A stretch of DNA of 63,227 nucleotides, filler included, from Chrysochromulina tobinii (lineage: Eukaryota): assembly GCA_001275005.1 (NCBI GenBank). It is 5 parts of 5 records of this genome, joined end to end, with 100 filler letters (N's around TTAATTAATTAA, not from the genome) between each part and the next. Parts side by side here need not be neighbours in the genome. Positions count along the whole stretch, not along the records: positions 47,515 to 57,030 come from JWZX01001380.1; 4 more parts are not named here. One strand, given 5' to 3'. This document shows positions 1-63,227 of the stretch, piece by piece. Position 1 is the stretch's first letter. Each line of letters opens with the position of its first letter. The notes under the pieces are model-generated. The model did not search any database and was not told the DNA's origin. It saw only the letters and a program-made list of their open reading frames with translations. The position numbers and the translations under genes were made by a program.

Positions 1-175
1 CAAACCACTTTGGGCTGGTCCGGACCGCTTTTCCAGGTTCAAACCACGAAAACCTGGTCCATCCCTATTTTTTCCCGGTTGCTAAGTCACACCTCATCAT
101 TTTGTGCAGCCAAAGCTTCGGCAGCCTCCATACTGGCCATCCGCCGTTGTACCCAGTGGTCATGTCGCTCGTCCT

Positions 176-1744
176 CGAGCAGGAGAGCCCGCCGGCGCCC
201 CTCTTGGCGTTGGTCCACGGCTTGGGCGCCCATCATGGCGCCCAAGCTCGGAGTCTCAATGCGGCTCTCATCAGGCGGCGCCGCCCATTGCGATTACTGC
301 CATCCTCGCCCTCTGCTCCCAGCCCCATCCCCCGATGCCAGCGAGTATCGTCAAGTTCCTCTTCCTCCGAGAGCTCTCGTTTTTGTTGGCGCTCGGCCGC
401 CGTTCCAGACGAACGGTCGGATTCTACTTTGGTCGTCCAAATAAATTGGCGGGCCGTCGACAGTCGGTGAGAATTGGCCTCTGAGGCGGTGTCGCCGCCG
501 ATCGGCCACATCGTGTCCTGTTTCAGTCCGCCGAATACATGCACGTGCCCAACTCGCCCGAGCAGCCTCTGTGTCGTCAGATGCTTCCTGAGCTGCTTGG
601 CCTTGGAAAAGGCGACGCCACAAGTGCATGCATGTTTCTGATGCTTCGCCTTCTTACCGAGCAGGAGAGCCCGCCGGCGCCCCTCTTGGCGTTGGTCCAC
701 GGCTTGGGCGCCCATCATGGCGCCCATGCTCGGAGTCTCATTGCGGCTCTCATCAGGCGGCGCCGCCCATCGATTACCGCCATCCTCGCCCTCTGCTCCC
801 AGCCCCAACCCCCGATGCTTCCCCCCGCCCCCCGCCGCCGCCAGCGTCGCGGTGCCGCCACCGCCACCGCCGTAGCCTACGGCAGCGATGGGGCTGGCGA
901 TGCCGCCCTCTTGCAGGGGGGTACCCGTGCCGCCCCACCCCATCTGCACGAGTAGCCTGTGCCCAAATCCGGACGCGATCGGCTGCGCAGCGATCGCCGC
1001 CGCCTCCGAGAGCTCTCGTTTTCGTTGGCGCTTGGCCGCGTCAGCCGTTACAGACACCGTTACAGACGCCTCGTCCCGTAGCAATGACGCATCCGAACGG
1101 TCAGCCGTTCCAGACGAACAAGGAGCCGATCGAGACAACGACCGTGCCTTGGTCGGCAGGGATGCGCTGCCGCCAGCGCCCGCGGATGCGGCGGCCACTG
1201 GCGTCGGGCCGCGTGCGCACAGGTCGCGGACTGCCGGCTGCGTCATCTGAGGCCACGGCTGGGGCGGCCACGGCTGGGGCGGCCACGGCTGGTGCGGCCA
1301 TTGCTGATGCGGCCATTGCTGATGCGGCCACGGCTGGTGCGGCCACAACGGCCAGATTTGCTGCGACAGTGGCCAGCCCTGCATCGTCGTTGGAGGCCAG
1401 CTCTGGTGGAGCAGACCAGGGGCGGGTTGGTACAGCGCTGGCTGGTAAGCCGCCGCGGGAGGCATCTGCGACATGCCATACGCGCCCGCTGGCATCTCGC
1501 CACGGTCGGGTTCTACCTTGGTCGTCCAATTAAATTGGTGGGCCGTCGGCAGTCGGTGAGAAGCGGCCTCTGAGGCGGTGTCGCCGCCGATCGGCCACAT
1601 CGTGTCCTGTTTCAGTCCGCCGAACACATGCACGTGCCCAACTCGCCCGAGCAGCCTCTGTGTCGTCAGATGCTTCCTGAGCTGCTTGGCCTTGGAAAAG
1701 GCGACGCCACAAGTGCATGCATATTTCTGATGCTTCGCCTTCTT
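176..1744. repeat. Tandem duplication with internal deletions
   Basis: 176-338 ~ 658-818; ~363-392 ~ 1003-1032; ~398-413 ~ 1104-1119; ~413-655 ~ 1502-1744, all in collinear order. Confidence 0.85.
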
Positions 1745-2773
1745 GCTCCTGAATCGCACGGTAGCCTTCGCCACAAAGTATCCGGCCGGTGGCTGTGAAG
1801 CCGGTGGCTGTGAAGCCAAGAGATGGTGCTGTGCACACGTGGCCGCGCTCTGTGCGACTCGCTGGCTCGGTCTGTGCGGCGCTGGCTCCCTCCGTGCGTG
1901 GCGCTGGGCGGCGGCCTTGTGCGAAGCATAAGCTGCCCGATCGTATCCAGCAAGGCTCCAGCGTGCTCGGCCGCGCCGATCGTCCCGTAGGCGCTCTACC
2001 TGCCCACGCTCCACCAACCGCTCGAGGCACTCGTGCACGGCGCCGGTCGCGTAGTGTCGAGCGGTGGCTTTGCACGCAGCTTTACAAATGTTCTTGGCGA
2101 CGCGCCCTAAGCGCCCTCCAGGGTACCGTCGCAGCTCTCGCAGCACGTTCTCGTCCAGATCGCGGCCCTCGCGCGAGCGGTGAGGATGGGCGAGCTCGCA
2201 CTCGATCAAGTCGCATCGACACAGGTGGGCGGTCCCCAATTGGGAAGAGGCGGTGCGTCCGTGGAAGAAGCTACACGTGGCACGAAAGGCGCAGCCGTCG
2301 CGGAAGCGACACGGCTCTGGATGTCGCGGGCCAACCTCCTCCTCTTCCTCCGCCGCCGCCGCCGCCGCCTCATCCTCCTCGTCGTCCTCCTCCTCTTCGT
2401 CTTCTACTTCCTCAATTTCATCGTCGTCCTCGTCTTCATCGTCCGACAGCGGGTCCGCCGAGTCGCCATCGTCGTCCTCCTCAGCATCTCCGCTCCTGCC
2501 CTCGCACCCATCGGATTCCAATGGCCGCTCTTCTTGTTGATCCCGTGAAGGCTTGTGCTGGGCCCCTGTGAAGGTGGTGCGTTGACGTTCTTTCCACAGT
2601 GGAATTGAACACGTTGACTCTTCTTCGGTCGCATAAAACGTCCAGCGCTCTTCCCCCTCAACTTGGGTGGCCCGCACGATAGCCTCCTCAAGGCGCGGGC
2701 GGGAGTGCAGGGCGGGAGGCTGTGGCTGACAAGTCAAGTCAAGTAGTGAATTCCTAGAATTGACGATCTGCAC
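233..2773 (-). CDS. CCCH + C2H2-like zinc finger and G-patch domain protein (start uncertain; 3' end rearranged)
   Basis: Long ORF with an acidic tract, CRFRDGCAFRATCSFFH (CCCH), two CTCGVAFSKAKQLRKH (C2H2-like) and SGFGHRLLVQMGWGG...GIASPI (G-patch). No in-frame ATG near the 5' end. Confidence 0.6.
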   Translation of the reverse strand: MQIVNSRNSLLDLTCQPQPPALHSRPRLEEAIVRATQVEGEERWTFYATEEESTCSIPLWKERQRTTFTGAQHKPSRDQQEERPLESDGCEGRSGDAEEDDDGDSADPLSDDEDEDDDEIEEVEDEEEEDDEEDEAAAAAAEEEEEVGPRHPEPCRFRDGCAFRATCSFFHGRTASSQLGTAHLCRCDLIECELAHPHRSREGRDLDENVLRELRRYPGGRLGRVAKNICKAACKATARHYATGAVHECLERLVERGQVERLRDDRRGRARWSLAGYDRAAYASHKAAAQRHARREPAPHRPSQRVAQSAATCAQHHLLASQPPASQPPAGYFVAKATVRFRSKKAKHQKYACTCGVAFSKAKQLRKHLTTQRLLGRVGHVHVFGGLKQDTMWPIGGDTASEAASHRLPTAHQFNWTTKVEPDRGEMPAGAYGMSQMPPAAAYQPALYQPAPGLLHQSWPPTTMQGWPLSQQIWPLWPHQPWPHQQWPHQQWPHQPWPPQPWPPQPWPQMTQPAVRDLCARGPTPVAAASAGAGGSASLPTKARSLSRSAPCSSGTADRSDASLLRDEASVTVSVTADAAKRQRKRELSEAAAIAAQPIASGFGHRLLVQMGWGGTGTPLQEGGIASPIAAVGYGGGGGGTATLAAAGGGGKHRGLGLGAEGEDGGNRWAAPPDESRNETPSMGAMMGAQAVDQRQEGRRRALLLGKKAKHQKHACTCGVAFSKAKQLRKHLTTQRLLGRVGHVHVFGGLKQDTMWPIGGDTASEANSHRLSTARQFIWTTKVESDRSSGTAAERQQKRELSEEEELDDTRWHRGMGLGAEGEDGSNRNGRRRLMRAALRLRAWAP

Positions 2774-2901
2774 CAGAGTCGTCGATAAATCATCTTACAT
2801 TTTTGAACAACTTGACCTTTTGATCGGCGTGTTGCTTACATGTACTTAGATTTTGACGAAACCCTCCGTAATTACTGTAATTACTGTGGGTTTTCGTTCC
2901 C

Positions 2902-5900
2902 ATGAAGTGGCGCATGATGGGTGCAACTGAGGTCGCACGCCCGGCGTGCATGCGAGCAATGCTCATCATAGTCGTGTCCATGCCACACATCACTATGGGC
3001 CAAAAAAGCAGTGGGGGCTCGCCAGCACCGGTGCAGATCTGCACGGACGCCTCTTCCTGTGCAACCTCAGACGGTCACTGCGATGACGGCGGACCCGGAT
3101 CTGAGTACAATGCCTGTAACCTCGGCACCGACTGCATCGATTGTGGCCCTCGTATGATTATCTGCACGAATACCTGCGTTACCTCCTCAGACGGCGCCTG
3201 TGACGACGGCGGATCCGGAACCGAATTCACTGCCTGCAGCTTCGGCACTGACTGCACCGATTGCGGGGCTCGCACAGCCCGGCCTTCCCCCCCCCCGATG
3301 CCAGCGCGCCCACCGTGGCCACCCACCACCCCAGACGGCTCCTGTGCCCACCTGACCTTTGACGGAACGTCCGCCTCCGACGTCAGCGTGATGGCGACCG
3401 AGCCGATCTATTCGCAGACGGAAGGTGTCACCTTCGCCTCCTGGGTCAAGCGCACAAACGTCAGCGCGAATGCCGAGCGCATGGACGAGACGATGTTCGA
3501 CTTTGGTGACCAGCTCGAGCTGATTTTCGATGCTTTCCCCAGTTGGGAGAGTAGCGCAGTGTGCTGCTACCCGATGAGGTACAGCTACTATAACGGGTGG
3601 ACACCAGTTCCCCTTGGCGTCAACGTGCCCATGGGGAACGGCACGTTTCTTGCCAACACGTGGGTGCACGTCGCGGTGACCCACACTCTGGCGGACGCCC
3701 CGCAATCGTCACCCTCGCCACCGCGAACACCGCCCTCGGCACTGAGCTGCACGGAGACGTGCTCTTACACCTCAGATGACCACTGCGACGATGGTGGACC
3801 CGGAGCGGAGTTTTCGGGCTGCGGACTTGGCACAGACTGCACCGACTGCGGCTCTCGAGCGTCGACTCCGCCGCCCACGGCAGTGAGGAGCGGCGTCATC
3901 ACCGTCTACTGGGACGGCATCGTCAAGGCGAGAGCCTTCGGGATGCCACTTCCGGTCTCAGTGCCACGCAGCAATCTGTACGTGGGCCACTCGGCATCAA
4001 CCAACCAACCTCGGTTCCAGGGCGCGATGCGCGATTTCCGCGTCTTCAACTATGCCCTCACGAGCGCAGAGCTCGACGGTCTGCGCACCACGGGGGTGTT
4101 GCCGTCGCGCGGGCCACCGATCCTAGTCGCCGGCTGCCCCACACCGCCCTCGCCGCCAGCACCACCCGAACTTCCCACGCCGCCCACACCGCCGCCCTCA
4201 CCGCCACTGCCGCCAGCGCCGCCAGCGCGCCCACCGTGGCCGCCCACCACCCCAGGCGGCTCCTGTGCTGAGCTGAGCTTTGACGGCACATCCGCCTCTG
4301 ATGTGTATGCCGTCGCGACCAAACGAATCGTCTCTCCAAATCAGGGTGTCACGTTCGCCGCCTGGGTCAAGCGCGCAAGGCCGCGCGGGCCGATGAGACG
4401 CGTGTTTGAGCCGATGCTCGATTTTGCCAACGGCGCGCTCCTCAACAGCGTGATGATTGTCTTTGATGCCGACACTACTTCATTTCCTCTTGGGACCTCC
4501 ACCTGCTGCAATCCGATGGCATACTGGGCCTTTGATACTAATGGGATCCCAATCGGCGGCGCTTTGGTACCCGTCATTAGAGTCTTTCCCCACAACACGT
4601 GGGTGCACGTCGCGGTGACACACACTTCGAACGGCGTCATCACCATCTACTGGGACGGCGTCGTCGAGGCGAACTCTTTTCAGCAGCCCCTTCCAGACTC
4701 GGGGCCGCGCTCGGGCCTCTTCGTTGGCCATACACACTCCCGCGACGACCCACTATTTGGCGCCACCCCCCATTTTGAGGGCGCGATGCGCGACCTTAAC
4801 GTCTTCAACTATGCCCTCACGAGCGCAGAGCTCGACGCTCTGCGCACCACGGGGATGCTGCCGTCGCGCGGGGCGCCGATCCTCGTCGCCGGCTGCCCCA
4901 CACCGCCCTCGATGCCGCCCCCTAGCGCTCCCCCGCCGCCCTGGTACGCTCACACCTGCGACAGAGGCTACGAGCACCTTCAATACCCGTCTGGAAGCTG
5001 CAGAGCCTGTGAGCCAGGTTCCTACCAGTCCGAAGTGATTGTTTCCGTAGCGACAGGCACGGCGAGTGGGATCGGCCAGCGCGGTTGGCAGTCGTGCGTC
5101 GAGTGTAATGAAGGCTCCCTGCAACCCTTGGCTGCGCAGGCCACTTGCCTCCCCTGCCCTGCGCAAGGCATCAATTGCGCCCGCCAGGCACACGTGGATG
5201 TGCTGCCGAGCTGGTACCGCCGCACGCCGCTTCACTGGAACGAGAGCATCGTGGCGTTTCGTTGCCCGATGACTTCCACGTGCCTCGGTGGCGAGCAGCC
5301 TGGCAACTACTCGTGCGCGCGGGGCAGCACGGGCGCGCTGTGCGGCATCTGCGAGGACGGGTACCGAAAGGGGCGAGAGCGCTGCGAGATTTGTGCCGAG
5401 GACGTCGAGAGCGTCGCCGTCGTCTTCTCGTCCGTCTACTTTCTGGTCGTGCTCGGTGTGCTCGCATGTGCAGTCGTCTACATCTGCACGTGGCGGGGGA
5501 GGACGGCGTATGTTCGCGTGAGCACCGCTGCTGACGCCGCCGCCGACGGCGACGACGACGACGAAATGGGCGGCGGCAGCGGCGGCGGCGCCAGGTGTCG
5601 CTCGTGTCTGATGGGCCGCCGCCTCAATCGGGTTGGGTGGCTCCTCCGTCGACACAGCACCATCGTCGCCACGTACGCCAAAATCGTCGTGGGCTTCTCT
5701 CAGTGCCTTGGCGCCTTCCGCAGCTTCACGCGTGTGCGTTTACCCGAGCCGTTCGCGACGTTCATCTCGTGGTTGGACGTGCTGAACATCGACTTTGCCC
5801 AGATCCTATCGATTGAGTGTGCCACCGGCCAGCGGCTCGGGTTCGTCTACGAGCTCGGAGGCATCATCATCCAGCCGCTCTTCGGCCTGCTGGGGGTTCT

Positions 5901-8454
5901 CTTGCTTGGTACCTTTGTTTGGCTCTGCCGCCCGCCTGATGGGGAGCGCCGATGCTTCCTGAGCCTTTCTTCGCTGCTCGGTCAGCCCCAGATCACCAAC
6001 CTGCTCTTTTGGGTACTGCTCGTCCTCTACTCGTCGGTCTGCCAGTGCACCGCGTCCGCCTTCGTGTGCCTGCCGTACTACGAGCATTCGCTCCTTGCGC
6101 AGGACGCCTCGATCGTGTGCTACACGTCGCTCGATTGGCAGGTCGGCGCAGGTCTCTCTGTGGCCGCCATGCTCATCTTCTGTGTCGGCCTGCCGATGGG
6201 GCTACTCTTATGGACGCGAAAGTACCGGCAGGGCAGTGCAGTTGAGCAGGAGCGCGTCGCGATCCTGCTGGTGAGCTACCACGACCACGCGTGGTTCTTC
6301 GAGGCGTTCGACCTGCTACGCAAGTGGCTTCTCTCCGCCGTGGTCCTCCTCGTATATCCCAACACCCAGTGGCAGCTCGTCTTTGGCGCCTTCATCACGA
6401 GCGCCGCGGTGGGCGTCAATCTCGTACTTCAGCCATACAAAGAGCGTTTGTGCGGCGTCGCGGCCAGTGCGGCGCTCTTCCAGCTGCAGGCGACTTACAT
6501 CATCGCGCTCGCCTTCTACACTGAAGAGAACGAGTCCGTCCTTACCGACACGGGTGACATTGCCGCGGGCTCCATCCTCGTGCTGATCAACATTGCCTGC
6601 TTCGTCCTCTTTTTGGCGTACCTCGTGCACGCCTCGGCCAACGCCGTCGTCGACGTCGGCTCCATCAGCGCCACTCCCACCACCGTGTGGCCCCTCGGAA
6701 AGGGCGCTGCCGTGGGCTCAATGGCGCTGACCAGGCCGCAGTCCACCACGGCGCAGCTGTCCAAGGCGGAGGCACCAACGGGCAGCCAGTACGCGTGCTT
6801 CCTCTCGCACTACAAGCAAGAGGCAGGCAGCGACGCGCGATACCTGGCCGACATCATGACGCGCATGCTGGGCGGCACTCCCGTCTTTCTCGACAGCTCG
6901 GCGCTCTCGGATCTGCGAACCCTCTTCACGCACGGCGTGCACCGCTCCGATGCCCTAGTGCTGCTTGCGACGGAGCACGTTCTGCTGCGCTCCTGGTGCC
7001 TGATCGAGATCTTCGAGGCCGTGATGCAGAAGAAGCCGGTGCTGTACATGGCCATCGCTGGCAAAGGCTTCACCATTCAAAAGGCGCGCACCCTGCTCTC
7101 AAGGTTTGAGGACGAGCTTGCGGATCACTCGCCCTCAACGGCGGCGGAGCTGCTCGAGTACTTTGCGTCGGCCTCGAGCGTCGAGCGGAACGGCAAGGTC
7201 TCGATTGGCATGCTAGCGAATACCGTGCTCTCTTCGCTGCCAACGTCCGAGCATGCAATGTTCACGCTCAACCTGCACCTCACGGACAACCGCATTGCGG
7301 CCGACGTGATCGATTTGATCGAGGCCATGGCCGAGCGTACCGGTAGGAAGCTCCTGTGGAAGAATCGCGTGCCGCTCGACACAGGCCGCTCGAGTTTGGC
7401 CCCGGGGGGCTTGCACGCGAGCGGCGTACGCAACTCTCATGAGCATACGATGGTGCCGTCCACAAGAGGTGGGCGAGGGCGGGCCGAGGCGCCACACAAA
7501 TGGTTCTTGTGCCACCACCGTGAGAAGGCGATGGTGCACGCACGCTCGATGCATTCATGGCTGAGCTCCCTTCTGCACGAGCCGACGTTCCTCAACGATG
7601 CTTCCTTGGAGCCAGCTCAGATCGACTCCGACGTCCGATTGGCTGCTCAGCCAAATTCTGAGCAGCTGCTCCGCGTGGCGCTCGAAGAGGTGCGCGCGGC
7701 CAAGGCTGTGCTCCTCTTCCTCACGGAGGGCTGCCTGCTGCGTCCATGGCTGCTCCTCGAGTGCTACGTGGCCTGCGTGCACGGGGTGCCTCTAGTGCCG
7801 CTGATGGTCACGGGCGGCCAGTACGACTACGCAGCCGCGCGCCAGACGCTCGCCAATCTGCGCCAGACACTCGACGAGCAGAACCCCGGCGCATCGGCAG
7901 TCCTCGAGGTGGCGCTCGAGACCATGGGCGCGTCCTTGGATGATCTTCAGGAAAAGCTTCACGGGACCATCCCCCACCTGATCGCGCTGCCCTTCTCACC
8001 CAATGACACGGCCAACGCCATGCTCGCCCTCGTCCAAGATATTGTGGAGCGTGTATCCAAGGCTGGGGCTGGTGGCGCTTCCGCCCCCCCGAAGTTGCCG
8101 CCGCCCAAAGCATCCCCAGCAGCTCGCTCCTTTCGTCTTGAGATCAGGAAACGAGGTAGCAGACGCAGTGGCGCCAAAAGTGAGGCTTTGGCCAACAGTG
8201 TGACTATGGCCAACAGTGAGGCTATGGCAAGCAGTGAGGCCATGGCAAGCAGTGAGGCCATGGCAAGCACCAGTCCGGCAAAGGAGGCGAGCTCAGACAG
8301 GAACAAGGGCTCCGCGGAAGGCGCAAAGAGCGCGAAGACAATGCCCGGGATCGAACTTGACTCGCAGGTGGAGTCGGCGGAGGAGGTGCATGAGGCTCAA
8401 CGCATGGCGCGCGAGAAGTCGTCCGACCCTGCGATTTCTGACGAGGTGGTTTAG
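2902..8454 (+). CDS. Multipass membrane receptor: Cys-rich CDDGG modules, 2x LamG/pentraxin-like, Pro-rich stalk, GCC2/GCC3-like Cys region, ~9 TM TRP/FLC-like domain, 2x TIR
   Basis: 1850-aa intronless ORF with a hydrophobic N-terminus. Contains CDDGGxGxE..C.LGTDC.DCG x3; TFAxWVK...WVHVAVT...YWDG...F.G.MRD..VFNYAL x2; Y..AWFFEAFDLLRK...QPY TM motif; FLSHYKQEAGSDAR...VFLDS...SWCLIE; and FLCH...RPWLLLE. Confidence 0.85.
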   Translation: MKWRMMGATEVARPACMRAMLIIVVSMPHITMGQKSSGGSPAPVQICTDASSCATSDGHCDDGGPGSEYNACNLGTDCIDCGPRMIICTNTCVTSSDGACDDGGSGTEFTACSFGTDCTDCGARTARPSPPPMPARPPWPPTTPDGSCAHLTFDGTSASDVSVMATEPIYSQTEGVTFASWVKRTNVSANAERMDETMFDFGDQLELIFDAFPSWESSAVCCYPMRYSYYNGWTPVPLGVNVPMGNGTFLANTWVHVAVTHTLADAPQSSPSPPRTPPSALSCTETCSYTSDDHCDDGGPGAEFSGCGLGTDCTDCGSRASTPPPTAVRSGVITVYWDGIVKARAFGMPLPVSVPRSNLYVGHSASTNQPRFQGAMRDFRVFNYALTSAELDGLRTTGVLPSRGPPILVAGCPTPPSPPAPPELPTPPTPPPSPPLPPAPPARPPWPPTTPGGSCAELSFDGTSASDVYAVATKRIVSPNQGVTFAAWVKRARPRGPMRRVFEPMLDFANGALLNSVMIVFDADTTSFPLGTSTCCNPMAYWAFDTNGIPIGGALVPVIRVFPHNTWVHVAVTHTSNGVITIYWDGVVEANSFQQPLPDSGPRSGLFVGHTHSRDDPLFGATPHFEGAMRDLNVFNYALTSAELDALRTTGMLPSRGAPILVAGCPTPPSMPPPSAPPPPWYAHTCDRGYEHLQYPSGSCRACEPGSYQSEVIVSVATGTASGIGQRGWQSCVECNEGSLQPLAAQATCLPCPAQGINCARQAHVDVLPSWYRRTPLHWNESIVAFRCPMTSTCLGGEQPGNYSCARGSTGALCGICEDGYRKGRERCEICAEDVESVAVVFSSVYFLVVLGVLACAVVYICTWRGRTAYVRVSTAADAAADGDDDDEMGGGSGGGARCRSCLMGRRLNRVGWLLRRHSTIVATYAKIVVGFSQCLGAFRSFTRVRLPEPFATFISWLDVLNIDFAQILSIECATGQRLGFVYELGGIIIQPLFGLLGVLLLGTFVWLCRPPDGERRCFLSLSSLLGQPQITNLLFWVLLVLYSSVCQCTASAFVCLPYYEHSLLAQDASIVCYTSLDWQVGAGLSVAAMLIFCVGLPMGLLLWTRKYRQGSAVEQERVAILLVSYHDHAWFFEAFDLLRKWLLSAVVLLVYPNTQWQLVFGAFITSAAVGVNLVLQPYKERLCGVAASAALFQLQATYIIALAFYTEENESVLTDTGDIAAGSILVLINIACFVLFLAYLVHASANAVVDVGSISATPTTVWPLGKGAAVGSMALTRPQSTTAQLSKAEAPTGSQYACFLSHYKQEAGSDARYLADIMTRMLGGTPVFLDSSALSDLRTLFTHGVHRSDALVLLATEHVLLRSWCLIEIFEAVMQKKPVLYMAIAGKGFTIQKARTLLSRFEDELADHSPSTAAELLEYFASASSVERNGKVSIGMLANTVLSSLPTSEHAMFTLNLHLTDNRIAADVIDLIEAMAERTGRKLLWKNRVPLDTGRSSLAPGGLHASGVRNSHEHTMVPSTRGGRGRAEAPHKWFLCHHREKAMVHARSMHSWLSSLLHEPTFLNDASLEPAQIDSDVRLAAQPNSEQLLRVALEEVRAAKAVLLFLTEGCLLRPWLLLECYVACVHGVPLVPLMVTGGQYDYAAARQTLANLRQTLDEQNPGASAVLEVALETMGASLDDLQEKLHGTIPHLIALPFSPNDTANAMLALVQDIVERVSKAGAGGASAPPKLPPPKASPAARSFRLEIRKRGSRRSGAKSEALANSVTMANSEAMASSEAMASSEAMASTSPAKEASSDRNKGSAEGAKSAKTMPGIELDSQVESAEEVHEAQRMAREKSSDPAISDEVV

Positions 8455-8784
8455 TTGTCTTCAGGGGCGAGCGATGGAAAAGGGCGGTAGAGCGCTCGCT
8501 CCGGTTCCTGGGACGCGCACGCAGAGGCGGTCGTGAGCATGCATGCACATTTCGTCCTGAACTGATTAAGAGCTCCGCATCAAAGGCGTCCTCGTGTGTG
8601 CGCGGTGCACGGCAGGAACTTACTTCGCATGTACTCGAGTAGCGGTCTGAAGGTGTCGAGTCGAGTGGGGCATAACCGCACGCGACCGAGAATCACGCCA
8701 CAAACTGCGATCAAGAACATATACAATTCGAACATGACCCGGACGGGACAATACAACCGCACCAAAGCTGTCGTTAGGCGTGTT

Positions 8785-10065
8785 TCACTTACTTACATTA
8801 CTACACCCGAGGGTGCCCGGCACCTCCAAGCCACCAGGTGGAGCGGTCCCGAGCACCCGATGCAGGAGCACATCGAGCGCGCCGCGGTTGCGCAGATCGC
8901 CCACAAGCATGTGTCCGCAATGCGGGTGCACGTCCATGGAGCACGCCGCCCCATGTCCCGACCTTGCCAGCGCCTCACAGAGCAGCTTCGCCTCCCGCAC
9001 GTCGCCTGCCGCGCCCGAGCCCACGTGCACCTCGATGCGTGGGCACCTTTCGGCAGCGCGCCCCACGGCGCCCATCTTGGTACCCAACATGGCGCACCCA
9101 ACGGCAGCGACCTCGGCTGCCTCTCCGTCAGCGCTGACTGCGCCCAACACGGCGCTGCTCCCGAGCAGCGCGTCGATGGCGGAGGGCAGCCGCGTCATCC
9201 CTCGCTGAGCGCAGCCTGCCTGTACGCGGCTGAGGTCGGCATCGAAGGAGCTCGGCGGCAGCGCCAGCCGCGATCGCTCCTCGCGATCGATGAAGACCTG
9301 CGGCGAGAAGGCGACCACCGAATCTGCCCGGAGTGCAATGCCCGCACGGATGGCGGCGTAACCTCCCATCGAAGCCCCCACCACGACGACGCGCGCCGGC
9401 CGGAGCGCTGCTACCTCGCGCTCGACCGCATCGACCACTGAATCGAAGCCCTCGCGCCCGGAGAGCGCCGCGCCTCCATGCTCGCCGAGCCCGAGGAGGT
9501 ACCTGTGGGGAGAGGGGCGTTGTAGTGAGCACTTGCATGCAGGCCGAGAGGTTCGTACACGGAGTCGAAGACGTACCAGGAGCGCCGCGCATCACGTACG
9601 AAGAGCGCGTGGCTCGCGCCGCACCGCCGGCACGCGCCGACAAACTCATGGCGCGCCACGCCGGCCGTGCCGCCACCCAGGGCTGCGAAGGCCACCACGA
9701 GCGTGCCGCACGGCGCCGCCGTGTCATACATCCGCAGCAGCGCATTCGGGTCGACGTTAGCGTGCACAGCCGCGGCGAAGCCGCCGGTCGGATTTCCAGC
9801 GCCAGTCTGTGCAGGCGCCGCCCCCTTTTCAGGCGCGGGCAGCGGCGTCGGCGGCGGCTGTCCCTCGTGACCTGGCGCGCGGCGGGCTTCAAACTCGACT
9901 ATGACCAGCTTATGGTCCGTGGCGGTGGTGGCCACATGCGCGCAGCTCCGCAGCCTCCAATTCCGGCTGAACGACTCGTCCGCGTACACGTAGTCGATGC
10001 GTGTGTCGAAGCGGCACGTACCCACCAACGACCCGTCCCGAGCGGCAGCAGCGCCGCCTGCGCTC

Positions 10066-10149
<84 letters not shown>

Positions 10150-13100
10150 GTCTCCCAGCAGTCCGACCAGCCGACCGCGCGCAACGCACGTGTGACAGCG
10201 CACTTGGGAGGCTCCCACCCATTCTCGGAGCGCACGGCCGCAACACGCTCCCACGCCTCCGCCGTGTAGTCGTCCCGCGTGAGAGCGTTCAGGTCGCCCA
10301 GAAGCAGACTGCCCGCGAGGGGGCCGCCGCGGCGCTCCGCCGTGAGCGCGGTCGCGCCGCGAACGGCCTCGAGCTGCCCGAGACGGTGCTCCTCAGTGCG
10401 ATGGTCGAGATGGACGCACAGAAGCTCGAAGGCGTTGCTGTGGGCGCTGCCGTACATGGGCAACGCCACGTCCACGAGTAGCAGCCGCTTGTTCTGGCGG
10501 CCCAGCGGCATGCGGTCATTGAGCGGGAAACGGCTCAGCAGCACGACGTCGCCGGTCACGCGTACGTGGCCGAGACCGAGGCGCGCCGCCAGCTCGGGCC
10601 CGCCCGTCGGCTTCCGTGTGAAAGGGCCGGCCTCCTGCAGCACAACAATGTCGAGGCTTAGGGGCAGGAGCAGGGACGCGATCCGCTCGAAGTTGCCCGA
10701 GTTCCGCGCATCGGCCCAGCGGTGGACGTTGAGCGTGCCCACACGCAGCGCCATATGGTCCGTCGCGTCCACCGACGGGTCGTCAATATCGTTTGGAGAA
10801 GCTTCTAGGAAGGTTCCTAGGTCAGGCACGGGCGCGGCCTCACCATGCGTCTCTTGCCGACCCACTTGCCGCGTTCTCAGCAATGCGCGCGCAGCCGTCC
10901 CTGCCATCCCGCCAGTGCCTGCCATTGCGGCCGGCCTCATCTCAGCTGACCCTGCCATCGCAGCCCGACCGCTCGCCGCCTGCGCCTTAGGCGCTTTCGC
11001 AGTCTCAGTAGCACCCGGTGTCGTCGCAGGCCGCTTGCCCTTCCACGCCGCCCCAACCACGGACCCAACCACGGACTCCACCGCGCTGTGGAACGCACCC
11101 TGCCTCTTGAGCTCTGTTGCTGCCTTCTTTGCCTCCGCCTCCGCCTCCGCCTTTGCCTTTGCCTCCTCCCTCGCCTCCTCGTGCTTCTGCCTCTTGGGCT
11201 TCGCAGCCGCATTCTTACGGTCGGCTGCCGCGCGCTGCGATGCCGCAATGACCGCTTGAATCTTCACAGCCGCTTTCACAGCCGCTTCGCTCTCCTCTTC
11301 GATAATCTGCTCGGCCGCAGCTGGGGAGGGCCGATCCGGGTCAGGCGACGTGAGGGTGGACTTTCCCGCGCCAATCCGGCCGCGGAGCTCCGTCACGTCG
11401 ACTGCCACATGCGCGCCCGTGGACAGTGCGGGCCTCTGCACAGAGCAGCCGACGACGTCCCACCGCACGGAGAACTCTCGATCGCCCCACACGCATGCGG
11501 CGCGCTGGCAGACGCACTTGTCTTGCGCCAACATGTCGAGAGCTCCGCCGCACCGTGTCCACATGCTAAGCGCGCCGGCTGGCGTCTCACTACGTCCCAT
11601 GGAAGGCTGATGACTCCTGATGACCCCTGATGATCCCTGATGACGTCTCATCGGAGCGACCTCATGCCAACTTCCTGGCGCACTGAAGAGCAGCAAGCGC
11701 GGCACCGGCCGAGAGAGCATGGACGCCTCGTCAGAGGTGAGACCGCCGAGGTCATTCCGCGCCGTGTCGGGCACCCGTCCACCACTGAGCAGCGCTTTCG
11801 CCCACCGCCGCTTGGTGCCTTTGGTGGCCTCGCCAGCCTCGTCATCCCGGGCCAGCTTCCCTACCAGCGACACCGCCGTCCAGTCAGAGAGCATGGCCGC
11901 ACAGATCTCCGACATCTCCGAGATCCGGAGATCTCCGGAGATGCCCTCTGCAGATGTCGGAGATGCGGCCGCACAGATCTCCGACTCGGAGATCTTTGGA
12001 GATCTTTGGAGATCGGCGGCCGCACAGATCTCCGACTCCTGTTCGGTGGCCTGGCTCACACTCTCGACCGAGGCCTCGAGCTTCGCGACAAAGCCGTCCG
12101 GTGCAACGTTGGCTGCGCCCCTCACTCGAGCCACTGCGGGCGCCTGCTCGTCCTCCGCGATCGCCACAATCCCAAGGCCAAGCGACGCGCCATTGGGGAG
12201 GTTGATCTGTGCCAAAAGGGGTGCCGATGGTCCAGCAGTCTCCTTCGGGTCGTTGTCGTCCCCGCCGCCGCTGCCGCTGCTGCTTCCGCCGATATCGCCG
12301 TCGTCGTTGCAGTCTTCCTTCGCAGTCTCTTCTTTCATCTTAACGCCACGTGGCCGCGTCGATCCCAGGCGCTCAGGCTGCCGCGGCACACTCGCCAGCG
12401 GCTGCCGTGCACTTCCTCCCCATCGCGAGCCGCCAACAGGAACCGTTTGCGGCCTGAGCCTGCCGTGACGCGTCGCAGGTCGGCAAGTCGCTCCCGAGAA
12501 TTGCACTGCCGTCAATGGGTGATGGCTCAGCACGACCAGACCGCTCGCCGAGAGGACGTGCTCCATGCCAAGGCACAGCGCGAGCTCCGCTGCGCCGCTC
12601 AGCCCGCGCGCCAGCAGCTCTGTGTGGAGAAGCACGATCACGCCAGCGAGCAGAGGACGAAAGACCTCGAGCAGACCTCGAATGGGCGTCGGCCCTCCAA
12701 TGGCGCAGCCGAGACACGGGCAGTCGTCACTGCTCGTGCACGTCCACAAGTTGGTCTCCTCGCGAACGCGCCTCAGGTCGAGCATCGCGCAGCGCACGGA
12801 GCAGTCGTCGTCATCAACCTGGTTGGCGGGGCCCACGGCCGGTGGCACCGCACAGATCGAAGAAGATCCTACTGGTTCGGCTGCAAACAAAAAGGGCAGG
12901 TCTTGGAGTATGCTGGTCAGCGTCTCTTTTGCGGCCCCGGCCTCGGCTGCAGACACGAGGTAGCATGCCAGCAGCTGGCTCGAGCGGTCGAAGGTCATGT
13001 GATCTCTCAGGAGGTCTTTCGACTGTATCTCTGCGAGTGCCGCAGCGGTCTGCCGCGGCAGCGCTTTGTGTTGCAATCCATCGACGTCGAGGCCAAAGCA

Positions 13101-13508
13101 GAAGTTCATAGGTTGGCGCTCGTAGCCCGCAGGAAGAGCCAGGCACACGAGCACAGACGAGCAATCCTGGGCATAGCCGATGGCCGTCTCAAAGAACTTG
13201 GCAGCATAAATACGCCGCGTGCGATTGATGGTTGAGTGAGCCACGACTTGGCCGTCGGGAATCAGGAGACCGCGCTCACGAATGGATTCCAGGTTGCTCG
13301 CTTTGGTTCCATGGAAGACGATATCCACGTCGGCCATCGCTGCGCCTTTGCAATGCAGATCACGGCGCTCTGCGAGAAACCGCATGATGGCAGGCAGCGA
13401 GACCATCAACCGGAATTTTCTATTGCGTTCCACGAGCTGTGCAAATAGATTCGCAGCCGCGTGCTCGAGGCTCGGCGGCTCGGTGGACGGCCTATCAGCA
13501 TTCCGCAT
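8785..13508 (-). CDS. ART/PARP-like catalytic domain + endonuclease/exonuclease/phosphatase (EEP) domain + alpha/beta hydrolase (spliced; may be more than one gene)
   Basis: FHGT...SIRERGL...IYAA...YA at the N-terminus; TLNVH, LQE, HLDH, GDLN, RIDY, TDH EEP motifs; GASMGG nucleophile elbow. A GT-AG intron at 9503-9576 joins ORFs 9411-13514 and 8785-9438 in frame. Confidence 0.7.
9503..9576 (-). other. GT-AG intron (74 nt) carrying the shared acceptor cassette
   Basis: GTACGT...GCATGCAAGTGCTCACTACAACGCCCCTCTCCCCACAG; removal gives RSWYLLGLGE. Confidence 0.85.
10065..10146 (-). repeat. CAG microsatellite (polyQ) inside the EEP domain
   Basis: About 27 CAG/CAC codons between WSDCWET and GTCRFDTRIDY. 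Confidence 0.95.
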
Positions 13509-13825
13509 GCTCAAAACTGTTCACGGCCTGAAATGGGAAAATGAAACGGACATCAACAACGTTCGAATTGACACATATCACCAAGTGTGGGGTTCGCCCC
13601 CATGGACGCTACATGTATAGAGGCCGCGGGAGTACCGGTGGTTTCCCCCTTTTCGTTCACGCCGGTGGCAAGCATGCATTCGGAATCGGTAGATCGCTGA
13701 TTAGGTTGTGGAGAAAACAGTTGAGATTGGAACGGCCAAAAAAACGCATCTTGCGATCTGCAATTTTTGCACTCAGCGAAAGTACTACATTGGGTGTCGA
13801 GGGCCCATTGGGAGAGCGGCTCCCC

Positions 13826-16800
13826 ATGCGCCAGCGAAGCCAGCTGGTCTTAACGGAGCAGAACTCGGGTGGTACCTCCACCGCGTCGAGCACCCCGCTC
13901 GTCGCGTCGAGCGATGAAGCCTCCACGACGCCAAGGCACGACCCGTACCACGATCCAGACCCGCGGCCGGAGCTCGTGGAGCAGTGCATACAGCCCAGAC
14001 ACTGCAGCCTGGCCGAGGGCGACGCGCGCGAGTGGATGCACCGGCGGCTCTCGCACCTGGGCCACGTCTTCAACGAGCGCGGCGCGACCTACATGGCATG
14101 CGTTTGGTTCGAGCTCAGCTTCGCAGCCAGGCCAGACGCAGTCGCGGAGCTCATCAGCGCCATCAACATGCGCATGAAGCTCGGCCAGTGGGCGCTCGTG
14201 GAGGCGCTGTACCGGCGGATCGTGCGCATGGACCTGAGCAAGGAGGAGCGCGACGCCGCCTACCGCAAGCTCGGAGAGGCCACCTCCCTCAAGAGTGCTC
14301 GCGGAAGGCTTCGAGACAGCTCGAGCTCGACATCTCCCGCCAGCGACGGCACTGGCGCGAGCGCCTGTGCGGCTTCGCCTGGTCGGCTCGTGATGCAGCC
14401 GCAGACGCCGCTTTCGGCCAGCCACTCCAAGGCCGCGCCCAGCGCCTCGAGCGCCCTCGACGCTCGTTTCGAAGGGCTGAGCGCCGCAGAGGCCGAGCTC
14501 GGGCTGGTCCTCGAAGCGCCCGCGCTCGTCACCTCGGCGTCGTCGCTCACGCCGAAGCAGATCGAGCGGCTGCTGCCTCTGGTGCGCGGGTGCGCCTTCG
14601 CGGCCAACAAGGCGTGCGAGCTCGAGGCGGCGCAGCACTGGTTCGAGGCGAGCTATGCCCTCTCGTGCTCTGATTGCCTCTGATGACCTCCGATGACCTC
14701 TGATGACATCTGATGGTCTGCCTCATCAGGCGAGCTATGCCCTCTCGGCTGCCACGTGCGACCTCCTCTCAATCGCCGATGTGCGAGCGACGCGCGATCC
14801 CAATTGCGCCGTCGCCGCCGCCGTGCACGAACACCTGCGCCACGTCGCCGCCGCCAAGGAGAGGCGCATAGTCGAGCGCAAGGAGGGCGGCGACGGCGGC
14901 GTGCGGGGCACGGCAGTCAGGCCGAGCGGCGGTGCGAAGGGCTCCGCCGGCAGCAGCGCCGCCGGAACGGAGAGCGTCGTCTCGAATGTGCTCACGTTGC
15001 AGCGGCTTGAGGAACGTCTGGTAAGCACGTGGGGGTCGCTCTCGGCGCAGAACGAGGCGCTGCAGGCGACGCTCGAGGAGCACGCGCACGCCACGCACAG
15101 CCTTCGCGAGGAGGTAGCACGTCTACACGAGCTCCTCGCCACCAGGGATGGCCCCATCGAGCGGGGAGATCGGGGAGATGGCGGCGGCGGCGACCGCGAC
15201 CGCGACCGCGACCGCGACGGCGACGGCGAAGACGACGGCAAAGACGACGGCAAAGACGACGGCGACGGCGACGACGGCGGCGACGGCGACGGCGGCGGCA
15301 GCCCCATGCAATCGGAGAGCGTCCGCGTCCATTCGGTCAGCTCGTCCCAAGGCGGCCGCTGGACCACAGCCCCTCTGCTCATCGAGAGCGCGTCCACGGG
15401 TGCAGGGGCGGGCGTATGCGCGCACTCGCCCCAAGCGGCAGGGCCCATTAAACCCGTTGCAGTGAGGGCCGCCCCTCTCTCCAAGACCCAACCCCTCTCA
15501 AGGCACTCCCAAGACCCAAGTGAGGGCCGCCCCTCACTCAAGGCACTCCTCTCCAAGAGCCTCAAGGCACCCCTCTCCAACGGCTCGCACTCAAAGGGAG
15601 GCAGCGCGAGAGAGCGATCCAGCTGCTTCTCGCCCATCGCATCCGACGACGGCTCCAAAGATGGGCTTGCCTCCCCACTCCCCATCGCACGCGATAGCTC
15701 CGCCTATGAGCTTGATGGCAGCAGACGCAGCATGCGAGGCGACGACTCTCTTGCCACCGCTCGGGCCTCACCTGCGACTTCGAGCACTGGTACCGAGCAC
15801 GACTTGAGTCGAGGAAGGAATGCTGGTGCGCAGCTGAAGATGAAATGGGAGGAGGTCGAAGCCGATCGTAACATCGCGGTCATGCTCAAGGACGTCAGAG
15901 GGCGCATCGCCGAGTACGCGGAGAGGTCGGTACGCAAGCAGCCGACGATCGCGGACCTCGAGGCTGAGGGGACGCTGTACGTGCAGCTGCTCAAGGCGAC
16001 CAACCTGCTCGCGGCTGATGCTAACGGCCTCTCGGACCCGTACTGCAAGCTCATGCTCGGTGATCAGAAGCAGCGCTCGCGGAAGCTGTACAAGACCCTC
16101 GAACCCGTGTGGAATAACGAGGTGTTTGCCTTTGCGGGCTGCCTGGGCCAGCTCGTCGCCGAGCCTCTCCAGCTGACCATGTATGACTTCGACATTCTCT
16201 CGAGTGATGATAAGTTGGGAGAGGTGCAGATCGAGCTCGCCGACCACACGTACTGCAATGAGATCCGGCGGGATCTGACCGCTTGCCTGGACACACAGGG
16301 CGAGGTGTACATCCAGGTGTGGTGGGAGCCTGAGTCCACGGGAGACACTGATGGTGGCCGCCGGCCGAATCGGAAACGACGAGGGGCCGTTTCGAGTGAC
16401 GCGCCGAGCTATGCGTCGCGCCTCAAGGAGTTCATACTCGAACATGTGTGAAGACCCCCGCTGATGGTCACCTTGATTGCCCCCGATTGTGACGCGCGCC
16501 GTGCTCACGCGCCGTCGTCCGCTGCGCTGCCTAATTAGGTGATCCCTGAGAAGTTCCAGACGCTCAAGGGGTGCTGTGCCTCCATGTGCTTCCCAGTGAT
16601 CCGGCCCGAATCGCGCTTCCGCTCGGGATGGAACGTGGCCCTGGCCTTCTTCATCCTCTATTGCGGCATCGCGGTGCCTCTCGAGATTGCGTTTGAGCCA
16701 GATATGGTCCGTCCTCCTACCACTCGCCTTCCCAAACCTCGCCTCGCAGCTCAACCCTCGCCCCGCTCAACCCACACCCACCCCTGCCCATCCCTCAACC

Positions 16801-19800
16801 TCCGGCTGAACCCCCCGCTGCCGCTCCCTCCGCCCTCCCGCTACCCTCCCCCGCTCCCGCTCACCCATCCCCCTCCCGCTACTGCAGGTTAAGGCCTTTT
16901 GCACCGTGCCACACGATCCCTATGGTCCACTCACCCTTCGCCACGAGTGCCTGCCGTACTTGCTCTGGTTCTGGCTCAACTTCTTCGTCGACATCTTCTT
17001 CATCATCGACATTGTCATCAATTTCCGCACCGGCTACATGCACGAGGGCCACTTCGTCAACGACGACTGGATGGTCATGTCAGCGTACCTCAAGGAGTCC
17101 TTCATAATGGACGTGGCGAGCACAATCCCGCTCGGCATCATACAGATGCTCGCCAGCCCGGACAACCCGTACGGTGACGAGCAGATCACGCAGATGCAGA
17201 TCGCAGCGGAACAAGCGGCGGGTGGCAGCAGCGAAAATTCCGCGCAAACCGCGCGGATGCTGCGCCTCTTGCGCCTGGCGAAGCTGACGAAACTTGCGCG
17301 CATGCGAAAGCTCGCCAAGCTCGCCGAGTCTTTTGAGGAGTACATCAACCCGGGGGTCCTGGCCGTCTCAAAGCTCGTCTTCATCTCGCTCTTCTGCTGC
17401 CACCTCTTCGGCTGCCTCTGGTGGATGATCTCCGACCTCGAGATCGCGGAGGAGCTCGCGGGAACCATGTCCCCGGACTCGTGGTTCTCGACACCCTATA
17501 CGAGCGGCCCGAATGAATGGCATCCACCCCATTGGCTCAAGAACGAAGCGTCTCTCACCATGAAGTACATGCATGCCTTCTTTTGGGGCGCCGGGATGGT
17601 CACCTCGCTCGTGCCGCGCGAGGTCGACCCGACGACCGTGGTCGAGTACATCGTCACGTGTGCGGTCATGTTCTTCGGGCTCATGCTCAACGCGTACGTC
17701 ATCTCGTCGCTCTCCCAGGCCATGGCCGCGATGAACGCGAAGGCGGAGTTCACCGGAAAGCAAATGGAGTCGATCAAGTCGTATCTCACGATCAAGCAGG
17801 TGCCCAAGGCGCTCAAAGGGCGCATCATGGAGTACTACCATTATCTATTCGGCTCCAACATGGCGCTCGAGAACTTGGACTTGTTCCGCCAGCTGCCGCC
17901 CGCCCTCGTGATGCAGCTCAACCTGGCGACGAATCGGCGGCTGGCCATGAACTGTGCCTTCTTCCACAAGGTCTCGAATGAGTCTCTTGTGGAACTTTTG
18001 GGCCACTTCACGGCGGTCGTCTTCATCCCTTCACAGCAGATCGCCAGGCAGGGTACGCTGCTCCATGCCGCGTACTTCATCAGCCGAGGCATCGTTCAGG
18101 TGTCGACGCACGACAGCCCGACGCACTCGACCCTCACCAACACGGAGAGCTTCGGGCTCAATGATTATTGGGCGGGCTGCATCGCCAACGCCCCCCCCCA
18201 GTCATCACATTCGACGCATGCAATCACGTACTGTGATCTCATGTGCCTCGAGGTCGAGCATATCCATCGCACGCTCGCTACGGATAAGCCGTTCAAGCTG
18301 GCTCTGGCTGAGGCGCGCCGCACCGCCAAAGCCGCGGCGGCGGCCACTAGGCAGGCGATGCAACGGCGCAAGTTGCAGGGGAAAGTGCTCAACATGATGT
18401 TCGGCAAGAAGTCCAAGAAGCTAAAGGGCCCGTTCGCCAGGAACGGCCCCTCTCCGCCGGGCACCCCGCATTCGAGCCGCCAATCATGGGCGATTGCAAT
18501 GTGGCCCTCCATTCGGAAGCTGCTCTGGATGAAGAGATGGGAGGAGAACACAAGGGTTTCCCATGTCCCGCGCAGCGGGAGCCGCGACGAGATTGTGGCC
18601 GTTACCTCTCGGCTGGCCGAAAGGCTCCGCGTCGGCGTCCGTGTTGACACGCACGGAAGGGCCAGCCCCACATTTGGACGAATCGAGCTGAAGACTTCGC
18701 GCCTACGCGCAGTGCTTCTCCGGGCAGCGGCGAGGCACGAAGGGCGGAGTGGGGGGGGCGGGAGGTCAAGTGGGGGAGGCGGTGGGGGCTCGAGTGGGGG
18801 GAGCGGTGGCTCGCGTGGCGTCTCGCCGATTGTCGCCAGACGGACGGGCTCCTCGATGGTGACAGGCGCGGATGGCACAGGTGCAGATGGCACAACGCCG
18901 CCCCCTTCAACCCCGCCTCGAACCCCGATGATGGTACCAGCCTCCGCCGGCGCCGGCAGCATCAGAAGCAGTAGCAGCGATGGGAGCGATGCCCACAAGG
19001 TGGGTGCGGCGCTGCCCCCTCCTGCCCGTCTACCGCCACCGATTGTACCGATGGCCCCGTTGCCGATCGCATCGCCACTCCATCTTCCACGCCTCACAAT
19101 GCAATCGGCACCTGGCGCACGCACCTGCACCGGCTCTGCACCACCACTCGCAACGAGCCATGCGGCCATCGGCTCCACCACCTCCGCCACGCCTGCCTCG
19201 TGCTGCCAACCCGCGCACGGTTTCGTCAACCATGCTAATCGGGCAGCAGAGACGCCCTTCACCTCCTCCAGTTCCGCCCTCAAACCCTCCAGGGCCACTC
19301 TTTCGCGCAACTCGGACGGCCGTTTTGGCGTCTCCTTTCATTCTCCCGGCGACGGCACCATTCGGCTCGAACACATCTCGGACGCGCACGATGCGGACGA
19401 TGACCGTGTGCGTCTTGTCGCTGGCGACATTGTGCACTCGATCAACGGGATCCCGCTCGAGACACCTCGCGAGTCCAAGACAGATAGCGAGGAGGCGCTG
19501 CTCAGATTGATCGCCCACTCAGGCCAGCACGTGGTGCTACACGTGTGTCGCCCGTTTGCGACGGTCTCGGCCTCCACCGCCACCCCCCTCAAGCTTTGGC
19601 GTGGGGCGATGGATGGTACCGACGACGATTACATTGCCGAGGCCGCTGCGTCCGCTCGGGAATCGGCTCGGGAGCTTGGCCAGTGCTCCTCGGCGCGCTC
19701 GCGCCCAGGCAAGCTCTCCGCCAGGGGCTCCTCTACCCTCCTTCTCTCCTCGCGAAGCCCATCAGGCTCTGCTCGAAGTGGAGCACGGAGTGCGAGTTTC

Positions 19801-20976
19801 GAGCGCGGTGACGGCGGCCATGCAAGGGTTGTGGCGTCCGGCAACGTGCATGCGCTCGTGTGGCCGCGGGAGGAGAAGGCGCGGGAACTCGAGCAGATGT
19901 CGTCCGCACGAAGCCCCTCTGCCTTTGCGCGCTCCAATTCATCTCGCGGCAGCCCGCCAGTGTATCCCGCGACCGCCGCCACCACCGACACTTCCACCAC
20001 CGCCACTGCCGCCGCCACCACCCCCTCGTCGTCTTGGTGGCCATTCGGTGCCGCTGCTGACGCCGTTGCTCCGGCCGAGGCGCCCGCCGCCGCGGCTCCA
20101 GCGCTCATGACGCCACGCACCCATGCCCGCGCCATAACCGACGCGGAAGTCGAAGTCGAGAAGGCGAAGGCAAATGCGGCGGCGAAGGCTGCCGCGCTGG
20201 CGGCTGCTCGCGCGGCAGCCACCGCTGCCGCAACGCCTTCTGGCACCGTCGCGGACTCCCCGGCGGTCGACAATGGTGGCGAGCTGCACCGGGCAGCGGA
20301 AGAGCGATGGTCGCACAGCCAGCTGAACGCACCCCCGCTCGAGGAGGCGGAGCTGGAGATCGAGGCGGAGGCAGAGGCGGAGGCATTGGCGGAGGAAGGT
20401 CGAGCACCCCCAACCAAAATGCCCTTGGAGGGCGTGGTCGAGGGCCGGCTCTTTGGTGTGCGTGTGCTCGGCTCGTTGGGTGTGCCGCCCCCAGCCGCCG
20501 CGCCCCCCGCTGGCCTGCGGCCCCAAGCCGCCGCCATGACGACCCCTGCTTCACCCCCCAAGGGCCCCGCGCCGACTCCGCCGGCACGCCCTGCGGCCGC
20601 TTCACGGGCGTCAATGCCGGCGGGATGGGTGGAAGTCCCCTCTGGCACTGGCGACGTGTACTTTTGGAACCCGTCGACGGGCGAGAAGACATGGGAGCGC
20701 CCCCGCCTTATACCGGGCGAGAAGGTGTGGGAGCGCCCCCGCGCACCTCCTCTGCCTCCCGGCGAATTCCCCCCCGACCCGGCACCGCCGCCCGCTTCCA
20801 CAACCTCCCCTGCCCCTTATGGCACCCGCGCTGATGAATCTTCGGAGAGCCCTGCGACGTCTCCTCAACGGACGCGCTCCTCCGCCGTGCTTCAGCTGGC
20901 CCAGCAACGGAAGGCACGAGGGGAGCTTCTCATGTCCCAGAAGAAGGGGAGCCGAGGGGAGGCCGTCTCATGCTGA
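13826..20976 (+). CDS. C2 domain + CNBD-family voltage-gated-type channel + PDZ + WW protein (4 exons: 13826-14647, 14730-16445, 16539-16706, 16888-20976)
   Basis: Introns 14648-14729 (GC-AG), 16446-16538 and 16707-16887 join four ORFs in frame. C2 (NLLAADANGLSDPY), S1-S6 with S4 RMLRLLRLAKLTKLAR, C-linker/CNBD, PDZ (GRFGVSF...GDIVHSING), WW (GWVEV...YFWN...TWERP). Confidence 0.85.
14648..14729 (+). other. GC-AG intron whose first 18 nt duplicate the downstream exon
   Basis: gcgagctatgccctctcg at 14648 and 14730, with CTGATGACCT-type filler between. Confidence 0.85.
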
Positions 20977-22235
20977 GGGGGGGTAGCGGGGTACTTACAT
21001 GATCACGTAGAATGCCATCATCGTAGCGCCGACGTCATGCAATGCTCGTGCTGTCATGCAATGCTCGCGCACTTACGATGTCATGCAAGTAAGTCTTACG
21101 ATGTGCTCGTGCTGAGGCATGAAGGATGTCAAAGGTGAGTGTATACATGCCTAACCCTTGACTTGGACTCGAACTCCGCAAAAACCATCGCAAATAAACG
21201 AAATGAAAAATATAAATAACGCGTTCTTCTTCTTGTAGTACAACGGTAGTACTACACGCTCCAACCCTAAGCACACAGCGTGATGAACGCGAAGCGCGAC
21301 GCGCTCGCTCTGGTCAAGTCGTCCTTCGAGACGAATGTAGACATCCTCGCGATGATGCCCGAGGTGAAGAAAAAGGTGCAGAACAAGAAGGATGCCAAGG
21401 GACTCTCCCAAAAGGTGCGAGAAGAGCTCCAATGTGCAGATGCATCGCGTGCTCAATGACGAATACAGGCGCGCTCATCACCCTCTTCACCGGTATCTTA
21501 ACAAGGGCTTCGCGCAACGGCTGCTCGATCTGGGCATGGGTCGCTGCTCGATCTATCGGGCTTGGGTCGCTGCTCAATCTGGGCTGGGGGCGCTGGTTTA
21601 AGATGGCGATCCCCTGATGGCCCTTAACACTCCTTGCTTGTTTGTTGGTTCGATTCTAGTTTGCGCAGGTGCGTGGTGGGAAATCTGAGAATTGGGCTCC
21701 AATACTCCAACCCCACCACCGGCGCCGCTGTTGGGTATGGCTCTAAGAGAGCATACCCAACGGCGGCGCGGAGTGGAGTCCAGCTTCTCAACACAAGGAC
21801 AATCCATCACACAAGCCGTTGAGTGGCGCGTCGACCGTGCGGCCCTCGAGAGCGCCCTCGCGGCTGCGGTGGACGTGGGTGTCCCAATCGAAGCACCATA
21901 GCGCGCTTGCTCTCTCGCCGGGCGTTTACTCTCACCCCCCCCTCTCTCTATGCCACTCCCTTTCTGCAGAGCGGAATCATCGCGCGTAGCCTTCGATGGG
22001 CGCCCGTCGGGGGGCGTCGCGCATCAAGTGACGCATTTCCACGTGCGCAGCGCGAGGTTGCTCTCTTCTCTCACTCTTCCCCGGCCCGGCCCTCGCCTCG
22101 CCGTTGGATCCCAATCTCTCGCTCTCTCGCTCTCTCGCCACGCGCCTACTCCCCCTTTCTCTCTCAGGCCATGCTCTCGTGTCCCGCCCTTGTCTGCTGA
22201 CGTTGACCGGTAGGTGCTGTGTGATCATCTTCGTT

Positions 22236-24114
22236 TCAGAGGTGCCCAGGAGGGGCCCACTTGAACTTGCTCTCAGTCTTCTTCTTGGCAATGGTTTGCT
22301 TGTTGATGGCGGCAGGCGCGTTGCTGAATTGGGTGTGGATGATGTGATCAGAAGCAGGCAGCAGCGTCGCACTCATTCTTATCACGGTTGTTTGCATCGA
22401 CTCCACGTAGTGGCGTTGGACAGTTAGGGGCTGCGCGACGCTACGGCCAGCGTCGTTCCACACGAAGTGGTTGAGCAGTGGATCCTTGCCGACCGCAGCG
22501 CTCGCAGGGGCGAGCGTGGGCGTGAGCTTCGGAGTGAGTGTCGGCGCGGCGGGCGCGGGCGCGGGTTTGGGCGCGGGTGGGTAGGCGGGCAGCCACTGTT
22601 TTCTTGCTTTTTGCTTCTTGACACGATGCCCTGCCGCCGCCTCTGCCTCCTCTGCCGACGCTCGCTCCGCCCCCGCTGCCACTTTCTTCTCTTTAATGCG
22701 CCTCGCGTAGTGCAGGGCCGCCTCGATGGCCGTCCGAAAGGTGCCCAGGGAGCGAAGTGAGCCATTCTCCATGAACTTTGCTTGGAACCCCTCGCCGTTC
22801 TTGTACACGCCCTTGTAGCCCGTCACACAGCTCGGCGACGGCACGAGCTCGAGCCCCTCGGCCTCCGCCGCCGCCCGAACCTCATCCGCCGTGAGCGGCA
22901 CCACCACGACATTCGCCGCTGCCACATCCGCCTCTGCCCGCTCCGCCCCAATGTGCCTAGCATAGGACAGGGCCGCCTCGATGGCCGTCCTAAAGGTGCC
23001 CAGGGAGCGAAGTGAGCCATTCTCCCTGACATTTGCTTCGAACCCGCCGTGGCTTTTCTTGTACACGCCCTTGTAGCCCGTCTCACAACTCGCCGACGGC
23101 ACCAGCTGGAGCCCCTCGGCCTCCGCCGCCGCCCGAACCTCATCCGCCGTGAGCGGCACCACCAGGTGCTTCGCCGCTGCCACCTCCGCCTCAGCCCGCT
23201 CCGCCCCAATGTGCCTAGCATAGGACAGGGCCGCCTCGATGGCCGTCCTAAAGGTGCCCAGGGAGCGACGTGAGCCATTCTCCCAGACATTTGCTTGGAA
23301 CCCCCCGCCGTTCTTGTACACGCCCTTGTAGCCCGTCTCATTGCTTGCCGACGGCACCAGCTCGAGGCCCTCGGCCGCCGCCGCCGCCCGAACCTCGTCC
23401 GCCGTGAGCGGCTGCGCGTCCGCCGCCTCAGCCGTCGCTCGCTCCGCCCCAATGTGCCTCGCATAGGACAGGGCCGCCTCCTCCGGCGTCGCGAAGCTGC
23501 CGAGGTGGCGCGACTTGCCATTCTCCTGGACCTGCGCCTTGTACCTGCCGTCGTTCTTGTACACGCCCTTGTAGCCCGTCTCATTGCTTGACGACGGCAC
23601 CAGCTCGAGGCCCTCGGCCGCCGCCGCCGCCCGAGCCTCGTCCGCCGTGAGCGGCTGCGCGTCCGCCGCCTCAGCCGCCGCTCGCTCCGCCCCAATGTGC
23701 CTCGCGTAGCACAAGGCTGCCTCACCCGGCGTCGCGAAGGTGCCGAGGTGGCGCAGCTTGCCATTCTCCCAGACCTGCGCTTGGTACCTGCCGTCGTTCT
23801 TGTACACGCCCTTGTAGCCCGTCTCATTGCTTGACGACGGCACCAGCTCGAGGCCCTCGGCCGCCGCCGCCGCCCGAACCTCGTCCGCCGTGAGCGGCTG
23901 CGCGTCCGCCGCCTCTGCCGCCGCTCGCTCCGCCCCAATGTGCCTCGCATAGGACAGGGCCGCCTCGATGGCCGTCCTAAAGGTGCCCAGGTAGCGACGT
24001 GAGATATTCTCCCAGACCTTTGCTGCGAACCCCCCGCCGTTCTTGTACACGCCCTTGTAGCCCGTCTCATTGCTTGCCGACGGCACCAGCTCGAGGCCCT
24101 CGGCCGCCGCCGCC
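22236..24114 (-). CDS. Tandem AP2/ERF-like DNA-binding repeat protein (at least 6 repeats, 5' truncated by gap)
   Basis: Six ~81-aa (243-nt) units of the form TGYKGVYK.....A.V.ENG..R.LGTF.T..EAAL.YAR. Confidence 0.85.
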
Positions 24115-24214
24115 NNNNNNNNNNNNNNNNNNNNNNNNNNNNNNNNNNNNNNNNNNNNTTAATTAATTAANNNNNNNNNNNNNNNNNNNNNNNNNNNNNN
24201 NNNNNNNNNNNNNN
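24115..24214. other. Assembly linker (N run + TTAATTAATTAA)
   Basis: The same linker occurs four times and has stops in all six frames. Confidence 0.97.
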
Positions 24215-25565
24215 GAGCCGCGGATCCAGCGGCCCGCCACTCACGACAAGCAGTGGAGTGCCTGCTTGACGTGGTTATCAATGGGAGCAGCGAAAAAGGA
24301 GCATATGGGCGCGGTGCCGGGGGCGTGTCGCGACAAAAGGAAAGCCTCAATGGTGGCCTGTCGATCGTGAGCACCCATATGTCCAACGAGAAAGCGACGC
24401 CATGCGGGCGTCTGAGCAGCTTGACTATCTTTTCGGCGATCAGCGCAACCACCGGCGAGATCTCGAGCGAGATCTGGGTGCTCACGAACGCAGGCAAGCG
24501 GTGGCGAAGGCGATTGACTTAAAGGTGGCGAGGGTGAAAGTGGCGTTGGAGGGAGTTTGGGCGGCGGTGGCAAGGATGGCAGCGGCGAGACGGGGGCGGA
24601 GGGGACGACCGATGGCGCGCGGCCTGGGCGGCGGCGAGGGCTGCGCCGAGGGCGGTGGTGGTGAAAGTAGAAGAGGCGGAGGTAGAGGTGGCTAGAACGG
24701 ATGAAGACGACATCAGCGACGGCGAGGGCGGCGGCGGTTTGGGCGGCGGCGAGGGTGGTGTTATCTGTGGCGGAGGTGATGGTGCTGGTGGGCATGGCGG
24801 CGATGAGGGTGGCGGCGGTGGCAGCTTTTAAAAGATGTACTCTGTCGGCAGACGCGCCCATTGACGCGCCCCCCCCAAAGGGAACGCAAAAGAAGTCTCT
24901 CGACGCCACCGCCGCGTGACGACGGCGATGGACGAGAAACGACACTGTTGTGGCACTCGGCAGATTGCCAACCGTGGCGGTGGCGAGGAAGGAAGACGCT
25001 GAGCAGGTCGCACGAAAGGAGCTTCCTCCGCCCAAGATCACAACCCTGGGCACGGCTCGCGCTATGAGAGACGTGATCAGATATGAGTGCAGGTCGGGAA
25101 AGCCTGGCGACGAGCACGTCCCTGCAGCCACGACTCAGACAACTGAAAAAGCTTGTGTCTCCTGCGTGAACGTGGACGCATCCTCGAGCGTCACGAGGGA
25201 GTCTCTCGCCTCCAGCACACCGCATGACACCGCCGAAAGGTTCAGTATTTGAAGCGCGCTAAGGACGCTGGAGGCAGACCGACACCAGTTCCGGTTGCGA
25301 TCGGCGCACCTGTGTGCCTCTGTGCGCAAGTACGGCTGAACGCTGACGGGATCGCTAAGTTCATGGAGCGGTGTGCATGCGTGCTAGAGTCGAGGGCGAC
25401 ATCGCAATTGGCATCGGCGAGAGTTTCGCCCCCGTCACGTACGCGTCCTTTTGAGCGCCCTTTCGTCCAATGAGTTTGCAGACCCAATCATTACGAACCG
25501 GTTTCACACGCCACAACCGACCTTAGCAGACGAACCCTTCACGGAAATTTTGTTTAGCGTGCTGC

Positions 25566-26237
25566 ATGCAAATGACATCGAACCCCCAGGTCGACGTCGC
25601 ATACACGATGCTGGACACGACCGCCGCCACCATCAGCGTCGCGATCAGCTCGGGCGGAGGCCTCTTCCACGCCGAGTACGTCGTCGTCGTCGAGGGCGGG
25701 CTGGCCTGGACCGCCCTCGGCGGCTTCTCGGCCGTGCAGATCAACGTCGACCTGGTGGACTGGGACGCCTTCTTCTACGGCGCGTGGGTAGGCGCGGCCG
25801 TTGACGTCTTCCTCCGCACGGTGAACCCGGCGACACAGCTGGGGGCGGGGCCGACAAAGCAGCGCGTGGATGGCGGCATCACCGCTCCAGGGACGGCGTC
25901 CCTGGACAGTGCCGGCCGCTTATCAGTGCGTTGGCAAAGCGCCCAAGGCGCACAGTGCGTGCTGCTGGTCAAGGTGCCAGCGACCGCAAGGCCCCGCGCT
26001 GCGCGACGTGGCACGCGACGCCGTTTGGATGGCGACGCGCGCCTCCTTCTTTTTGGAGCCATGCTCGCGGTCGAGCTCGAGGCGCAGCGCGCTCGGGTGG
26101 CCGCATGGAGCGCGGCGGCGGCGTTGTCGCGCGCGGTGTGGTGGGCGCCGCACGTGCGACGCGCCCTCGAGGCCCGCGCGCGCTTCGAAGAAGCCGAACA
26201 CCTCGAGATGTGGTGGTGGTGTGTCGCCTTTGGATAA
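25566..26237 (+). CDS. Hypothetical protein
   Basis: 223-aa ATG-initiated ORF with high GC3 codon usage and a beta-rich N-terminal half; no recognisable motif. Confidence 0.45.
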   Translation: MQMTSNPQVDVAYTMLDTTAATISVAISSGGGLFHAEYVVVVEGGLAWTALGGFSAVQINVDLVDWDAFFYGAWVGAAVDVFLRTVNPATQLGAGPTKQRVDGGITAPGTASLDSAGRLSVRWQSAQGAQCVLLVKVPATARPRAARRGTRRRLDGDARLLLFGAMLAVELEAQRARVAAWSAAAALSRAVWWAPHVRRALEARARFEEAEHLEMWWWCVAFG

Positions 26238-26410
26238 ACCACAGCGGCGTGCGGTGTGCGACATCCGGGCGTGCGGCGGAGGAGGCGGCGGCGGCGACGG
26301 CTGACACGACGGCTCCGAGAGTGTACAGTACGTTTTAGTTCAGACATTAGTTCACTCATTTGCGAGTGCCTGCACGTTGGCTAGGAGGAGGCAAGGTGCG
26401 AGGACTCGGG

Positions 26411-27922
26411 TCAGCGGCACCTGCATTCGGACGAGTGTGAATTCGTTGATGAGTGCGGGAGTCCTGCCCAAACCGTCGGTGGCGCCGGTGGCGCCGGTGG
26501 TGCCGGTGGCGTGGTTGTTGGTGGTGGTGGTGGCGTGGCTATTGTTGGTGGTGGTGATGGTAATGACAACGGTGCAGCCACCAGCGGCAGCCGCGGCGAG
26601 GTCTGCGGTCGTCCGTGTGCCAGCTGCTGTCGGACAGCGTGCACCAACGGCAGAGGGGCTGTCAGGTAGACCCCAAGCCCTCCACCACCATCCGGCACAA
26701 CCGTCACATTCGGCGACCGAGAGCGCGCACAGATCCGGCAGCCGATGGCGAGCGTCGTCGGACCTATCGCAAACGGAGCCTCGCCTGACGGGCGTGGCGC
26801 CGAGATTGGCGCCGAGATTGGCGCCGAGATTGGCGCCGAGATTGGCGCCGAGATTGGAGTCGAGATGGGCGCCGCCGCCGACGAGGCTCCAAAAGTCATC
26901 GGGGCTTGCAGCGGGTGCCACCAGCTCGTAAAGTGGACATCGGCTGGCCGGCGCAGCTGCGCAACGGCCTCTTCGCCCTCGATGGCCGCTCGAACGGCGG
27001 CGGCGACGGCGGCCGCTTCGGAAGGCGGCGACGGCAGGGCGGCGAAAACGATACATGTGGCGTTCCCAAAATGATAGGGCGACATCGTAGGGCTGCGCCG
27101 GCGTCCGTCCCGGCTGATTGACGCTGTGCGCACGGCGTGCCCAGCACCGCGCAGCAGCCGAATGACCTCCGCCCATAGGGCGTCGTGGCGCGTCTGCGCC
27201 GAGGCAGCCGTCTTGAGTCGGTGGAGCTGCGCGGCGCTCATGCGCCAGTAGAGGGTGCCGACACCGCCCGCACCGCTTGTGACGGATTCTGCATTTGGCG
27301 GGGGTGCCGCTGCCGCCGAAGAGGGAGACACACGCTCGCCGCGCTCGTCTGTCACCACGAGCGACCGCTGCTCTTGACGCGAGTGGTCCAGCGGCGGCGG
27401 CAGTGGCTCTGCTCCCGTGTACACCGCGGACAGCCGAGAGAGGAGCAGGGACGCGCCGCCCACGTCGCAAAGGGCGTGATCCCACGTCAAGCCCAGCGCC
27501 GTCCAGGATGATGCCGTGGCGATTCGCAACGTGAGGACTTCAAAGCGACCACGCGCATCTGCACGGGGAGTTTCAAAGAGGCAACTCGGCACAGGGTGCA
27601 TGAGGATGGTCGCCTCGGACGCCTGTGCAATGCCTACACGAACGCTGTTTGATGCAACGATATGCGAGCCATCGCGTCGACCTGCTGCGTAGAATGGTAG
27701 CACTGCTTCCAGGGCTTTGAGTAGCTGCCCCACGTCGAGCGCTTTCGGGACGCGCACGAGGAGCTCGAGCCACGCCGGCGAGCGACCCTTGCAAAAAGAC
27801 GCGTCGATGTCGCCGAGGGCATGCAACGCTGACGATGAAGGAGATGAAACTGCACAGCAGTGCTGTGTCGCAGTGATCCGAACCTGAGGAGCAGGTGCGA
27901 GGATGTCGATGCCTTCTTCCAT
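26411..27922 (-). CDS. BAHD/transferase-family CoA-dependent acyltransferase
   Basis: HxxxD motif (WDHALCDVGG), HFGNA and FTSWW...TFG; likely ATG at 27922. Confidence 0.75.
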   Translation of the reverse strand: MEEGIDILAPAPQVRITATQHCCAVSSPSSSALHALGDIDASFCKGRSPAWLELLVRVPKALDVGQLLKALEAVLPFYAAGRRDGSHIVASNSVRVGIAQASEATILMHPVPSCLFETPRADARGRFEVLTLRIATASSWTALGLTWDHALCDVGGASLLLSRLSAVYTGAEPLPPPLDHSRQEQRSLVVTDERGERVSPSSAAAAPPPNAESVTSGAGGVGTLYWRMSAAQLHRLKTAASAQTRHDALWAEVIRLLRGAGHAVRTASISRDGRRRSPTMSPYHFGNATCIVFAALPSPPSEAAAVAAAVRAAIEGEEAVAQLRRPADVHFTSWWHPLQAPMTFGASSAAAPISTPISAPISAPISAPISAPISAPRPSGEAPFAIGPTTLAIGCRICARSRSPNVTVVPDGGGGLGVYLTAPLPLVHAVRQQLAHGRPQTSPRLPLVAAPLSLPSPPPTIATPPPPPTTTPPAPPAPPAPPTVWAGLPHSSTNSHSSECRCR

Positions 27923-28218
27923 CGTCTTCACACGGAAGTTCTGGAGGTTACACGCTCGCATGTGTGCGGAATCTTTTCAGTCTCAATCGACCGAAGTTCC
28001 GGGGCTGAAGTGTTTCGTGCCAGTTGTTTGCAGTCTAATGCATGCATCACGCTCCTTTTGTCAGTTGGCGGTGCAAACTTCCCCTTGTATTGAGTGTTGT
28101 TGGACTTGTTGCGGACGCGCCTCAAGCTCCAAGATGACCGAGCGAACTGCCTTTGTGCCGCGCCGCGCACCTAAGGAACTGCCACAAATGGTGGCAGAAT
28201 TCCGCTTCACGGTCGAAG

Positions 28219-28318
28219 NNNNNNNNNNNNNNNNNNNNNNNNNNNNNNNNNNNNNNNNNNNNTTAATTAATTAANNNNNNNNNNNNNNNNNNNNNNNNNN
28301 NNNNNNNNNNNNNNNNNN
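28219..28318. other. Assembly linker
   Basis: N run with TTAATTAATTAA. Confidence 0.97.
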
Positions 28319-29118
28319 GCCGCCCTCGCCGCCGCCGCCTCCCCGCCTCCGCCCTCGCCTCCTCCTCCTTCGTCGCCTCCATCGCCACCCCTCCATCGCC
28401 TCCGCCTCCGTGCCCCCCCGCCTCCCCCCCGCCGCCCTCGCCCCCACCCGCCCCTCCGAGCGTGACCCTGACGCCCAACATGATCGTGCACAGCACCATG
28501 ACCACCATCGCAGTGAGCGGGATCACCAGCAATGGTAACCACCTCGTCTTCCTACCTTCCGGCTCCCGTAGCTGCGCAGGCGCAGCCTTCGCGCGTGCCA
28601 CGCAGTTGGGCGACACGATCAGCAACGGCGCCATCTCGGTCCAGCTTTCCACCACCGGTCTCTATAAGACCTGCCTCTCAACGCTAGCGAACCCCGCGCT
28701 CGATGAACACTTTGAGTACCTGTCGGCCACGCAGCTGTTTGTCATGAACGGATCTCCACTGCCGCCCTCACCGCCTCCGCCCTCGCCCTCACCACCGCCG
28801 CCGCCCTCGCCGCCTCCGCCATCGCCCCCACCGCCGCCACCCTCGCCTCCACCTGCGCCACCACCAATGACATGCGGCCCTGGCACCTACTCCAACTCTA
28901 TCACCCATCAGTGCGAGATCGCGTGCGGCCCAAGCAACGGCCGGCGCATGGACACGGAGGTGCTGCTCGACACCGCAGTTGACGTGCAGATCCTTGGCGG
29001 CCGGCTGCGCGACGTGAGCAGCTACCTCGAGGAGCATCCGGAGGATTTTGCGAGCATCAAGGACGAGGAGCTCCGCTCACGACTCAGGCAGCTTTTTGGG
29101 CAGCCGGCGCTCGCATAA
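28319..29118 (+). CDS. Pro-rich (extensin-like) extracellular protein, 3' fragment
   Basis: Open frame from near the gap: SPPP tracts around a small beta domain, then CGPGT...CEIAC, stop at 29118. Confidence 0.6.
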
Positions 29119-29135
29119 GGCAAGCGACCGTCGGC

Positions 29136-31532
29136 GTGTTCCATTTGCCTACTCCTGCATCTTCCTCCGCAGCATCGTCGCCTGCACGCGAGCTGCATCC
29201 CAACCTCCGCCGCCTGCAGAGCGGCCTGAGCACGTGCCAGGCGGTGGCGCGTCAGTCATTCTGTCAGCCGCCCAGTGCACCACCATCTCCGTCGCCACAG
29301 CCGCCGTCGCCGCAGCCGCCGTCGCCGTCGCCGCCACCGCCTTCACAACCTCCCTTACCGCCGCCACCATCACCGCCGCCGCCCTCACCGCCACCGTCAC
29401 CACCTCCCTCACCGCCACCGTCACCACCTCCCTCACCACCTCCGCCATCGCCGCCACCAGCTTCGCCATCACCATCACCGCCGCCGCCCTCACCGTCCCC
29501 ACCATCGCCGCCACCGCCATCTCCACCGCCCTCACCACCTCCGCCATCTCCACCACCGCCCTCGCCACCACCGTCATCGCCGCCTCCACCCTCGCCGCCG
29601 CCGCCCTCCCCTCCGCCATCATCACCGCCGCCGCCATCAACACCTCCACCCTCGCCGCCGCCGCCCTCGCCCTCGCCGCCACCGCCCTCGCCGCCGCCAT
29701 CACCGCCGGCGATGAGCGTCGTGAAGTTCACCCTCGAGCTCGCCGGTGACGTTTCCCTTTTTACCCCAAGCGTGCGGGCTGATATGAAGAGCGCAATCGC
29801 GGCGAGGGCAAGTGTCGACCCATCGGCTGTGGAGGTGGCCTTATCGCCGGGCAGCGTCATCGCCGACGTGAGCATCCAGACGCCCACGGCGACGGCAACC
29901 TCGGTTCAGTCGACGATGGCCAGCGCGACGAGCAGCCCGAGCAGCGCGACCGCCATGCTCGCGAGCGTCAATGGCATCTCGATCGCCGTGCTCACAGTCG
30001 TGACGCCGCCTACAATTGCAAACGTCGCACCGCCACCACCGCCACTGCTGATCGGTGCATTGGCAGTGGCAGCTGAGACAAGCGGCTCCATCGATATCAT
30101 CATCGGCGTCGTCGTCGGTGTGATCATCACTGTGGTCCTTTCCCTGGTCTTCATGTGCCGTCGTCGTCGTCTCAACGATAACAAGGCACCAAAGAGCGGA
30201 CAGGCCATGAAAGTGGATGAGAAGGCGACCAAGAGGGCCGAAGCTCAGAAAGCAGAGGCTGAGAGGGACGAGAATCGCGCGAACCCGATCTCCTCGAAGC
30301 GCTCACAGTCATCGCGCTCGAAGCCACCGCGCTCACCACCACCGCCCCCTCCACTACCAGAGGGAAGCGGCACTGAGATGTCGAGCGTGGTAGGAGGCTC
30401 GATGCACGTGGTCAACCTCGTGAGCTGGAAAGAACTGGTTCTGAAAGAAAGACTCGGAGCGGGCAGCTTCGGCGAGGTGCGTGAGGCCATGTACAACTCG
30501 ACCCCATGCGCCATCAAGAGCCTACGGGAGGCGACCAGGCCGGCGGCACTGCAAGAGCTCCTGAATGAGTTTGAGCTCACGATGCGCCTGTACCACCCGA
30601 ATGTGCTCCTCACCATGGGCATCGCACACGACGACGGGAAGACGGGCATTCTGATGGAGCTCATGCCCGCCTCATTGCTGGATGTGCTTCACCACCACCG
30701 GCAGCGCGAGCAGCTCGCCACGTGGGAGGCATCCCTCGTCCTCATCGCCCTCGATGTGGCCAAGGGCATGGCGCACCTACAAGCGAAGGACGTGGTCCAT
30801 CGCGACCTGAAGCCTGGCAACGTGTTACTCACGGAGCACTGGGTCGCCAAGGTGGCTGACTTTGGCACCGCACTCACCAAGTACGCCGGGCAGGCGGAGG
30901 GGGCCACGGGCACGCCGCCCTACATGGCTCCGGAGTTCATTGCGCTCACCTCGGGCGCAAAAGCCAAGCCAACCGACGTGTGGAGCTTTGGGTGCATGCT
31001 CGCACACATGGGGACGCGATCCATACCGTACAGCCATGTGCCACTGCCTTCGAAGGACACTATGCATGCGCTCTTGGCGATCATCGTAAAAGGTCAAGCG
31101 ACCCCGCTCGACCAGCTGCGCAACGTGGCCGGCTGCCCACCCGGTATCCTCGAGCTTGCCACCCGGTGCCTTCAGACCGATCCTGTTCAACGGCCTGCGT
31201 TCCCTTCTATTGTGGACGAACTCCTGCGCCTGAAGAGCAGCGTGCGCGCTTTGCGCCCCTCAACGCAGCTGCGTCGAGCTGATGTCATTAGACAGTCGGG
31301 CGCAGCTGCGGCGGAAACCTTCATCTCGGCGGCCTGCTGCGCACCAACCGATACCTCGGCGACCTCCATCGCTCCAACCTATACCTTGGCAACCTACAGC
31401 GCTCCATTCGCTCCACCCTATAGCTCGGCGACACTGCCGGAGGGCCATGCCACATTGATCGAGGGGTTCATCAGCTCTGCGCGCGCTGCCCTTTTCACTG
31501 TCCAGGCCGATGACAGCCGCGTTGATGCATAA
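29136..31532 (+). CDS. Pro-rich ectodomain receptor-like kinase (TKL group); 5' end unresolved
   Basis: SPPP tract, SEA-like domain, TM IIIGVVVGVIITVVLSLVF+RRRR, then GAGSFG, AIK, HRDLKPGN, DFG, APE, DVWSFG. Confidence 0.85.
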   Translation: MFHLPTPASSSAASSPARELHPNLRRLQSGLSTCQAVARQSFCQPPSAPPSPSPQPPSPQPPSPSPPPPSQPPLPPPPSPPPPSPPPSPPPSPPPSPPPSPPPPSPPPASPSPSPPPPSPSPPSPPPPSPPPSPPPPSPPPPSPPPSSPPPPSPPPPSPPPSSPPPPSTPPPSPPPPSPSPPPPSPPPSPPAMSVVKFTLELAGDVSLFTPSVRADMKSAIAARASVDPSAVEVALSPGSVIADVSIQTPTATATSVQSTMASATSSPSSATAMLASVNGISIAVLTVVTPPTIANVAPPPPPLLIGALAVAAETSGSIDIIIGVVVGVIITVVLSLVFMCRRRRLNDNKAPKSGQAMKVDEKATKRAEAQKAEAERDENRANPISSKRSQSSRSKPPRSPPPPPPLPEGSGTEMSSVVGGSMHVVNLVSWKELVLKERLGAGSFGEVREAMYNSTPCAIKSLREATRPAALQELLNEFELTMRLYHPNVLLTMGIAHDDGKTGILMELMPASLLDVLHHHRQREQLATWEASLVLIALDVAKGMAHLQAKDVVHRDLKPGNVLLTEHWVAKVADFGTALTKYAGQAEGATGTPPYMAPEFIALTSGAKAKPTDVWSFGCMLAHMGTRSIPYSHVPLPSKDTMHALLAIIVKGQATPLDQLRNVAGCPPGILELATRCLQTDPVQRPAFPSIVDELLRLKSSVRALRPSTQLRRADVIRQSGAAAAETFISAACCAPTDTSATSIAPTYTLATYSAPFAPPYSSATLPEGHATLIEGFISSARAALFTVQADDSRVDA

Positions 31533-32885
31533 CATGATGCGTGCATACTCAAGAGTAAGTTGCAAGTTGACCAATATATGGGGATGACCAAGTATTTGTG
31601 AATCTGGAGATCTGGCCGTGAGGTGTGACGTGCGAATTGCGCGAGGTGCTCTGAGCGACAGAGATTGTATCCGGGAAAAGGAATTGCGTAGGGGCGCGTC
31701 GAGGGGCGCGTAAGTCCCTACGGGGCCTGACTGTGGTTAAGACTGTGGTATGAGGTACCACATGGCACGCATCGCGTGAGCCATGGGTATGAACGAGTTA
31801 TGCACGATTGCGAGTAGAGGACGAGTAGAGTGCGTCCGAGGGCCGGCGTGTGACCGTGAGAGGCGTGTCTTGATGAGAGGTGTGAGGATCGAAGTAGCCA
31901 CGCCTTATGATGGTCAGAGTCGTTGTTCATAGTTGTTGATTAGCATGAATACCTCCTGATGACGGTGGGCTAGGCCGCCGCGCGAGTTTCGTTATTGGCG
32001 AAACCGAGTTTCGTCAGCCGTTGACGTCTCGCGCGTGGCTGTGGGCCTCACCGTATGCAACCCCGGGCAGGACCTGTAGTCCCCACGGACACGGTGCAAC
32101 CACCTCGCCTGGCTGGCGTGTGGACCGTGGCGGACGCCTGTCATGCCCGCGGTTACAATCTTGACAAAATCTAGACGCTATCACAGCATGTATATGTACC
32201 CGTACCCCCTATCATGCAACACAGGTGCGGCGAGGAAGGGTGAGGGCGATTGATTGACTGAGGCGAGAGACGCTGGGCTGACTCCATCGAAAGGGCGGAT
32301 GATTCTGATCTACGGTGGCTCTGGTTTCGTCGACTCTTGAAACGGTAAGCGCGAGCGCGGCTTACCGTTCCTCCGAACGCGCAAGACATAGCAGCTGCGG
32401 GGGGGGGGCGGCAGTCGCCAGACGCCACGCGCGCACCAGGAGGTTACGTTGTCGTGTTGTACGTGTTGAGGGTTGAGTTTTCGATTGAATACCATGTCCT
32501 ACTTCGCGGAGGAAGGGTCGAAGGGATTCACCGTAATTCACCGCGCGAGGCAGCGCGAGTAGAGGACTAGAGGTGTTGGCGTAGCGGGAATCAGCCCCCG
32601 CAGGTCTGTGAGTCGTGTGGACAGTCAAGTTGTATTCTTGAACTTGTACGATGTCAGATTTATCATGTGGAAACCCTACTGCGACCTTTAAGATCTAATT
32701 GGTATAGGTCCCCTAGCTAGACCTAGACCGGATGGGCGTTGAGATGGGCGTCGGAGGGGGAGATCGAAGCGGGGGAGATTGGCAGTCGAGACACGTAAGC
32801 ACATACGGTCACGTCATTGCGTAGCTCATGTAAGAATGCCATGAACACTATGTTTAGTGTGCCAGAAAAGTGAGCTGATGGACGT

Positions 32886-34910
32886 CTACTGCGGACGCTC
32901 AAAGCTCGCCAGCGCTTCCATGGTCCACAGCAGCAAAGTGTCAGTGCGCACGCGGTACCGCACGACCCGTGACTCGGTAGCCAGCGAATTTGAACGCTGC
33001 GCCGCCAGCTGGTGTGGCCAGGGCATCGTTGCATCGATGTTCACCCCGGGCACATTCTCGTGAATCCAGATATATACGTACATGCCTCGCCGTACGAGGC
33101 CGGCTGCGGGATGCGACGTCGTGCGCTCGCCGACCGTCTGGCAATGGATAAGTGGGCGTGGCTCCGACCACCGAATGCCATCAATAGAGAAGGCTAGACA
33201 GATGCAGCCGCTGCCGTGGTGCACAACCGGGAAGAGGGCTAGCAGGGAGCCGCTGTGAACCGGATTAGCTTGAACCGCAAAAAAGTACACGTCGCCGCGG
33301 GAGGGTCTGTAACCGTTGAGCTGAAGAAGCTGGAATGGTGCCCAGCTAATGCCATCTTCCGAAGAGGTCACCTGCACAAACCGCTGCCCGTGCTTGCCCA
33401 AGTTGGCACGCGCGTAGAGCCAAAAGCGGCCAACAAAGTACGCGAGCGATAGTCGGCCATCGTACTCACAAACACCCCGAGTAATCCATGGCAGCAATTC
33501 CGGTTCACGGCGCTCGTGGCATCCTGGTTGACGGCCGCTGAGCACCATGCGTGGATTGACCCATGTGCTGCTCTCCGCCTTCAACCCGGCTGGCAGCTTC
33601 GCTCGACCCGAAGTTGTGCTAACAGCAAGCTGGACAGCCTTGCCGTCACCATCAAGGCGATAGTGGATGCCGGCGGTGGACCTGCTCATCCATATGCCGC
33701 GCTCCCGCGGATCGGCCGGCCTGCATCCAGGCTGGTTGCGGGCAAAGATTCTGCAGCCGCGGTCGCGCCCACCCGCAAAATAGTAGGAACCGTTCAGGAA
33801 GAGAATGGCCAAGTTGTGCGTTGCTTTACCAGGTGCCCACATGGACGGCAGGACAAGCTCTGGGGCACCCCGGAAGTGCACGCCGTCGGCACTGCGCAGC
33901 GATCCGACCCACGTCTCCGTCACGTCGTCCTTGAACACGAGGCACAGCTCGTTTCCGCACGGCACAAACGATATGTAGCGCCAACTGCGCAGCAGCGCTA
34001 TCTGCGCCGTTGCATTTGCATCGGCACCTGGTCCAGGGCGCGGACTTGGCCGACGCCAGTGGGGTGGCGCTGACCACTTCAAAGGCTTTGGCGCAACACC
34101 ATTTAGCAGTGGCGCGCCGCGGCGTGTGCAAATGGTTGGCTCGCTCGAAATGGAGGCGACACACAGCACCGCCTTGCCCTGACTGCTGTAGCTCGGCCTC
34201 GAGCTCACACACGTCGAATTGGTGAGCCACGCCGCGTTTACGAGCTCAGCCCAGCGTGACTGCCAGCAAGTGGCCCGTTGCGTACACTGCTCTCTGACCA
34301 GGCAGTCCCGTCGCTTGCACGCATGCCGACCTGCAGGTGGTACACGAAAGCGGAAGCACACGCCACCAACGAGATACTCTTCGGCTATGCCACCAGCGCA
34401 CTGCGTGCCGCTCATCAGAACGACAGTGCGAAGCCTTCTTCGCAACTTGAGCGCCTGGGAGAGGCCAACAACAACGCCCTGCCGCTCCTCCGCAGTGCTG
34501 CGGTCAGCATCGATTGCGAGGACATCACAGCTCAGCCCGGTCGGTGGCTGTGCGGATCCATCAAAGAGACCATACAATGTGTCGTTCAGTGGCCGGAAGC
34601 GCAACCGCCCTGCAAACCATTTTTTGATGGTTGCGCGTTCCTCCTGATTGGAGGCGAGTGACACGACTGTTGCACCGGGATAGCTGCAGTTCAACACTTG
34701 AAGTGTCCGCCTCGATGGGCGGTTGAGTATGCATACGACGGTATCGTGCGGTGATTCGATCGCGTGCAGCTCCGCTGCCAGACGTACGACTGCTCGCGGC
34801 AATTTCTCCACGCCTATGCAGGCCATTCGGCATGACCGGTTCCGAGTTCGCCCCACCACGCGCACGTCCGGATTTGGAGACTTGACGAAACCCGAGGCCG
34901 GCATTCCCAT
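32886..34910 (-). CDS. Hypothetical protein with a C-terminal glycoside-hydrolase-like beta-propeller (Asp-box motifs)
   Basis: 674-aa ORF with SADGVHF, SEDGISW and SIDGIRW Asp boxes; EYDGRLSL...LYARAN. Confidence 0.6.
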   Translation of the reverse strand: MGMPASGFVKSPNPDVRVVGRTRNRSCRMACIGVEKLPRAVVRLAAELHAIESPHDTVVCILNRPSRRTLQVLNCSYPGATVVSLASNQEERATIKKWFAGRLRFRPLNDTLYGLFDGSAQPPTGLSCDVLAIDADRSTAEERQGVVVGLSQALKLRRRLRTVVLMSGTQCAGGIAEEYLVGGVCFRFRVPPAGRHACKRRDCLVREQCTQRATCWQSRWAELVNAAWLTNSTCVSSRPSYSSQGKAVLCVASISSEPTICTRRGAPLLNGVAPKPLKWSAPPHWRRPSPRPGPGADANATAQIALLRSWRYISFVPCGNELCLVFKDDVTETWVGSLRSADGVHFRGAPELVLPSMWAPGKATHNLAILFLNGSYYFAGGRDRGCRIFARNQPGCRPADPRERGIWMSRSTAGIHYRLDGDGKAVQLAVSTTSGRAKLPAGLKAESSTWVNPRMVLSGRQPGCHERREPELLPWITRGVCEYDGRLSLAYFVGRFWLYARANLGKHGQRFVQVTSSEDGISWAPFQLLQLNGYRPSRGDVYFFAVQANPVHSGSLLALFPVVHHGSGCICLAFSIDGIRWSEPRPLIHCQTVGERTTSHPAAGLVRRGMYVYIWIHENVPGVNIDATMPWPHQLAAQRSNSLATESRVVRYRVRTDTLLLWTMEALASFERPQ

Positions 34911-35124
34911 TAACTTCCCATCCTAATAGCGCGTCGGGGTGTATTGCGCATACTACTTGTACAAGAGTCCTCCACACCTTGCTTAATATCTGTGTATGGT
35001 ACCTTGGTAGATGCAAGATGGTACGGCCCCGCAGGGCCAACGGCCGTACTGACGCAGTACATTGTAACGGCGCCCCGACGCGAGACTGCTCTCTCGAACT
35101 CGATCACTCTGACTCTCGACCGAA

Positions 35125-38100
35125 CTACATCCTGAACTCCCTCGGCGACCCAACCGCATCCCGTGGCTCTACCCGCAGCGGCCTCTGCATCTCTTCCTCG
35201 GTCATCTCCACGTAGCGACGGAAGTGTTGCGCGACAGTAGCCTCGCGCCGCTCAGCCGATGCGAGCTGCTCGGAGAAGGCCTCCGCCTCGCGCTCGAGGC
35301 TTTCCTTGGCCGCCTGGACGCTCGCAAGCTCGGCGCGTGCTCTCGCCGCCTCCTCCTTGGCGGCGGCCACCGCCGCCCCCGCCTGCTCAAGCAGCGCATT
35401 CATCGTGCGCACCTCATCGAGGTCGTACCGCGGAAGCTCGTGCGGTGCCACCTGCTTCTGCTCGGTCTCGGTCTCGGGCTTGGCCGCCGCCGCCGCCGTC
35501 ACGGAGGAGCGCGCGGCCTCGGCGAGCTCCCTCGCGTGCAGCAACTGCTGTTGCTGCATCTGATGCTGGTGCTGGTGCTGCTGCTGCGCGAGCGCCTGCT
35601 CTAGGCGCGCCTCGAGCTGCTCCTCAAGCTGAGCACGCACCCGAGCCTCGGGCTCCGAGCGCTCGCGCATCTCCTCGAGTTCACGGCGCATCCGCTGACG
35701 CTCGAGGGCCGCGACGCCCGCCGCCTCCGCCGCGCGCACGGTACGTCGCTCGGCCTCCTCCTTGACCCTCGCGAGCTCAGCAACCAAGGCCGCGTGTGCC
35801 GCTTGCGCCTCGCGTAGCTGCGAGCGGTCGCGCTCGGTCGCCTCTGCGCGCACGCTCAGCTCGTTGTGCTGCTTGGCGAGCGTCGCGTGCGCCGCGTGCG
35901 CCTCCGCCATGGCCGCCTCCGCCTTCTTGCGCGCGGCCACCGCCGCCGCCTCGGCCACGCGCGCGCGCTCAGCGTCCGCGCGGCTGCGCGCCAGCTCGGC
36001 CTGCGCGGGGCCGCTCGCCTTTTGGGCCGCTTCGAGGGCGAGGCGTAGCTGGATCGCTTCGGCACGCCGCTCCGAGGCGACCTGCTGCTGCTCGAGCAAG
36101 GCGGTGTGCAGCTTGCCCGAGCGTAACCGCAGCTCCGCCTGCACCTGCTCCGTCTCGGTGCGTGCACTCTCCGTCTCGGTGCGAGCGTGCGTGACCTCGC
36201 TCTTGAGCGACGCGAGCTGAGCGCGCAGCTTCTCCTCGGCAAACTCGGCCGCGCCGAGCCGCGCGCGCCATCCCTCGACCTCGGCCGCCGCCGCCTCGGC
36301 CGCCCGCGTCGCGAGTGCGTGCTCTGAGCTTCGCTGCTCGCGGCTCGCAGCGAGCGCCGCCTCGAGCGCGCGCGCGTCCGCCTCCACGGTGGCGCTCACC
36401 TTGCGAGCGCTCTCGCACTCGGCGGCGGCGGCGTCCCGTTCCACCGCCGCGACGTGCGCGCGCTCCTCAGCGTCGCGCAGCTCGTGACGCAGTCGCAGCA
36501 CGAGCTCATGCGCGCTGTCCGAGTCCTCGTGCGCCATCGCGAGCGCCGCGCGCAGCCGGCCATTCTCCTGGAGGCTCTCCTCGAGGCTCTGCTGCACGTC
36601 CATCAATCGGCATGCGAGCGCCTCTGCCTCCACCTCGGCGCGCACCTGCGTGGGCAGCGCGCGCGCCGTGCCGTCGAGCAGCCGCGAGCGCGGTGATCGC
36701 AAATCCTCGCGCAGCCGCCGGTTCTCCTCCTTGTACAGCCGCACAGCCGCCTGCTGCTCTGCCGCCTCCGCCTGCACCGCCGGCACACGCGCGAGCGCCG
36801 TCGCGAGCGCCGCCTCGGTGTCGCGCAGCTCGCTGAGGAGCAGGCGCAGCGCCAGCCGCTCACCCTCGCCCTCTGCACGCGCCGCTGCCGCCTCTGCGAG
36901 TGCACCGGCCGCAGCGGCGCGCTCTGCCTCAAGGCTCTGACCGAAGATGGTTCGCTCGGCCTCAAGGCTCTTGACGAGCCCCTCGGACTCAGATCGCGCC
37001 TCGGCGAGCTGCGTGCGCGCCGTCTCGAGCGCCGCCTGCCGCCGCCGCTCCTCGAGCTGAGCGCTCGCCGCACCGTTGCGCGCCTCGTCGAGAAGACGCC
37101 GCAGCCGCGCCGCCTCAGCCGCCGAGTCGGCCGCGCTCTCGTGTGCCATCGTGGCCGCCCAGCGCACCCCTTGCACGGCCACCGCGCTCGCCGCAGCCGT
37201 GGCATCGACGGACGAGGCGCGGACGGTGTCGAGCTGTGCACGGAGCGCCGCACAGGTGTGCGCGGCCTCCTCAGCCCGCGTCTGCGCCTCGAGCAGCTCG
37301 GCTTGCATTCGACCCGAGCGATGGCTGAGCTGCTCCTCCGCGGCGGCCGCGCGTGTGGCCTCGGCCTCGGCGTGCGCGCGGGAGGTTGCAATCTCGGCGT
37401 GCGCGCGGGAGATCTCCATCTCGGCGTGCGCGCGGGAGGTTGCAATCTCGGCGCGCGCAGCCTCCGCTGCAGCGCGCGCGGCCTCCGCCTCCGCGCGCGT
37501 GACGTCGGCGTGGGCCAGCGCAGCCGCCGCCTCCGCTTGAGCGGTCGCTGCCTCCGCGCGAGCTCTCGAAGCGAGGGCCAGCGCGGCCTCCGCCTCCAGG
37601 TGATTGGCGCCCGCCTCGGCGCGCGCCGCCTCGAGCGCGTCCAAGGCGACCCGCAGCTGCGCACGCAGCTCACGGAGCACCTCCGGTTCGGCGTTCGCCT
37701 CGGGCTGTAGGGCCTCGGGCGCCATCGCGGGCGCCTCGGGCGCCATCGCTTCGGGCGCCATCGCGGGCACCATGCGCGCCTCGGGCGCCGCTGTGGTTCC
37801 CTTGGGAGCCTCCGATGGCGCCATCGGGGGCGCCGGCGGCGGCATCGGGCTCAGAGCGGCATCGCTCGTGGGCGGCTCCACGAGCTTGGGTGGCTGCACC
37901 GGTACGACGGCGCCCTGCAGCGCATCGAGCTGGGCTTGGAGCGAGGCGATCTCGGACGACCAGGGCACGGGGCGCGGCAGCTCCGCGTGCGGCGCCGACA
38001 GCGCGGCGGCCACGGGATCGCACTCACGCGCCTCCTCCTCTCGAGTGGCCCAACCTCCTGCGCAACCTCGCGCGCGCGTGCCCACGTCGTGTGTCCCGTG

Positions 38101-40617
38101 CGTCAGAGCTGGCGCCGTCTTGGGCGGCTTGGCCCGTTCCCACCTCGAGCGCGTGGTGTGCTCGTCTGGCAGGGGCTCGATGCCGAGGGCTGCCTCGTAC
38201 CGTGTGAGCAGCCCGCGACTCGCCGGCCCCGGCCGAGGCAGCGGGTGGGAGCGACTGGGGCAGACGGGGGCAGCGAGGGGGGCGGAGTCGGACGGGGGCA
38301 GGCGGTCGGGTACGTTCGCGCCGGAGCGCTCGTTGGCAGCGGCCCACTCGAGATCATCGAGGTGCACGCCGTGCTGTGCGAGGATCGAGCGCACGCGGGC
38401 GGAGCTGCCGTGGATGCCGTGGCTGCTGCCCCGTGGCGGCGTCGCGTTCAGCTCCTCCGAGGTCAGCGGCGAGTATGCCTCGTCTGCCTCGTCTGCGGCC
38501 GTCGCGGCATGCCCCGCGGCACGCTCGGCAGAGGCGGCGGCGGTCGCAGCCGAGGCGGCGGCGCGTGCCGCCGCCGACGCAACCACCGCCGCCGCATCGA
38601 TCACCTTCGCTGCCGCGGCACTCGCGATCGCGACGGGGAGGCGGCGCGCCGTCGTGGGCATCGTCGGGCCGGCCTGCGCAGCGTCATCGAGCGTCATCGC
38701 CGCACTTTCGTGCAACCAGCTCCCAGGAAGGCCGCTCAGAGGGTTCGCTTTGGGGGTCATCCCCTTGTGCCTTGTCGGTGCAGCAGGCTGTTCTGTCTCC
38801 TTCCTAGGGTCAGCCTCCTGCGCGAGGCACGCGGAGATGGCCCGGATACGCGCACGCCGCGCGCTTGACGCACGTCGATTGCTCAGCCGGCCGGCGGGCG
38901 GCGATCGGCAAGAGCTATCCGGTGCCGACGACGCGGCGACTCGACCTGATGGCGGCTCCCGCGCCGCTCCCGCACCCTCGACGCCGAGCAGCGCAGGCTT
39001 GTGCGCGTCGTAAGGTTGGAGTTTGGCGGTGGGCAGGTCGGCGGTGGGCAGGTAGGCGGCGGGCAGGGAGGTGGCACATGGGCGCGGCTTGGTCGGTGGG
39101 GGCGCGGCCGCGCCGGGCACCACGACGTACCCAACGCCCGCCACGCCGCCCGCCGCGAGGCCTGCTGCTGCTGCTGCTGGCGGTGGACGGTGCTGGTGCT
39201 GGTGCTGGTGCTGGTGCTGATGCTGGGGCTGGGGCTGGCGGGCGCCGCTCTGGTTCCCGCGCGCGGCGTGGCGGCGCGAGGCTGTGGGGCTGTGAACGTC
39301 CCTACGCTCGAGTACCTCTAGAGGTTTCAGATCGTGGGCCGCCGTCCACCCGCCAGTAGCCACAGGACCGTCATCGAGGGGCCGCCACTGCAGCGCCACC
39401 GGCTCGTCAGGACGCTGCTGTGGGTACTGCTGCGCCGGAGGAGTTTGCTGCTGCTGCTCAGGGCCGCTCGGGCCCATCGACGCCGCCTCAGAAAAGTATG
39501 CGTGCTCGAGTAAGGCGGCGGCGGCCGGGCGGCGGCTAGCCTCCTTGGTGAGCGCAGCGTGCACGAGCGCGCGCAGCGAGGTCGACCAGCCGCCGCTCAG
39601 CTCTGACGGGACTTCGAGGGGGTAGCGCTCATCTGCCAGCCAGCGCAGGAAGGCCTGCAGCGGCGCCCACACCGGACGGCGAGCGCGGCCACCGACCACG
39701 CCGTCGTACGATTGCGACGGTTGCTTGAGAGTGCCCACGGCCAGACGTGCGTACGCGTCTGCAGTGAGCGGTCGAGAACCGAGCAGATCGAGGCCACGCA
39801 GCGTGAGCGCCCACACGTCCATTGAGGGCACGAGCGGCACGCTCGCCGCGCCGCCGAGCAGCGCGGCCGCCATCTCGGGAGCCAGGTAACACGCAGGCGG
39901 CACCACCGCCGTCGCCTCGTCAACTGGTTGCGGCGCTCCGTCAGCGCTGCCAAAGAGCAGGTGCGACAGCTCTGAGGGCGAAGGCTCCCAGCCCACTGGG
40001 CGTAGTCCTGTCGCCGCGATGCACTTCCACGTCTTCCCGAAGCGCATGAAGTCGTGCAGCGAGTGACGCGCCAGCACCAGCCCGCAGCCGTGGAGCTGCG
40101 CCACAGTCGTAAAGAGCGCTTGGACGGCGTCGCGCACCTCGGCGGCACTGAGGTGTGCGGAACCGAGTTCTGCGAGCGTCACGTCGCCCAGCTCAAGGGC
40201 CAGGTAGCAGCACCCGTCCTCAGCCTGGGACGGCCGCATCGCGCCATCGTGCGAGTAGCCGAGTAGCTGCTGGACAGCCGTTGGGCACGAAGGCAAGTGG
40301 CACGCCCAAGCGTTGGCCTCATCGACATGCCCCTCGTGCCGGTCGCAAGACAGACGCTGGAGAGCAACGGCCTCAGTGGCGAACTGGCGGCGCATCAAGT
40401 CGCGCGCTGGCTCATCGAGCGTGGAGCCATCGAAGACCTTGATGGCCACAAGCCGCTTGGTCCTGACGTCGCGCGCCCGGATGACTGGGCCGTAGCGGCC
40501 GTGCCCAAGGATGCGGGGCGCCTCGCCGATCTCGTAGTGTTCGATGAGTCGCCGCGTTCTGGGCGTTGGCGGCAGGACCGCCGAAGGCGCCGTCCAATTG
40601 GTTTGCTGGATGGACAT
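35125..40617 (-). CDS. Pseudokinase + long coiled-coil protein
   Basis: 1830-aa ORF. GHGRYG, VAIK, YLAPE and DVW are present, HRD and DFG are absent. About 850 aa of Ala/Glu-rich heptads follow. Confidence 0.8.
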   Translation of the reverse strand: MSIQQTNWTAPSAVLPPTPRTRRLIEHYEIGEAPRILGHGRYGPVIRARDVRTKRLVAIKVFDGSTLDEPARDLMRRQFATEAVALQRLSCDRHEGHVDEANAWACHLPSCPTAVQQLLGYSHDGAMRPSQAEDGCCYLALELGDVTLAELGSAHLSAAEVRDAVQALFTTVAQLHGCGLVLARHSLHDFMRFGKTWKCIAATGLRPVGWEPSPSELSHLLFGSADGAPQPVDEATAVVPPACYLAPEMAAALLGGAASVPLVPSMDVWALTLRGLDLLGSRPLTADAYARLAVGTLKQPSQSYDGVVGGRARRPVWAPLQAFLRWLADERYPLEVPSELSGGWSTSLRALVHAALTKEASRRPAAAALLEHAYFSEAASMGPSGPEQQQQTPPAQQYPQQRPDEPVALQWRPLDDGPVATGGWTAAHDLKPLEVLERRDVHSPTASRRHAARGNQSGARQPQPQHQHQHQHQHQHRPPPAAAAAGLAAGGVAGVGYVVVPGAAAPPPTKPRPCATSLPAAYLPTADLPTAKLQPYDAHKPALLGVEGAGAAREPPSGRVAASSAPDSSCRSPPAGRLSNRRASSARRARIRAISACLAQEADPRKETEQPAAPTRHKGMTPKANPLSGLPGSWLHESAAMTLDDAAQAGPTMPTTARRLPVAIASAAAAKVIDAAAVVASAAARAAASAATAAASAERAAGHAATAADEADEAYSPLTSEELNATPPRGSSHGIHGSSARVRSILAQHGVHLDDLEWAAANERSGANVPDRLPPSDSAPLAAPVCPSRSHPLPRPGPASRGLLTRYEAALGIEPLPDEHTTRSRWERAKPPKTAPALTHGTHDVGTRARGCAGGWATREEEARECDPVAAALSAPHAELPRPVPWSSEIASLQAQLDALQGAVVPVQPPKLVEPPTSDAALSPMPPPAPPMAPSEAPKGTTAAPEARMVPAMAPEAMAPEAPAMAPEALQPEANAEPEVLRELRAQLRVALDALEAARAEAGANHLEAEAALALASRARAEAATAQAEAAAALAHADVTRAEAEAARAAAEAARAEIATSRAHAEMEISRAHAEIATSRAHAEAEATRAAAAEEQLSHRSGRMQAELLEAQTRAEEAAHTCAALRAQLDTVRASSVDATAAASAVAVQGVRWAATMAHESAADSAAEAARLRRLLDEARNGAASAQLEERRRQAALETARTQLAEARSESEGLVKSLEAERTIFGQSLEAERAAAAGALAEAAAARAEGEGERLALRLLLSELRDTEAALATALARVPAVQAEAAEQQAAVRLYKEENRRLREDLRSPRSRLLDGTARALPTQVRAEVEAEALACRLMDVQQSLEESLQENGRLRAALAMAHEDSDSAHELVLRLRHELRDAEERAHVAAVERDAAAAECESARKVSATVEADARALEAALAASREQRSSEHALATRAAEAAAAEVEGWRARLGAAEFAEEKLRAQLASLKSEVTHARTETESARTETEQVQAELRLRSGKLHTALLEQQQVASERRAEAIQLRLALEAAQKASGPAQAELARSRADAERARVAEAAAVAARKKAEAAMAEAHAAHATLAKQHNELSVRAEATERDRSQLREAQAAHAALVAELARVKEEAERRTVRAAEAAGVAALERQRMRRELEEMRERSEPEARVRAQLEEQLEARLEQALAQQQHQHQHQMQQQQLLHARELAEAARSSVTAAAAAKPETETEQKQVAPHELPRYDLDEVRTMNALLEQAGAAVAAAKEEAARARAELASVQAAKESLEREAEAFSEQLASAERREATVAQHFRRYVEMTEEEMQRPLRVEPRDAVGSPREFRM

Positions 40618-40956
40618 CGAAAATTCGAGAGCGCCGGTCCTGACGTTGATGACACCAACAATCCATGAAGCGGTTTGAAGTAGTACCTCGTGTGCAAGCT
40701 CGTGGCTTTACACACCCGTACATTGGGGTGCAGTACCAACGGCTGTGTACACGCTCTGTGCACTGCGTGCTGACGTGAGCAGCTCCCGGACCTTCACCGG
40801 GCATCTCTCACCCGGGGCCCGCGCATCACCCGCCAAGCTCAGCTCAACACGCTCAAGCTGCCGTCTACCACCTCGAGCGCACGCTCCACATTCATGCGCA
40901 TCCCTCCCTCCTCCACATCCTCCTCCAGTCGTACTCCATCCGAAGCACATGCATGC

Positions 40957-41706
40957 CTACAGAGCTTGCTTGGCATGAAGGACCTTGGACATGTACGACT
41001 GCGCGCACGAGAGCAAGCGAGAGCTATGGTTAGACATGTAAAGCATGTAAAGCTTATGAGGAGTTTGAGGCGTGGGTAGCCCGCTGATTGCAGCGCCACT
41101 GTAGGGCACCCGAAGACGCCGCACGCCGGCGCAATAGGGCAAGCGCGTACCACAATGCCCGCGTTGTTGTCGCCTACGTCCAGTACACGGGTGTCGTTGC
41201 CATAGAAGTTGCCATTCGTCGTCCGGTAGGTCTGGAAACCGGCGGGCGTGTTGCCTGCTTTGAAGAAGTCATAGGTGTGGTTGTTGCGCGGGAAGCAAAA
41301 GCGCGCGCGAGGAATCGGCGCGTTGTCGAACACGACCGGGAGACGGTTGCGGATGGCGAGGGGGTGGTAGGGCGTTAGAGCCTGCTTCATGTTGGGGTCC
41401 TTGAAAGACTCGCCCATGGTGCTGCGTGGGGGAGGGGAGGTGCGATCGGTTCACGGTAAGTACTTGACGCGGTACACAGCCTCGCGCGCGCGCGCGCGCG
41501 AGCCTGGAGCCTGCTGCGCAGTGGCTTTGAGCGAAATGCAACAACCGGCGACGCCATTACCTCGTGTTGGCCTTGCTGTTGGTAGGGCCGCCATAGCTCT
41601 TGGGAATCGTCTTGTGGCAGATCGCCATCGTCTCGCCATTCCGCTTGTACACGCCCTTCGAGCTGTTGGTGCGGCTTTTGAATCCAGAACCCTCGGTTTC
41701 AGCCAT
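40957..41706 (-). CDS. Small 3-exon protein, possibly ciliary (exons 41706-41561, 41421-41151, 40998-40957)
   Basis: GT-AG introns 41422-41560 and 40999-41150 (CTAAC branch site in the latter) give a continuous ~150-aa frame MAETEG...SYMSKVLHAKQAL. The ciliary role is only a compositional guess. Confidence 0.65.
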
Positions 41707-41927
41707 GCCGCCCAAGACCGGCCCGCAAGCACAACACAACAGTCGCGATCCGCTTGAATGATGACGAATGTCATTGGACGTTATCCCACAGGTACGACGT
41801 CGACTCGAAACGTCGACACTCGAGCGATGTCACTAGGAAAAAACTGAGAACGTACCAAAATCAGAGGACTTCGTTTTGACTTGACTTGTCTTGTCTTCCC
41901 CGCCAAAGTTCTTCATTCACGTCGCCA

Positions 41928-44060
41928 ATGTCGAGCGGATCGTCGAGCGCGAGCGGCGAAATCGGCGTGGGGCTGCGCAACCTCGGCAACACATGCTTCA
42001 TGAACACAGTGCTGCAGTGCCTCGCGCACACGCCGCCAGTCTTTGCGTACATGCGTCGACAGAACCATGGACAAAAGTGCCTCCATCGAAAGAATGAGGG
42101 ACAGAATGGGCCCACACCTGCGAAATTCTGCTCCGCCTGCGCCTTGGAGCAGCTTGTGAACCAGATGTACAGTCGCGGCGCGCAGCCGTTATCGCCCAAG
42201 CTTTTCGCCGACAACCTGAAGGTGTTTTCCAAGGCCATCCAGCTCGGGCGGCAGGAGGATGCACATGAGTTCCTGCGCTGCCTGCTCGACAACCTCACAC
42301 TTCACCTCGGCCAGGTGCCCTCGGTCGTGAAGAAGGAGGGCTCGAAGCATACGGTCGTGCAGTCCTGGTTCCAGGGGAAACTGCAGAGCACGATCAAGTG
42401 CATGGGGTGTGGCGCCGAGTCGCACACGCTCGATCCCTTCCTCGACTTGTCCCTCGAGCTGCAGGCGGACGGTGGCGAGCTGTACCGAAGCGTCGAGCAG
42501 GCGCTCAAGGGCTTCACCAAGACCGAGCGCCTCGACGGCGACAACGGGTACAAGTGTGATGTGTGCAAGCGTATGTGCCGTGCGACCAAGCATTTCCGCA
42601 TCCACTCGCTGCCCAAGGTGCTCACCATCCACCTGAAGCGCTTCTCCTTCTCATTTGGTCATAGCGGCGGCTCGGGCAAGATCAACGCGCCCGTGCTCTT
42701 CGAGAACGAGTGCGATATAAGCCCTTTCACTGTCGATCGTGAGACAGCCAAATACTCGCTCTTCGCGGTGGCCGTGCACCAGGGCAGCAGCACGCACTCG
42801 GGACACTACTACGCATTTGCTCGCGCTCCGGTCGCGCCGTACCCGCCCGGCGAGGCCAAGGCACCTCCGGCGTCCTGGTACATGTTCAACGACTCCAACG
42901 TGCGTCGCGTGAGCGAGAGTGACGTGCGCAACGCGGGCGCTTACATACTCTTCTACTCGCTCAACGATCCCGCCGCCTTCCGGCGGCTGGCACCACCCTT
43001 GCCAACGGCCAACAGCGGCGCTCCAACGGCGGCGACGGCAGCTCACGCAGCTGACGTGCAAAGCGGCCAGAGTGGTCGACTTTCACCGCAGCTCACCGGC
43101 CTACAGATCGGGCCGCAGATCGGGCCGCGGATCGGGCCGCAGATCGGGCCGGTGCCACGACTGGACAGCAGACCGACGGCCTCATACAGCGTCGAGGCTC
43201 CGTCCATAATCCCCGCGCTGCGGCCGAGCACGGCTACAGAGGCCATTGTTCACGGCAGCCACTCTCGCACGCCCATTGGCAGCCACGACGAGAATGCAGG
43301 TTTAGGTACGAGTGGGTCGTCACCCCCCAAGGTGGAGGCGGCTTCGCCGCACGCGAACAGCACGCGGACAGCAGCAGCACACGCAAATGGTGTCGCAGCG
43401 ACAGACGGGCCGTGCCTAGATGCTGTGAACAGGAAGCACTTGCCTGCTCCCGGCTGCACGCCTTGGGGCGGAGGCACTAAGCGTAGCTTCGAGGAGGCGA
43501 TGGGGATGGAGAGGTCCCCAGCGAGCTCTCATCTCGAGCGAGCTCGAGCGAGCCCCGGGCTTTCCGAGTTGGGAGGCCAAGCGGTGAGCGCCGCGGTGAG
43601 CGCCGCGCTCGCCATCCCACGAGACAAGACGAGCGGTTCGGAGCTATCCGCGTCTGGGCAGCAGCGGCTCGCCCAGCTGCGCGCGGCACCGCAGACGCAG
43701 GAACACCTCTCAAGCTTAGGGCGCAACCTCATCTCAGCGATTGGGGAGAGTGACTGGTGGGCGGAGACGGCACGCGCGCTGCATCATGACGCAGTGCGTA
43801 TCGTGACAGAGCTTGCCCCGGCTCGACCTACCGACGCGGCAGAGAGAGCTCAGCAGCATGCGAAGCTGCGCGCGAAGCTCGATGGCGGCCTGCTCGATCA
43901 GACCAACTGCCAGCGGCTGCAGACCTTGTTCCTCGCCAGCTACAAGCAGCTGAAGCAAGAGAATCGCTTTGATCCGGTGAGCCAGATCCAGCAGCTCAGC
44001 GAACTGTGCAAGCATGTCCTGCAGCAGGCGGGGCACCGAGACGTCGAACCAATTCGTTGA
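41928..44060 (+). CDS. Ubiquitin-specific protease (peptidase C19, USP36/42-like)
   Basis: GLRNLGNTCFMN Cys box, QEDAHEF, HQGSSTHSGHYYA His box, FND. Confidence 0.93.
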   Translation: MSSGSSSASGEIGVGLRNLGNTCFMNTVLQCLAHTPPVFAYMRRQNHGQKCLHRKNEGQNGPTPAKFCSACALEQLVNQMYSRGAQPLSPKLFADNLKVFSKAIQLGRQEDAHEFLRCLLDNLTLHLGQVPSVVKKEGSKHTVVQSWFQGKLQSTIKCMGCGAESHTLDPFLDLSLELQADGGELYRSVEQALKGFTKTERLDGDNGYKCDVCKRMCRATKHFRIHSLPKVLTIHLKRFSFSFGHSGGSGKINAPVLFENECDISPFTVDRETAKYSLFAVAVHQGSSTHSGHYYAFARAPVAPYPPGEAKAPPASWYMFNDSNVRRVSESDVRNAGAYILFYSLNDPAAFRRLAPPLPTANSGAPTAATAAHAADVQSGQSGRLSPQLTGLQIGPQIGPRIGPQIGPVPRLDSRPTASYSVEAPSIIPALRPSTATEAIVHGSHSRTPIGSHDENAGLGTSGSSPPKVEAASPHANSTRTAAAHANGVAATDGPCLDAVNRKHLPAPGCTPWGGGTKRSFEEAMGMERSPASSHLERARASPGLSELGGQAVSAAVSAALAIPRDKTSGSELSASGQQRLAQLRAAPQTQEHLSSLGRNLISAIGESDWWAETARALHHDAVRIVTELAPARPTDAAERAQQHAKLRAKLDGGLLDQTNCQRLQTLFLASYKQLKQENRFDPVSQIQQLSELCKHVLQQAGHRDVEPIR

Positions 44061-44355
44061 TGTCATCAGGAAGTCAGGATGCGCACCGTAGTGCACACGT
44101 GAGGACTGGCCGGGCGTGGCCCTGGCCGGGGGAGGGCGCGGCGGCGTCTCGTCTCTGGGCGTCTGCCGTCTGACCTCTCGGCGCCGGGCTCGGGTGCGCG
44201 CGGGCGCGCCCGGGCCGGCGCCCCGCGAGCGCCCGCGACGGGTCGTCGGCGGGTTCGTCTTCGTGTAAATAACAAATATCGCTCGTTGGTCGTCTATACA
44301 CTATAGGTCGTCTATCGCAAATGTTGACGTGGACCTTATCATTCTCAGAACAGCT

Positions 44356-45516
44356 TCACTGCCAGAGCCTGAACATGTGCGGGGACCACAAAAGGAGCAG
44401 CGTCGAGAGTCCCGCGACGCCCAGTCCCACTACCGCTCCGCCGGCGCGCTTATGGTGCTGCTCCGCGTCGCTCGTCGACCACTGCCGGGGAGGCGCCACG
44501 AAGACAGATATGTCCCTCCGAGCGGCCGCGCCGCGCGGTTCGAAGCCGCTCGCTCGCCGGAAGATGACCGTGGGCGTCGGCTGCACGTCGGCAGTTGCGA
44601 AGCTGAGGATCTGCATGGTTCCCGAGTCAATCAAGAGTGTGCGTCTTTGCGCTTCGGCGAAGACAAAGGCACATGGGCGTGAGAGCCCAAAGCTCAAGAC
44701 GGGCTTCAATTCAGTCATATTCGCGCCCACATCCGCGCGACCAAGCGTGGCTGGGCGCAGCTGGTCGAGCACGTAGAGGTGTGCGCTCGTGCGCTCGATG
44801 GCAATCGCAATCGGGATGGCCACCCCAGCTACAATTTGGGCCACGCTCGACCCGATGACTCGCCCAACGGCGTCGATGAGAGCCGATCGCACGCATCCAG
44901 CGACCATATCCGCCCAGTAAATCCGCCCCGCATGATAAGTGAGGCCGCCCATCAGCTGCACACCATGGAGGACAACCGTGGGCGCGCCATTGCACACTGC
45001 CGCACCGCTCCCGCCCGCGCGGAGTCGACAGCGCTGGATCATGTTGGCGGCCGAATCGCCCCAATAAAGGATCGCCCCTCCATCGGTGATCGCGTCCGCA
45101 CTAGCATCTAAGGCGACATGCTCAGGCCGTAAAAGATTCTGAGCGACTATCCGCATGTTAGAAGAATCAAACCTGAGCCCAAGGATGACGCCAGCGCCTG
45201 CGTCGGTCCAGTAAATCGTATCTGCGCCGAAACCAGTGGCCTCATGGAGGACGATCCCGGATGGTAGTACGGAGCGGTTGCGGCCCTCTAAAGTGGGACT
45301 CACACCCAAGGCGACGAGGTCGGCTAGTCCGTACGCGAACGGGGTCCTCATCGTATACGTTCTTGTATTGAAAGCTCGAATTTTTGCCGAAGATCCGTCG
45401 ACCATGGTGAGAAGAACAGTATCGATCGCGAGGCCTTCGATGAAATCATAAGCTGACTGCTGACCAACGGAGCAGACGGCACCGGCGAGGAGCAGCCCTA
45501 AACTCTTGTGTTCCAT
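44356..45516 (-). CDS. Secreted/membrane-anchored YWTD-type (LDLR class B-like) beta-propeller
   Basis: Signal-like N-terminus, IYWTD/LYWGD/IYWAD/LYVLD blades and a C-terminal hydrophobic segment. Confidence 0.75.
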   Translation of the reverse strand: MEHKSLGLLLAGAVCSVGQQSAYDFIEGLAIDTVLLTMVDGSSAKIRAFNTRTYTMRTPFAYGLADLVALGVSPTLEGRNRSVLPSGIVLHEATGFGADTIYWTDAGAGVILGLRFDSSNMRIVAQNLLRPEHVALDASADAITDGGAILYWGDSAANMIQRCRLRAGGSGAAVCNGAPTVVLHGVQLMGGLTYHAGRIYWADMVAGCVRSALIDAVGRVIGSSVAQIVAGVAIPIAIAIERTSAHLYVLDQLRPATLGRADVGANMTELKPVLSFGLSRPCAFVFAEAQRRTLLIDSGTMQILSFATADVQPTPTVIFRRASGFEPRGAAARRDISVFVAPPRQWSTSDAEQHHKRAGGAVVGLGVAGLSTLLLLWSPHMFRLWQ

Positions 45517-45665
45517 GTGAATCTCGGCGCCAAAACGGTCGTGAATTCACAACATTTCGCCAAGGGGCCAAGGACGACGTCCCACTGCCTGGTCAATGAG
45601 TTGTGATTGTCTAGAGGAGTGTGAATGACGTAAACACGACATTTCGCAATCTCTCTACTGAGGTC

Positions 45666-46091
45666 ATGACCTCCGTCATGCGCTTCGCCGCCCTTCTCCT
45701 CGCGCTCATCGTGCAGTGTGATGGCCTCGTTCTCGGCGCACGCTCAGCGTCACTTGCGCCACGGACCTCGCTTGTGAGACTGGAGGCGCCGCCGCCACCA
45801 CCGAAGGGCAAGCTCGGCGCCACCATCGACCAGGATGGCAAGAGCAACGTCTGGGTGAGCACGCCCCTCACGCAGGCCCCACCAACAAAACACTGTCCGT
45901 GTTGCTGGTGACTGCGTTCTGAGCTGCCCCATACTCGGCCCACTGCGCAGGCTGTGGAGCCGTCGATGAAGGTCGATAAGAAGGACAAGGGCTTGATGGC
46001 CTTCGCGCCTGTCGCAGGCGTCGCCGTGCTTGCGCTTCTTGCGATCCCGCTGCTGCCCTCGCTGTTCGCCGCAAACCCGGACCAGGTCTAA
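45666..46091 (+). CDS. psb34: Plastid-targeted Psb34/Ssl1498-like small thylakoid protein (intron 45855-45950)
   Basis: Signal + transit peptide; spliced DQDGKSNVW|AVEPSM motif followed by one TM helix. Confidence 0.6.
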
Positions 46092-46420
46092 GCGGATATG
46101 CCGCAACGTGCGAGCACCACGCACGCACGCGGCGTTAAAGTTCCCTATCGGCGCGAGGTATAGCCGCCATGCCTTGCCTAAGCCTTTTGTCGTGTGCATG
46201 ACCTCCAATACACCTATTGCGTTCTTGTCCAAAAAACTACATTCTGATGGGTTGCTTGGAAACCGGACCTTATTGGACGTGATGCACCCATCGGCGGACG
46301 TACTAACCTACAAGATGCGTGCGCGCCAACCGGTACAGGTCGCTGTTCGGTGCTGACCGGCTCGGTCAACCGTGGTCTCCCCACTCCCGTCTCGTCTTCC
46401 GAGACGGGCACGCAGACGGC

Positions 46421-46508
46421 CAGTTCAGTTCAGTTCAGTTCAGTTCAGTTCAGTTTTCGATAGGCTTCCGTTAGGTTGTCTGTTGTTTATGTAGTAACTG
46501 AACTGAAC
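46421..46508. repeat. (CAGTT)7 with inverted (AACTG)n partner
   Basis: cagtt x7 at 46421-46455; aactgaactgaac at 46496-46508; similar motif near 57233. Confidence 0.85.
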
Positions 46509-46713
46509 CGAGACGGCCACGCTCGGGGCTCGCGCGCGGCGCGCGCGCGCAGCGGCCAGCGCGAGCACAGCACAGCACAGGGCGGACAGGGGGGTTCGGG
46601 CGAGGGGGGGGGTGGTGGGGGGCACTCGTTCAGTAGTGACGCGTCATCTTGCATGCTTTCGACCTGAATCGACGGGTACAAACGGACAAGGCGTGCGTTT
46701 CCACTCAAAAGCC

Positions 46714-47414
46714 ATGCGATCTGCGATACTTGCTTTCCTTCCCCTCTTGTCCGTCGCGGTGCACACCCTCGTCCCGCCTGTGTGCAACGCACCAACGGGC
46801 TGCTACTGCAACGACCCGCTAGCCGTCAACTTTGAGCCTGGAGTGAGCAACCCTTCTGGTACGCACCACAGCGCACCGCCCACCTGACAGCACACACGTC
46901 ACACCAACCAGAGCGGTGCCATGCTCACTGCAGCTCGCACGCCACCGCAGGTCACGTCGACTACGGTGGGCGCATCGAGGCTCCATGGTTCTGCCAGAGA
47001 GCGGTGCGTGGCTGCATGGACCCTGCCGCCAACAACTACCGCGCCGATGCCGAGTTGGATGACGCCTCCATGTGCAGCTACGGTGGGTGCAACGACACGG
47101 CTGCCGCCAACTACCTCGCGCGGGCGACGTATCACGACGGCAGTTGTTCCTATGAGCGCGTCGGCTGCACTGATCCGAACGCAGACAATTACCACCCCGC
47201 CTTCACTGTCTCGTGCGCGTGGGCGCAGCCACCGCCCAAGGCACCGTTTCCGAGGCCGCCTCCGAGGCCGCCACCGCCGCCGAGCCCGAGGCCGCCGCCC
47301 AGCCCACCTCCCAAGCCACCGCCCCTTCCAAGCACCCCACCTCCGCTGTCACGTCCGCCGCCGCCTTCGCCGCCGCCCGTTCCACCGCCCTTTCCGCCAC
47401 CACCGTCCCCGCGT
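46714..47414 (+). CDS. Secreted Cys-rich GCxDPxAxNY-repeat/Pro-rich protein, 3' truncated (intron 46859-46950)
   Basis: Signal peptide; YCNDPLAVNF, GCMDPAANNY, GCNDTAAANY and GCTDPNADNY repeats; Pro tract runs into the gap. Confidence 0.75.
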
Positions 47415-47514
47415 NNNNNNNNNNNNNNNNNNNNNNNNNNNNNNNNNNNNNNNNNNNNTTAATTAATTAANNNNNNNNNNNNNNNNNNNNNNNNNNNNNN
47501 NNNNNNNNNNNNNN
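47415..47514. other. Assembly linker
   Basis: N run with TTAATTAATTAA. Confidence 0.97.
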
Positions 47515-47686
47515 CGAGCGACGCGACCGCTGCGTGGCAGTGTTTCGCGTGGTAGTGGCTGGTCGGTACCTTGTGTGTCGATTCAACTGACCCTTTCTCA
47601 AATTGGTGGCTTTGTTCGTCTACAATGGTAGGAGGGCACGACCTTCCTATTGGCCTGGTCGTCCGAGGAAGACCAGCTGAGCAGCC

Positions 47687-50600
47687 ATGGTGGTGCATGG
47701 AAATGCCGAGATCCCCAAACTCGTCGCGCAGATGGCGTCAGGCACCATGGCCGAAAAGGAGAAGGCCTCGGGCTATCTCAACCGGATCCTTCAGGCGCAC
47801 CCGGATCAACGGGCCAAGAATGCAGACGCGATGATCAAGGAGGGCGTGATCGCACCGGCACTGGCGCTGCTCAAGGAGGGCAATGCACCTGGCCAAACGG
47901 CGGCCTCGGGCATCATCTACTGCATCGCCGAGGGAAACCGCGAAATCCAGGTGCAGGTCGTCCAGGCGAATTGCATCGAGCCGCTGGTGAGCATCCTGAA
48001 ATCGGGCAGCCCGGGCGCGCAGGAACACGCGGCCGGAGCGGTGGCGAGTATCTCGGAGGACATATCGACGCAGAGGCCGCTTATGAAGGCAGGCGCCATC
48101 CCACCACTCGTGCAGCTGCTCCGCTTTGGCTCAGCCAGCGCGCAGGTGCACGCGTCGAACGCGGTCGCGCACCTGTCGGCGGGCAACTTGCAGGGGCAGA
48201 ACCAGATCGCTGCGGCCGGCGCGATCCCGTTGCTGCTCAAGCTGCTCGAGAGCGGCAAGGCGCAGATGGCGGCGGCATTCGCGATTGGGCGTCTGGCCGC
48301 GGGTCACGCGCTCAACCAGTTGGCCATCGCCGAGGCAGGTGGAGTCGCACCGCTGCTGTCGCTGCTGAACGTGACGAGCGTGGAGACGAACGTGGAGGCG
48401 GCGAACGCGCTGCTCGAGCTCGCGCGCGACAACCAGCTCACTCAGACCGCGATCGCCAAGGCAGGCGGCATCGGTCCCTTGCTCGCGATGCTTCCAAGTC
48501 GTTCCGCGATGGCGCAGAGTCGTGCGGCCGGTGCGCTCGCGCAGCTGGCACGCTTCAATCGGGAGAATCAGGACTCGGCCGCGCGACAGGGGGGGCTGCC
48601 GCTCCTCGTCGGTCTTCTGCCCGGCACGAGCGGCGCGGAAGTACAGGTGAGTGATGCAGCTAATGGCTTCTTAGTGCCTGACTGATTGCGACTGATTGAT
48701 ACTGATTGAGGCTGATTGCACGACCTCGGTGGTGCAGGCGATGTCCGCTCTCGCCATCGCCGAGATCTGCCGAAACAACAAGGGCAACCAGGATCTGCTG
48801 TACGACTTAGGTTGGCTCCCACCACCCACGCACCCCGAACCCGAACCCGTACCCGTACCCTAACATGACCTGCTGTCTGACGCACCCGGAGCCCGAGCCC
48901 TAACGATCCCGTACCCGTGCCCTTACCGTACCTGCTGTCTGACCATAGGCGGCATCCCACCACTGACGGTGCTACTCAAGCACAAGGAGAGCGCGGAGGT
49001 GCGCGCGGAGGCGGCGGGGGCCGTGTATTGTCTGGCCGATGGGCACGAGAACAACAAGACTTCCATCGCCTCCGCGGGCGGCATCAAGCCGCTCATCACG
49101 TTGCTTGGCAGCGGCACGGCGCGCGCGCAGGAGCACGCTGCCAACGCTCTCGCGAGCCTCTCGTTCGGCAACGTTGAGAATCAGGTGATCTGATGACCGC
49201 TGATGGGCGCTGATGGCCTCTGATGGCCTTTGATGGCCTCTGATGGCCTCTGATGGCTTCCTCTGATGGCCTCTGATGGCCTCCTCTGATGGTCTCTGAT
49301 GGCCTCCTCTGATGGCCTCTCACGGCCTCTCATGGCCTCTGATGGCCTCTGAGTGCGTCATGATTGCCTGTGCTCGGCCAGATGGTGATCGTGGCGCCGC
49401 TGCTCGAGATGCTCAAGCTGGGAAACGCCGATGCGAGGACGCGTGCCACGACGGCGCTCTGGCGGATGGTGCACGAGAACCCGGAGCAGCAGCGCGAGAT
49501 TGCAGCTGCGGGCTTCGTCAATCCGGCTGACCTCGTCCACCTGCTGCGTGAAGGCGTACCGGCGGCCAAAGAGTTTGCGCTCTGGTCCATCTCCCTCGCG
49601 ACGGATGAGACCAACCAGAGAATGATTATGGAGGAGGGAGGGATCCGACCGCTCGTGGCGGCACTGATGGCGCCCGCTGTGGAGCAGCGCGAGCATGCGG
49701 CCGCTGCCCTCGCACGCCTCGCGACCGGCTGCAGCGAGACGCAGCTTGCAATTGCGCGTGAGGGTGGCGTGGCGCCGCTCATCGCGCTGCTCGACGCCGG
49801 CATGGGCTCGCAGTCGACCCAGGTCAAGGCCGCAAGGTGCCTCGCGCTGATGGCCGAGCAGAGCGAGAATAAGGACGCGATCGTGGCCGCGGCCGCCGTC
49901 TCCCAGCTGGTGAGTCCCATTGATGGGAGATTGAGGAAGAGATTGATCGGGGAGATTGATCGGGAGATTGGTGGGGAAAAGTCTCGTCATATGGCCTCTG
50001 ATGCCCACTGCTTGCGCACTCGTGGCCGCCGTCGCCGTCTCACCCGCTGGTGGCGCTCCACTCTGACGAAACTTCTGATCACTTGCCTGGATGGCCTCAC
50101 TGAGTGCGTCACTGATTGCCCCGTTCATCAGGTGGCGCTCCTCTCCGACGGTGAGACGGAAGCGAAGCGAATGCGCCGCCGCGGCGCTCGCGCGGCTCGC
50201 CCACAACGACGCGCAGACGCAGCTGGCCATCGGCGAGGCGGGTGCGATTGCGCCACTGGTCAATCTGCTAAGAGGCGATCGAGGCGAGACGGCGCAGGAG
50301 GAGGCGGCGGGGGCCCTGTTTGAGCTGGGCGCACAGGCAGTCAACCGTCTTGCGATCACGGAGAGCGGCGGCATCGGGCCGCTCGTCGTGCTGCTCGGAT
50401 GCAGTAACGCCAAGGCGCGAGGGCACGCGATCGGGGCGCTCTCGCGCCTGTCGATCGAGAATGCGAACCGCGTCCTCATCATCAAGCAGCTCGTCTCGAT
50501 GCTCAGCGACCAGGGCGCAGGCGCACAGGAGCAAGCGGCCGCCGCGCTCGCCAATCTTGCGAGGGACTCCGCGGACAATCGCGTCTCGATCGTGGACGCG

Positions 50601-53600
50601 GGTGGGATCGCGCCGCTGCTTGCGCTGCTCGATAGTGACTCCTCTACGGCGAAGGAGAACTCGGTCCGCGCCTCGGATGGCCTCTGATGAGCACAGATGG
50701 TCTCGGATATGGCCTCTGATTGCACGGCCAAGGAGACCTCGCCCACCGTGGGCGGTCGCCCAGCATGCACATGCTCAGCACGACGCCCCACTTCCCCCTT
50801 CCCCACAGGTGCGCGCCCTCTCGCAACTCGCCCATCGCTCGTGGGCGAACCAGGCGGCGATCGCCAAAGAGGGCGGCATCCCGAAGCTGGTCAACGTGCT
50901 CTCGTCAGCGGTGTCGAACATCAAGGACGTGGCGGCGGCGGAGCTTTGCTCTCTCGCGGCGGCGGCTGTGAATGAGATGTGCAAGGGCAATGCGCCCAAC
51001 CAGGCCGCGTTCTCGTCGAATGAGGCAAACGCCATCACGCCGATCGTACAGATGCTCGGCAACCCCGACCCGCAGATGCAGGCGAGTGCGAGCGGCGCCC
51101 TCTCAGAGTGCATGCTGTGTGCATCTCTGAGTGCATGCTGATTGCCTCCCTCATCAGGCGAATGCGAGCGGCGCCCTCTCAGCCCTCGCGCGCGGCAGCC
51201 CAGACAACCAAGCGGCCATCGCACGCACAGGCGCCATCGCGCCTCTGTGTACGCTCGTACGCGACGGCTCGCCCGAGACGAAAGAACAGGCGGCCTCCGC
51301 CCTCTGGTCACTCTCGAACGAGAACGCGCCGAATAAGGCCACGATCGCCAAGCTGGGCGGCATCGAGCCACTCGTGGGCTTGATTGTGAGCGGCGCGTCC
51401 GAAAAGTCCGTAGCCAATGCGGCTGGTGCGCTCGCGTCGCTCGCGGCGAAGCACACCGAGAACCGCTCGTCGGTGGCGAAGCGGCTTGTGGCGCTGCTCA
51501 ACGGCAAGGTGGCCGAGCGGGCGGTGCGCGTCATGTCAGCGATCTCGACTCTCTGTGCGGACAACCAGGCAAACCAGCTCGCGATTGCCAAATTTGGAGG
51601 CATCCCGCCTGTGATCGGCTGGCTCTCCTCACCCGACCCAGGGGCGCAGAAGGCGGCGGCGTTCGCGCTGCTCCATCTGGCCAAGGAGAATACGACGACG
51701 CAGGTGCTCATTGCCAATATGAATGCCTCTCATTGCCTCTAATAGCGCCTCTAATTGCCTCCTCGACGCAGGTGCTCATTGCCAATATGAATGCCTCTCA
51801 TTGCCTCTGATTGCCTCTAATTGCCTCCTCGACGCAGGTGCTCATTGCCAATATGAATGGCATCCCGCCGCTCGTGCAGCTCGTCTCTTACGGCTCCATC
51901 GAGGCCCAGGAGTCGGCCGCGCGCGCGCTCTGGCACCTCGCATCATCCAATGAGGCGAAGGAAGCGATTGCGGAGAGTGGCGGCATAGGGCCGCTCGTGG
52001 GCATGCTCTCCGTCGAGGACGAGCGCTCCCAAGAGATTGCGACGGTGACCATCTCGCGCCTCGAGGATTCCCCGTCTGATGAGGCGCGATTCACCGTCTG
52101 ATGAGGCGCGATTCCCCGTCTGATGAGTATCCTCCTCTTCCCCATCTACAGGTGACCATCTCGCGCCTCGCGCGTGGCAACCTGAAAGTGAGCATGACCA
52201 TCGCGGAGAGCGGCGGCATCGTGCCGCTCGTGCGTCTCATTTGCTCGGGAGATCGCTCCGGAGATCGTCACATGAGCTCGGGGCAGACGGTGCTCCAGGC
52301 GACGGCCGCCCTGCATGCAAGTGCTCACCACGGCGCCATTTCCCCACAGACGGTGCTCCAGGCGACGGCCGCCCTGGCCGAAGTGAGCCTCGTACCTGCC
52401 AATCGCGAGCTGATCGCACGCGCGGGCGCCATCCCCGCCCTCGTCTCGCTCCTCGCGAGCTCCGTCGCGGGCACTCCGGAGACGGCCGCTCGAGCGCTCG
52501 GGCACCTCGCCCGAGACGGCGCGCTCAAGCTGCCGCCGAGCGACGACGCGGCCGCAGCAGCTGTGAACGTTCACACATCCTACCCCGACACCGGCGGCCG
52601 TCCCCGGCAGCCATCTCGCGAGATCGGACGCGAGATCGGACGCGAGATCGGACGCGATCTCCCGACCGATCTCCCGCCGCCGCCGACGGGTGAGTGCGCC
52701 CTTGCGCCCGACGACGGCGCTCGAGACGGCGCGCTCTTCGACGGCGCGGCGCGTCGCCGCCTGATCCGTACATGCGGCGGCGTCAGGCACCTTGTCCAAC
52801 TGCTCGACCCGGTGAGCGCGATCGAGCTTCAGAATGAGGGACGAGAGGCCAAGAGCAGCAAGCACTTGTGGATGGGCGTCAAAGCTGTGGCTACGGTGTC
52901 CAGCGCTGTGCCGAGCGCTGTGCCGAGCACGGTGACGAGCGCTGTGCCGAGCGCGGTGTCGAGCGCTGTGCCGAGCGCGATGTCGAGCGCTGTGCCGAGC
53001 GCGGTGTCGAGTGCCGTGCCGAGCATGAGTACGGAAGGCTCCGCGGACCCCGAGCTGGTTGTGGGAGTGCAGGAGGCGGCAGCGGCGGCGCTGGCGGACC
53101 TCGCATACGGTGATGAGGAGATCCAGGCGGCCATCATTCAGGCGGGGGGCGTGGTGCCGTTGCTCGCGATAGTCCGGGGCGTTTCGTCAGCTTTGTCGAT
53201 TGCGTCGGGAATGAGCTGCGCGATCTCGGCGGGCGCCCAGGAGCACGCCGCACGTGCTATCTGGAACTTGGCCGCCTCGCCTGACAATCAAGACGTCATC
53301 GTCGAGAACGGCGCCATCCCCGAGCTCGTGACCCTAGTACGTGATGGCTCGCCCAGAGCGCAGGAGGTCGGGGCGGCGGTGCTATCCGAGCTCGCACACG
53401 GAGCGGTGCTGCTGCACCAGAGGCTACAGCTGCAGCAGAGGGCGCAGCTGCAGCACCAGACAGAGGAGCAGCTGCAGCGGAAGGTGGATGCGGGAGGCGA
53501 CGGCGGCGTGGCAACGGCTGAGGAGGACGACGACGTGGAGCCGTATGCAAGTGCTCACCACGGCGCCATTTCCCCACAGGACGACGACGTGGAGCCGTAT

Positions 53601-56600
53601 GACAACTCGAGGCTGACCGAGATCGCGTCCGCGGGCGGGATCGCTCCGCTAGTGGCGCTGCTGGGGAATGGGAGCGTCGGGGGCAAGGAGCACGCCGCCT
53701 CGGCCCTGTTTTTTTTGGCGGCACACCCGGCGAATCGCCTCTCTATGGCCAAGGCGGGCGGCATCGCGCCGTTGGTGGCGCTGCTCGATGAGGGTACTCA
53801 GGTGGACGATGCTGATTGCTACTGATTGCCACCGAGTGCCACCGAGTGCCACCGAGTGCCACTGATTGCCACAGAGTGCCACTGATTGCCTCTGATTGCC
53901 ACAGAGTGCTACTGATTGCCACAGAGTGCCACTGATGGTCACAGAGTGCCACTGATTGCCACTGATCGCCACTGATTGCCTCTGACCGCCACTCATCACC
54001 ACTGATCGCCACTGATCGTCACTCAGGCGGCTCATGAGCACGCGTCGAATACGCTCGCTCGGCTCGCGATCCATTCGACCGAGAACCAGACGGGTATCTC
54101 GAAGAAGCTCGTCGAGCTGCTCCGAGTGCCTCGGTCCATGACGCAGCAGCGTGCTGCGCGCGCCCTGCGATCGCTCGCTGTGAACAACCCGTCGAGCTCC
54201 ACGATCATCGTGAACGCAGGCGCCATCTCGCCGCTCGTGACACTCCTCGCCACAGGTGCGACGGGGGCGAGGGAGGAGGCCAAGGTCGCACTGCACACGC
54301 TCGCCCTCAACGCGCCTTCGAATCAGCTTGCGATTGCGACTGGGTTGGTGGCACTCCTGTGCACGGGGGCGGCAGAGGCTCAGGAGCATGTGACACGCCT
54401 GTTGCTCACCCTCGCCACCGATGCCACCAACCGCGTCGCGATCGCCAAGGCGGGCGCCATCGGCCGTCTGGTCATGCAGCTCAAGCAGGGCAAGGAGGCG
54501 GGCGGCTCCTTGGCTTGCCAGACGAGCCTCAAGTCGCAAGAGCTCGCCGCGGCCGTGCTCGCCCAGCTGTCGGCCGACTCGGAGGCCAACGTGGGTGCGA
54601 TCGCCGCGTGCGCGAGCACCAAGGCGCTCATCGCGCTGCTCGGCTCGGCCTCCGAGTCGGCGCAGGCGCACGCGGCCGCGGTGCTTGCGGACTTGACGCG
54701 CGGGTCGAGGGAGATGCAGGGAGATCAAGGGAGATCGGATGAAATCGAGGCGAGATCGAGGGAGATGCAGGAGGACGTGGCACGCGAGGGCGGCATCGAG
54801 CTGCTCGTTGGGCTCCTTTCGGGCGAGCACGCGTGCACCGAGGCCGCCAACGCCATTTGGTCGATCGCGGCCGGCGACGAGGACATGAAACACATGGTCG
54901 CCCGAACGGGCGCAATCCCGCCGCTCGTAGCGCTGCTGGGCCGGCCAGGAGTCGTGCGCCTTCGTGCAGCAGGTGCGCTCGGTACGCTCGCGTGCGGCTT
55001 AGCCGTCCACCAGAACGCAATCGCAGCTGCGGGCGGCCTCGCGCCGCTCGTGTCTCTCCTCGGCGATGGTGGCAAGCTCAGTGCGTCGCCCGCGGAGAGC
55101 GAGGCGCACGCTGCGAGATCGCTCGCGAGCCTCGCGGACGGTCACGTGAGCAACGCGATCGCGATCGCCGAGGCGGGCGGCATCGTACCTCTCGTGCAGG
55201 TGGCGGATTCTGATTGCCACCGATTGCCACCGATTGCCACCGATTGCCACTGATGGCCTCTCAATTGCCACTCATAGCCACTCATAGCCACGGATTGCCA
55301 CGGATGGCCACGGATGGCCACGGATGGCCACTCATTGCCACTCATTGCCACTCATTGCCACTCATTGCCATCGTACCTCTCGTGCAGCTGCTCCACGACG
55401 CCACGCCCGCCGCCGCCGCTTCTGCCGTCGCCGCCGCCCCCGAGGCGCACACGTACAGGTGGCGGGTGGCGCCTGGGACGGCGCCATTGGAGTGGGCGCG
55501 CGAGGAGGCGGCAAGAGCGCTGCATGCGCTCGCGTGTGGCTGCCCCCCCAACCAGTCCGCCATCGCGGAGGCGGGCGGCATCGCGCCACTCGTGCGCCTG
55601 CTCTCCTCGGGCACCGAGAGTGCTCAGGTGTTCAGCGCCAAAGCGCTTGCCTCCCTCGCGGTGGAGCACGAGGCGAATGAAGCGACCATCTGCGCGCAGA
55701 TGGTCCAACTCCTTGGCTTGCCGGACAAGCAGGCGGCGGCACGCGCGGCCCAAGCGATCGCACGGCTCGCTCACAAGGGGCTGCCCGCCTCCCAGGCCGC
55801 CTTTGCGCGCGCAGGCGCCATCAGCTTGCTCGTCACGCTGCTCAAGAGCGCGGGCCACTCGCTCGGCGCCTCCAAGGAGAGCGCCGCCTCGAGCGCCTAC
55901 CTGCAACGGGAGAGCGCCGCGGCGCTCGGGGCGCTCGCCGAGGGGCACCCGGCAAACCAGGCCGCCGTTGCGGCCGAGGGGGGCATCGTTCCACTCGTGG
56001 CGATCCTGAAAGAATACCATCAGCCTGAGGTGTATGGTGAGGTGGCGCGAGCGTTGTGGAGGGTAGGTGGTCATCCACCGAACCAGCTCGCCATCGCCCA
56101 CGCCGGCGGCATCACACCGCTCGTGCACCTGCTCGCGCAGTCTGTGAGCGTCGAGGCGAGACGAGAGGCGGCGGGTGCCCTCGGGGTGCTCGCCCAGCAG
56201 CCAGAGAACCGAACAGCCATCGCGCGCGCCAATGGCATGCCGGCCCTCGTGGCTCTGTTTGAGCTCGACTCGATCTCCGCCGCCGAGCAGGCCGCTTCGG
56301 CGCTCACGACCCTCGCGACCGATGACGTTGCCAATCAGCGCGCGATTGCGACGGAGCTGGTGGCCACCCTCAACAACTCCCCGAGCGTGGCCGCTCAGGA
56401 GCAGGTGACGAAACTCCTAGGCGCTCTCGCTACCAATCCCGACAATCGCGGCGCCATCGCCGACGCCGGCGCCATCCCGCCTCTGGTGCGACAGCTTGCA
56501 GCTGGCTCGTCGGCCGCGCAGCAGTCGGCCGCGGCCGCCCTCTTCCAGATTGCGCGCCACTCAGCCCGGACGCCCGTGGCCATCGTCAAAGAGCTCGTCT

Positions 56601-57030
56601 CACTGCTGGGCTCGCATACCGTAGCCGTCCGCCAGCATGCGGCCGCTGCGCTCAGGGAGGTCGTGCTCGCCTCAGCATTCGCGGGCTCGGGGCTCTCCAT
56701 GCCGGGCGACATGGCGAGCGTCGTGCCGGGCGGCATGGCGAGCGTCGTGATGGCCGATGGCGCCGAGCCGCTCGTCGCGTTCCTCCGCGACGGATACGTC
56801 GAGGCGCAAGAGTATGCGCTCTGGTCGCTCTCCCTCTCGACCGAGCCGAAGCACAAGATCGCCATCCTCGAAGCGCGGGTGATCGAGCCGCTCATCGCGG
56901 CGCTCAATGGGAAGCTCTCCGCCGACGCGCAGGAGCACGCGGCATGCGTGCTCTCCTTGCTCACTAGCACGGCGCCGACGGCGACCGATCTGGTCCTCGA
57001 GGATCAAACCGCCGCCGCCGCCGCCGCCGC
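47687..57030 (+). CDS. Giant armadillo-repeat protein, multi-exon, 3' truncated by gap
   Basis: Dozens of AGGIxPLVxLL..G...AQE.AA.AL repeats. Introns 48647-48737, 48811-48948, 49185-49381, 49910-50131, 50664-50808, 51082-51157, 51704-51837, 52045-52151, 53802-54026 and 55200-55387 restore the frame. One +1 frameshift near 50168. Confidence 0.88.
51696..51859 (+). repeat. Three exact copies of a 30-nt exon segment spanning AG|GT
   Basis: cgacgcaggtgctcattgccaatatgaatg at 51696, 51764 and 51830. Confidence 0.95.
52315..52349 (+). mobile_element. 35-nt splice-acceptor cassette (candidate introner-like module), copy 1
   Basis: atgcaagtgctcaccacggcgccatttccccacag is identical at 53545-53579 and lies between 30-nt direct repeats. 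Mobility is inferred. Confidence 0.55.
53545..53579 (+). mobile_element. 35-nt splice-acceptor cassette, copy 2
   Basis: Identical to 52315-52349; lies between 24-nt direct repeats. Confidence 0.55.
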
Positions 57031-57130
57031 NNNNNNNNNNNNNNNNNNNNNNNNNNNNNNNNNNNNNNNNNNNNTTAATTAATTAANNNNNNNNNNNNNN
57101 NNNNNNNNNNNNNNNNNNNNNNNNNNNNNN
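57031..57130. other. Assembly linker
   Basis: N run with TTAATTAATTAA. Confidence 0.97.
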
Positions 57131-57388
57131 CCGGCCCAAGGCAACGCACGCGTGAGCGCGTGCACGTACTCCCCCACCCCTCATATCACATTGGGGCCGG
57201 GAGGTGGAGTGAGCGTGGAGGGACCGCGAAGAAACTGAACTGAACTGAGCTCCCCGAGGCCACCCCCAGCGAAAAATTTACCGGTACCCCGAGTTGCTGA
57301 AACCGCGTCATGAACCTCGTGCGTCTCGCACTTTTCAGAATGTTCGCACTCAGAGGCGACGCATGGCATCATCGGCGAGGTGTACTTT

Positions 57389-58714
57389 ATGGGCATCGAT
57401 AAGCCTGTCATCGCACCCGAGCTGTCGGTTTCGAGGCAGCTAGCGGAGGTATCGGCCACAACTCGCTATTTACCTGTTGCAGGTCTCTCGGCGCTGCCGC
57501 GTTGTGATGTCCGCACTGCCTACGTGGGCCTACTCACGATTCACGATTCCGATTTGAACACCACCTTTCTTGCCTCCGAGCTGGCTCGCTCTGCTCGCTC
57601 GAACCCAGATGCGGCGCGCAGTCATATTCGGAAGCAGCTACAGCTGCTTCTGGTGCTTGTACGCTCAGTTCGCCTTGTCGAGACGTGCCGGCGCGACTTT
57701 GTGATTATGCTGGGGACAGATGGGCCTGTGCTCGGCACTGCCTGGCGCGTAGCTTTTGAGCGTGAGCAAGTCATCTTTCAAAACGTGGCTCCGCTCGTAC
57801 TGGGTTCGCCGGCCAGCGACAAGCTGCATGCGTGGCAGATGTCGCAGTACAGGAAGCTCGTGGTTTTGGACTCGGACGTATTGGTGCTGCGATCGATTGA
57901 GGACCTGTTCGATACGAAAGAGGATTTTGTCGTCGCTCACCACCCATATGATCTCGTGCAAGCGCAGTGCGGCATCCCGCTGCGTCGCCGTGCTGTTGGT
58001 GCATTGTATGCCATTCGGCCCAACGAGGAAGACTTTCAAGGGCTCTGCAAGGAGCTCGAGTTGTACCGCCGAAACAAGTGGCACTTCCAGCACTACGGTG
58101 AACAGACGTGCCTCGCTTGCTACTTCAAGAACCGCAGCCGCACCCTGCCGTGCTCATACTTGTTCGACCTTTCCAATCCCACGACCTCGACATGCTCGCC
58201 AGGGGCCGCGCCCATGACATGCATGCGCAAGCATTTACAGAACTGCGTGAAATGGTCCCGAGCATCGATGAGCAAGTTCTGCATCCTCACGCCACGTGAG
58301 CAGTGCGATGGCCTTGCGGGCGCCGCCGTGTGCACATTGGTGTCTCATCATCTCCAAGAGCACTGTGCGTGGACAAACATTGCAGCTGACGCGCGCGCCG
58401 TGCACTATAAGGGCCGGATTAAGCCGTGGCCAGTCGGGAACCGCAAGCGCAACAACAACTGGATGTGCCAGCCGCTTGAAACTGGCGCACTTCGTGTGCT
58501 TTCGTCAGACGGCTCCCGCTCTCTGCTTGCGCTGGATGACGACCTGCATTGGAACGCGACGCAGCGACGTTGTCTCAGCGTGCAGCGCGGGTTCGCTGTG
58601 CAGTGGGCAGAGCAGAAGCAAGGCTTCATTGTCGCACGCAAATGCTGCCATTTTGAGACCATCATGTCCGCATGGTGGCACGAACTGCTGGGAGGCGCAC
58701 GGGAATTACCCTAA
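57389..58714 (+). CDS. Glycosyltransferase family 8 (glycogenin-like)
   Basis: KLHAWQMSQYRKLVVLDSD (DxD), IEDLF, GEQTCL and VHYKGRIKPW. Confidence 0.85.
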   Translation: MGIDKPVIAPELSVSRQLAEVSATTRYLPVAGLSALPRCDVRTAYVGLLTIHDSDLNTTFLASELARSARSNPDAARSHIRKQLQLLLVLVRSVRLVETCRRDFVIMLGTDGPVLGTAWRVAFEREQVIFQNVAPLVLGSPASDKLHAWQMSQYRKLVVLDSDVLVLRSIEDLFDTKEDFVVAHHPYDLVQAQCGIPLRRRAVGALYAIRPNEEDFQGLCKELELYRRNKWHFQHYGEQTCLACYFKNRSRTLPCSYLFDLSNPTTSTCSPGAAPMTCMRKHLQNCVKWSRASMSKFCILTPREQCDGLAGAAVCTLVSHHLQEHCAWTNIAADARAVHYKGRIKPWPVGNRKRNNNWMCQPLETGALRVLSSDGSRSLLALDDDLHWNATQRRCLSVQRGFAVQWAEQKQGFIVARKCCHFETIMSAWWHELLGGARELP

Positions 58715-59500
58715 TAGTTACAGCACGGTATAGTCCCGTCTGCGTATCATGGCCACACCCCAGGATATGCGCTCCGACTCGTGTAATGCGCACACGCGCC
58801 CCTCGCCTAAGGGCCGACTTGATGAAGAGCCAAGAGTCAACCGTGTGACGATAGCGCGGCACGTATCCACAGGTGTTGAATCGAATGAAGCTAACCTTTG
58901 TTTTGCTGGATCGCAGACTCCATGCCAAGACCGGACCCTAGTGGATCTTTGACCGGCACGATTGGCAACATCAGCAGTTTGTGAGCGAGTACGAGGCGCT
59001 CCGGTACAACTTTGAGGTTTGAGCTGCTGAGTTTGCGTTGGATGCCACTGCGCACCGGATTCGCTGGGACCGGGTGGGGAATGTCGAGACGTCAGATCCG
59101 TCAGGGTTGATAAACGAAACGGGAATGTCGTCCTAGTCGCGTCCGAGTCCGGCACTTTACGCTTTAGATACCAGCATAGAGTTGCGTTGAGAACCGTCCA
59201 AAACAACCCGTTCATAAGGAATCTCGTCCTTCGAACAGCAATACATAGCGCAAAGGCTTTGAAGTACTAATTAGTTCAATCTACCCATTATCGCGTAACC
59301 CCCTTCTCGAGTTCATGTTCGGAGTTCGCCGGCGCCGCGGTCCTCGGCGCACCCTTCAACAGCACGTGCAAAAATTGCTCGAGGATTCCCACTGCCTTAG
59401 CCGCCCGTCGGTGTGCTCAAGTCCGAAGTCGGAGCGACATGGTCGTTAGCCGTGCGGACAGGCAGGTCCTCACGGGCGTGGCCGCGGGCAATGCTCCCGC

Positions 59501-59640
59501 GTGGCAACAGCGTGCGAGTACTGCTCGGACGGCGCGCACATGCTCCCGCTCTTGATCCGGCACTACCGGGTCAAGAGCCTCGTCGAGATGGGGGTATGCA
59601 CGGGTATGAGTGTCGTTCACGTTGCGGGGGATCGTGTGCG
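59501..59640 (+). pseudogene. Possible class I methyltransferase fragment
   Basis: LIRHYRVKSLVEMGVCTGMS resembles SAM motif I. There is an in-frame stop upstream and it runs into the opposite-strand gene. Confidence 0.3.
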
Positions 59641-61491
59641 CACCCCCATGCTACGTAGCACGCACGCACAGAATTGCCCTTGCGTGACGCATCCGAGAAC
59701 GCTCACATTGAGCGCACCAAGGACTCCAGCTGAGCTATCCACAGCCGCCTCAGCATGCGACCGCCCTGTGCCCGATGGGGATGGCGTACGCTCCGTTGCG
59801 ACTCGATGCAGCCTTCGCAGCCCTTCCTGCAAATGCAGCTCAAAGGAGGCATCGCCGGTGAGCACCAGGAGCCCGAGTGGCCCAGGACGGAGCACACGGA
59901 GGAGTTCCAGCATCAGATGCCACCAGCCGCTGACGCGGGGCTCGTGCTTGGGGCGCGTAGATGACATGCGAGCACTCTGAGTCATCCATTCACGCTCACA
60001 GTGCTCGGCTTGTGCAAGCGCGTTCGGGACGAGCACTATGTCGAACGCGCGTGGGTGGAGAGGGAACGACTGCATGCACGGAGAGTGCACGAACGCGCCA
60101 TCAAGAGAGTTCGCTGCATGCATGTGAGGTGTCGTCCACATCGGGCGGATGCTGGCTGGCTCAACGCCCCAATACGCCGGTGCCCGTTCCCGCAGGGCCT
60201 GCACGAATGCCGTGTCCGTGGCGTTGATGGCGAGTACAGTGACAGCTCGTGAGGCGTTCGCTGGCGGGACGGGGACGACGTCGAGCGCCACGCGCAAGAG
60301 ATGCTCTCGCGATGTATTTGCGGGCGGTTGGAGCGTCCATGCTTCGTCATCCTCTTTGAGTCTCTGGATCTCGGAAGGTGGGAGACGCATCCATGGCTCC
60401 ATGGCCTCGAAGAGTTGGTGCCAGGCCGCGCGAGCTGCTCCGGTGTGGCTGAGTCGCTTGGGACGAGCGGGAGCTATGCACTCTTCCACCTTGCCAGGAT
60501 GAGCCAGTCCCTGTTGGCACACGCGGGTGGCGTCGAGGTCGCACTCTTGCACAGATAGGCGGCGATATGCTCTGAGCTGCCCTTCGTACCTGATCCACTT
60601 GCCACTGAACCAGCGATTCTCGAAGGCCTTCGGCGCCGGCGCCGGCGCCATGCAAAACTGTGTGATGTTCTTTGGAATGGGAAGTCTGGTATGGGACTTG
60701 AGGTGGCCCTCGAGGATCAGAAACCCGCCTGGCTTGAGGAGACGGCTCACCTCATACCAGAACCAGTTGTGGCTTTTAAGCGTCCCACCTGCGCTGTAGC
60801 AAGAAAAGACAGCGTGAACACTCCCAGCTTGCAGCGGCAGCTGTCGGTCACTGGAAGCGTAGTCGATGAGTAGCGGCACGCCGCGCTGCGTAGCTATGGA
60901 CGTCTGACCGGCCTCCTGCCCGCCGTGCTCATCCTCCTCCTGTTCCCATGGGGACACGGACATTGTAGTACCGACCCCGTGCATCGAGCTCAGGCACGCG
61001 GCAAACGAGCCGACGCCGGCGCCCACGTCCACGACGGCCAGTTGGTCTAGCGCAGGGCCGAAGTGCTCTGCCTCTGCCAGGTATAGCGCCACACTCTTCG
61101 CGATGTTACAAAACGGGCCGCATGTGCCACTGCCCACGAGCGCGATCCGCCCCGGAGGCTTGTGCACCCACCAGTTTTGACCCGCCATTCTACCACCATC
61201 TTGAAGATATTGCTCCCAGTCCACTCCAAATCTGCCGATGTTAGGCGGAATATCGTCCTCAGCAACGACGATGAAGCTGTGCACGAAGTCATATCTCCAT
61301 GTCGTCGGTGGTGTCGTGATGCAGTCCAGCAAGACCAGAGGCTGCTCTGCACTGTTATTACTAAAGTCGAACTGATGCCTGCACGTGTCCTGTTCGCACA
61401 CTGCGCCGTTCGGCGTGTGAAAGGGTGTCGAGCAAAATGGCGTGCCTAACGCCGCATGATGAAGCACGTGAAACAGGTCGGTCGAAGGCAT
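59617..61491 (-). CDS. SAM-dependent methyltransferase, plant PMT/Methyltransf_29-like with two Rossmann halves
   Basis: VDVGAGVGSFAA, LPLQAGSVHAV, EVSRLLKPGGFLIL; second half FPLHPRAFDIV, LELLRVLRPG. Confidence 0.75.
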   Translation of the reverse strand: MPSTDLFHVLHHAALGTPFCSTPFHTPNGAVCEQDTCRHQFDFSNNSAEQPLVLLDCITTPPTTWRYDFVHSFIVVAEDDIPPNIGRFGVDWEQYLQDGGRMAGQNWWVHKPPGRIALVGSGTCGPFCNIAKSVALYLAEAEHFGPALDQLAVVDVGAGVGSFAACLSSMHGVGTTMSVSPWEQEEDEHGGQEAGQTSIATQRGVPLLIDYASSDRQLPLQAGSVHAVFSCYSAGGTLKSHNWFWYEVSRLLKPGGFLILEGHLKSHTRLPIPKNITQFCMAPAPAPKAFENRWFSGKWIRYEGQLRAYRRLSVQECDLDATRVCQQGLAHPGKVEECIAPARPKRLSHTGAARAAWHQLFEAMEPWMRLPPSEIQRLKEDDEAWTLQPPANTSREHLLRVALDVVPVPPANASRAVTVLAINATDTAFVQALRERAPAYWGVEPASIRPMWTTPHMHAANSLDGAFVHSPCMQSFPLHPRAFDIVLVPNALAQAEHCEREWMTQSARMSSTRPKHEPRVSGWWHLMLELLRVLRPGPLGLLVLTGDASFELHLQEGLRRLHRVATERTPSPSGTGRSHAEAAVDSSAGVLGALNVSVLGCVTQGQFCACVLRSMGVRTRSPAT

Positions 61492-61817
61492 TTTGATGGA
61501 AAGTGTCGTGGAGTCAACCCAAAGGAGCGTGGCCGGCCCACGCGCCTGGCAAGGTGGCAAATATATTAGTATCGCAATCGGAAGTTTTGTCGCGCATGCA
61601 TGTACTGTAAAGCCGCGCCGCGCGGCGTTCAAGATTCATCGCCACTTCGAATCGCATCGCCAGGAGGACATGCATGCAGGCGCTTGTACACTCCGTTTTG
61701 GCTCGGGCTGCCTTTCTATGTCGCGATCTGTGGTAAAATTTGTAGTGTGGGTCTGCTTCCTCTTGTTTCTTGCTTGAAGGCTCGAGGGTGTGAAATCAGC
61801 TTGTGAAATCACTCGCC

Positions 61818-63227
61818 ATGGACGCCAAGTGGCAGCTGTCGTGCTCCCCTGTGCGCGCAGATGATGAGACGGAGTGGGAGCCCCCATTCGCAATGGAGGG
61901 GCTGGTGAGTGACAGCTTCGTGACGGCCCACGCGATGGTCGACGCGCTCCGTCGCGGCGACGAGGCCAAGGCCGTGGGCCTCATCGACAGGGTGACAGGA
62001 GCGGCCCACCTCGGCCTTTGCCTGCTTGGTGCATGTGAGACTGGTCACCCTACGTGCACGAAGCTGCTGCTCGCCGCCCACGCCGCCGTCGACCAGGCAG
62101 ACAGCAACGGCACCACGCCTCTAATCGTCGCCTGCGACAAAGGCGACGGCGACTGCGTGCAGCTGCTGCTCGCCGCCCACGCCGCCGTCGACCAGGCAGA
62201 CAGCAAGGGCGGTACCCCTCTGATCTACGCCAGCATCAAAGGCGACGGCGACTGCGTGCAGCTGCTGCTCGCCGCCCACGCCGTCGTCGACCAGGCAGAC
62301 AGCAAGGGCGGCACACCTCTGTATGCTGCCTGCTGCAAAGGCAACGTCTACTGCGTGCTGCTGCTGCTCGCCGCCCACGCCGTCGTCGACCAGGCAGCCA
62401 GCAACGGCAACACGCCTCTGATCACCGCCTGCGACAAAGGCGACGGCGGCTGCGTGCGGCTGCTGCTCGCCGCCCACGCCGTCATCGACCAGGCAACCAG
62501 CAACGGCGTCACGCCTCTGCTTGCCGCCAGCGACAGAGGCCACGGCGACTGCGTGCAGCTGCTGCTCGGCGCCTACGCCGTCGTCGACCAGGCAACCAGC
62601 ACAGGCACCACGCCTCTGAGGGCCGCCTGCGGCAAAGGCCACGGCGGCTGCGTGCAGCTGCTGCTCGGCGCCCACGCCGCCGTCGACCAGGCAGACAGCA
62701 AAGGCGTCACGCCCCTGTACGCCGCCTGCGACAGAGGCCACGGCGACTGCGTGCAGCTGCTGCTCGGCGCCTACGCCGTCGTCGACCAGGCAACCAGCAC
62801 AGGCGTCACGCCCCTGTACGCCGCCTGCGACAAAGGCCACGGCGGCTGCGTGCGGCTGCTGCTCGCCGCCCACGCCGCCGTCAACCAGGCAGCCTGTGAC
62901 GGCACCACGCCTCTGATCGCCGCCTGCTTCAAAGGCGATGACGGCTGCGTGCAGCTGCTGCTCGCCGCCCACGCCGCCGTCGACCAGGCAGATAGCAACG
63001 GCGCCACGCCTCTGATCGTCGCCTGCATCAAAGGCCACGGCGACATAGTCAAGCTGCTCGTGCATGCAGGCGCACGCACCGACTTGCGAGGCGCTGCGGG
63101 CACAGCCCTCGATGTCGCAGAGGCCCAAGGCCACACCGTCATCGCAACATTCCTGCGCAGCCGGCGCCGCGCACCTGCGACGATCGCTGCGGTCGCTCCG
63201 GTGTCGAGTGCGGAGCGTGCGGCAGCC
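61818..63227 (+). CDS. Ankyrin-repeat protein (about 11 repeats), runs off the window
   Basis: ATG at 61818 opens a frame with 99-nt units VDQAxSxGxTPLxxACxKGxGxCVQLLLxAxA. Absent from the ORF track because it has no stop in the window. Confidence 0.92.
   Translation, partial: MDAKWQLSCSPVRADDETEWEPPFAMEGLVSDSFVTAHAMVDALRRGDEAKAVGLIDRVTGAAHLGLCLLGACETGHPTCTKLLLAAHAAVDQADSNGTTPLIVACDKGDGDCVQLLLAAHAAVDQADSKGGTPLIYASIKGDGDCVQLLLAAHAVVDQADSKGGTPLYAACCKGNVYCVLLLLAAHAVVDQAASNGNTPLITACDKGDGGCVRLLLAAHAVIDQATSNGVTPLLAASDRGHGDCVQLLLGAYAVVDQATSTGTTPLRAACGKGHGGCVQLLLGAHAAVDQADSKGVTPLYAACDRGHGDCVQLLLGAYAVVDQATSTGVTPLYAACDKGHGGCVRLLLAAHAAVNQAACDGTTPLIAACFKGDDGCVQLLLAAHAAVDQADSNGATPLIVACIKGHGDIVKLLVHAGARTDLRGAAGTALDVAEAQGHTVIATFLRSRRRAPATIAAVAPVSSAERAAA

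Follow-up and report, generated by a model that had tools for sequence, protein, structure and literature searches.

Introns and in-frame inserts combining an exon copy with a common filler in a Chrysochromulina tobinii armadillo-repeat gene: candidate introner-like insertions

Exon copies and filler in an armadillo-repeat gene

The window, the whole stretch of Chrysochromulina tobinii DNA that was analysed (63,227 nucleotides), carries an armadillo-repeat gene in which many introns consist of an exon copy joined to filler (Table 1). The gene is ~3,500 codons long (~3,493 in contig L003); 11 exons, 10 introns and 2,606 codons lie within the window, and the gene continues beyond the contig end into L003. 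Once the 10 introns had been taken out, together with an extra base at 50169 that 3 of 3 RNA runs, DNA run X4 and the sister-strain contig L005 omit, the gene model was stop-free and its translation gave Pfam Arm matches. Nine of the 10 introns are in phase 0.

Table 1. Features of the window, in window coordinates
Feature	Position	Strand	Basis
Armadillo-repeat gene	47687..57030	+	stop-free model, Pfam Arm, continuation in L003
GT-AG intron, CTGATTG-repeat filler, no exon copy	48647..48737	+	skipped in RNA contig (X12 record 1)
Predicted intron, degraded copy of next exon start, CCCTAAC/CCCGAA-like filler, in-frame stop	48811..48948	+	p=0.005
Predicted intron, (CTGATGGCCT)n and module-B-like end, no clear copy	49185..49381	+	gene model
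Predicted intron, internal 49-nt copy flanked by filler on both sides	49910..50131	+	local alignment p=0.003
Extra base in window assembly, apparent frameshift	50169	+	missing in RNA, DNA, L005
Spliced intron, 9-nt copy of next exon, module-A-like end	50664..50808	+	RNA joint
Spliced GC-AG intron, 25-nt next-exon copy (51082-51106) and module B (51125-51157)	51082..51157	+	RNA joint
Predicted intron, three 30-nt repeats (51696, 51764, 51830) enclosing two tandem units	51704..51837	+	sequence
Spliced intron starting with 19-nt copy of next exon	52045..52151	+	RNA joint
In-frame 63-nt insert, no GT/GC at start, retained in RNA	52287..52349	+	RNA, orthologues
In-frame 54-nt insert, no GT/GC at start, retained in RNA	53526..53579	+	RNA, orthologues
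Spliced intron, own donor, (ACTGATTGCC)n filler, 6-nt end match only	53802..54026	+	RNA joint
In-frame 51-nt insert, GAGATC-type filler, ending in 16-nt copy of preceding sequence	54721..54771	+	RNA read-through
Predicted intron, own donor, (ACTCATTGCC)n filler, ending in 19-nt previous-exon copy	55200..55387	+	frame
Predicted GC-AG intron in another gene, 18-nt copy of next exon	14648..14729	+	removal opens frame
Predicted intron in another gene, 9/11 next-exon copy and module A	9503..9576	-	removal opens frame

The original prediction held that introns here begin with a copy of the following exon or end with a copy of the preceding one, and every repeat it named (51082, 51704, 52045, 50664, 14648, 9576 and 55369) was found in the sequence. 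We scored the copies against a null of 1,461 GT/GC and 481 AG exonic sites from the armadillo-repeat gene. The strongest matches (each p=0.0007) were an imperfect one of 24/25 between 51082-51106 and 51158-51182, one of 19/19 at 52045, and the copy at 51704, which lies within a 30-nt repeat (8 nt upstream and 22 nt downstream) occurring three times; for these three introns a single null site matched the score, presumably the junction itself. The copies at 50664 (8/9; p=0.0014), 14648 (18/18; p<0.001) and 9576 on the minus strand (9/11; p=0.002) also exceeded the null, as did the reverse-polarity match of 55369-55387 to 55181-55199 (19/19; p=0.002). The 6-nt ACTCAG at 54021 is real but weak (p=0.006), because the filler of that intron consists of CACTCAT/CACTGAT repeats, and it was rejected as support for reverse polarity. 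Long reverse-polarity material was found in intron 55200, in the in-frame insert 54721 and in the internal copy of intron 49910. No exon copy was found in introns 48647 and 49185 (two of the ten in-window introns of the gene) or in four other candidate introns of the window (16446, 16707, 45855 and 46859; 0/4).

Duplication length varies from 16 to 40 nt overall and from 16 to 36 nt at the DNA level, and the duplicated target sequence makes up as much as half of an intron; the predicted long and variable duplications were thus borne out, as was the proposal that the copy gives one splice site and the common filler the other. Foreign common filler sits between the copies in every listed case, so the insertions are not pure host duplication, and tandem genomic duplication alone was rejected on this ground. 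Insert 52287 comprises a 30-nt duplication (52284-52313 = 52347-52376) and a filler segment designated module A (52313-52349), and insert 53526 a 24-nt duplication (53524-53547 = 53578-53601) and module A. Intron 50664 also holds an internal 18-nt copy of the previous exon (~50724-50741), and the internal copy of intron 49910 (~50020-50068, ~84% identity), which is also present in L005, spans the exon-exon junction. Intron 49185 differs in length in L005, and intron 51704 has one 66-nt unit in L005 versus two in the window. Removal of intron 55200 restores both an Arm motif and the frame, and contig L004 carries 210 nt with the same ends.

RNA contigs revealed splicing at 50664, 51082, 52045, 53802 and 48647. 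The spliced joint appeared in 4 of 4 RNA runs for 50664, 51082 and 53802 and in 2 of 4 for 52045, with a consistent loose end in a third run; for 48647 it came from one RNA contig. The spliced duplication-bearing introns were therefore 50664, 51082 and 52045. Intron 48811 was retained in one X12 contig, and one X17 contig stops about at its donor branch. No spliced joint was seen at 55200 in RNA contigs, which have no cover at 55376-55547. Insert 52287 was read through on the same RNA contigs that carry the spliced 52045 joint, and inserts 53526 and 54721 were likewise read through. Retention of these segments in mRNA had been named as evidence against the original prediction: introns 50664, 51082 and 52045 are spliced, and inserts 52287 and 53526, which have no donor and which the original prediction had overlooked, are retained. 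Since these two inserts share the build of the introns yet stay in the RNA, the process makes insertions of which only some become introns.

Module A in other genes and the insertions in relatives

Module A, with a shared stretch of only ~40 nt, was detected in 80 additional ORFs at 59 loci; 13 of these ORFs bear varied Pfam domains, indicating similar sequence in unrelated genes. A representative-protein search contributed 6 further proteins, and a C. parva gene model that clusters with a C. tobinii protein also carries module A. The test at the peptide level used 57 loci, after removal of 15 proteins in which the motif was incomplete and of 2 short-flank loci. A run of at least 18 nt compatible with a copy of the downstream exon was present at 33 of the 57 module-A loci, compared with 3.2% of 600 mismatched pairs, which upheld the prediction that the pattern spans other genes. 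The distance from copy start to module was 20-39 nt in 29 of these 33 duplication-bearing loci.

The module itself has a tight 5' boundary, with loose contig ends accumulating at 52313; such ends also indicate that module B of intron 51082 is common to many contigs. The longest terminal inverted match was 2-3 nt in 6 of 6 fillers, and no poly(A) tail, terminal microsatellite or element body was seen at the inserts. Modules A and B folded no better than shuffles (module A z 0.34); intron 51082 did fold better (z -2.3), owing to an internal palindrome. An Rfam search gave two sub-threshold matches, neither convincing. No reverse transcriptase or endonuclease was linked to the module, the sole mobile-element-like ORF seen carrying RNase H only. 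Antisense in-frame inserts numbered none among 9 ORFs (0 with Pfam), a small sample under selection, and 8 of these 9 candidates are compatible with ordinary sense introns read backwards. Pattern scans in viral contigs yielded one contig or nothing, and two matches to the pattern in a genome collection lie in bacterial genes and are due to chance.

The independent sister-strain contigs L004 and L005 carry the same duplications, with independent substitutions, and all 7 introns and 3 inserts with full cover are shared. Insert 53526 was present in 13 of 13 close orthologue ORFs and in 0 of 14 more distant ones, where the empty site keeps one copy. Insert 52287 was missing in 4 of 12 close orthologue ORFs, again with a single copy left; both of its copies have M in the outgroup, where the ingroup has V. 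In P0007 (42% identity), by-eye comparison showed sequence running straight through both the 52045 and the 53802 intron position. The orthologue check found the in-frame inserts, and by eye two introns, absent from some relatives. The description of the process as ongoing is only partly borne out: the 7 introns and 3 inserts fully covered by the sister contigs are common to window and sister strains. The near-identity of the exon copies gives no insertion date, because copies can be homogenised. A metagenome scan for the locus returned 4 loci only, none from the 88% lineage.

Further structural variation was evident among the proteins. One site has two structures, a 7-codon copy and gap in the P0117 cluster versus a 13-codon copy in P0177; one intron has a unit from another gene's intron (P0138 cluster versus P0056 cluster); and tandem arrays occur in L003 near 18800-18981, in P0056 and in P0074.

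Junctions and candidate mechanisms

Inserts 52287 and 53526 have their 3' end at an acceptor CAG and both follow AG in the target; because they are unspliced, this ending was not selected by splicing. Q or E directly precedes the copy in 9 of 13 in-frame loci, hand-picked as 15 rows minus P0054, P0056 and P0107 (tandem or edge cases) plus P0050 (merged by script), against a background of 8.3%; selection for strong donors may be a source of this enrichment. The 3' end is fixed and the 5' junction variable within a narrow range, about -9 to +15 nt. Microhomology was found at the 5' junction in three DNA cases (TG, ATG, TG) and in peptides (AL, ALHA, VH), and other 5' junctions carry 1-5 extra codons.

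We consider the introns to be introner-like insertions at a staggered cut, probably formed by target-primed reverse transcription of an RNA ending at the intron acceptor, a reading to which we give about an even chance. Non-LTR retrotransposon machinery would act in trans on a short RNA. From the duplications, the cut would be ~20-40 nt wide in an exon, often just after (C)AG; the terminal CAG of the RNA would pair at the first nick and be copied, and the copy would join the other end through the few-base microhomology or few extra bases that mark the junctions. Fill-in would then leave the observed arrangement of target copy, branch-point/acceptor module and target copy. A unit whose copy begins with GT or GC would be spliced, as at 50664, 51082 and 52045, and one whose copy lacks them would survive only as an in-frame peptide duplication, as at 52287 and 53526. 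Slippage between the direct repeats could later double units, as is seen, or remove them and homogenise the copies. Reverse polarity, with one clear case, might arise if the template's donor end were kept instead of its acceptor end. Several points count against target-primed reverse transcription: no reverse transcriptase or endonuclease was linked to the module, the 5' boundary of module A is tight, unlike broad 5' truncation, ZfL2-2 insertions seldom have duplications >20 bp, and insertion is expected to be strand-blind, yet antisense inserts are lacking from the 9 ORFs, a weak objection. A lariat template would probably also need debranching, as module sequence extends beyond the predicted branch point in the upstream direction.

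On a more specific version, which we hold tentatively and think rather unlikely, excised spliceosomal introns are themselves the templates, without a master element. At a staggered cut, the retrotransposon enzyme would use the free 3' AG of an excised intron for priming, so that new introns could be seeded by any intron whose acceptor end is strong, and the long target duplication would give donor and minimum length. If true, this route would constitute self-feeding intron gain, separate from DNA introners and reverse splicing.

Chief among the rivals is the repair of staggered double-strand breaks from a DNA template, in which fill-in duplicates the target, the broken end copies a patch of intron module by microhomology, and selection keeps spliced or in-frame products. 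We regard it as a realistic possibility, though short of an even chance. Junction microhomology and extra bases fit it, as do the several unrelated filler families present and the internal copies of both flanks in introns 49910 and 50664; judged from its sequence, intron 49910, with filler, a junction-spanning copy and filler again, looks more like templated break repair than target-primed insertion. The foreign unit in P0138 could stem from ectopic exchange between modules, and according to PMC3443670 43% of gained Daphnia introns have short direct repeats at their flanks, which are read there as staggered-break repair. Repair nevertheless leaves the exact acceptor ending of the two unspliced inserts unexplained, makes no obvious prediction of the narrow 20-39-nt spacing, and predicts antisense captures and run-on into donor exons, neither of which was seen in the small sample. 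The exon copies might instead have been written into older introns by local slippage or conversion between exon and intron, and the extra unit of intron 51704 in the window, the tandem arrays, the M/V difference shared by both 52287 copies and the introns common to sister strains agree with this. We judge it improbable, because in-frame inserts without a donor cannot have been introns, 53526 is cleanly missing in 14 of 14 outgroup ORFs, P0007 reads through two intron positions, and slippage is unable to bring the module to a site without one nearby.

A MITE-type introner (a non-autonomous DNA transposon) making an exceptionally long cut would suit the fairly fixed ends of module A, the ~82% of classified introners that are TIR DNA transposons (as given in PMC12130899) and the introners in marine Chrysochromulina MAGs (listed in the PMC9860276 supplement). 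It is very unlikely: terminal inverted repeats are lacking, module A folds no better than shuffles, and the reading is largely refuted by a duplication length that varies and far exceeds 3-9 bp. The metagenome assembly was built from short reads alone and contains one base error, at 50169, but artefacts around a high-copy repeat are scarcely credible, given that L004 and L005 show the same structures with independent substitutions, that RNA has spliced joints and that the copies differ from the exons at some positions. Intron transposition by reverse splicing was ruled out by the long duplications and by the sharing of only the 3' part.

Comparison with described introners and significance

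Symbiodinium microadriaticum and Chrysochromulina sp. (MAG family 5) have introners in which the target-site duplication is co-opted for one splice site (Gozashti et al. 2022, PMC9860276), and both splice-site polarities are described, including in Chrysochromulina sp. (PMC9860276 Fig. 2B, 2C). The C. tobinii introns resemble these and the Polarella glacialis classes (bioRxiv 10.1101/2020.10.14.339549) in dividing the two splice sites between duplication and element, in both polarities, in phase-0 bias and in some insertions adding codons. The duplications of the co-opting introners, however, are described as having a set length of 3-9 bp within each family, and inverted repeats often accompany them, whereas those of C. 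tobinii are 16-40 nt, variable and without inverted repeats. With both polarities already known, only length and variability are new here. The claim of a distinct mechanism is weakened to that extent, and of the claim of both polarities, the long reverse case depends on intron 55200, for which RNA showed no spliced joint, together with insert 54721 and the internal copy of 49910.

The 2025 survey (Gozashti et al. 2025, PMC12130899) lists C. tobinii with 0 introner families. Its Emiliania huxleyi fam24 (5 copies, '10bp terminal direct repeats') and Pavlovales fam1 (7 copies, non-LTR) both co-opt the 5' and carry the 3' splice site. By table description, not sequence, they match the C. tobinii introns in polarity and phylum, fam24 also in terminal direct repeats and fam1 possibly in its non-LTR class; both are tiny families, and their rows mention no long variable duplication. 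Non-LTR elements offer a second parallel. Short 3' fragments of RTE elements are flanked by 20-bp as well as variable duplications (PMC2887409), and LINE ZfL2-2 insertions show ~50% 5' microhomology, 40% extra nucleotides and 80% 3' microhomology, with duplications >20 bp rare (1/25 in wild-type cells; PMC2666801). Such 5'-truncated insertions share with those of C. tobinii variable duplications (theirs up to ~20 bp), a fixed 3' end, short 3' fragments, and microhomology or extra bases at the 5' junction. The C. tobinii insertions differ from them in having a splice acceptor as their 3' end, in duplications that as a rule exceed 20 nt and in showing no poly(A). In tandem-duplication intron gain (PMC3443670) a duplicated AG|GT likewise gives the splice sites, which 51704 fits, but foreign filler is lacking; new introns gained by break repair are also flanked by direct repeats, but the inserts described there form no common family with a fixed acceptor end. 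A literature search, with most subscription papers outside its reach, returned no description of the present pattern.

Where new introns come from is still an unsettled question, and ~72% of introner families remain mechanistically unclassified (PMC12130899). Because as much as half of every intron is specific to its locus, surveys that rely on whole-intron similarity would likely miss this family. Cut width and junctions can be read from each insertion itself, alleles with and without the insert coexist, and failed insertions persist as peptide duplications, which together make the mechanism testable in culturable algae with public genomes. As the retained inserts indicate, the same process adds duplications of 18-21 residues to proteins.

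Exon copies in an armadillo-repeat gene

The finding was located on the contig at 47515-57030, whose product is an armadillo-repeat protein (Pfam Arm). Once 10 introns were removed, together with an additional base at 50169 that was absent from 3/3 RNA runs, the DNA run X4 and the sister-strain contig L005, 2,606 stop-free codons remained. In metagenome locus L003 the gene runs on, through one further intron, to a length of about 3,493 codons; the search for relatives returned no named close match. The window contigs were concatenated through 100-nt N-linkers with a six-frame stop motif (24115, 28219, 47415 and 57031), so neighbourhoods across the linkers are meaningless. Directly upstream of the window contig, L003:3-2402 (+) holds an open frame of 799 codons, truncated by the locus start, that has an RNase H domain (PF00075, E 2e-9) and a long C-terminal part without assignment; it is possibly a mobile element.

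The original prediction held that many introns begin by repeating the start of the next exon and that others end by repeating the end of the previous one. The repeats that it named were all present and exceeded chance, with 1,461 GT/GC and 481 AG exonic sites as the null. An ACTCAG match at 54021 was also found but is weak as support, because the filler consists of similar units. Exon copies were detected in 0/4 of the other candidate introns in the window. Two in-frame inserts consisted of a copy plus a module, that is, a short shared filler end (A or B) carrying the branch point and acceptor. The filler units of intron 48811 presumably resemble telomeric repeats.

Introns, inserts and related repeats (names are start coordinates in the window; "new" marks features absent from the original prediction)
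Feature	Position	Copy or repeat	Beyond exonic-site null	Spliced joint
Intron	9576	degraded copy, 9/11	yes	
Intron	14648	18-nt copy	yes	
Coding exon	15461-15560	17-nt direct repeat, 58 nt apart, with repetitive filler; frame stays open		
Intron	48647	no exon copy		one RNA contig
Intron	48811-48948	filler of CCCGAA/CCCGTA/CCCTAAC units		
Intron	49185	no exon copy		
Intron	49910	49-nt copy spanning exon junction (new)		
Intron	50664	degraded copy, 8/9	yes	4/4 RNA runs
Intron	51082	copy, 24/25 nt	yes	4/4 RNA runs
Predicted intron	51704	30-nt repeat, three copies	yes	
Intron	52045	19-nt copy	yes	2/4 RNA runs
In-frame insert	52287-52349	copy + module, no GT/GC at start (new)		
In-frame insert	53526-53579	copy + module, no GT/GC at start (new)		
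Intron	53802			4/4 RNA runs
Predicted intron	55200	19-nt copy of previous exon	yes	
L003 sequence	L003:13622-13695	begins with 36-nt copy (new)		
L003 tandem array	L003:18795-18981 (-)	at least 3 units, each a 12-nt copy of next exon + module-B-type filler		

Splicing was assessed on contigs from six metatranscriptome runs, which indicate presence, not levels, and whose libraries may contain DNA. The expected junctions were recovered at five introns. Two results count against the reading: intron 48811 was retained on one contig of RNA run X12, and X12 and X13 contigs enter 55200 by 41 nt without any spliced joint appearing there. Indirect support for intron 55200 came from its removal, which restores the Arm motif and frame, and from the version in sister contig L004, which has identical ends (210 vs 188 nt). 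Insert 52287 was read through on X15 and X16 contigs that also bear the spliced 52045 joint, and the 53526 module sits on X12 contigs connected to the spliced 53802 junction; both inserts are therefore retained in RNA.

Comparison with sister contigs and relatives

A metagenome scan for the gene yielded four loci, of which two matched the window exactly and the other two were sister contigs; across 1,494 codons, L004 differed from the window by 33 synonymous and 20 non-synonymous changes. Among relatives, empty sites were seen for inserts 52287 and 53526. The sister contigs share all 7 fully covered introns and all 3 inserts. At 51704, L005 carries a single 66-nt unit and the window two. In a comparison by eye, protein P0007 (42% identity) continues without interruption where introns 52045 and 53802 lie.

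Insert 53526 was present in 13/13 close orthologue ORFs and in 0/14 of a lineage ~88% identical over aligned residues, where the empty site retains one copy. Insert 52287 was absent from 4/12 close orthologue ORFs, and these four span two haplotype backgrounds. It was found in 13/13 outgroup ORFs, with M rather than V in both copies. All four empty alleles came from one source database and may reflect assembly collapse; however, empties were 4/8 vs 0/13 within that same database (p = 0.012), which argues against it. Two histories fit: the site received a second insertion, or a single old insert underwent conversion and precise loss. Identical copies are thus no proof of recent origin.

Module A in other genes

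A search with a module-A peptide profile recovered 80 new ORFs. We scored 57 loci, two of them from the armadillo-repeat gene, leaving out 15 proteins in which the motif was incomplete and 2 loci whose flanks were short. An uninterrupted run of at least 18 nt compatible with a downstream-exon copy occurred in 33/57 loci, compared to 3.2% of 600 mismatched pairs; this count is a peptide-level proxy covering only ORFs that stay open across the module. The copy started 20-39 nt from the module in 29/33 loci, and the next residue was V in 49/57 and A in 3/57, as expected for GT/GC donors. At the peptide level, the junctions showed either microhomology or a few additional codons, 5 at most.

Module A was also found in a named protein of C. 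parva that clusters with one from C. tobinii; at one site in this cluster, most members have a 7-codon copy and a gap, and P0177 has a 13-codon copy. In 7/7 members of the P0138 protein cluster, an intron includes, whole or in part, a unit with an exon-like part from the P0056-cluster gene, which points to copying between introns. An antisense profile, weak as evidence on strand, returned 9 ORFs; 0 had a Pfam family, and 8 could be ordinary introns read in reverse. At L008:4495-4554, module A followed by GTGAGT lies at the extreme end of a contig catalogued as viral, probably host DNA adjoining virus-like sequence.

Published introners and possible mechanisms

Intron gain here is real and introner-like, and its target duplications are unusually long and variable. 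The distinct mechanism originally proposed stands in that the duplications are real, long and variable, but introner-like insertion of both polarities is already published: Gozashti et al. 2022 (PMC9860276) describe introners of both polarities whose duplications measure 3-9 bp and, in Chrysochromulina sp., a donor-carrying family whose duplication is 4 bp. Roy et al. (bioRxiv 10.1101/2020.10.14.339549) give fixed 3-8-nt duplications, and Gozashti et al. 2025 (PMC12130899) list non-LTR elements as 5% of categorised introners, an E. huxleyi family whose terminal direct repeats are 10 bp long, and 0 families in C. tobinii. The review PMC3443670 treats duplication and repair models and warns that old introns are also flanked by short repeats; the accessible part of PMC3636483 has no usable duplication lengths. 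The literature search, with subscription papers and some supplements outside it, found no description of haptophyte introns with 20-40-nt variable duplications.

The insertions combine long variable duplication, a fixed acceptor end, junction microhomology and later slippage; no inverted termini were seen in them, and splicing occurs where the copy begins with GT/GC. As to enzyme and template, we infer that an RNA ending at an acceptor may have been copied into the target by target-primed reverse transcription. We favour this mechanism, at about an even chance, because the unspliced inserts too stop precisely at the acceptor and are preceded by AG. The same junction types are known from LINE insertions (PMC2666801, PMC2887409). 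Against it stand the tight 5' edge of the module, the failure to find a partner element, the lack of antisense copies in the antisense profile, which is weak on strand, and the rarity of duplications >20 bp in ZfL2-2 (PMC2666801), unlike here.

DNA-templated break repair, a possible but less probable account, agrees better with 49910 and with the variety of fillers. The tandem arrays, but not new sites, would be explained if old introns had been rewritten locally, which we consider improbable. That excised introns, not a master element, serve as templates for new introns via a retrotransposon enzyme is a tentative reading that we judge rather unlikely.

Other repeats were present in the window. 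Larger imperfect duplications lie near its start (176-850 and 400-1745), with ~480 nt spacing and the second block ~1.1 kb apart. An array of 243-258-nt coding repeats at 22700-24114 (-) presumably resembles AP2-like DNA-binding units, and the 99-nt coding repeats at 62050-63060 (+) probably resemble ankyrin repeats.

Follow-up and report, generated by a model that had tools for sequence, protein, structure and literature searches.

The window analysed here, 63,227 nt of DNA from Chrysochromulina tobinii, joins contigs separated by N spacers (at positions 24115, 28219, 47415, and 57031). A gene with several introns, encoding a long armadillo-repeat protein, occupies positions 47681 to 57030 on the plus strand, where the contig ends at an N spacer. 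The Pfam Arm family was recovered in all three pieces scanned, and homologues point to the same assignment. In the sequence comparison, the best named relatives are from C. tobinii (35%) and Emiliania huxleyi (45%).

Two inserts lie on the plus strand of this gene. At site 1, a 30-nt target duplication, whose first copy (52284 to 52313) is exonic and starts with CAG and whose second copy (52347 to 52376) is an exact repeat, flanks a cassette at 52313 to 52349 that runs from the family head to CCCCACAG, reads HASAHHGAISPQ in frame, and is apparently retained in mRNA. At site 2, a 24-nt duplication (copy 1 at 53524 to 53547, starting with AG; exact copy 2 at 53578 to 53601) is overlapped on both sides by a cassette at 53545 to 53579 that is shortened at its 5′ end to ATG and is missing from the sister lineage. 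An exact 35-mer, as the first-pass annotation had reported, is found at 52315 to 52349 and at 53545 to 53579, and it cannot be extended on either side; chance pairs expected within the window number about 3e-9 for 30 nt, 6e-6 for 24 nt, and 6e-12 for 35 nt. That annotation placed the cassette between the 30- and 24-nt repeats. The repeats are indeed exact, but they do not enclose the whole 35-mer: at site 1 it has CAG in common with repeat copy 2, and at site 2 it overlaps the flanking repeats by ATG and AG. Because bases of the 35-mer overlap the repeats, there is junction microhomology, counted as raw overlaps, at both ends of both sites, and the end of the site 1 target equals the upstream flank of another copy (C2) over 9 nt. 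The nonduplicated insert measures 33 nt at site 1 (52314 to 52346) and 30 nt at site 2 (53548 to 53577), so that a nonlocal module stands between the repeats and neither unit consists purely of local exon copy, as a tandem genomic duplication would. The units are 63 and 54 nt long, matching the in-frame lengths given earlier and corresponding to 21 and 18 residues, and both are multiples of three and free of stops. The in-register donor position is AC at site 1, with an alternative GC at 52299, and GA at site 2.

The 35-mer is part of a dispersed family of modules that occupy about 37 nt from the intron end and recur genome-wide, with similar copies in introns at many unrelated sites. Nine distinct full copies were found, all in sense orientation, and DNA contigs imply dozens or more further copies: at least 37 diverge at the cassette head (at 52313, run X9), and at least 27 + 34 diverge inside it. 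These contig counts are kept as a floor only, an estimate by summed contig depth having been dropped as unreliable. A search with the 16-nt head, allowing three mismatches, gave 5 matches in the window against 1.24 expected; the one at 43432 to 43447 was discarded for want of an acceptor tail. Since the same 35-mer also occurs at two unlinked loci (C1 and D1), the identity of the copies at sites 1 and 2 does not prove that one derives from the other; descent of site 2 directly from site 1 was not established, and the AGG return at site 2 would better fit a parent followed by G.

Among 11 aligned copies, only the 3′ 37 nt or so and a few upstream bases align, the 5′ parts being locus specific, and the whole-intron similarity of introners is not seen. 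All copies end in CCCCACAG rather than in the poly(A) or simple repeat of non-LTR elements and SINEs, with which they share variable duplications and 5′ truncation (the shortening to ATG at site 2). Duplications measure about 11 to 12 nt (9503 and C3), 24, 30, and about 42 to 44 nt (D2), an overall range of about 11 to 44 nt that differs from the fixed short duplications of TIR or MITE introners; those of C1, C2, and D1 are diverged or unclear. Unassigned extra bases separate duplication and head in C3 (21 nt) and at 9503 (about 27 nt). Terminal inverted or direct repeats are not visible in the 11 aligned copies, and a hairpin in the cassette head was set aside, four of five folds being unremarkable (z of −0.5 to +1.0), with a z of −2.3 for the 50763 copy only. 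The longer parent copy encoding a reverse transcriptase or transposase that had been suggested did not emerge: no reverse transcriptase, transposase, or HUH family was found in 24 window open reading frames of at least 220 amino acids, chosen from 59. Rfam returned no match over the window, a gapped cassette pattern had none in viral contigs or prokaryote genomes, and the sequence words searched in four lake runs were absent. The picture of a portable 3′ splice-site module with many copies, all sense rather than randomly oriented, and duplications of variable length is thus upheld.

Diverged relatives of the cassette end two introns, at the places previously annotated. The first, an older 145-nt GT-AG intron at 50664 to 50808 of the same gene, carries its cassette at 50763 to 50808 on the plus strand (with CTCAG, as described), and, compared at 12 positions, its start agrees with the next exon at 8. 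The second, a 74-nt GT-AG intron on the minus strand at 9503 to 9576 (cassette at 9503 to 9540), lies on another contig, again as described, in a gene resembling alpha/beta-hydrolases; its start resembles the next exon at 9 of the first 11 positions, and its excision restores the frame. Introns of the armadillo-repeat gene with other 3′ modules present a similar footprint. In the 76-nt GC-AG intron at 51082 to 51157, apparently spliced in run X11, the first 25 nt are a copy (one mismatch) of the next exon; so are the first 22 nt in an intron of two tandem units at 51704 to 51837, and the first 19 nt in a 107-nt GT-AG intron at 52045 to 52151, which is apparently spliced in contigs that enter cassette 1. 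The footprint is therefore not specific to the cassette: of eight introns tested whose 3′ modules are different, three agree with the next exon at 11 to 12 of 12 positions, against a maximum of 7 of 12 among 56 cross pairs. A mirror case, in which the duplication provides the acceptor, is found at 55181 to 55199 and 55369 to 55387, and the repeat-flanked introns given here are a lower bound for the window.

RNA contigs pass from repeat copy 1 into each cassette in all four RNA runs, and no joint skipping 63 or 54 nt occurs in the contigs of these runs. Contigs starting in cassette 2 reach 53802 and then the next exon, and loose ends match the next exon in 4/4 runs; the repeat-rich neighbouring intron at 53802 to 54026, which serves as an internal control, is thus spliced out of contigs that hold cassette 2. 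The 401-nt contigs of X13 and X16 begin at 51830, as a spliced upstream intron predicts, and enter cassette 1. Because RNA contigs cross both cassettes yet skip the neighbouring introns, the inserts appear to be retained in-frame coding insertions of 21 and 18 residues, a result that is firmer at site 2 than at site 1. It rests on assembled contigs, which lose minor forms, and the RNA libraries may contain DNA; coverage drops to zero just past cassette 1 in X13 and X16, and the 30-nt repeat may mask a spliced form from 31-letter words. Use of the cassette as an acceptor, proposed earlier for the whole set, is supported for the two introns with diverged cassettes and not for sites 1 and 2. At 50664 to 50808, RNA contigs end at 50665 (X11 and X12), one X11 contig starts at 50808 by length arithmetic, the DNA contig is unbroken, and the intron appears to be spliced out, an unspliced contig of X15 also covering it up to the end of the intron at 51082 to 51157; at 9503 to 9576, acceptor use is supported by the reading frame only.

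Insertion with target duplication is supported by empty alleles at site 2 and at C3. The site 2 insert is present in all 22 proteins of lineage A and missing, as an exact 18-residue gap, from all 14 proteins of the sister lineage B, one fragment among the 37 proteins being unassignable to a lineage. C3 is a 72-nt GT-AG insert, carried by some strains (L008 and L009), that, when cut out, leaves exactly the sequence of L010; its absence from L010 and L011 is the presence/absence polymorphism of an introner. The site 1 insert is absent from four proteins, all from ENA (4 of 10 ENA proteins of lineage A versus 0 of 13 of lineage B; P 0.024), by precise loss or by assembly collapse of the 30-nt repeat; since these proteins end in, or continue into, the translated next intron, they derive from DNA. 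Further full copies lie within 600 nt of two of four anchor sites, 3 copies against 0.3 expected at window density (P of about 0.004, a rough value, as anchors were picked for having a copy). Locus D contains a 12-nt in-frame internal piece of the cassette that does not end in CAG (in L013), a 16-nt antisense piece, and tandem duplications spanning acceptors. Copy D1 carries the flank of D2, which in D2 is intronic; together with the variable duplications, this fuzzy end taken from a parent recalls Replitron-1.

On balance, we favour the reading that the 35-mer is the common form of an intron-end module of about 37 nt copied by microhomology-guided template switching, and that both reported copies are apparently retained in frame, unspliced. 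During replication or break repair, a growing strand would quit the target where the target resembles the module head, copy the module from an existing intron, and return to the target further upstream by annealing at (C)AG or AGG, with the result that 11 to 44 nt would be copied twice. A duplicate starting with GT or GC would offer a usable donor and yield a precise intron in any frame, while one starting with AC (site 1) or GA (site 2) would splice poorly; we propose that the inserts at these two sites persist because they are stop-free multiples of three. As every successful copy would be a new template, the module could spread without a transposase, and intron gain would likely be a by-product of error-prone DNA copying.

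Template switching is favoured over a transposase because of the junction microhomologies, the same footprint in unrelated intron types, and the small scraps, and switching at the DNA level is favoured because internal and antisense scraps exist. The preference of the first-pass annotation for RNA- or repair-templated insertion over cut-and-paste is thus borne out insofar as no cut-and-paste signature is seen, but its RNA-templated branch is not. Microhomology at both junctions (again as raw overlaps) and an insert from elsewhere in the genome, often nearby, are what repair by template switching would leave. Against it stand the sense orientation of 9/9 full copies, the exact CAG end of both apparently unspliced copies, and the divergence of many contigs at one head position (at least 37 at 52313 in X9), which is sharper than random switching predicts.

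The first two of these features fit an alternative that we consider unlikely overall, in which an excised intron attaches by its 3′ end to the displaced sense DNA strand, a strand joining that amounts only to reverse splicing's first step, or uses that end to prime reverse transcription at a nick. The DNA end upstream would be extended across the target, giving the duplication, and a microhomology joint would connect it to a 5′-truncated intron copy. Without extra assumptions this explains why the 3′ end falls exactly at the acceptor, both apparently unspliced copies included, and it suits the sense orientation (9/9), the fuzzy 5′ side, the flank in D1 that is intronic in D2, and a footprint common to several intron types among the introns listed. 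Precedents are described in a model that derives Micromonas introners from R-loop reverse splicing (PMC4540971) and in the retrohoming of linear group II introns, where 5′ ends are truncated and junctions show microhomology (PMC3280974). However, the internal and antisense scraps and the mirror case at 55181 to 55199 and 55369 to 55387, where the duplication is the acceptor source, would require another process, and the 5′ end would not be fixed by a lariat block, since copies reach about 14 nt further upstream than the putative CTCAC branch A. The study of group II introns reports 5′-exon deletions, its main text leaving duplication unmentioned (PMC3280974), and selection alone predicts a sense bias among spliced copies. 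Less probable again is the claim that the spliceosome itself seeds introns, with the 3′ tail of an excised intron becoming attached by ligation to a nearby gene's sense DNA strand, and gap filling duplicating 10 to 45 nt of exon as donor; if it held, any intron end could propagate without a transposase, and failed events would persist as in-frame peptide inserts, an unselected record of insertion chemistry.

A very short nonautonomous transposon, mobilised in trans by an HUH (Replitron- or Helitron-like) or non-LTR enzyme and carrying the acceptor by chance, is improbable. Dozens of copies at least are implied, Replitron-1 insertions are described as fixed at one end, fuzzy at the other, where parental flank is carried, and variable in their target duplications, and C. 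tobinii has yielded a Replitron protein (bioRxiv 2022.12.15.520654). Yet the 11 aligned copies lack terminal direct or inverted repeats, the site 1 and 9503 copies have no significant hairpin (z of −0.5 to +1.0, with −2.3 in the 50763 copy only), there is no A-tail, the 24 window open reading frames include no transposase or reverse transcriptase family, the 37 nt fall short of the 52 to 53 nt per end common to Replitron-1 and N1 (bioRxiv 2022.12.15.520654), and each of several unrelated modules would need its own mobiliser. Very improbable is the original proposal that both inserts are new, efficiently spliced introns (donor GA at 53526; AC at 52287 or GC at 52299): GC donors from duplications appear functional in the same gene (51082 to 51157), GA donors are recruited from target duplications in dinoflagellates (bioRxiv 2020.10.14.339549), and four proteins lack the site 1 insert, but no skipping joint occurs in 4/4 RNA runs that skip neighbouring introns, cassette 2 is kept in contigs that splice the next intron and so needs no GA donor, the insert-free proteins come from DNA, and both inserts are stop-free multiples of three, in contrast to the GT-led copies, which measure 74, 76, and 145 nt (C3, at 72 nt, likewise being a multiple of three).

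The transposase-free origin of spliceosomal introns is an open question, for which C. tobinii apparently provides natural segregation of filled and empty alleles together with a culture that has DNA and RNA data. One insertion process would have two outcomes: where the duplicate starts with GT or GC, spliced introns, and elsewhere, inserts apparently kept in frame; because no splicing filter acts on the retained copies, the way they are oriented and where they end can tell DNA template switching apart from insertion by an RNA tail. Gene predictors would wrongly excise the 54- and 63-nt inserts as noncanonical introns, and introner screens requiring whole-intron similarity or short fixed duplications could overlook the family.

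Among known systems, introners of Symbiodinium and Polarella (classes 4 to 6, 8, and 10) likewise have a repeated intronic acceptor, a donor from duplicated exon, and presence/absence polymorphism, but their duplications are described as fixed at 3 to 9 nt, many with inverted repeats (bioRxiv 2020.10.14.339549; PMC9860276), whereas here they vary from about 11 to 44 nt and make up much of the intron, and what the copies have in common is only its last 37 nt or so. Unlike the present cassette, the Chrysochromulina introner of PMC9860276 brings its own donor, and its duplication is 4 bp long. Replitron-1 and Replitron-N1 of Chlamydomonas share one fixed end, a fuzzy end with parental flank, variable duplications, and copy-and-paste spread, in an account whose description of them does not mention intron creation (bioRxiv 2022.12.15.520654); the cassette is far shorter, with no terminal direct repeats by inspection, no RG rule on the matching strand, and no HUH gene among the 24 window open reading frames. 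Linear group II retrohoming with Pol theta end joining offers a precise intron 3′ junction, a truncated 5′ end, and microhomology joints (PMC3280974), and the R-loop model offers sense-only insertion (PMC4540971); those routes, as described, give 5′-exon deletions or clean insertions (PMC3280974, PMC4540971), in contrast to the long duplications here, where no ribozyme or reverse transcriptase is seen. Intron gain by AGGT tandem genomic duplication also takes its donor from duplicated exon (PMC3443670), but here a foreign acceptor module stands between the copies and AGGT is not required in the target. Also similar is Daphnia, where introns gained at staggered double-strand breaks are polymorphic in populations, have direct repeats, and are attributed to repair (PMC4202315, PMC3443670); the difference is that here the filler is a recognisable, reused piece of another intron, long repeats flank it, and in-frame copies that are apparently unspliced persist.

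The 35-mer cassette, an intron end that carries an acceptor and closes with CAG, occurs in two exact copies in the window, at 52315-52349 (site 1) and 53545-53579 (site 2). As the first-pass annotation had proposed, the two copies sit within different duplications, with exact 30-nt repeats spaced by 63 nt at site 1 and exact 24-nt repeats spaced by 54 nt at site 2, and the diverged relatives at 50763-50808 and 9503-9540 are likewise present. The repeats and the 35-mer pair are real, chance being negligible. The 35-mer overlaps the repeats by CAG at site 1 and by ATG and AG at site 2, showing that the foreign part is only 33 nt and 30 nt, respectively, and that bases are shared at both junctions. 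Both sites lie in a long armadillo-repeat gene. The host is probably a haptophyte, although the closest named proteins, those of Chrysochromulina tobinii and Emiliania huxleyi, are only 35-45% identical. Within region 50166-50169, the base at 50169 is missing in RNA contigs of runs X11 and X12 and in one contig of the DNA run X9, which makes an assembly error in the window likely, shifting the frame of the gene there. The exon that holds the two sites also contains low-complexity in-frame expansions (52904-53030, 52614-52660, and 53410-53480, plus strand; SAVPS, REIG, and Q-rich), which vary among strains and lineages and add to the indications that slippage is frequent.

An exact scan of metagenome contigs for the 35-mer retrieved 14 loci belonging to four sites, as follows: three loci at site 1, two at site 2, four at site C, and five at site D. 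Additional diverged copies (C2, C3, and D2) were found in the flanks of sites C and D. Together with the window's four, there are nine distinct full copies; all have the same sense as the neighboring introns or reading frame, so the sense orientation noted earlier holds throughout, and six of the nine are followed by GT. By a rough test, at least one further full copy lies less than 600 nt away at two of the four anchor sites. Contigs of run X9 diverge just before 52313 (37 contigs), just after 52336 (27), and just after 52337 (34), which indicates that the cassette exists in at least dozens of copies.

Splicing was followed in six RNA runs, as assembled contigs, in sets of three and four runs with one run common to both. 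At site 2, contigs from all six runs pass the first repeat copy into the cassette as far as 53574, and in every run of the four-run set, contigs starting within this cassette reach 53802 and then the next exon, showing that the neighboring intron is skipped and the cassette kept. At site 1, contigs extend to 52337 in four of four runs; 401-nt contigs (X13 and X16), on the assumption that the upstream intron has been removed, begin at 51830, and a DNA contig starts there too. For the four-run set a single joint is listed, in X14; it contains 26 foreign letters and probably derives from a different locus, and none of 63 or 54 nt appears. With RNA contigs running into both cassettes and no such joint, the suggestion of two new noncanonical introns is unsupported. 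Assembled contigs lose minor forms and join words rather than molecules, RNA libraries may contain DNA, a spliced form at the 30-nt repeat may be hidden from 31-letter words, and in X13 and X16 cover drops to nothing or almost nothing just after cassette 1 (52379-52602), so that the case for retention is stronger at site 2 than at site 1. The low-cover stretch encodes an armadillo repeat, and GC bias or filtering is possible. For the diverged copy, RNA contigs end at 50665 (X11 and X12) and one X11 contig begins, by length arithmetic, at 50808, the pattern that splicing of the GT-led intron 50664-50808 would leave; a DNA contig is unbroken across this interval, and X15 has an unspliced contig spanning it. 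Judged from the sequence, the copy at 9503-9576 must be spliced if the frame is to hold.

Filled and empty sites were compared in 37 proteins closely homologous to the exon product (14 from the sister lineage, 22 from the window's lineage, and one unassignable fragment). The site-2 insert is absent, as an exact 18-residue gap, from all 14 sister-lineage proteins (this lineage being 88% identical) and present in all 22 of the window's lineage. The window's own allele, with perfect repeats, accounts for 8 of these 22, and the remaining 14 have an altered cassette and an altered second repeat. Among proteins that cover site 1, the insert is present in all 13 of the sister lineage and in 12 of 16 of the window's lineage. 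Sister-lineage proteins (P0004-P0006 and P0053-P0062) have QTMLQ in both repeat copies of this site and those of the window's lineage have QTVLQ in both; this matching V-to-M difference suggests either that the two 30-nt repeats were homogenized or that the insertion happened in parallel. Four proteins (P0003, P0038, P0040, and P0041), on two different site-2 backgrounds, precisely miss the site-1 insert, which may have been lost cleanly or have collapsed during assembly. Metagenome loci L008 and L009 carry copy C3 as a GT-AG insert of 72 nt, and taking out the 72 nt yields the exact sequence of L010. Target duplications span approximately 11 to 44 nt.

The duplication footprint is general, beyond the cassette. 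Three of eight tested introns of the gene, with other 3' modules, start as a copy of the next exon (11 to 12 of 12 matches, versus a maximum of 7 in the cross-pair control, n = 56); the 50664 intron has 8 matches. A repeat-rich 188-nt intron outside this test (55200-55387, plus strand) is the mirror case, its acceptor being supplied by 19 nt duplicated from the end of the upstream exon (55181-55199 and 55369-55387, plus strand). Strains differ at locus D by a 12-nt in-frame internal piece of the cassette, by a short acceptor fragment in place of three bases, and by tandem duplications spanning acceptors, and copy D1 bears the flank of D2. Also at this locus, a 16-nt antisense cassette piece lies inside an apparent exon (L012:843-858 and the equivalent position in L013), with a C/T variant that differs between strains as the D1/D2 variant does. 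On the plus strand, the region of a C2-domain gene holds a candidate 82-nt GC-AG intron (14648-14729), which opens with an 18-nt copy of the following exon, and an insert of 58 nt flanked by 19-nt repeats (15463-15520); an AP2-domain protein on the minus strand (22236-24113) consists of tandem units of 243-258 nt.

We lean towards microhomology template switching by a growing DNA strand, which the features of the family fit. The strand would depart from its target at a microhomology, copy an intron end, and return upstream on the target, which would thereby be duplicated. Selection would then sort the products, with GT- or GC-led duplicates becoming precise introns and others surviving in coding exons only if stop-free and a multiple of three in length. 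The main rival, insertion of the RNA tail of an excised intron, would explain why retained copies end exactly at CAG and lie in the sense orientation, but it leaves the cassette scraps and the mirror case, with its acceptor from a duplication, unexplained, and we consider it rather unlikely. A Replitron-like mini-element is more doubtful still. The family agrees with the description in bioRxiv 2022.12.15.520654 in having one fixed and one fuzzy end and duplications of varying length, but the cassette is too small and lacks terminal repeats, and no mobilizer was found among the 24 window ORFs scanned.

Among known systems, the cassette works like the acceptor-carrying introners of dinoflagellates, as described in the consulted parts of bioRxiv 2020.10.14.339549 and PMC9860276, but its family has neither the whole-length similarity nor the fixed short duplication reported there. 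About 72% of elements are uncategorized according to the available part of PMC12130899, in whose main text "Chrysochromulina," "haptophyt," and "replitron" are all absent. From the portions consulted, Daphnia is known to have introns with direct repeats that arose through repair (PMC4202315 and PMC3443670), and 4- to 30-bp repeats near splice sites are broadly reported (PMC11782384). In the main texts of the open-access literature searched, no description was found of the cassette family or, in haptophytes, of long variable duplications with a partial intron module. The repeat-born intron gain seen here is a new variety and comes with useful natural controls.
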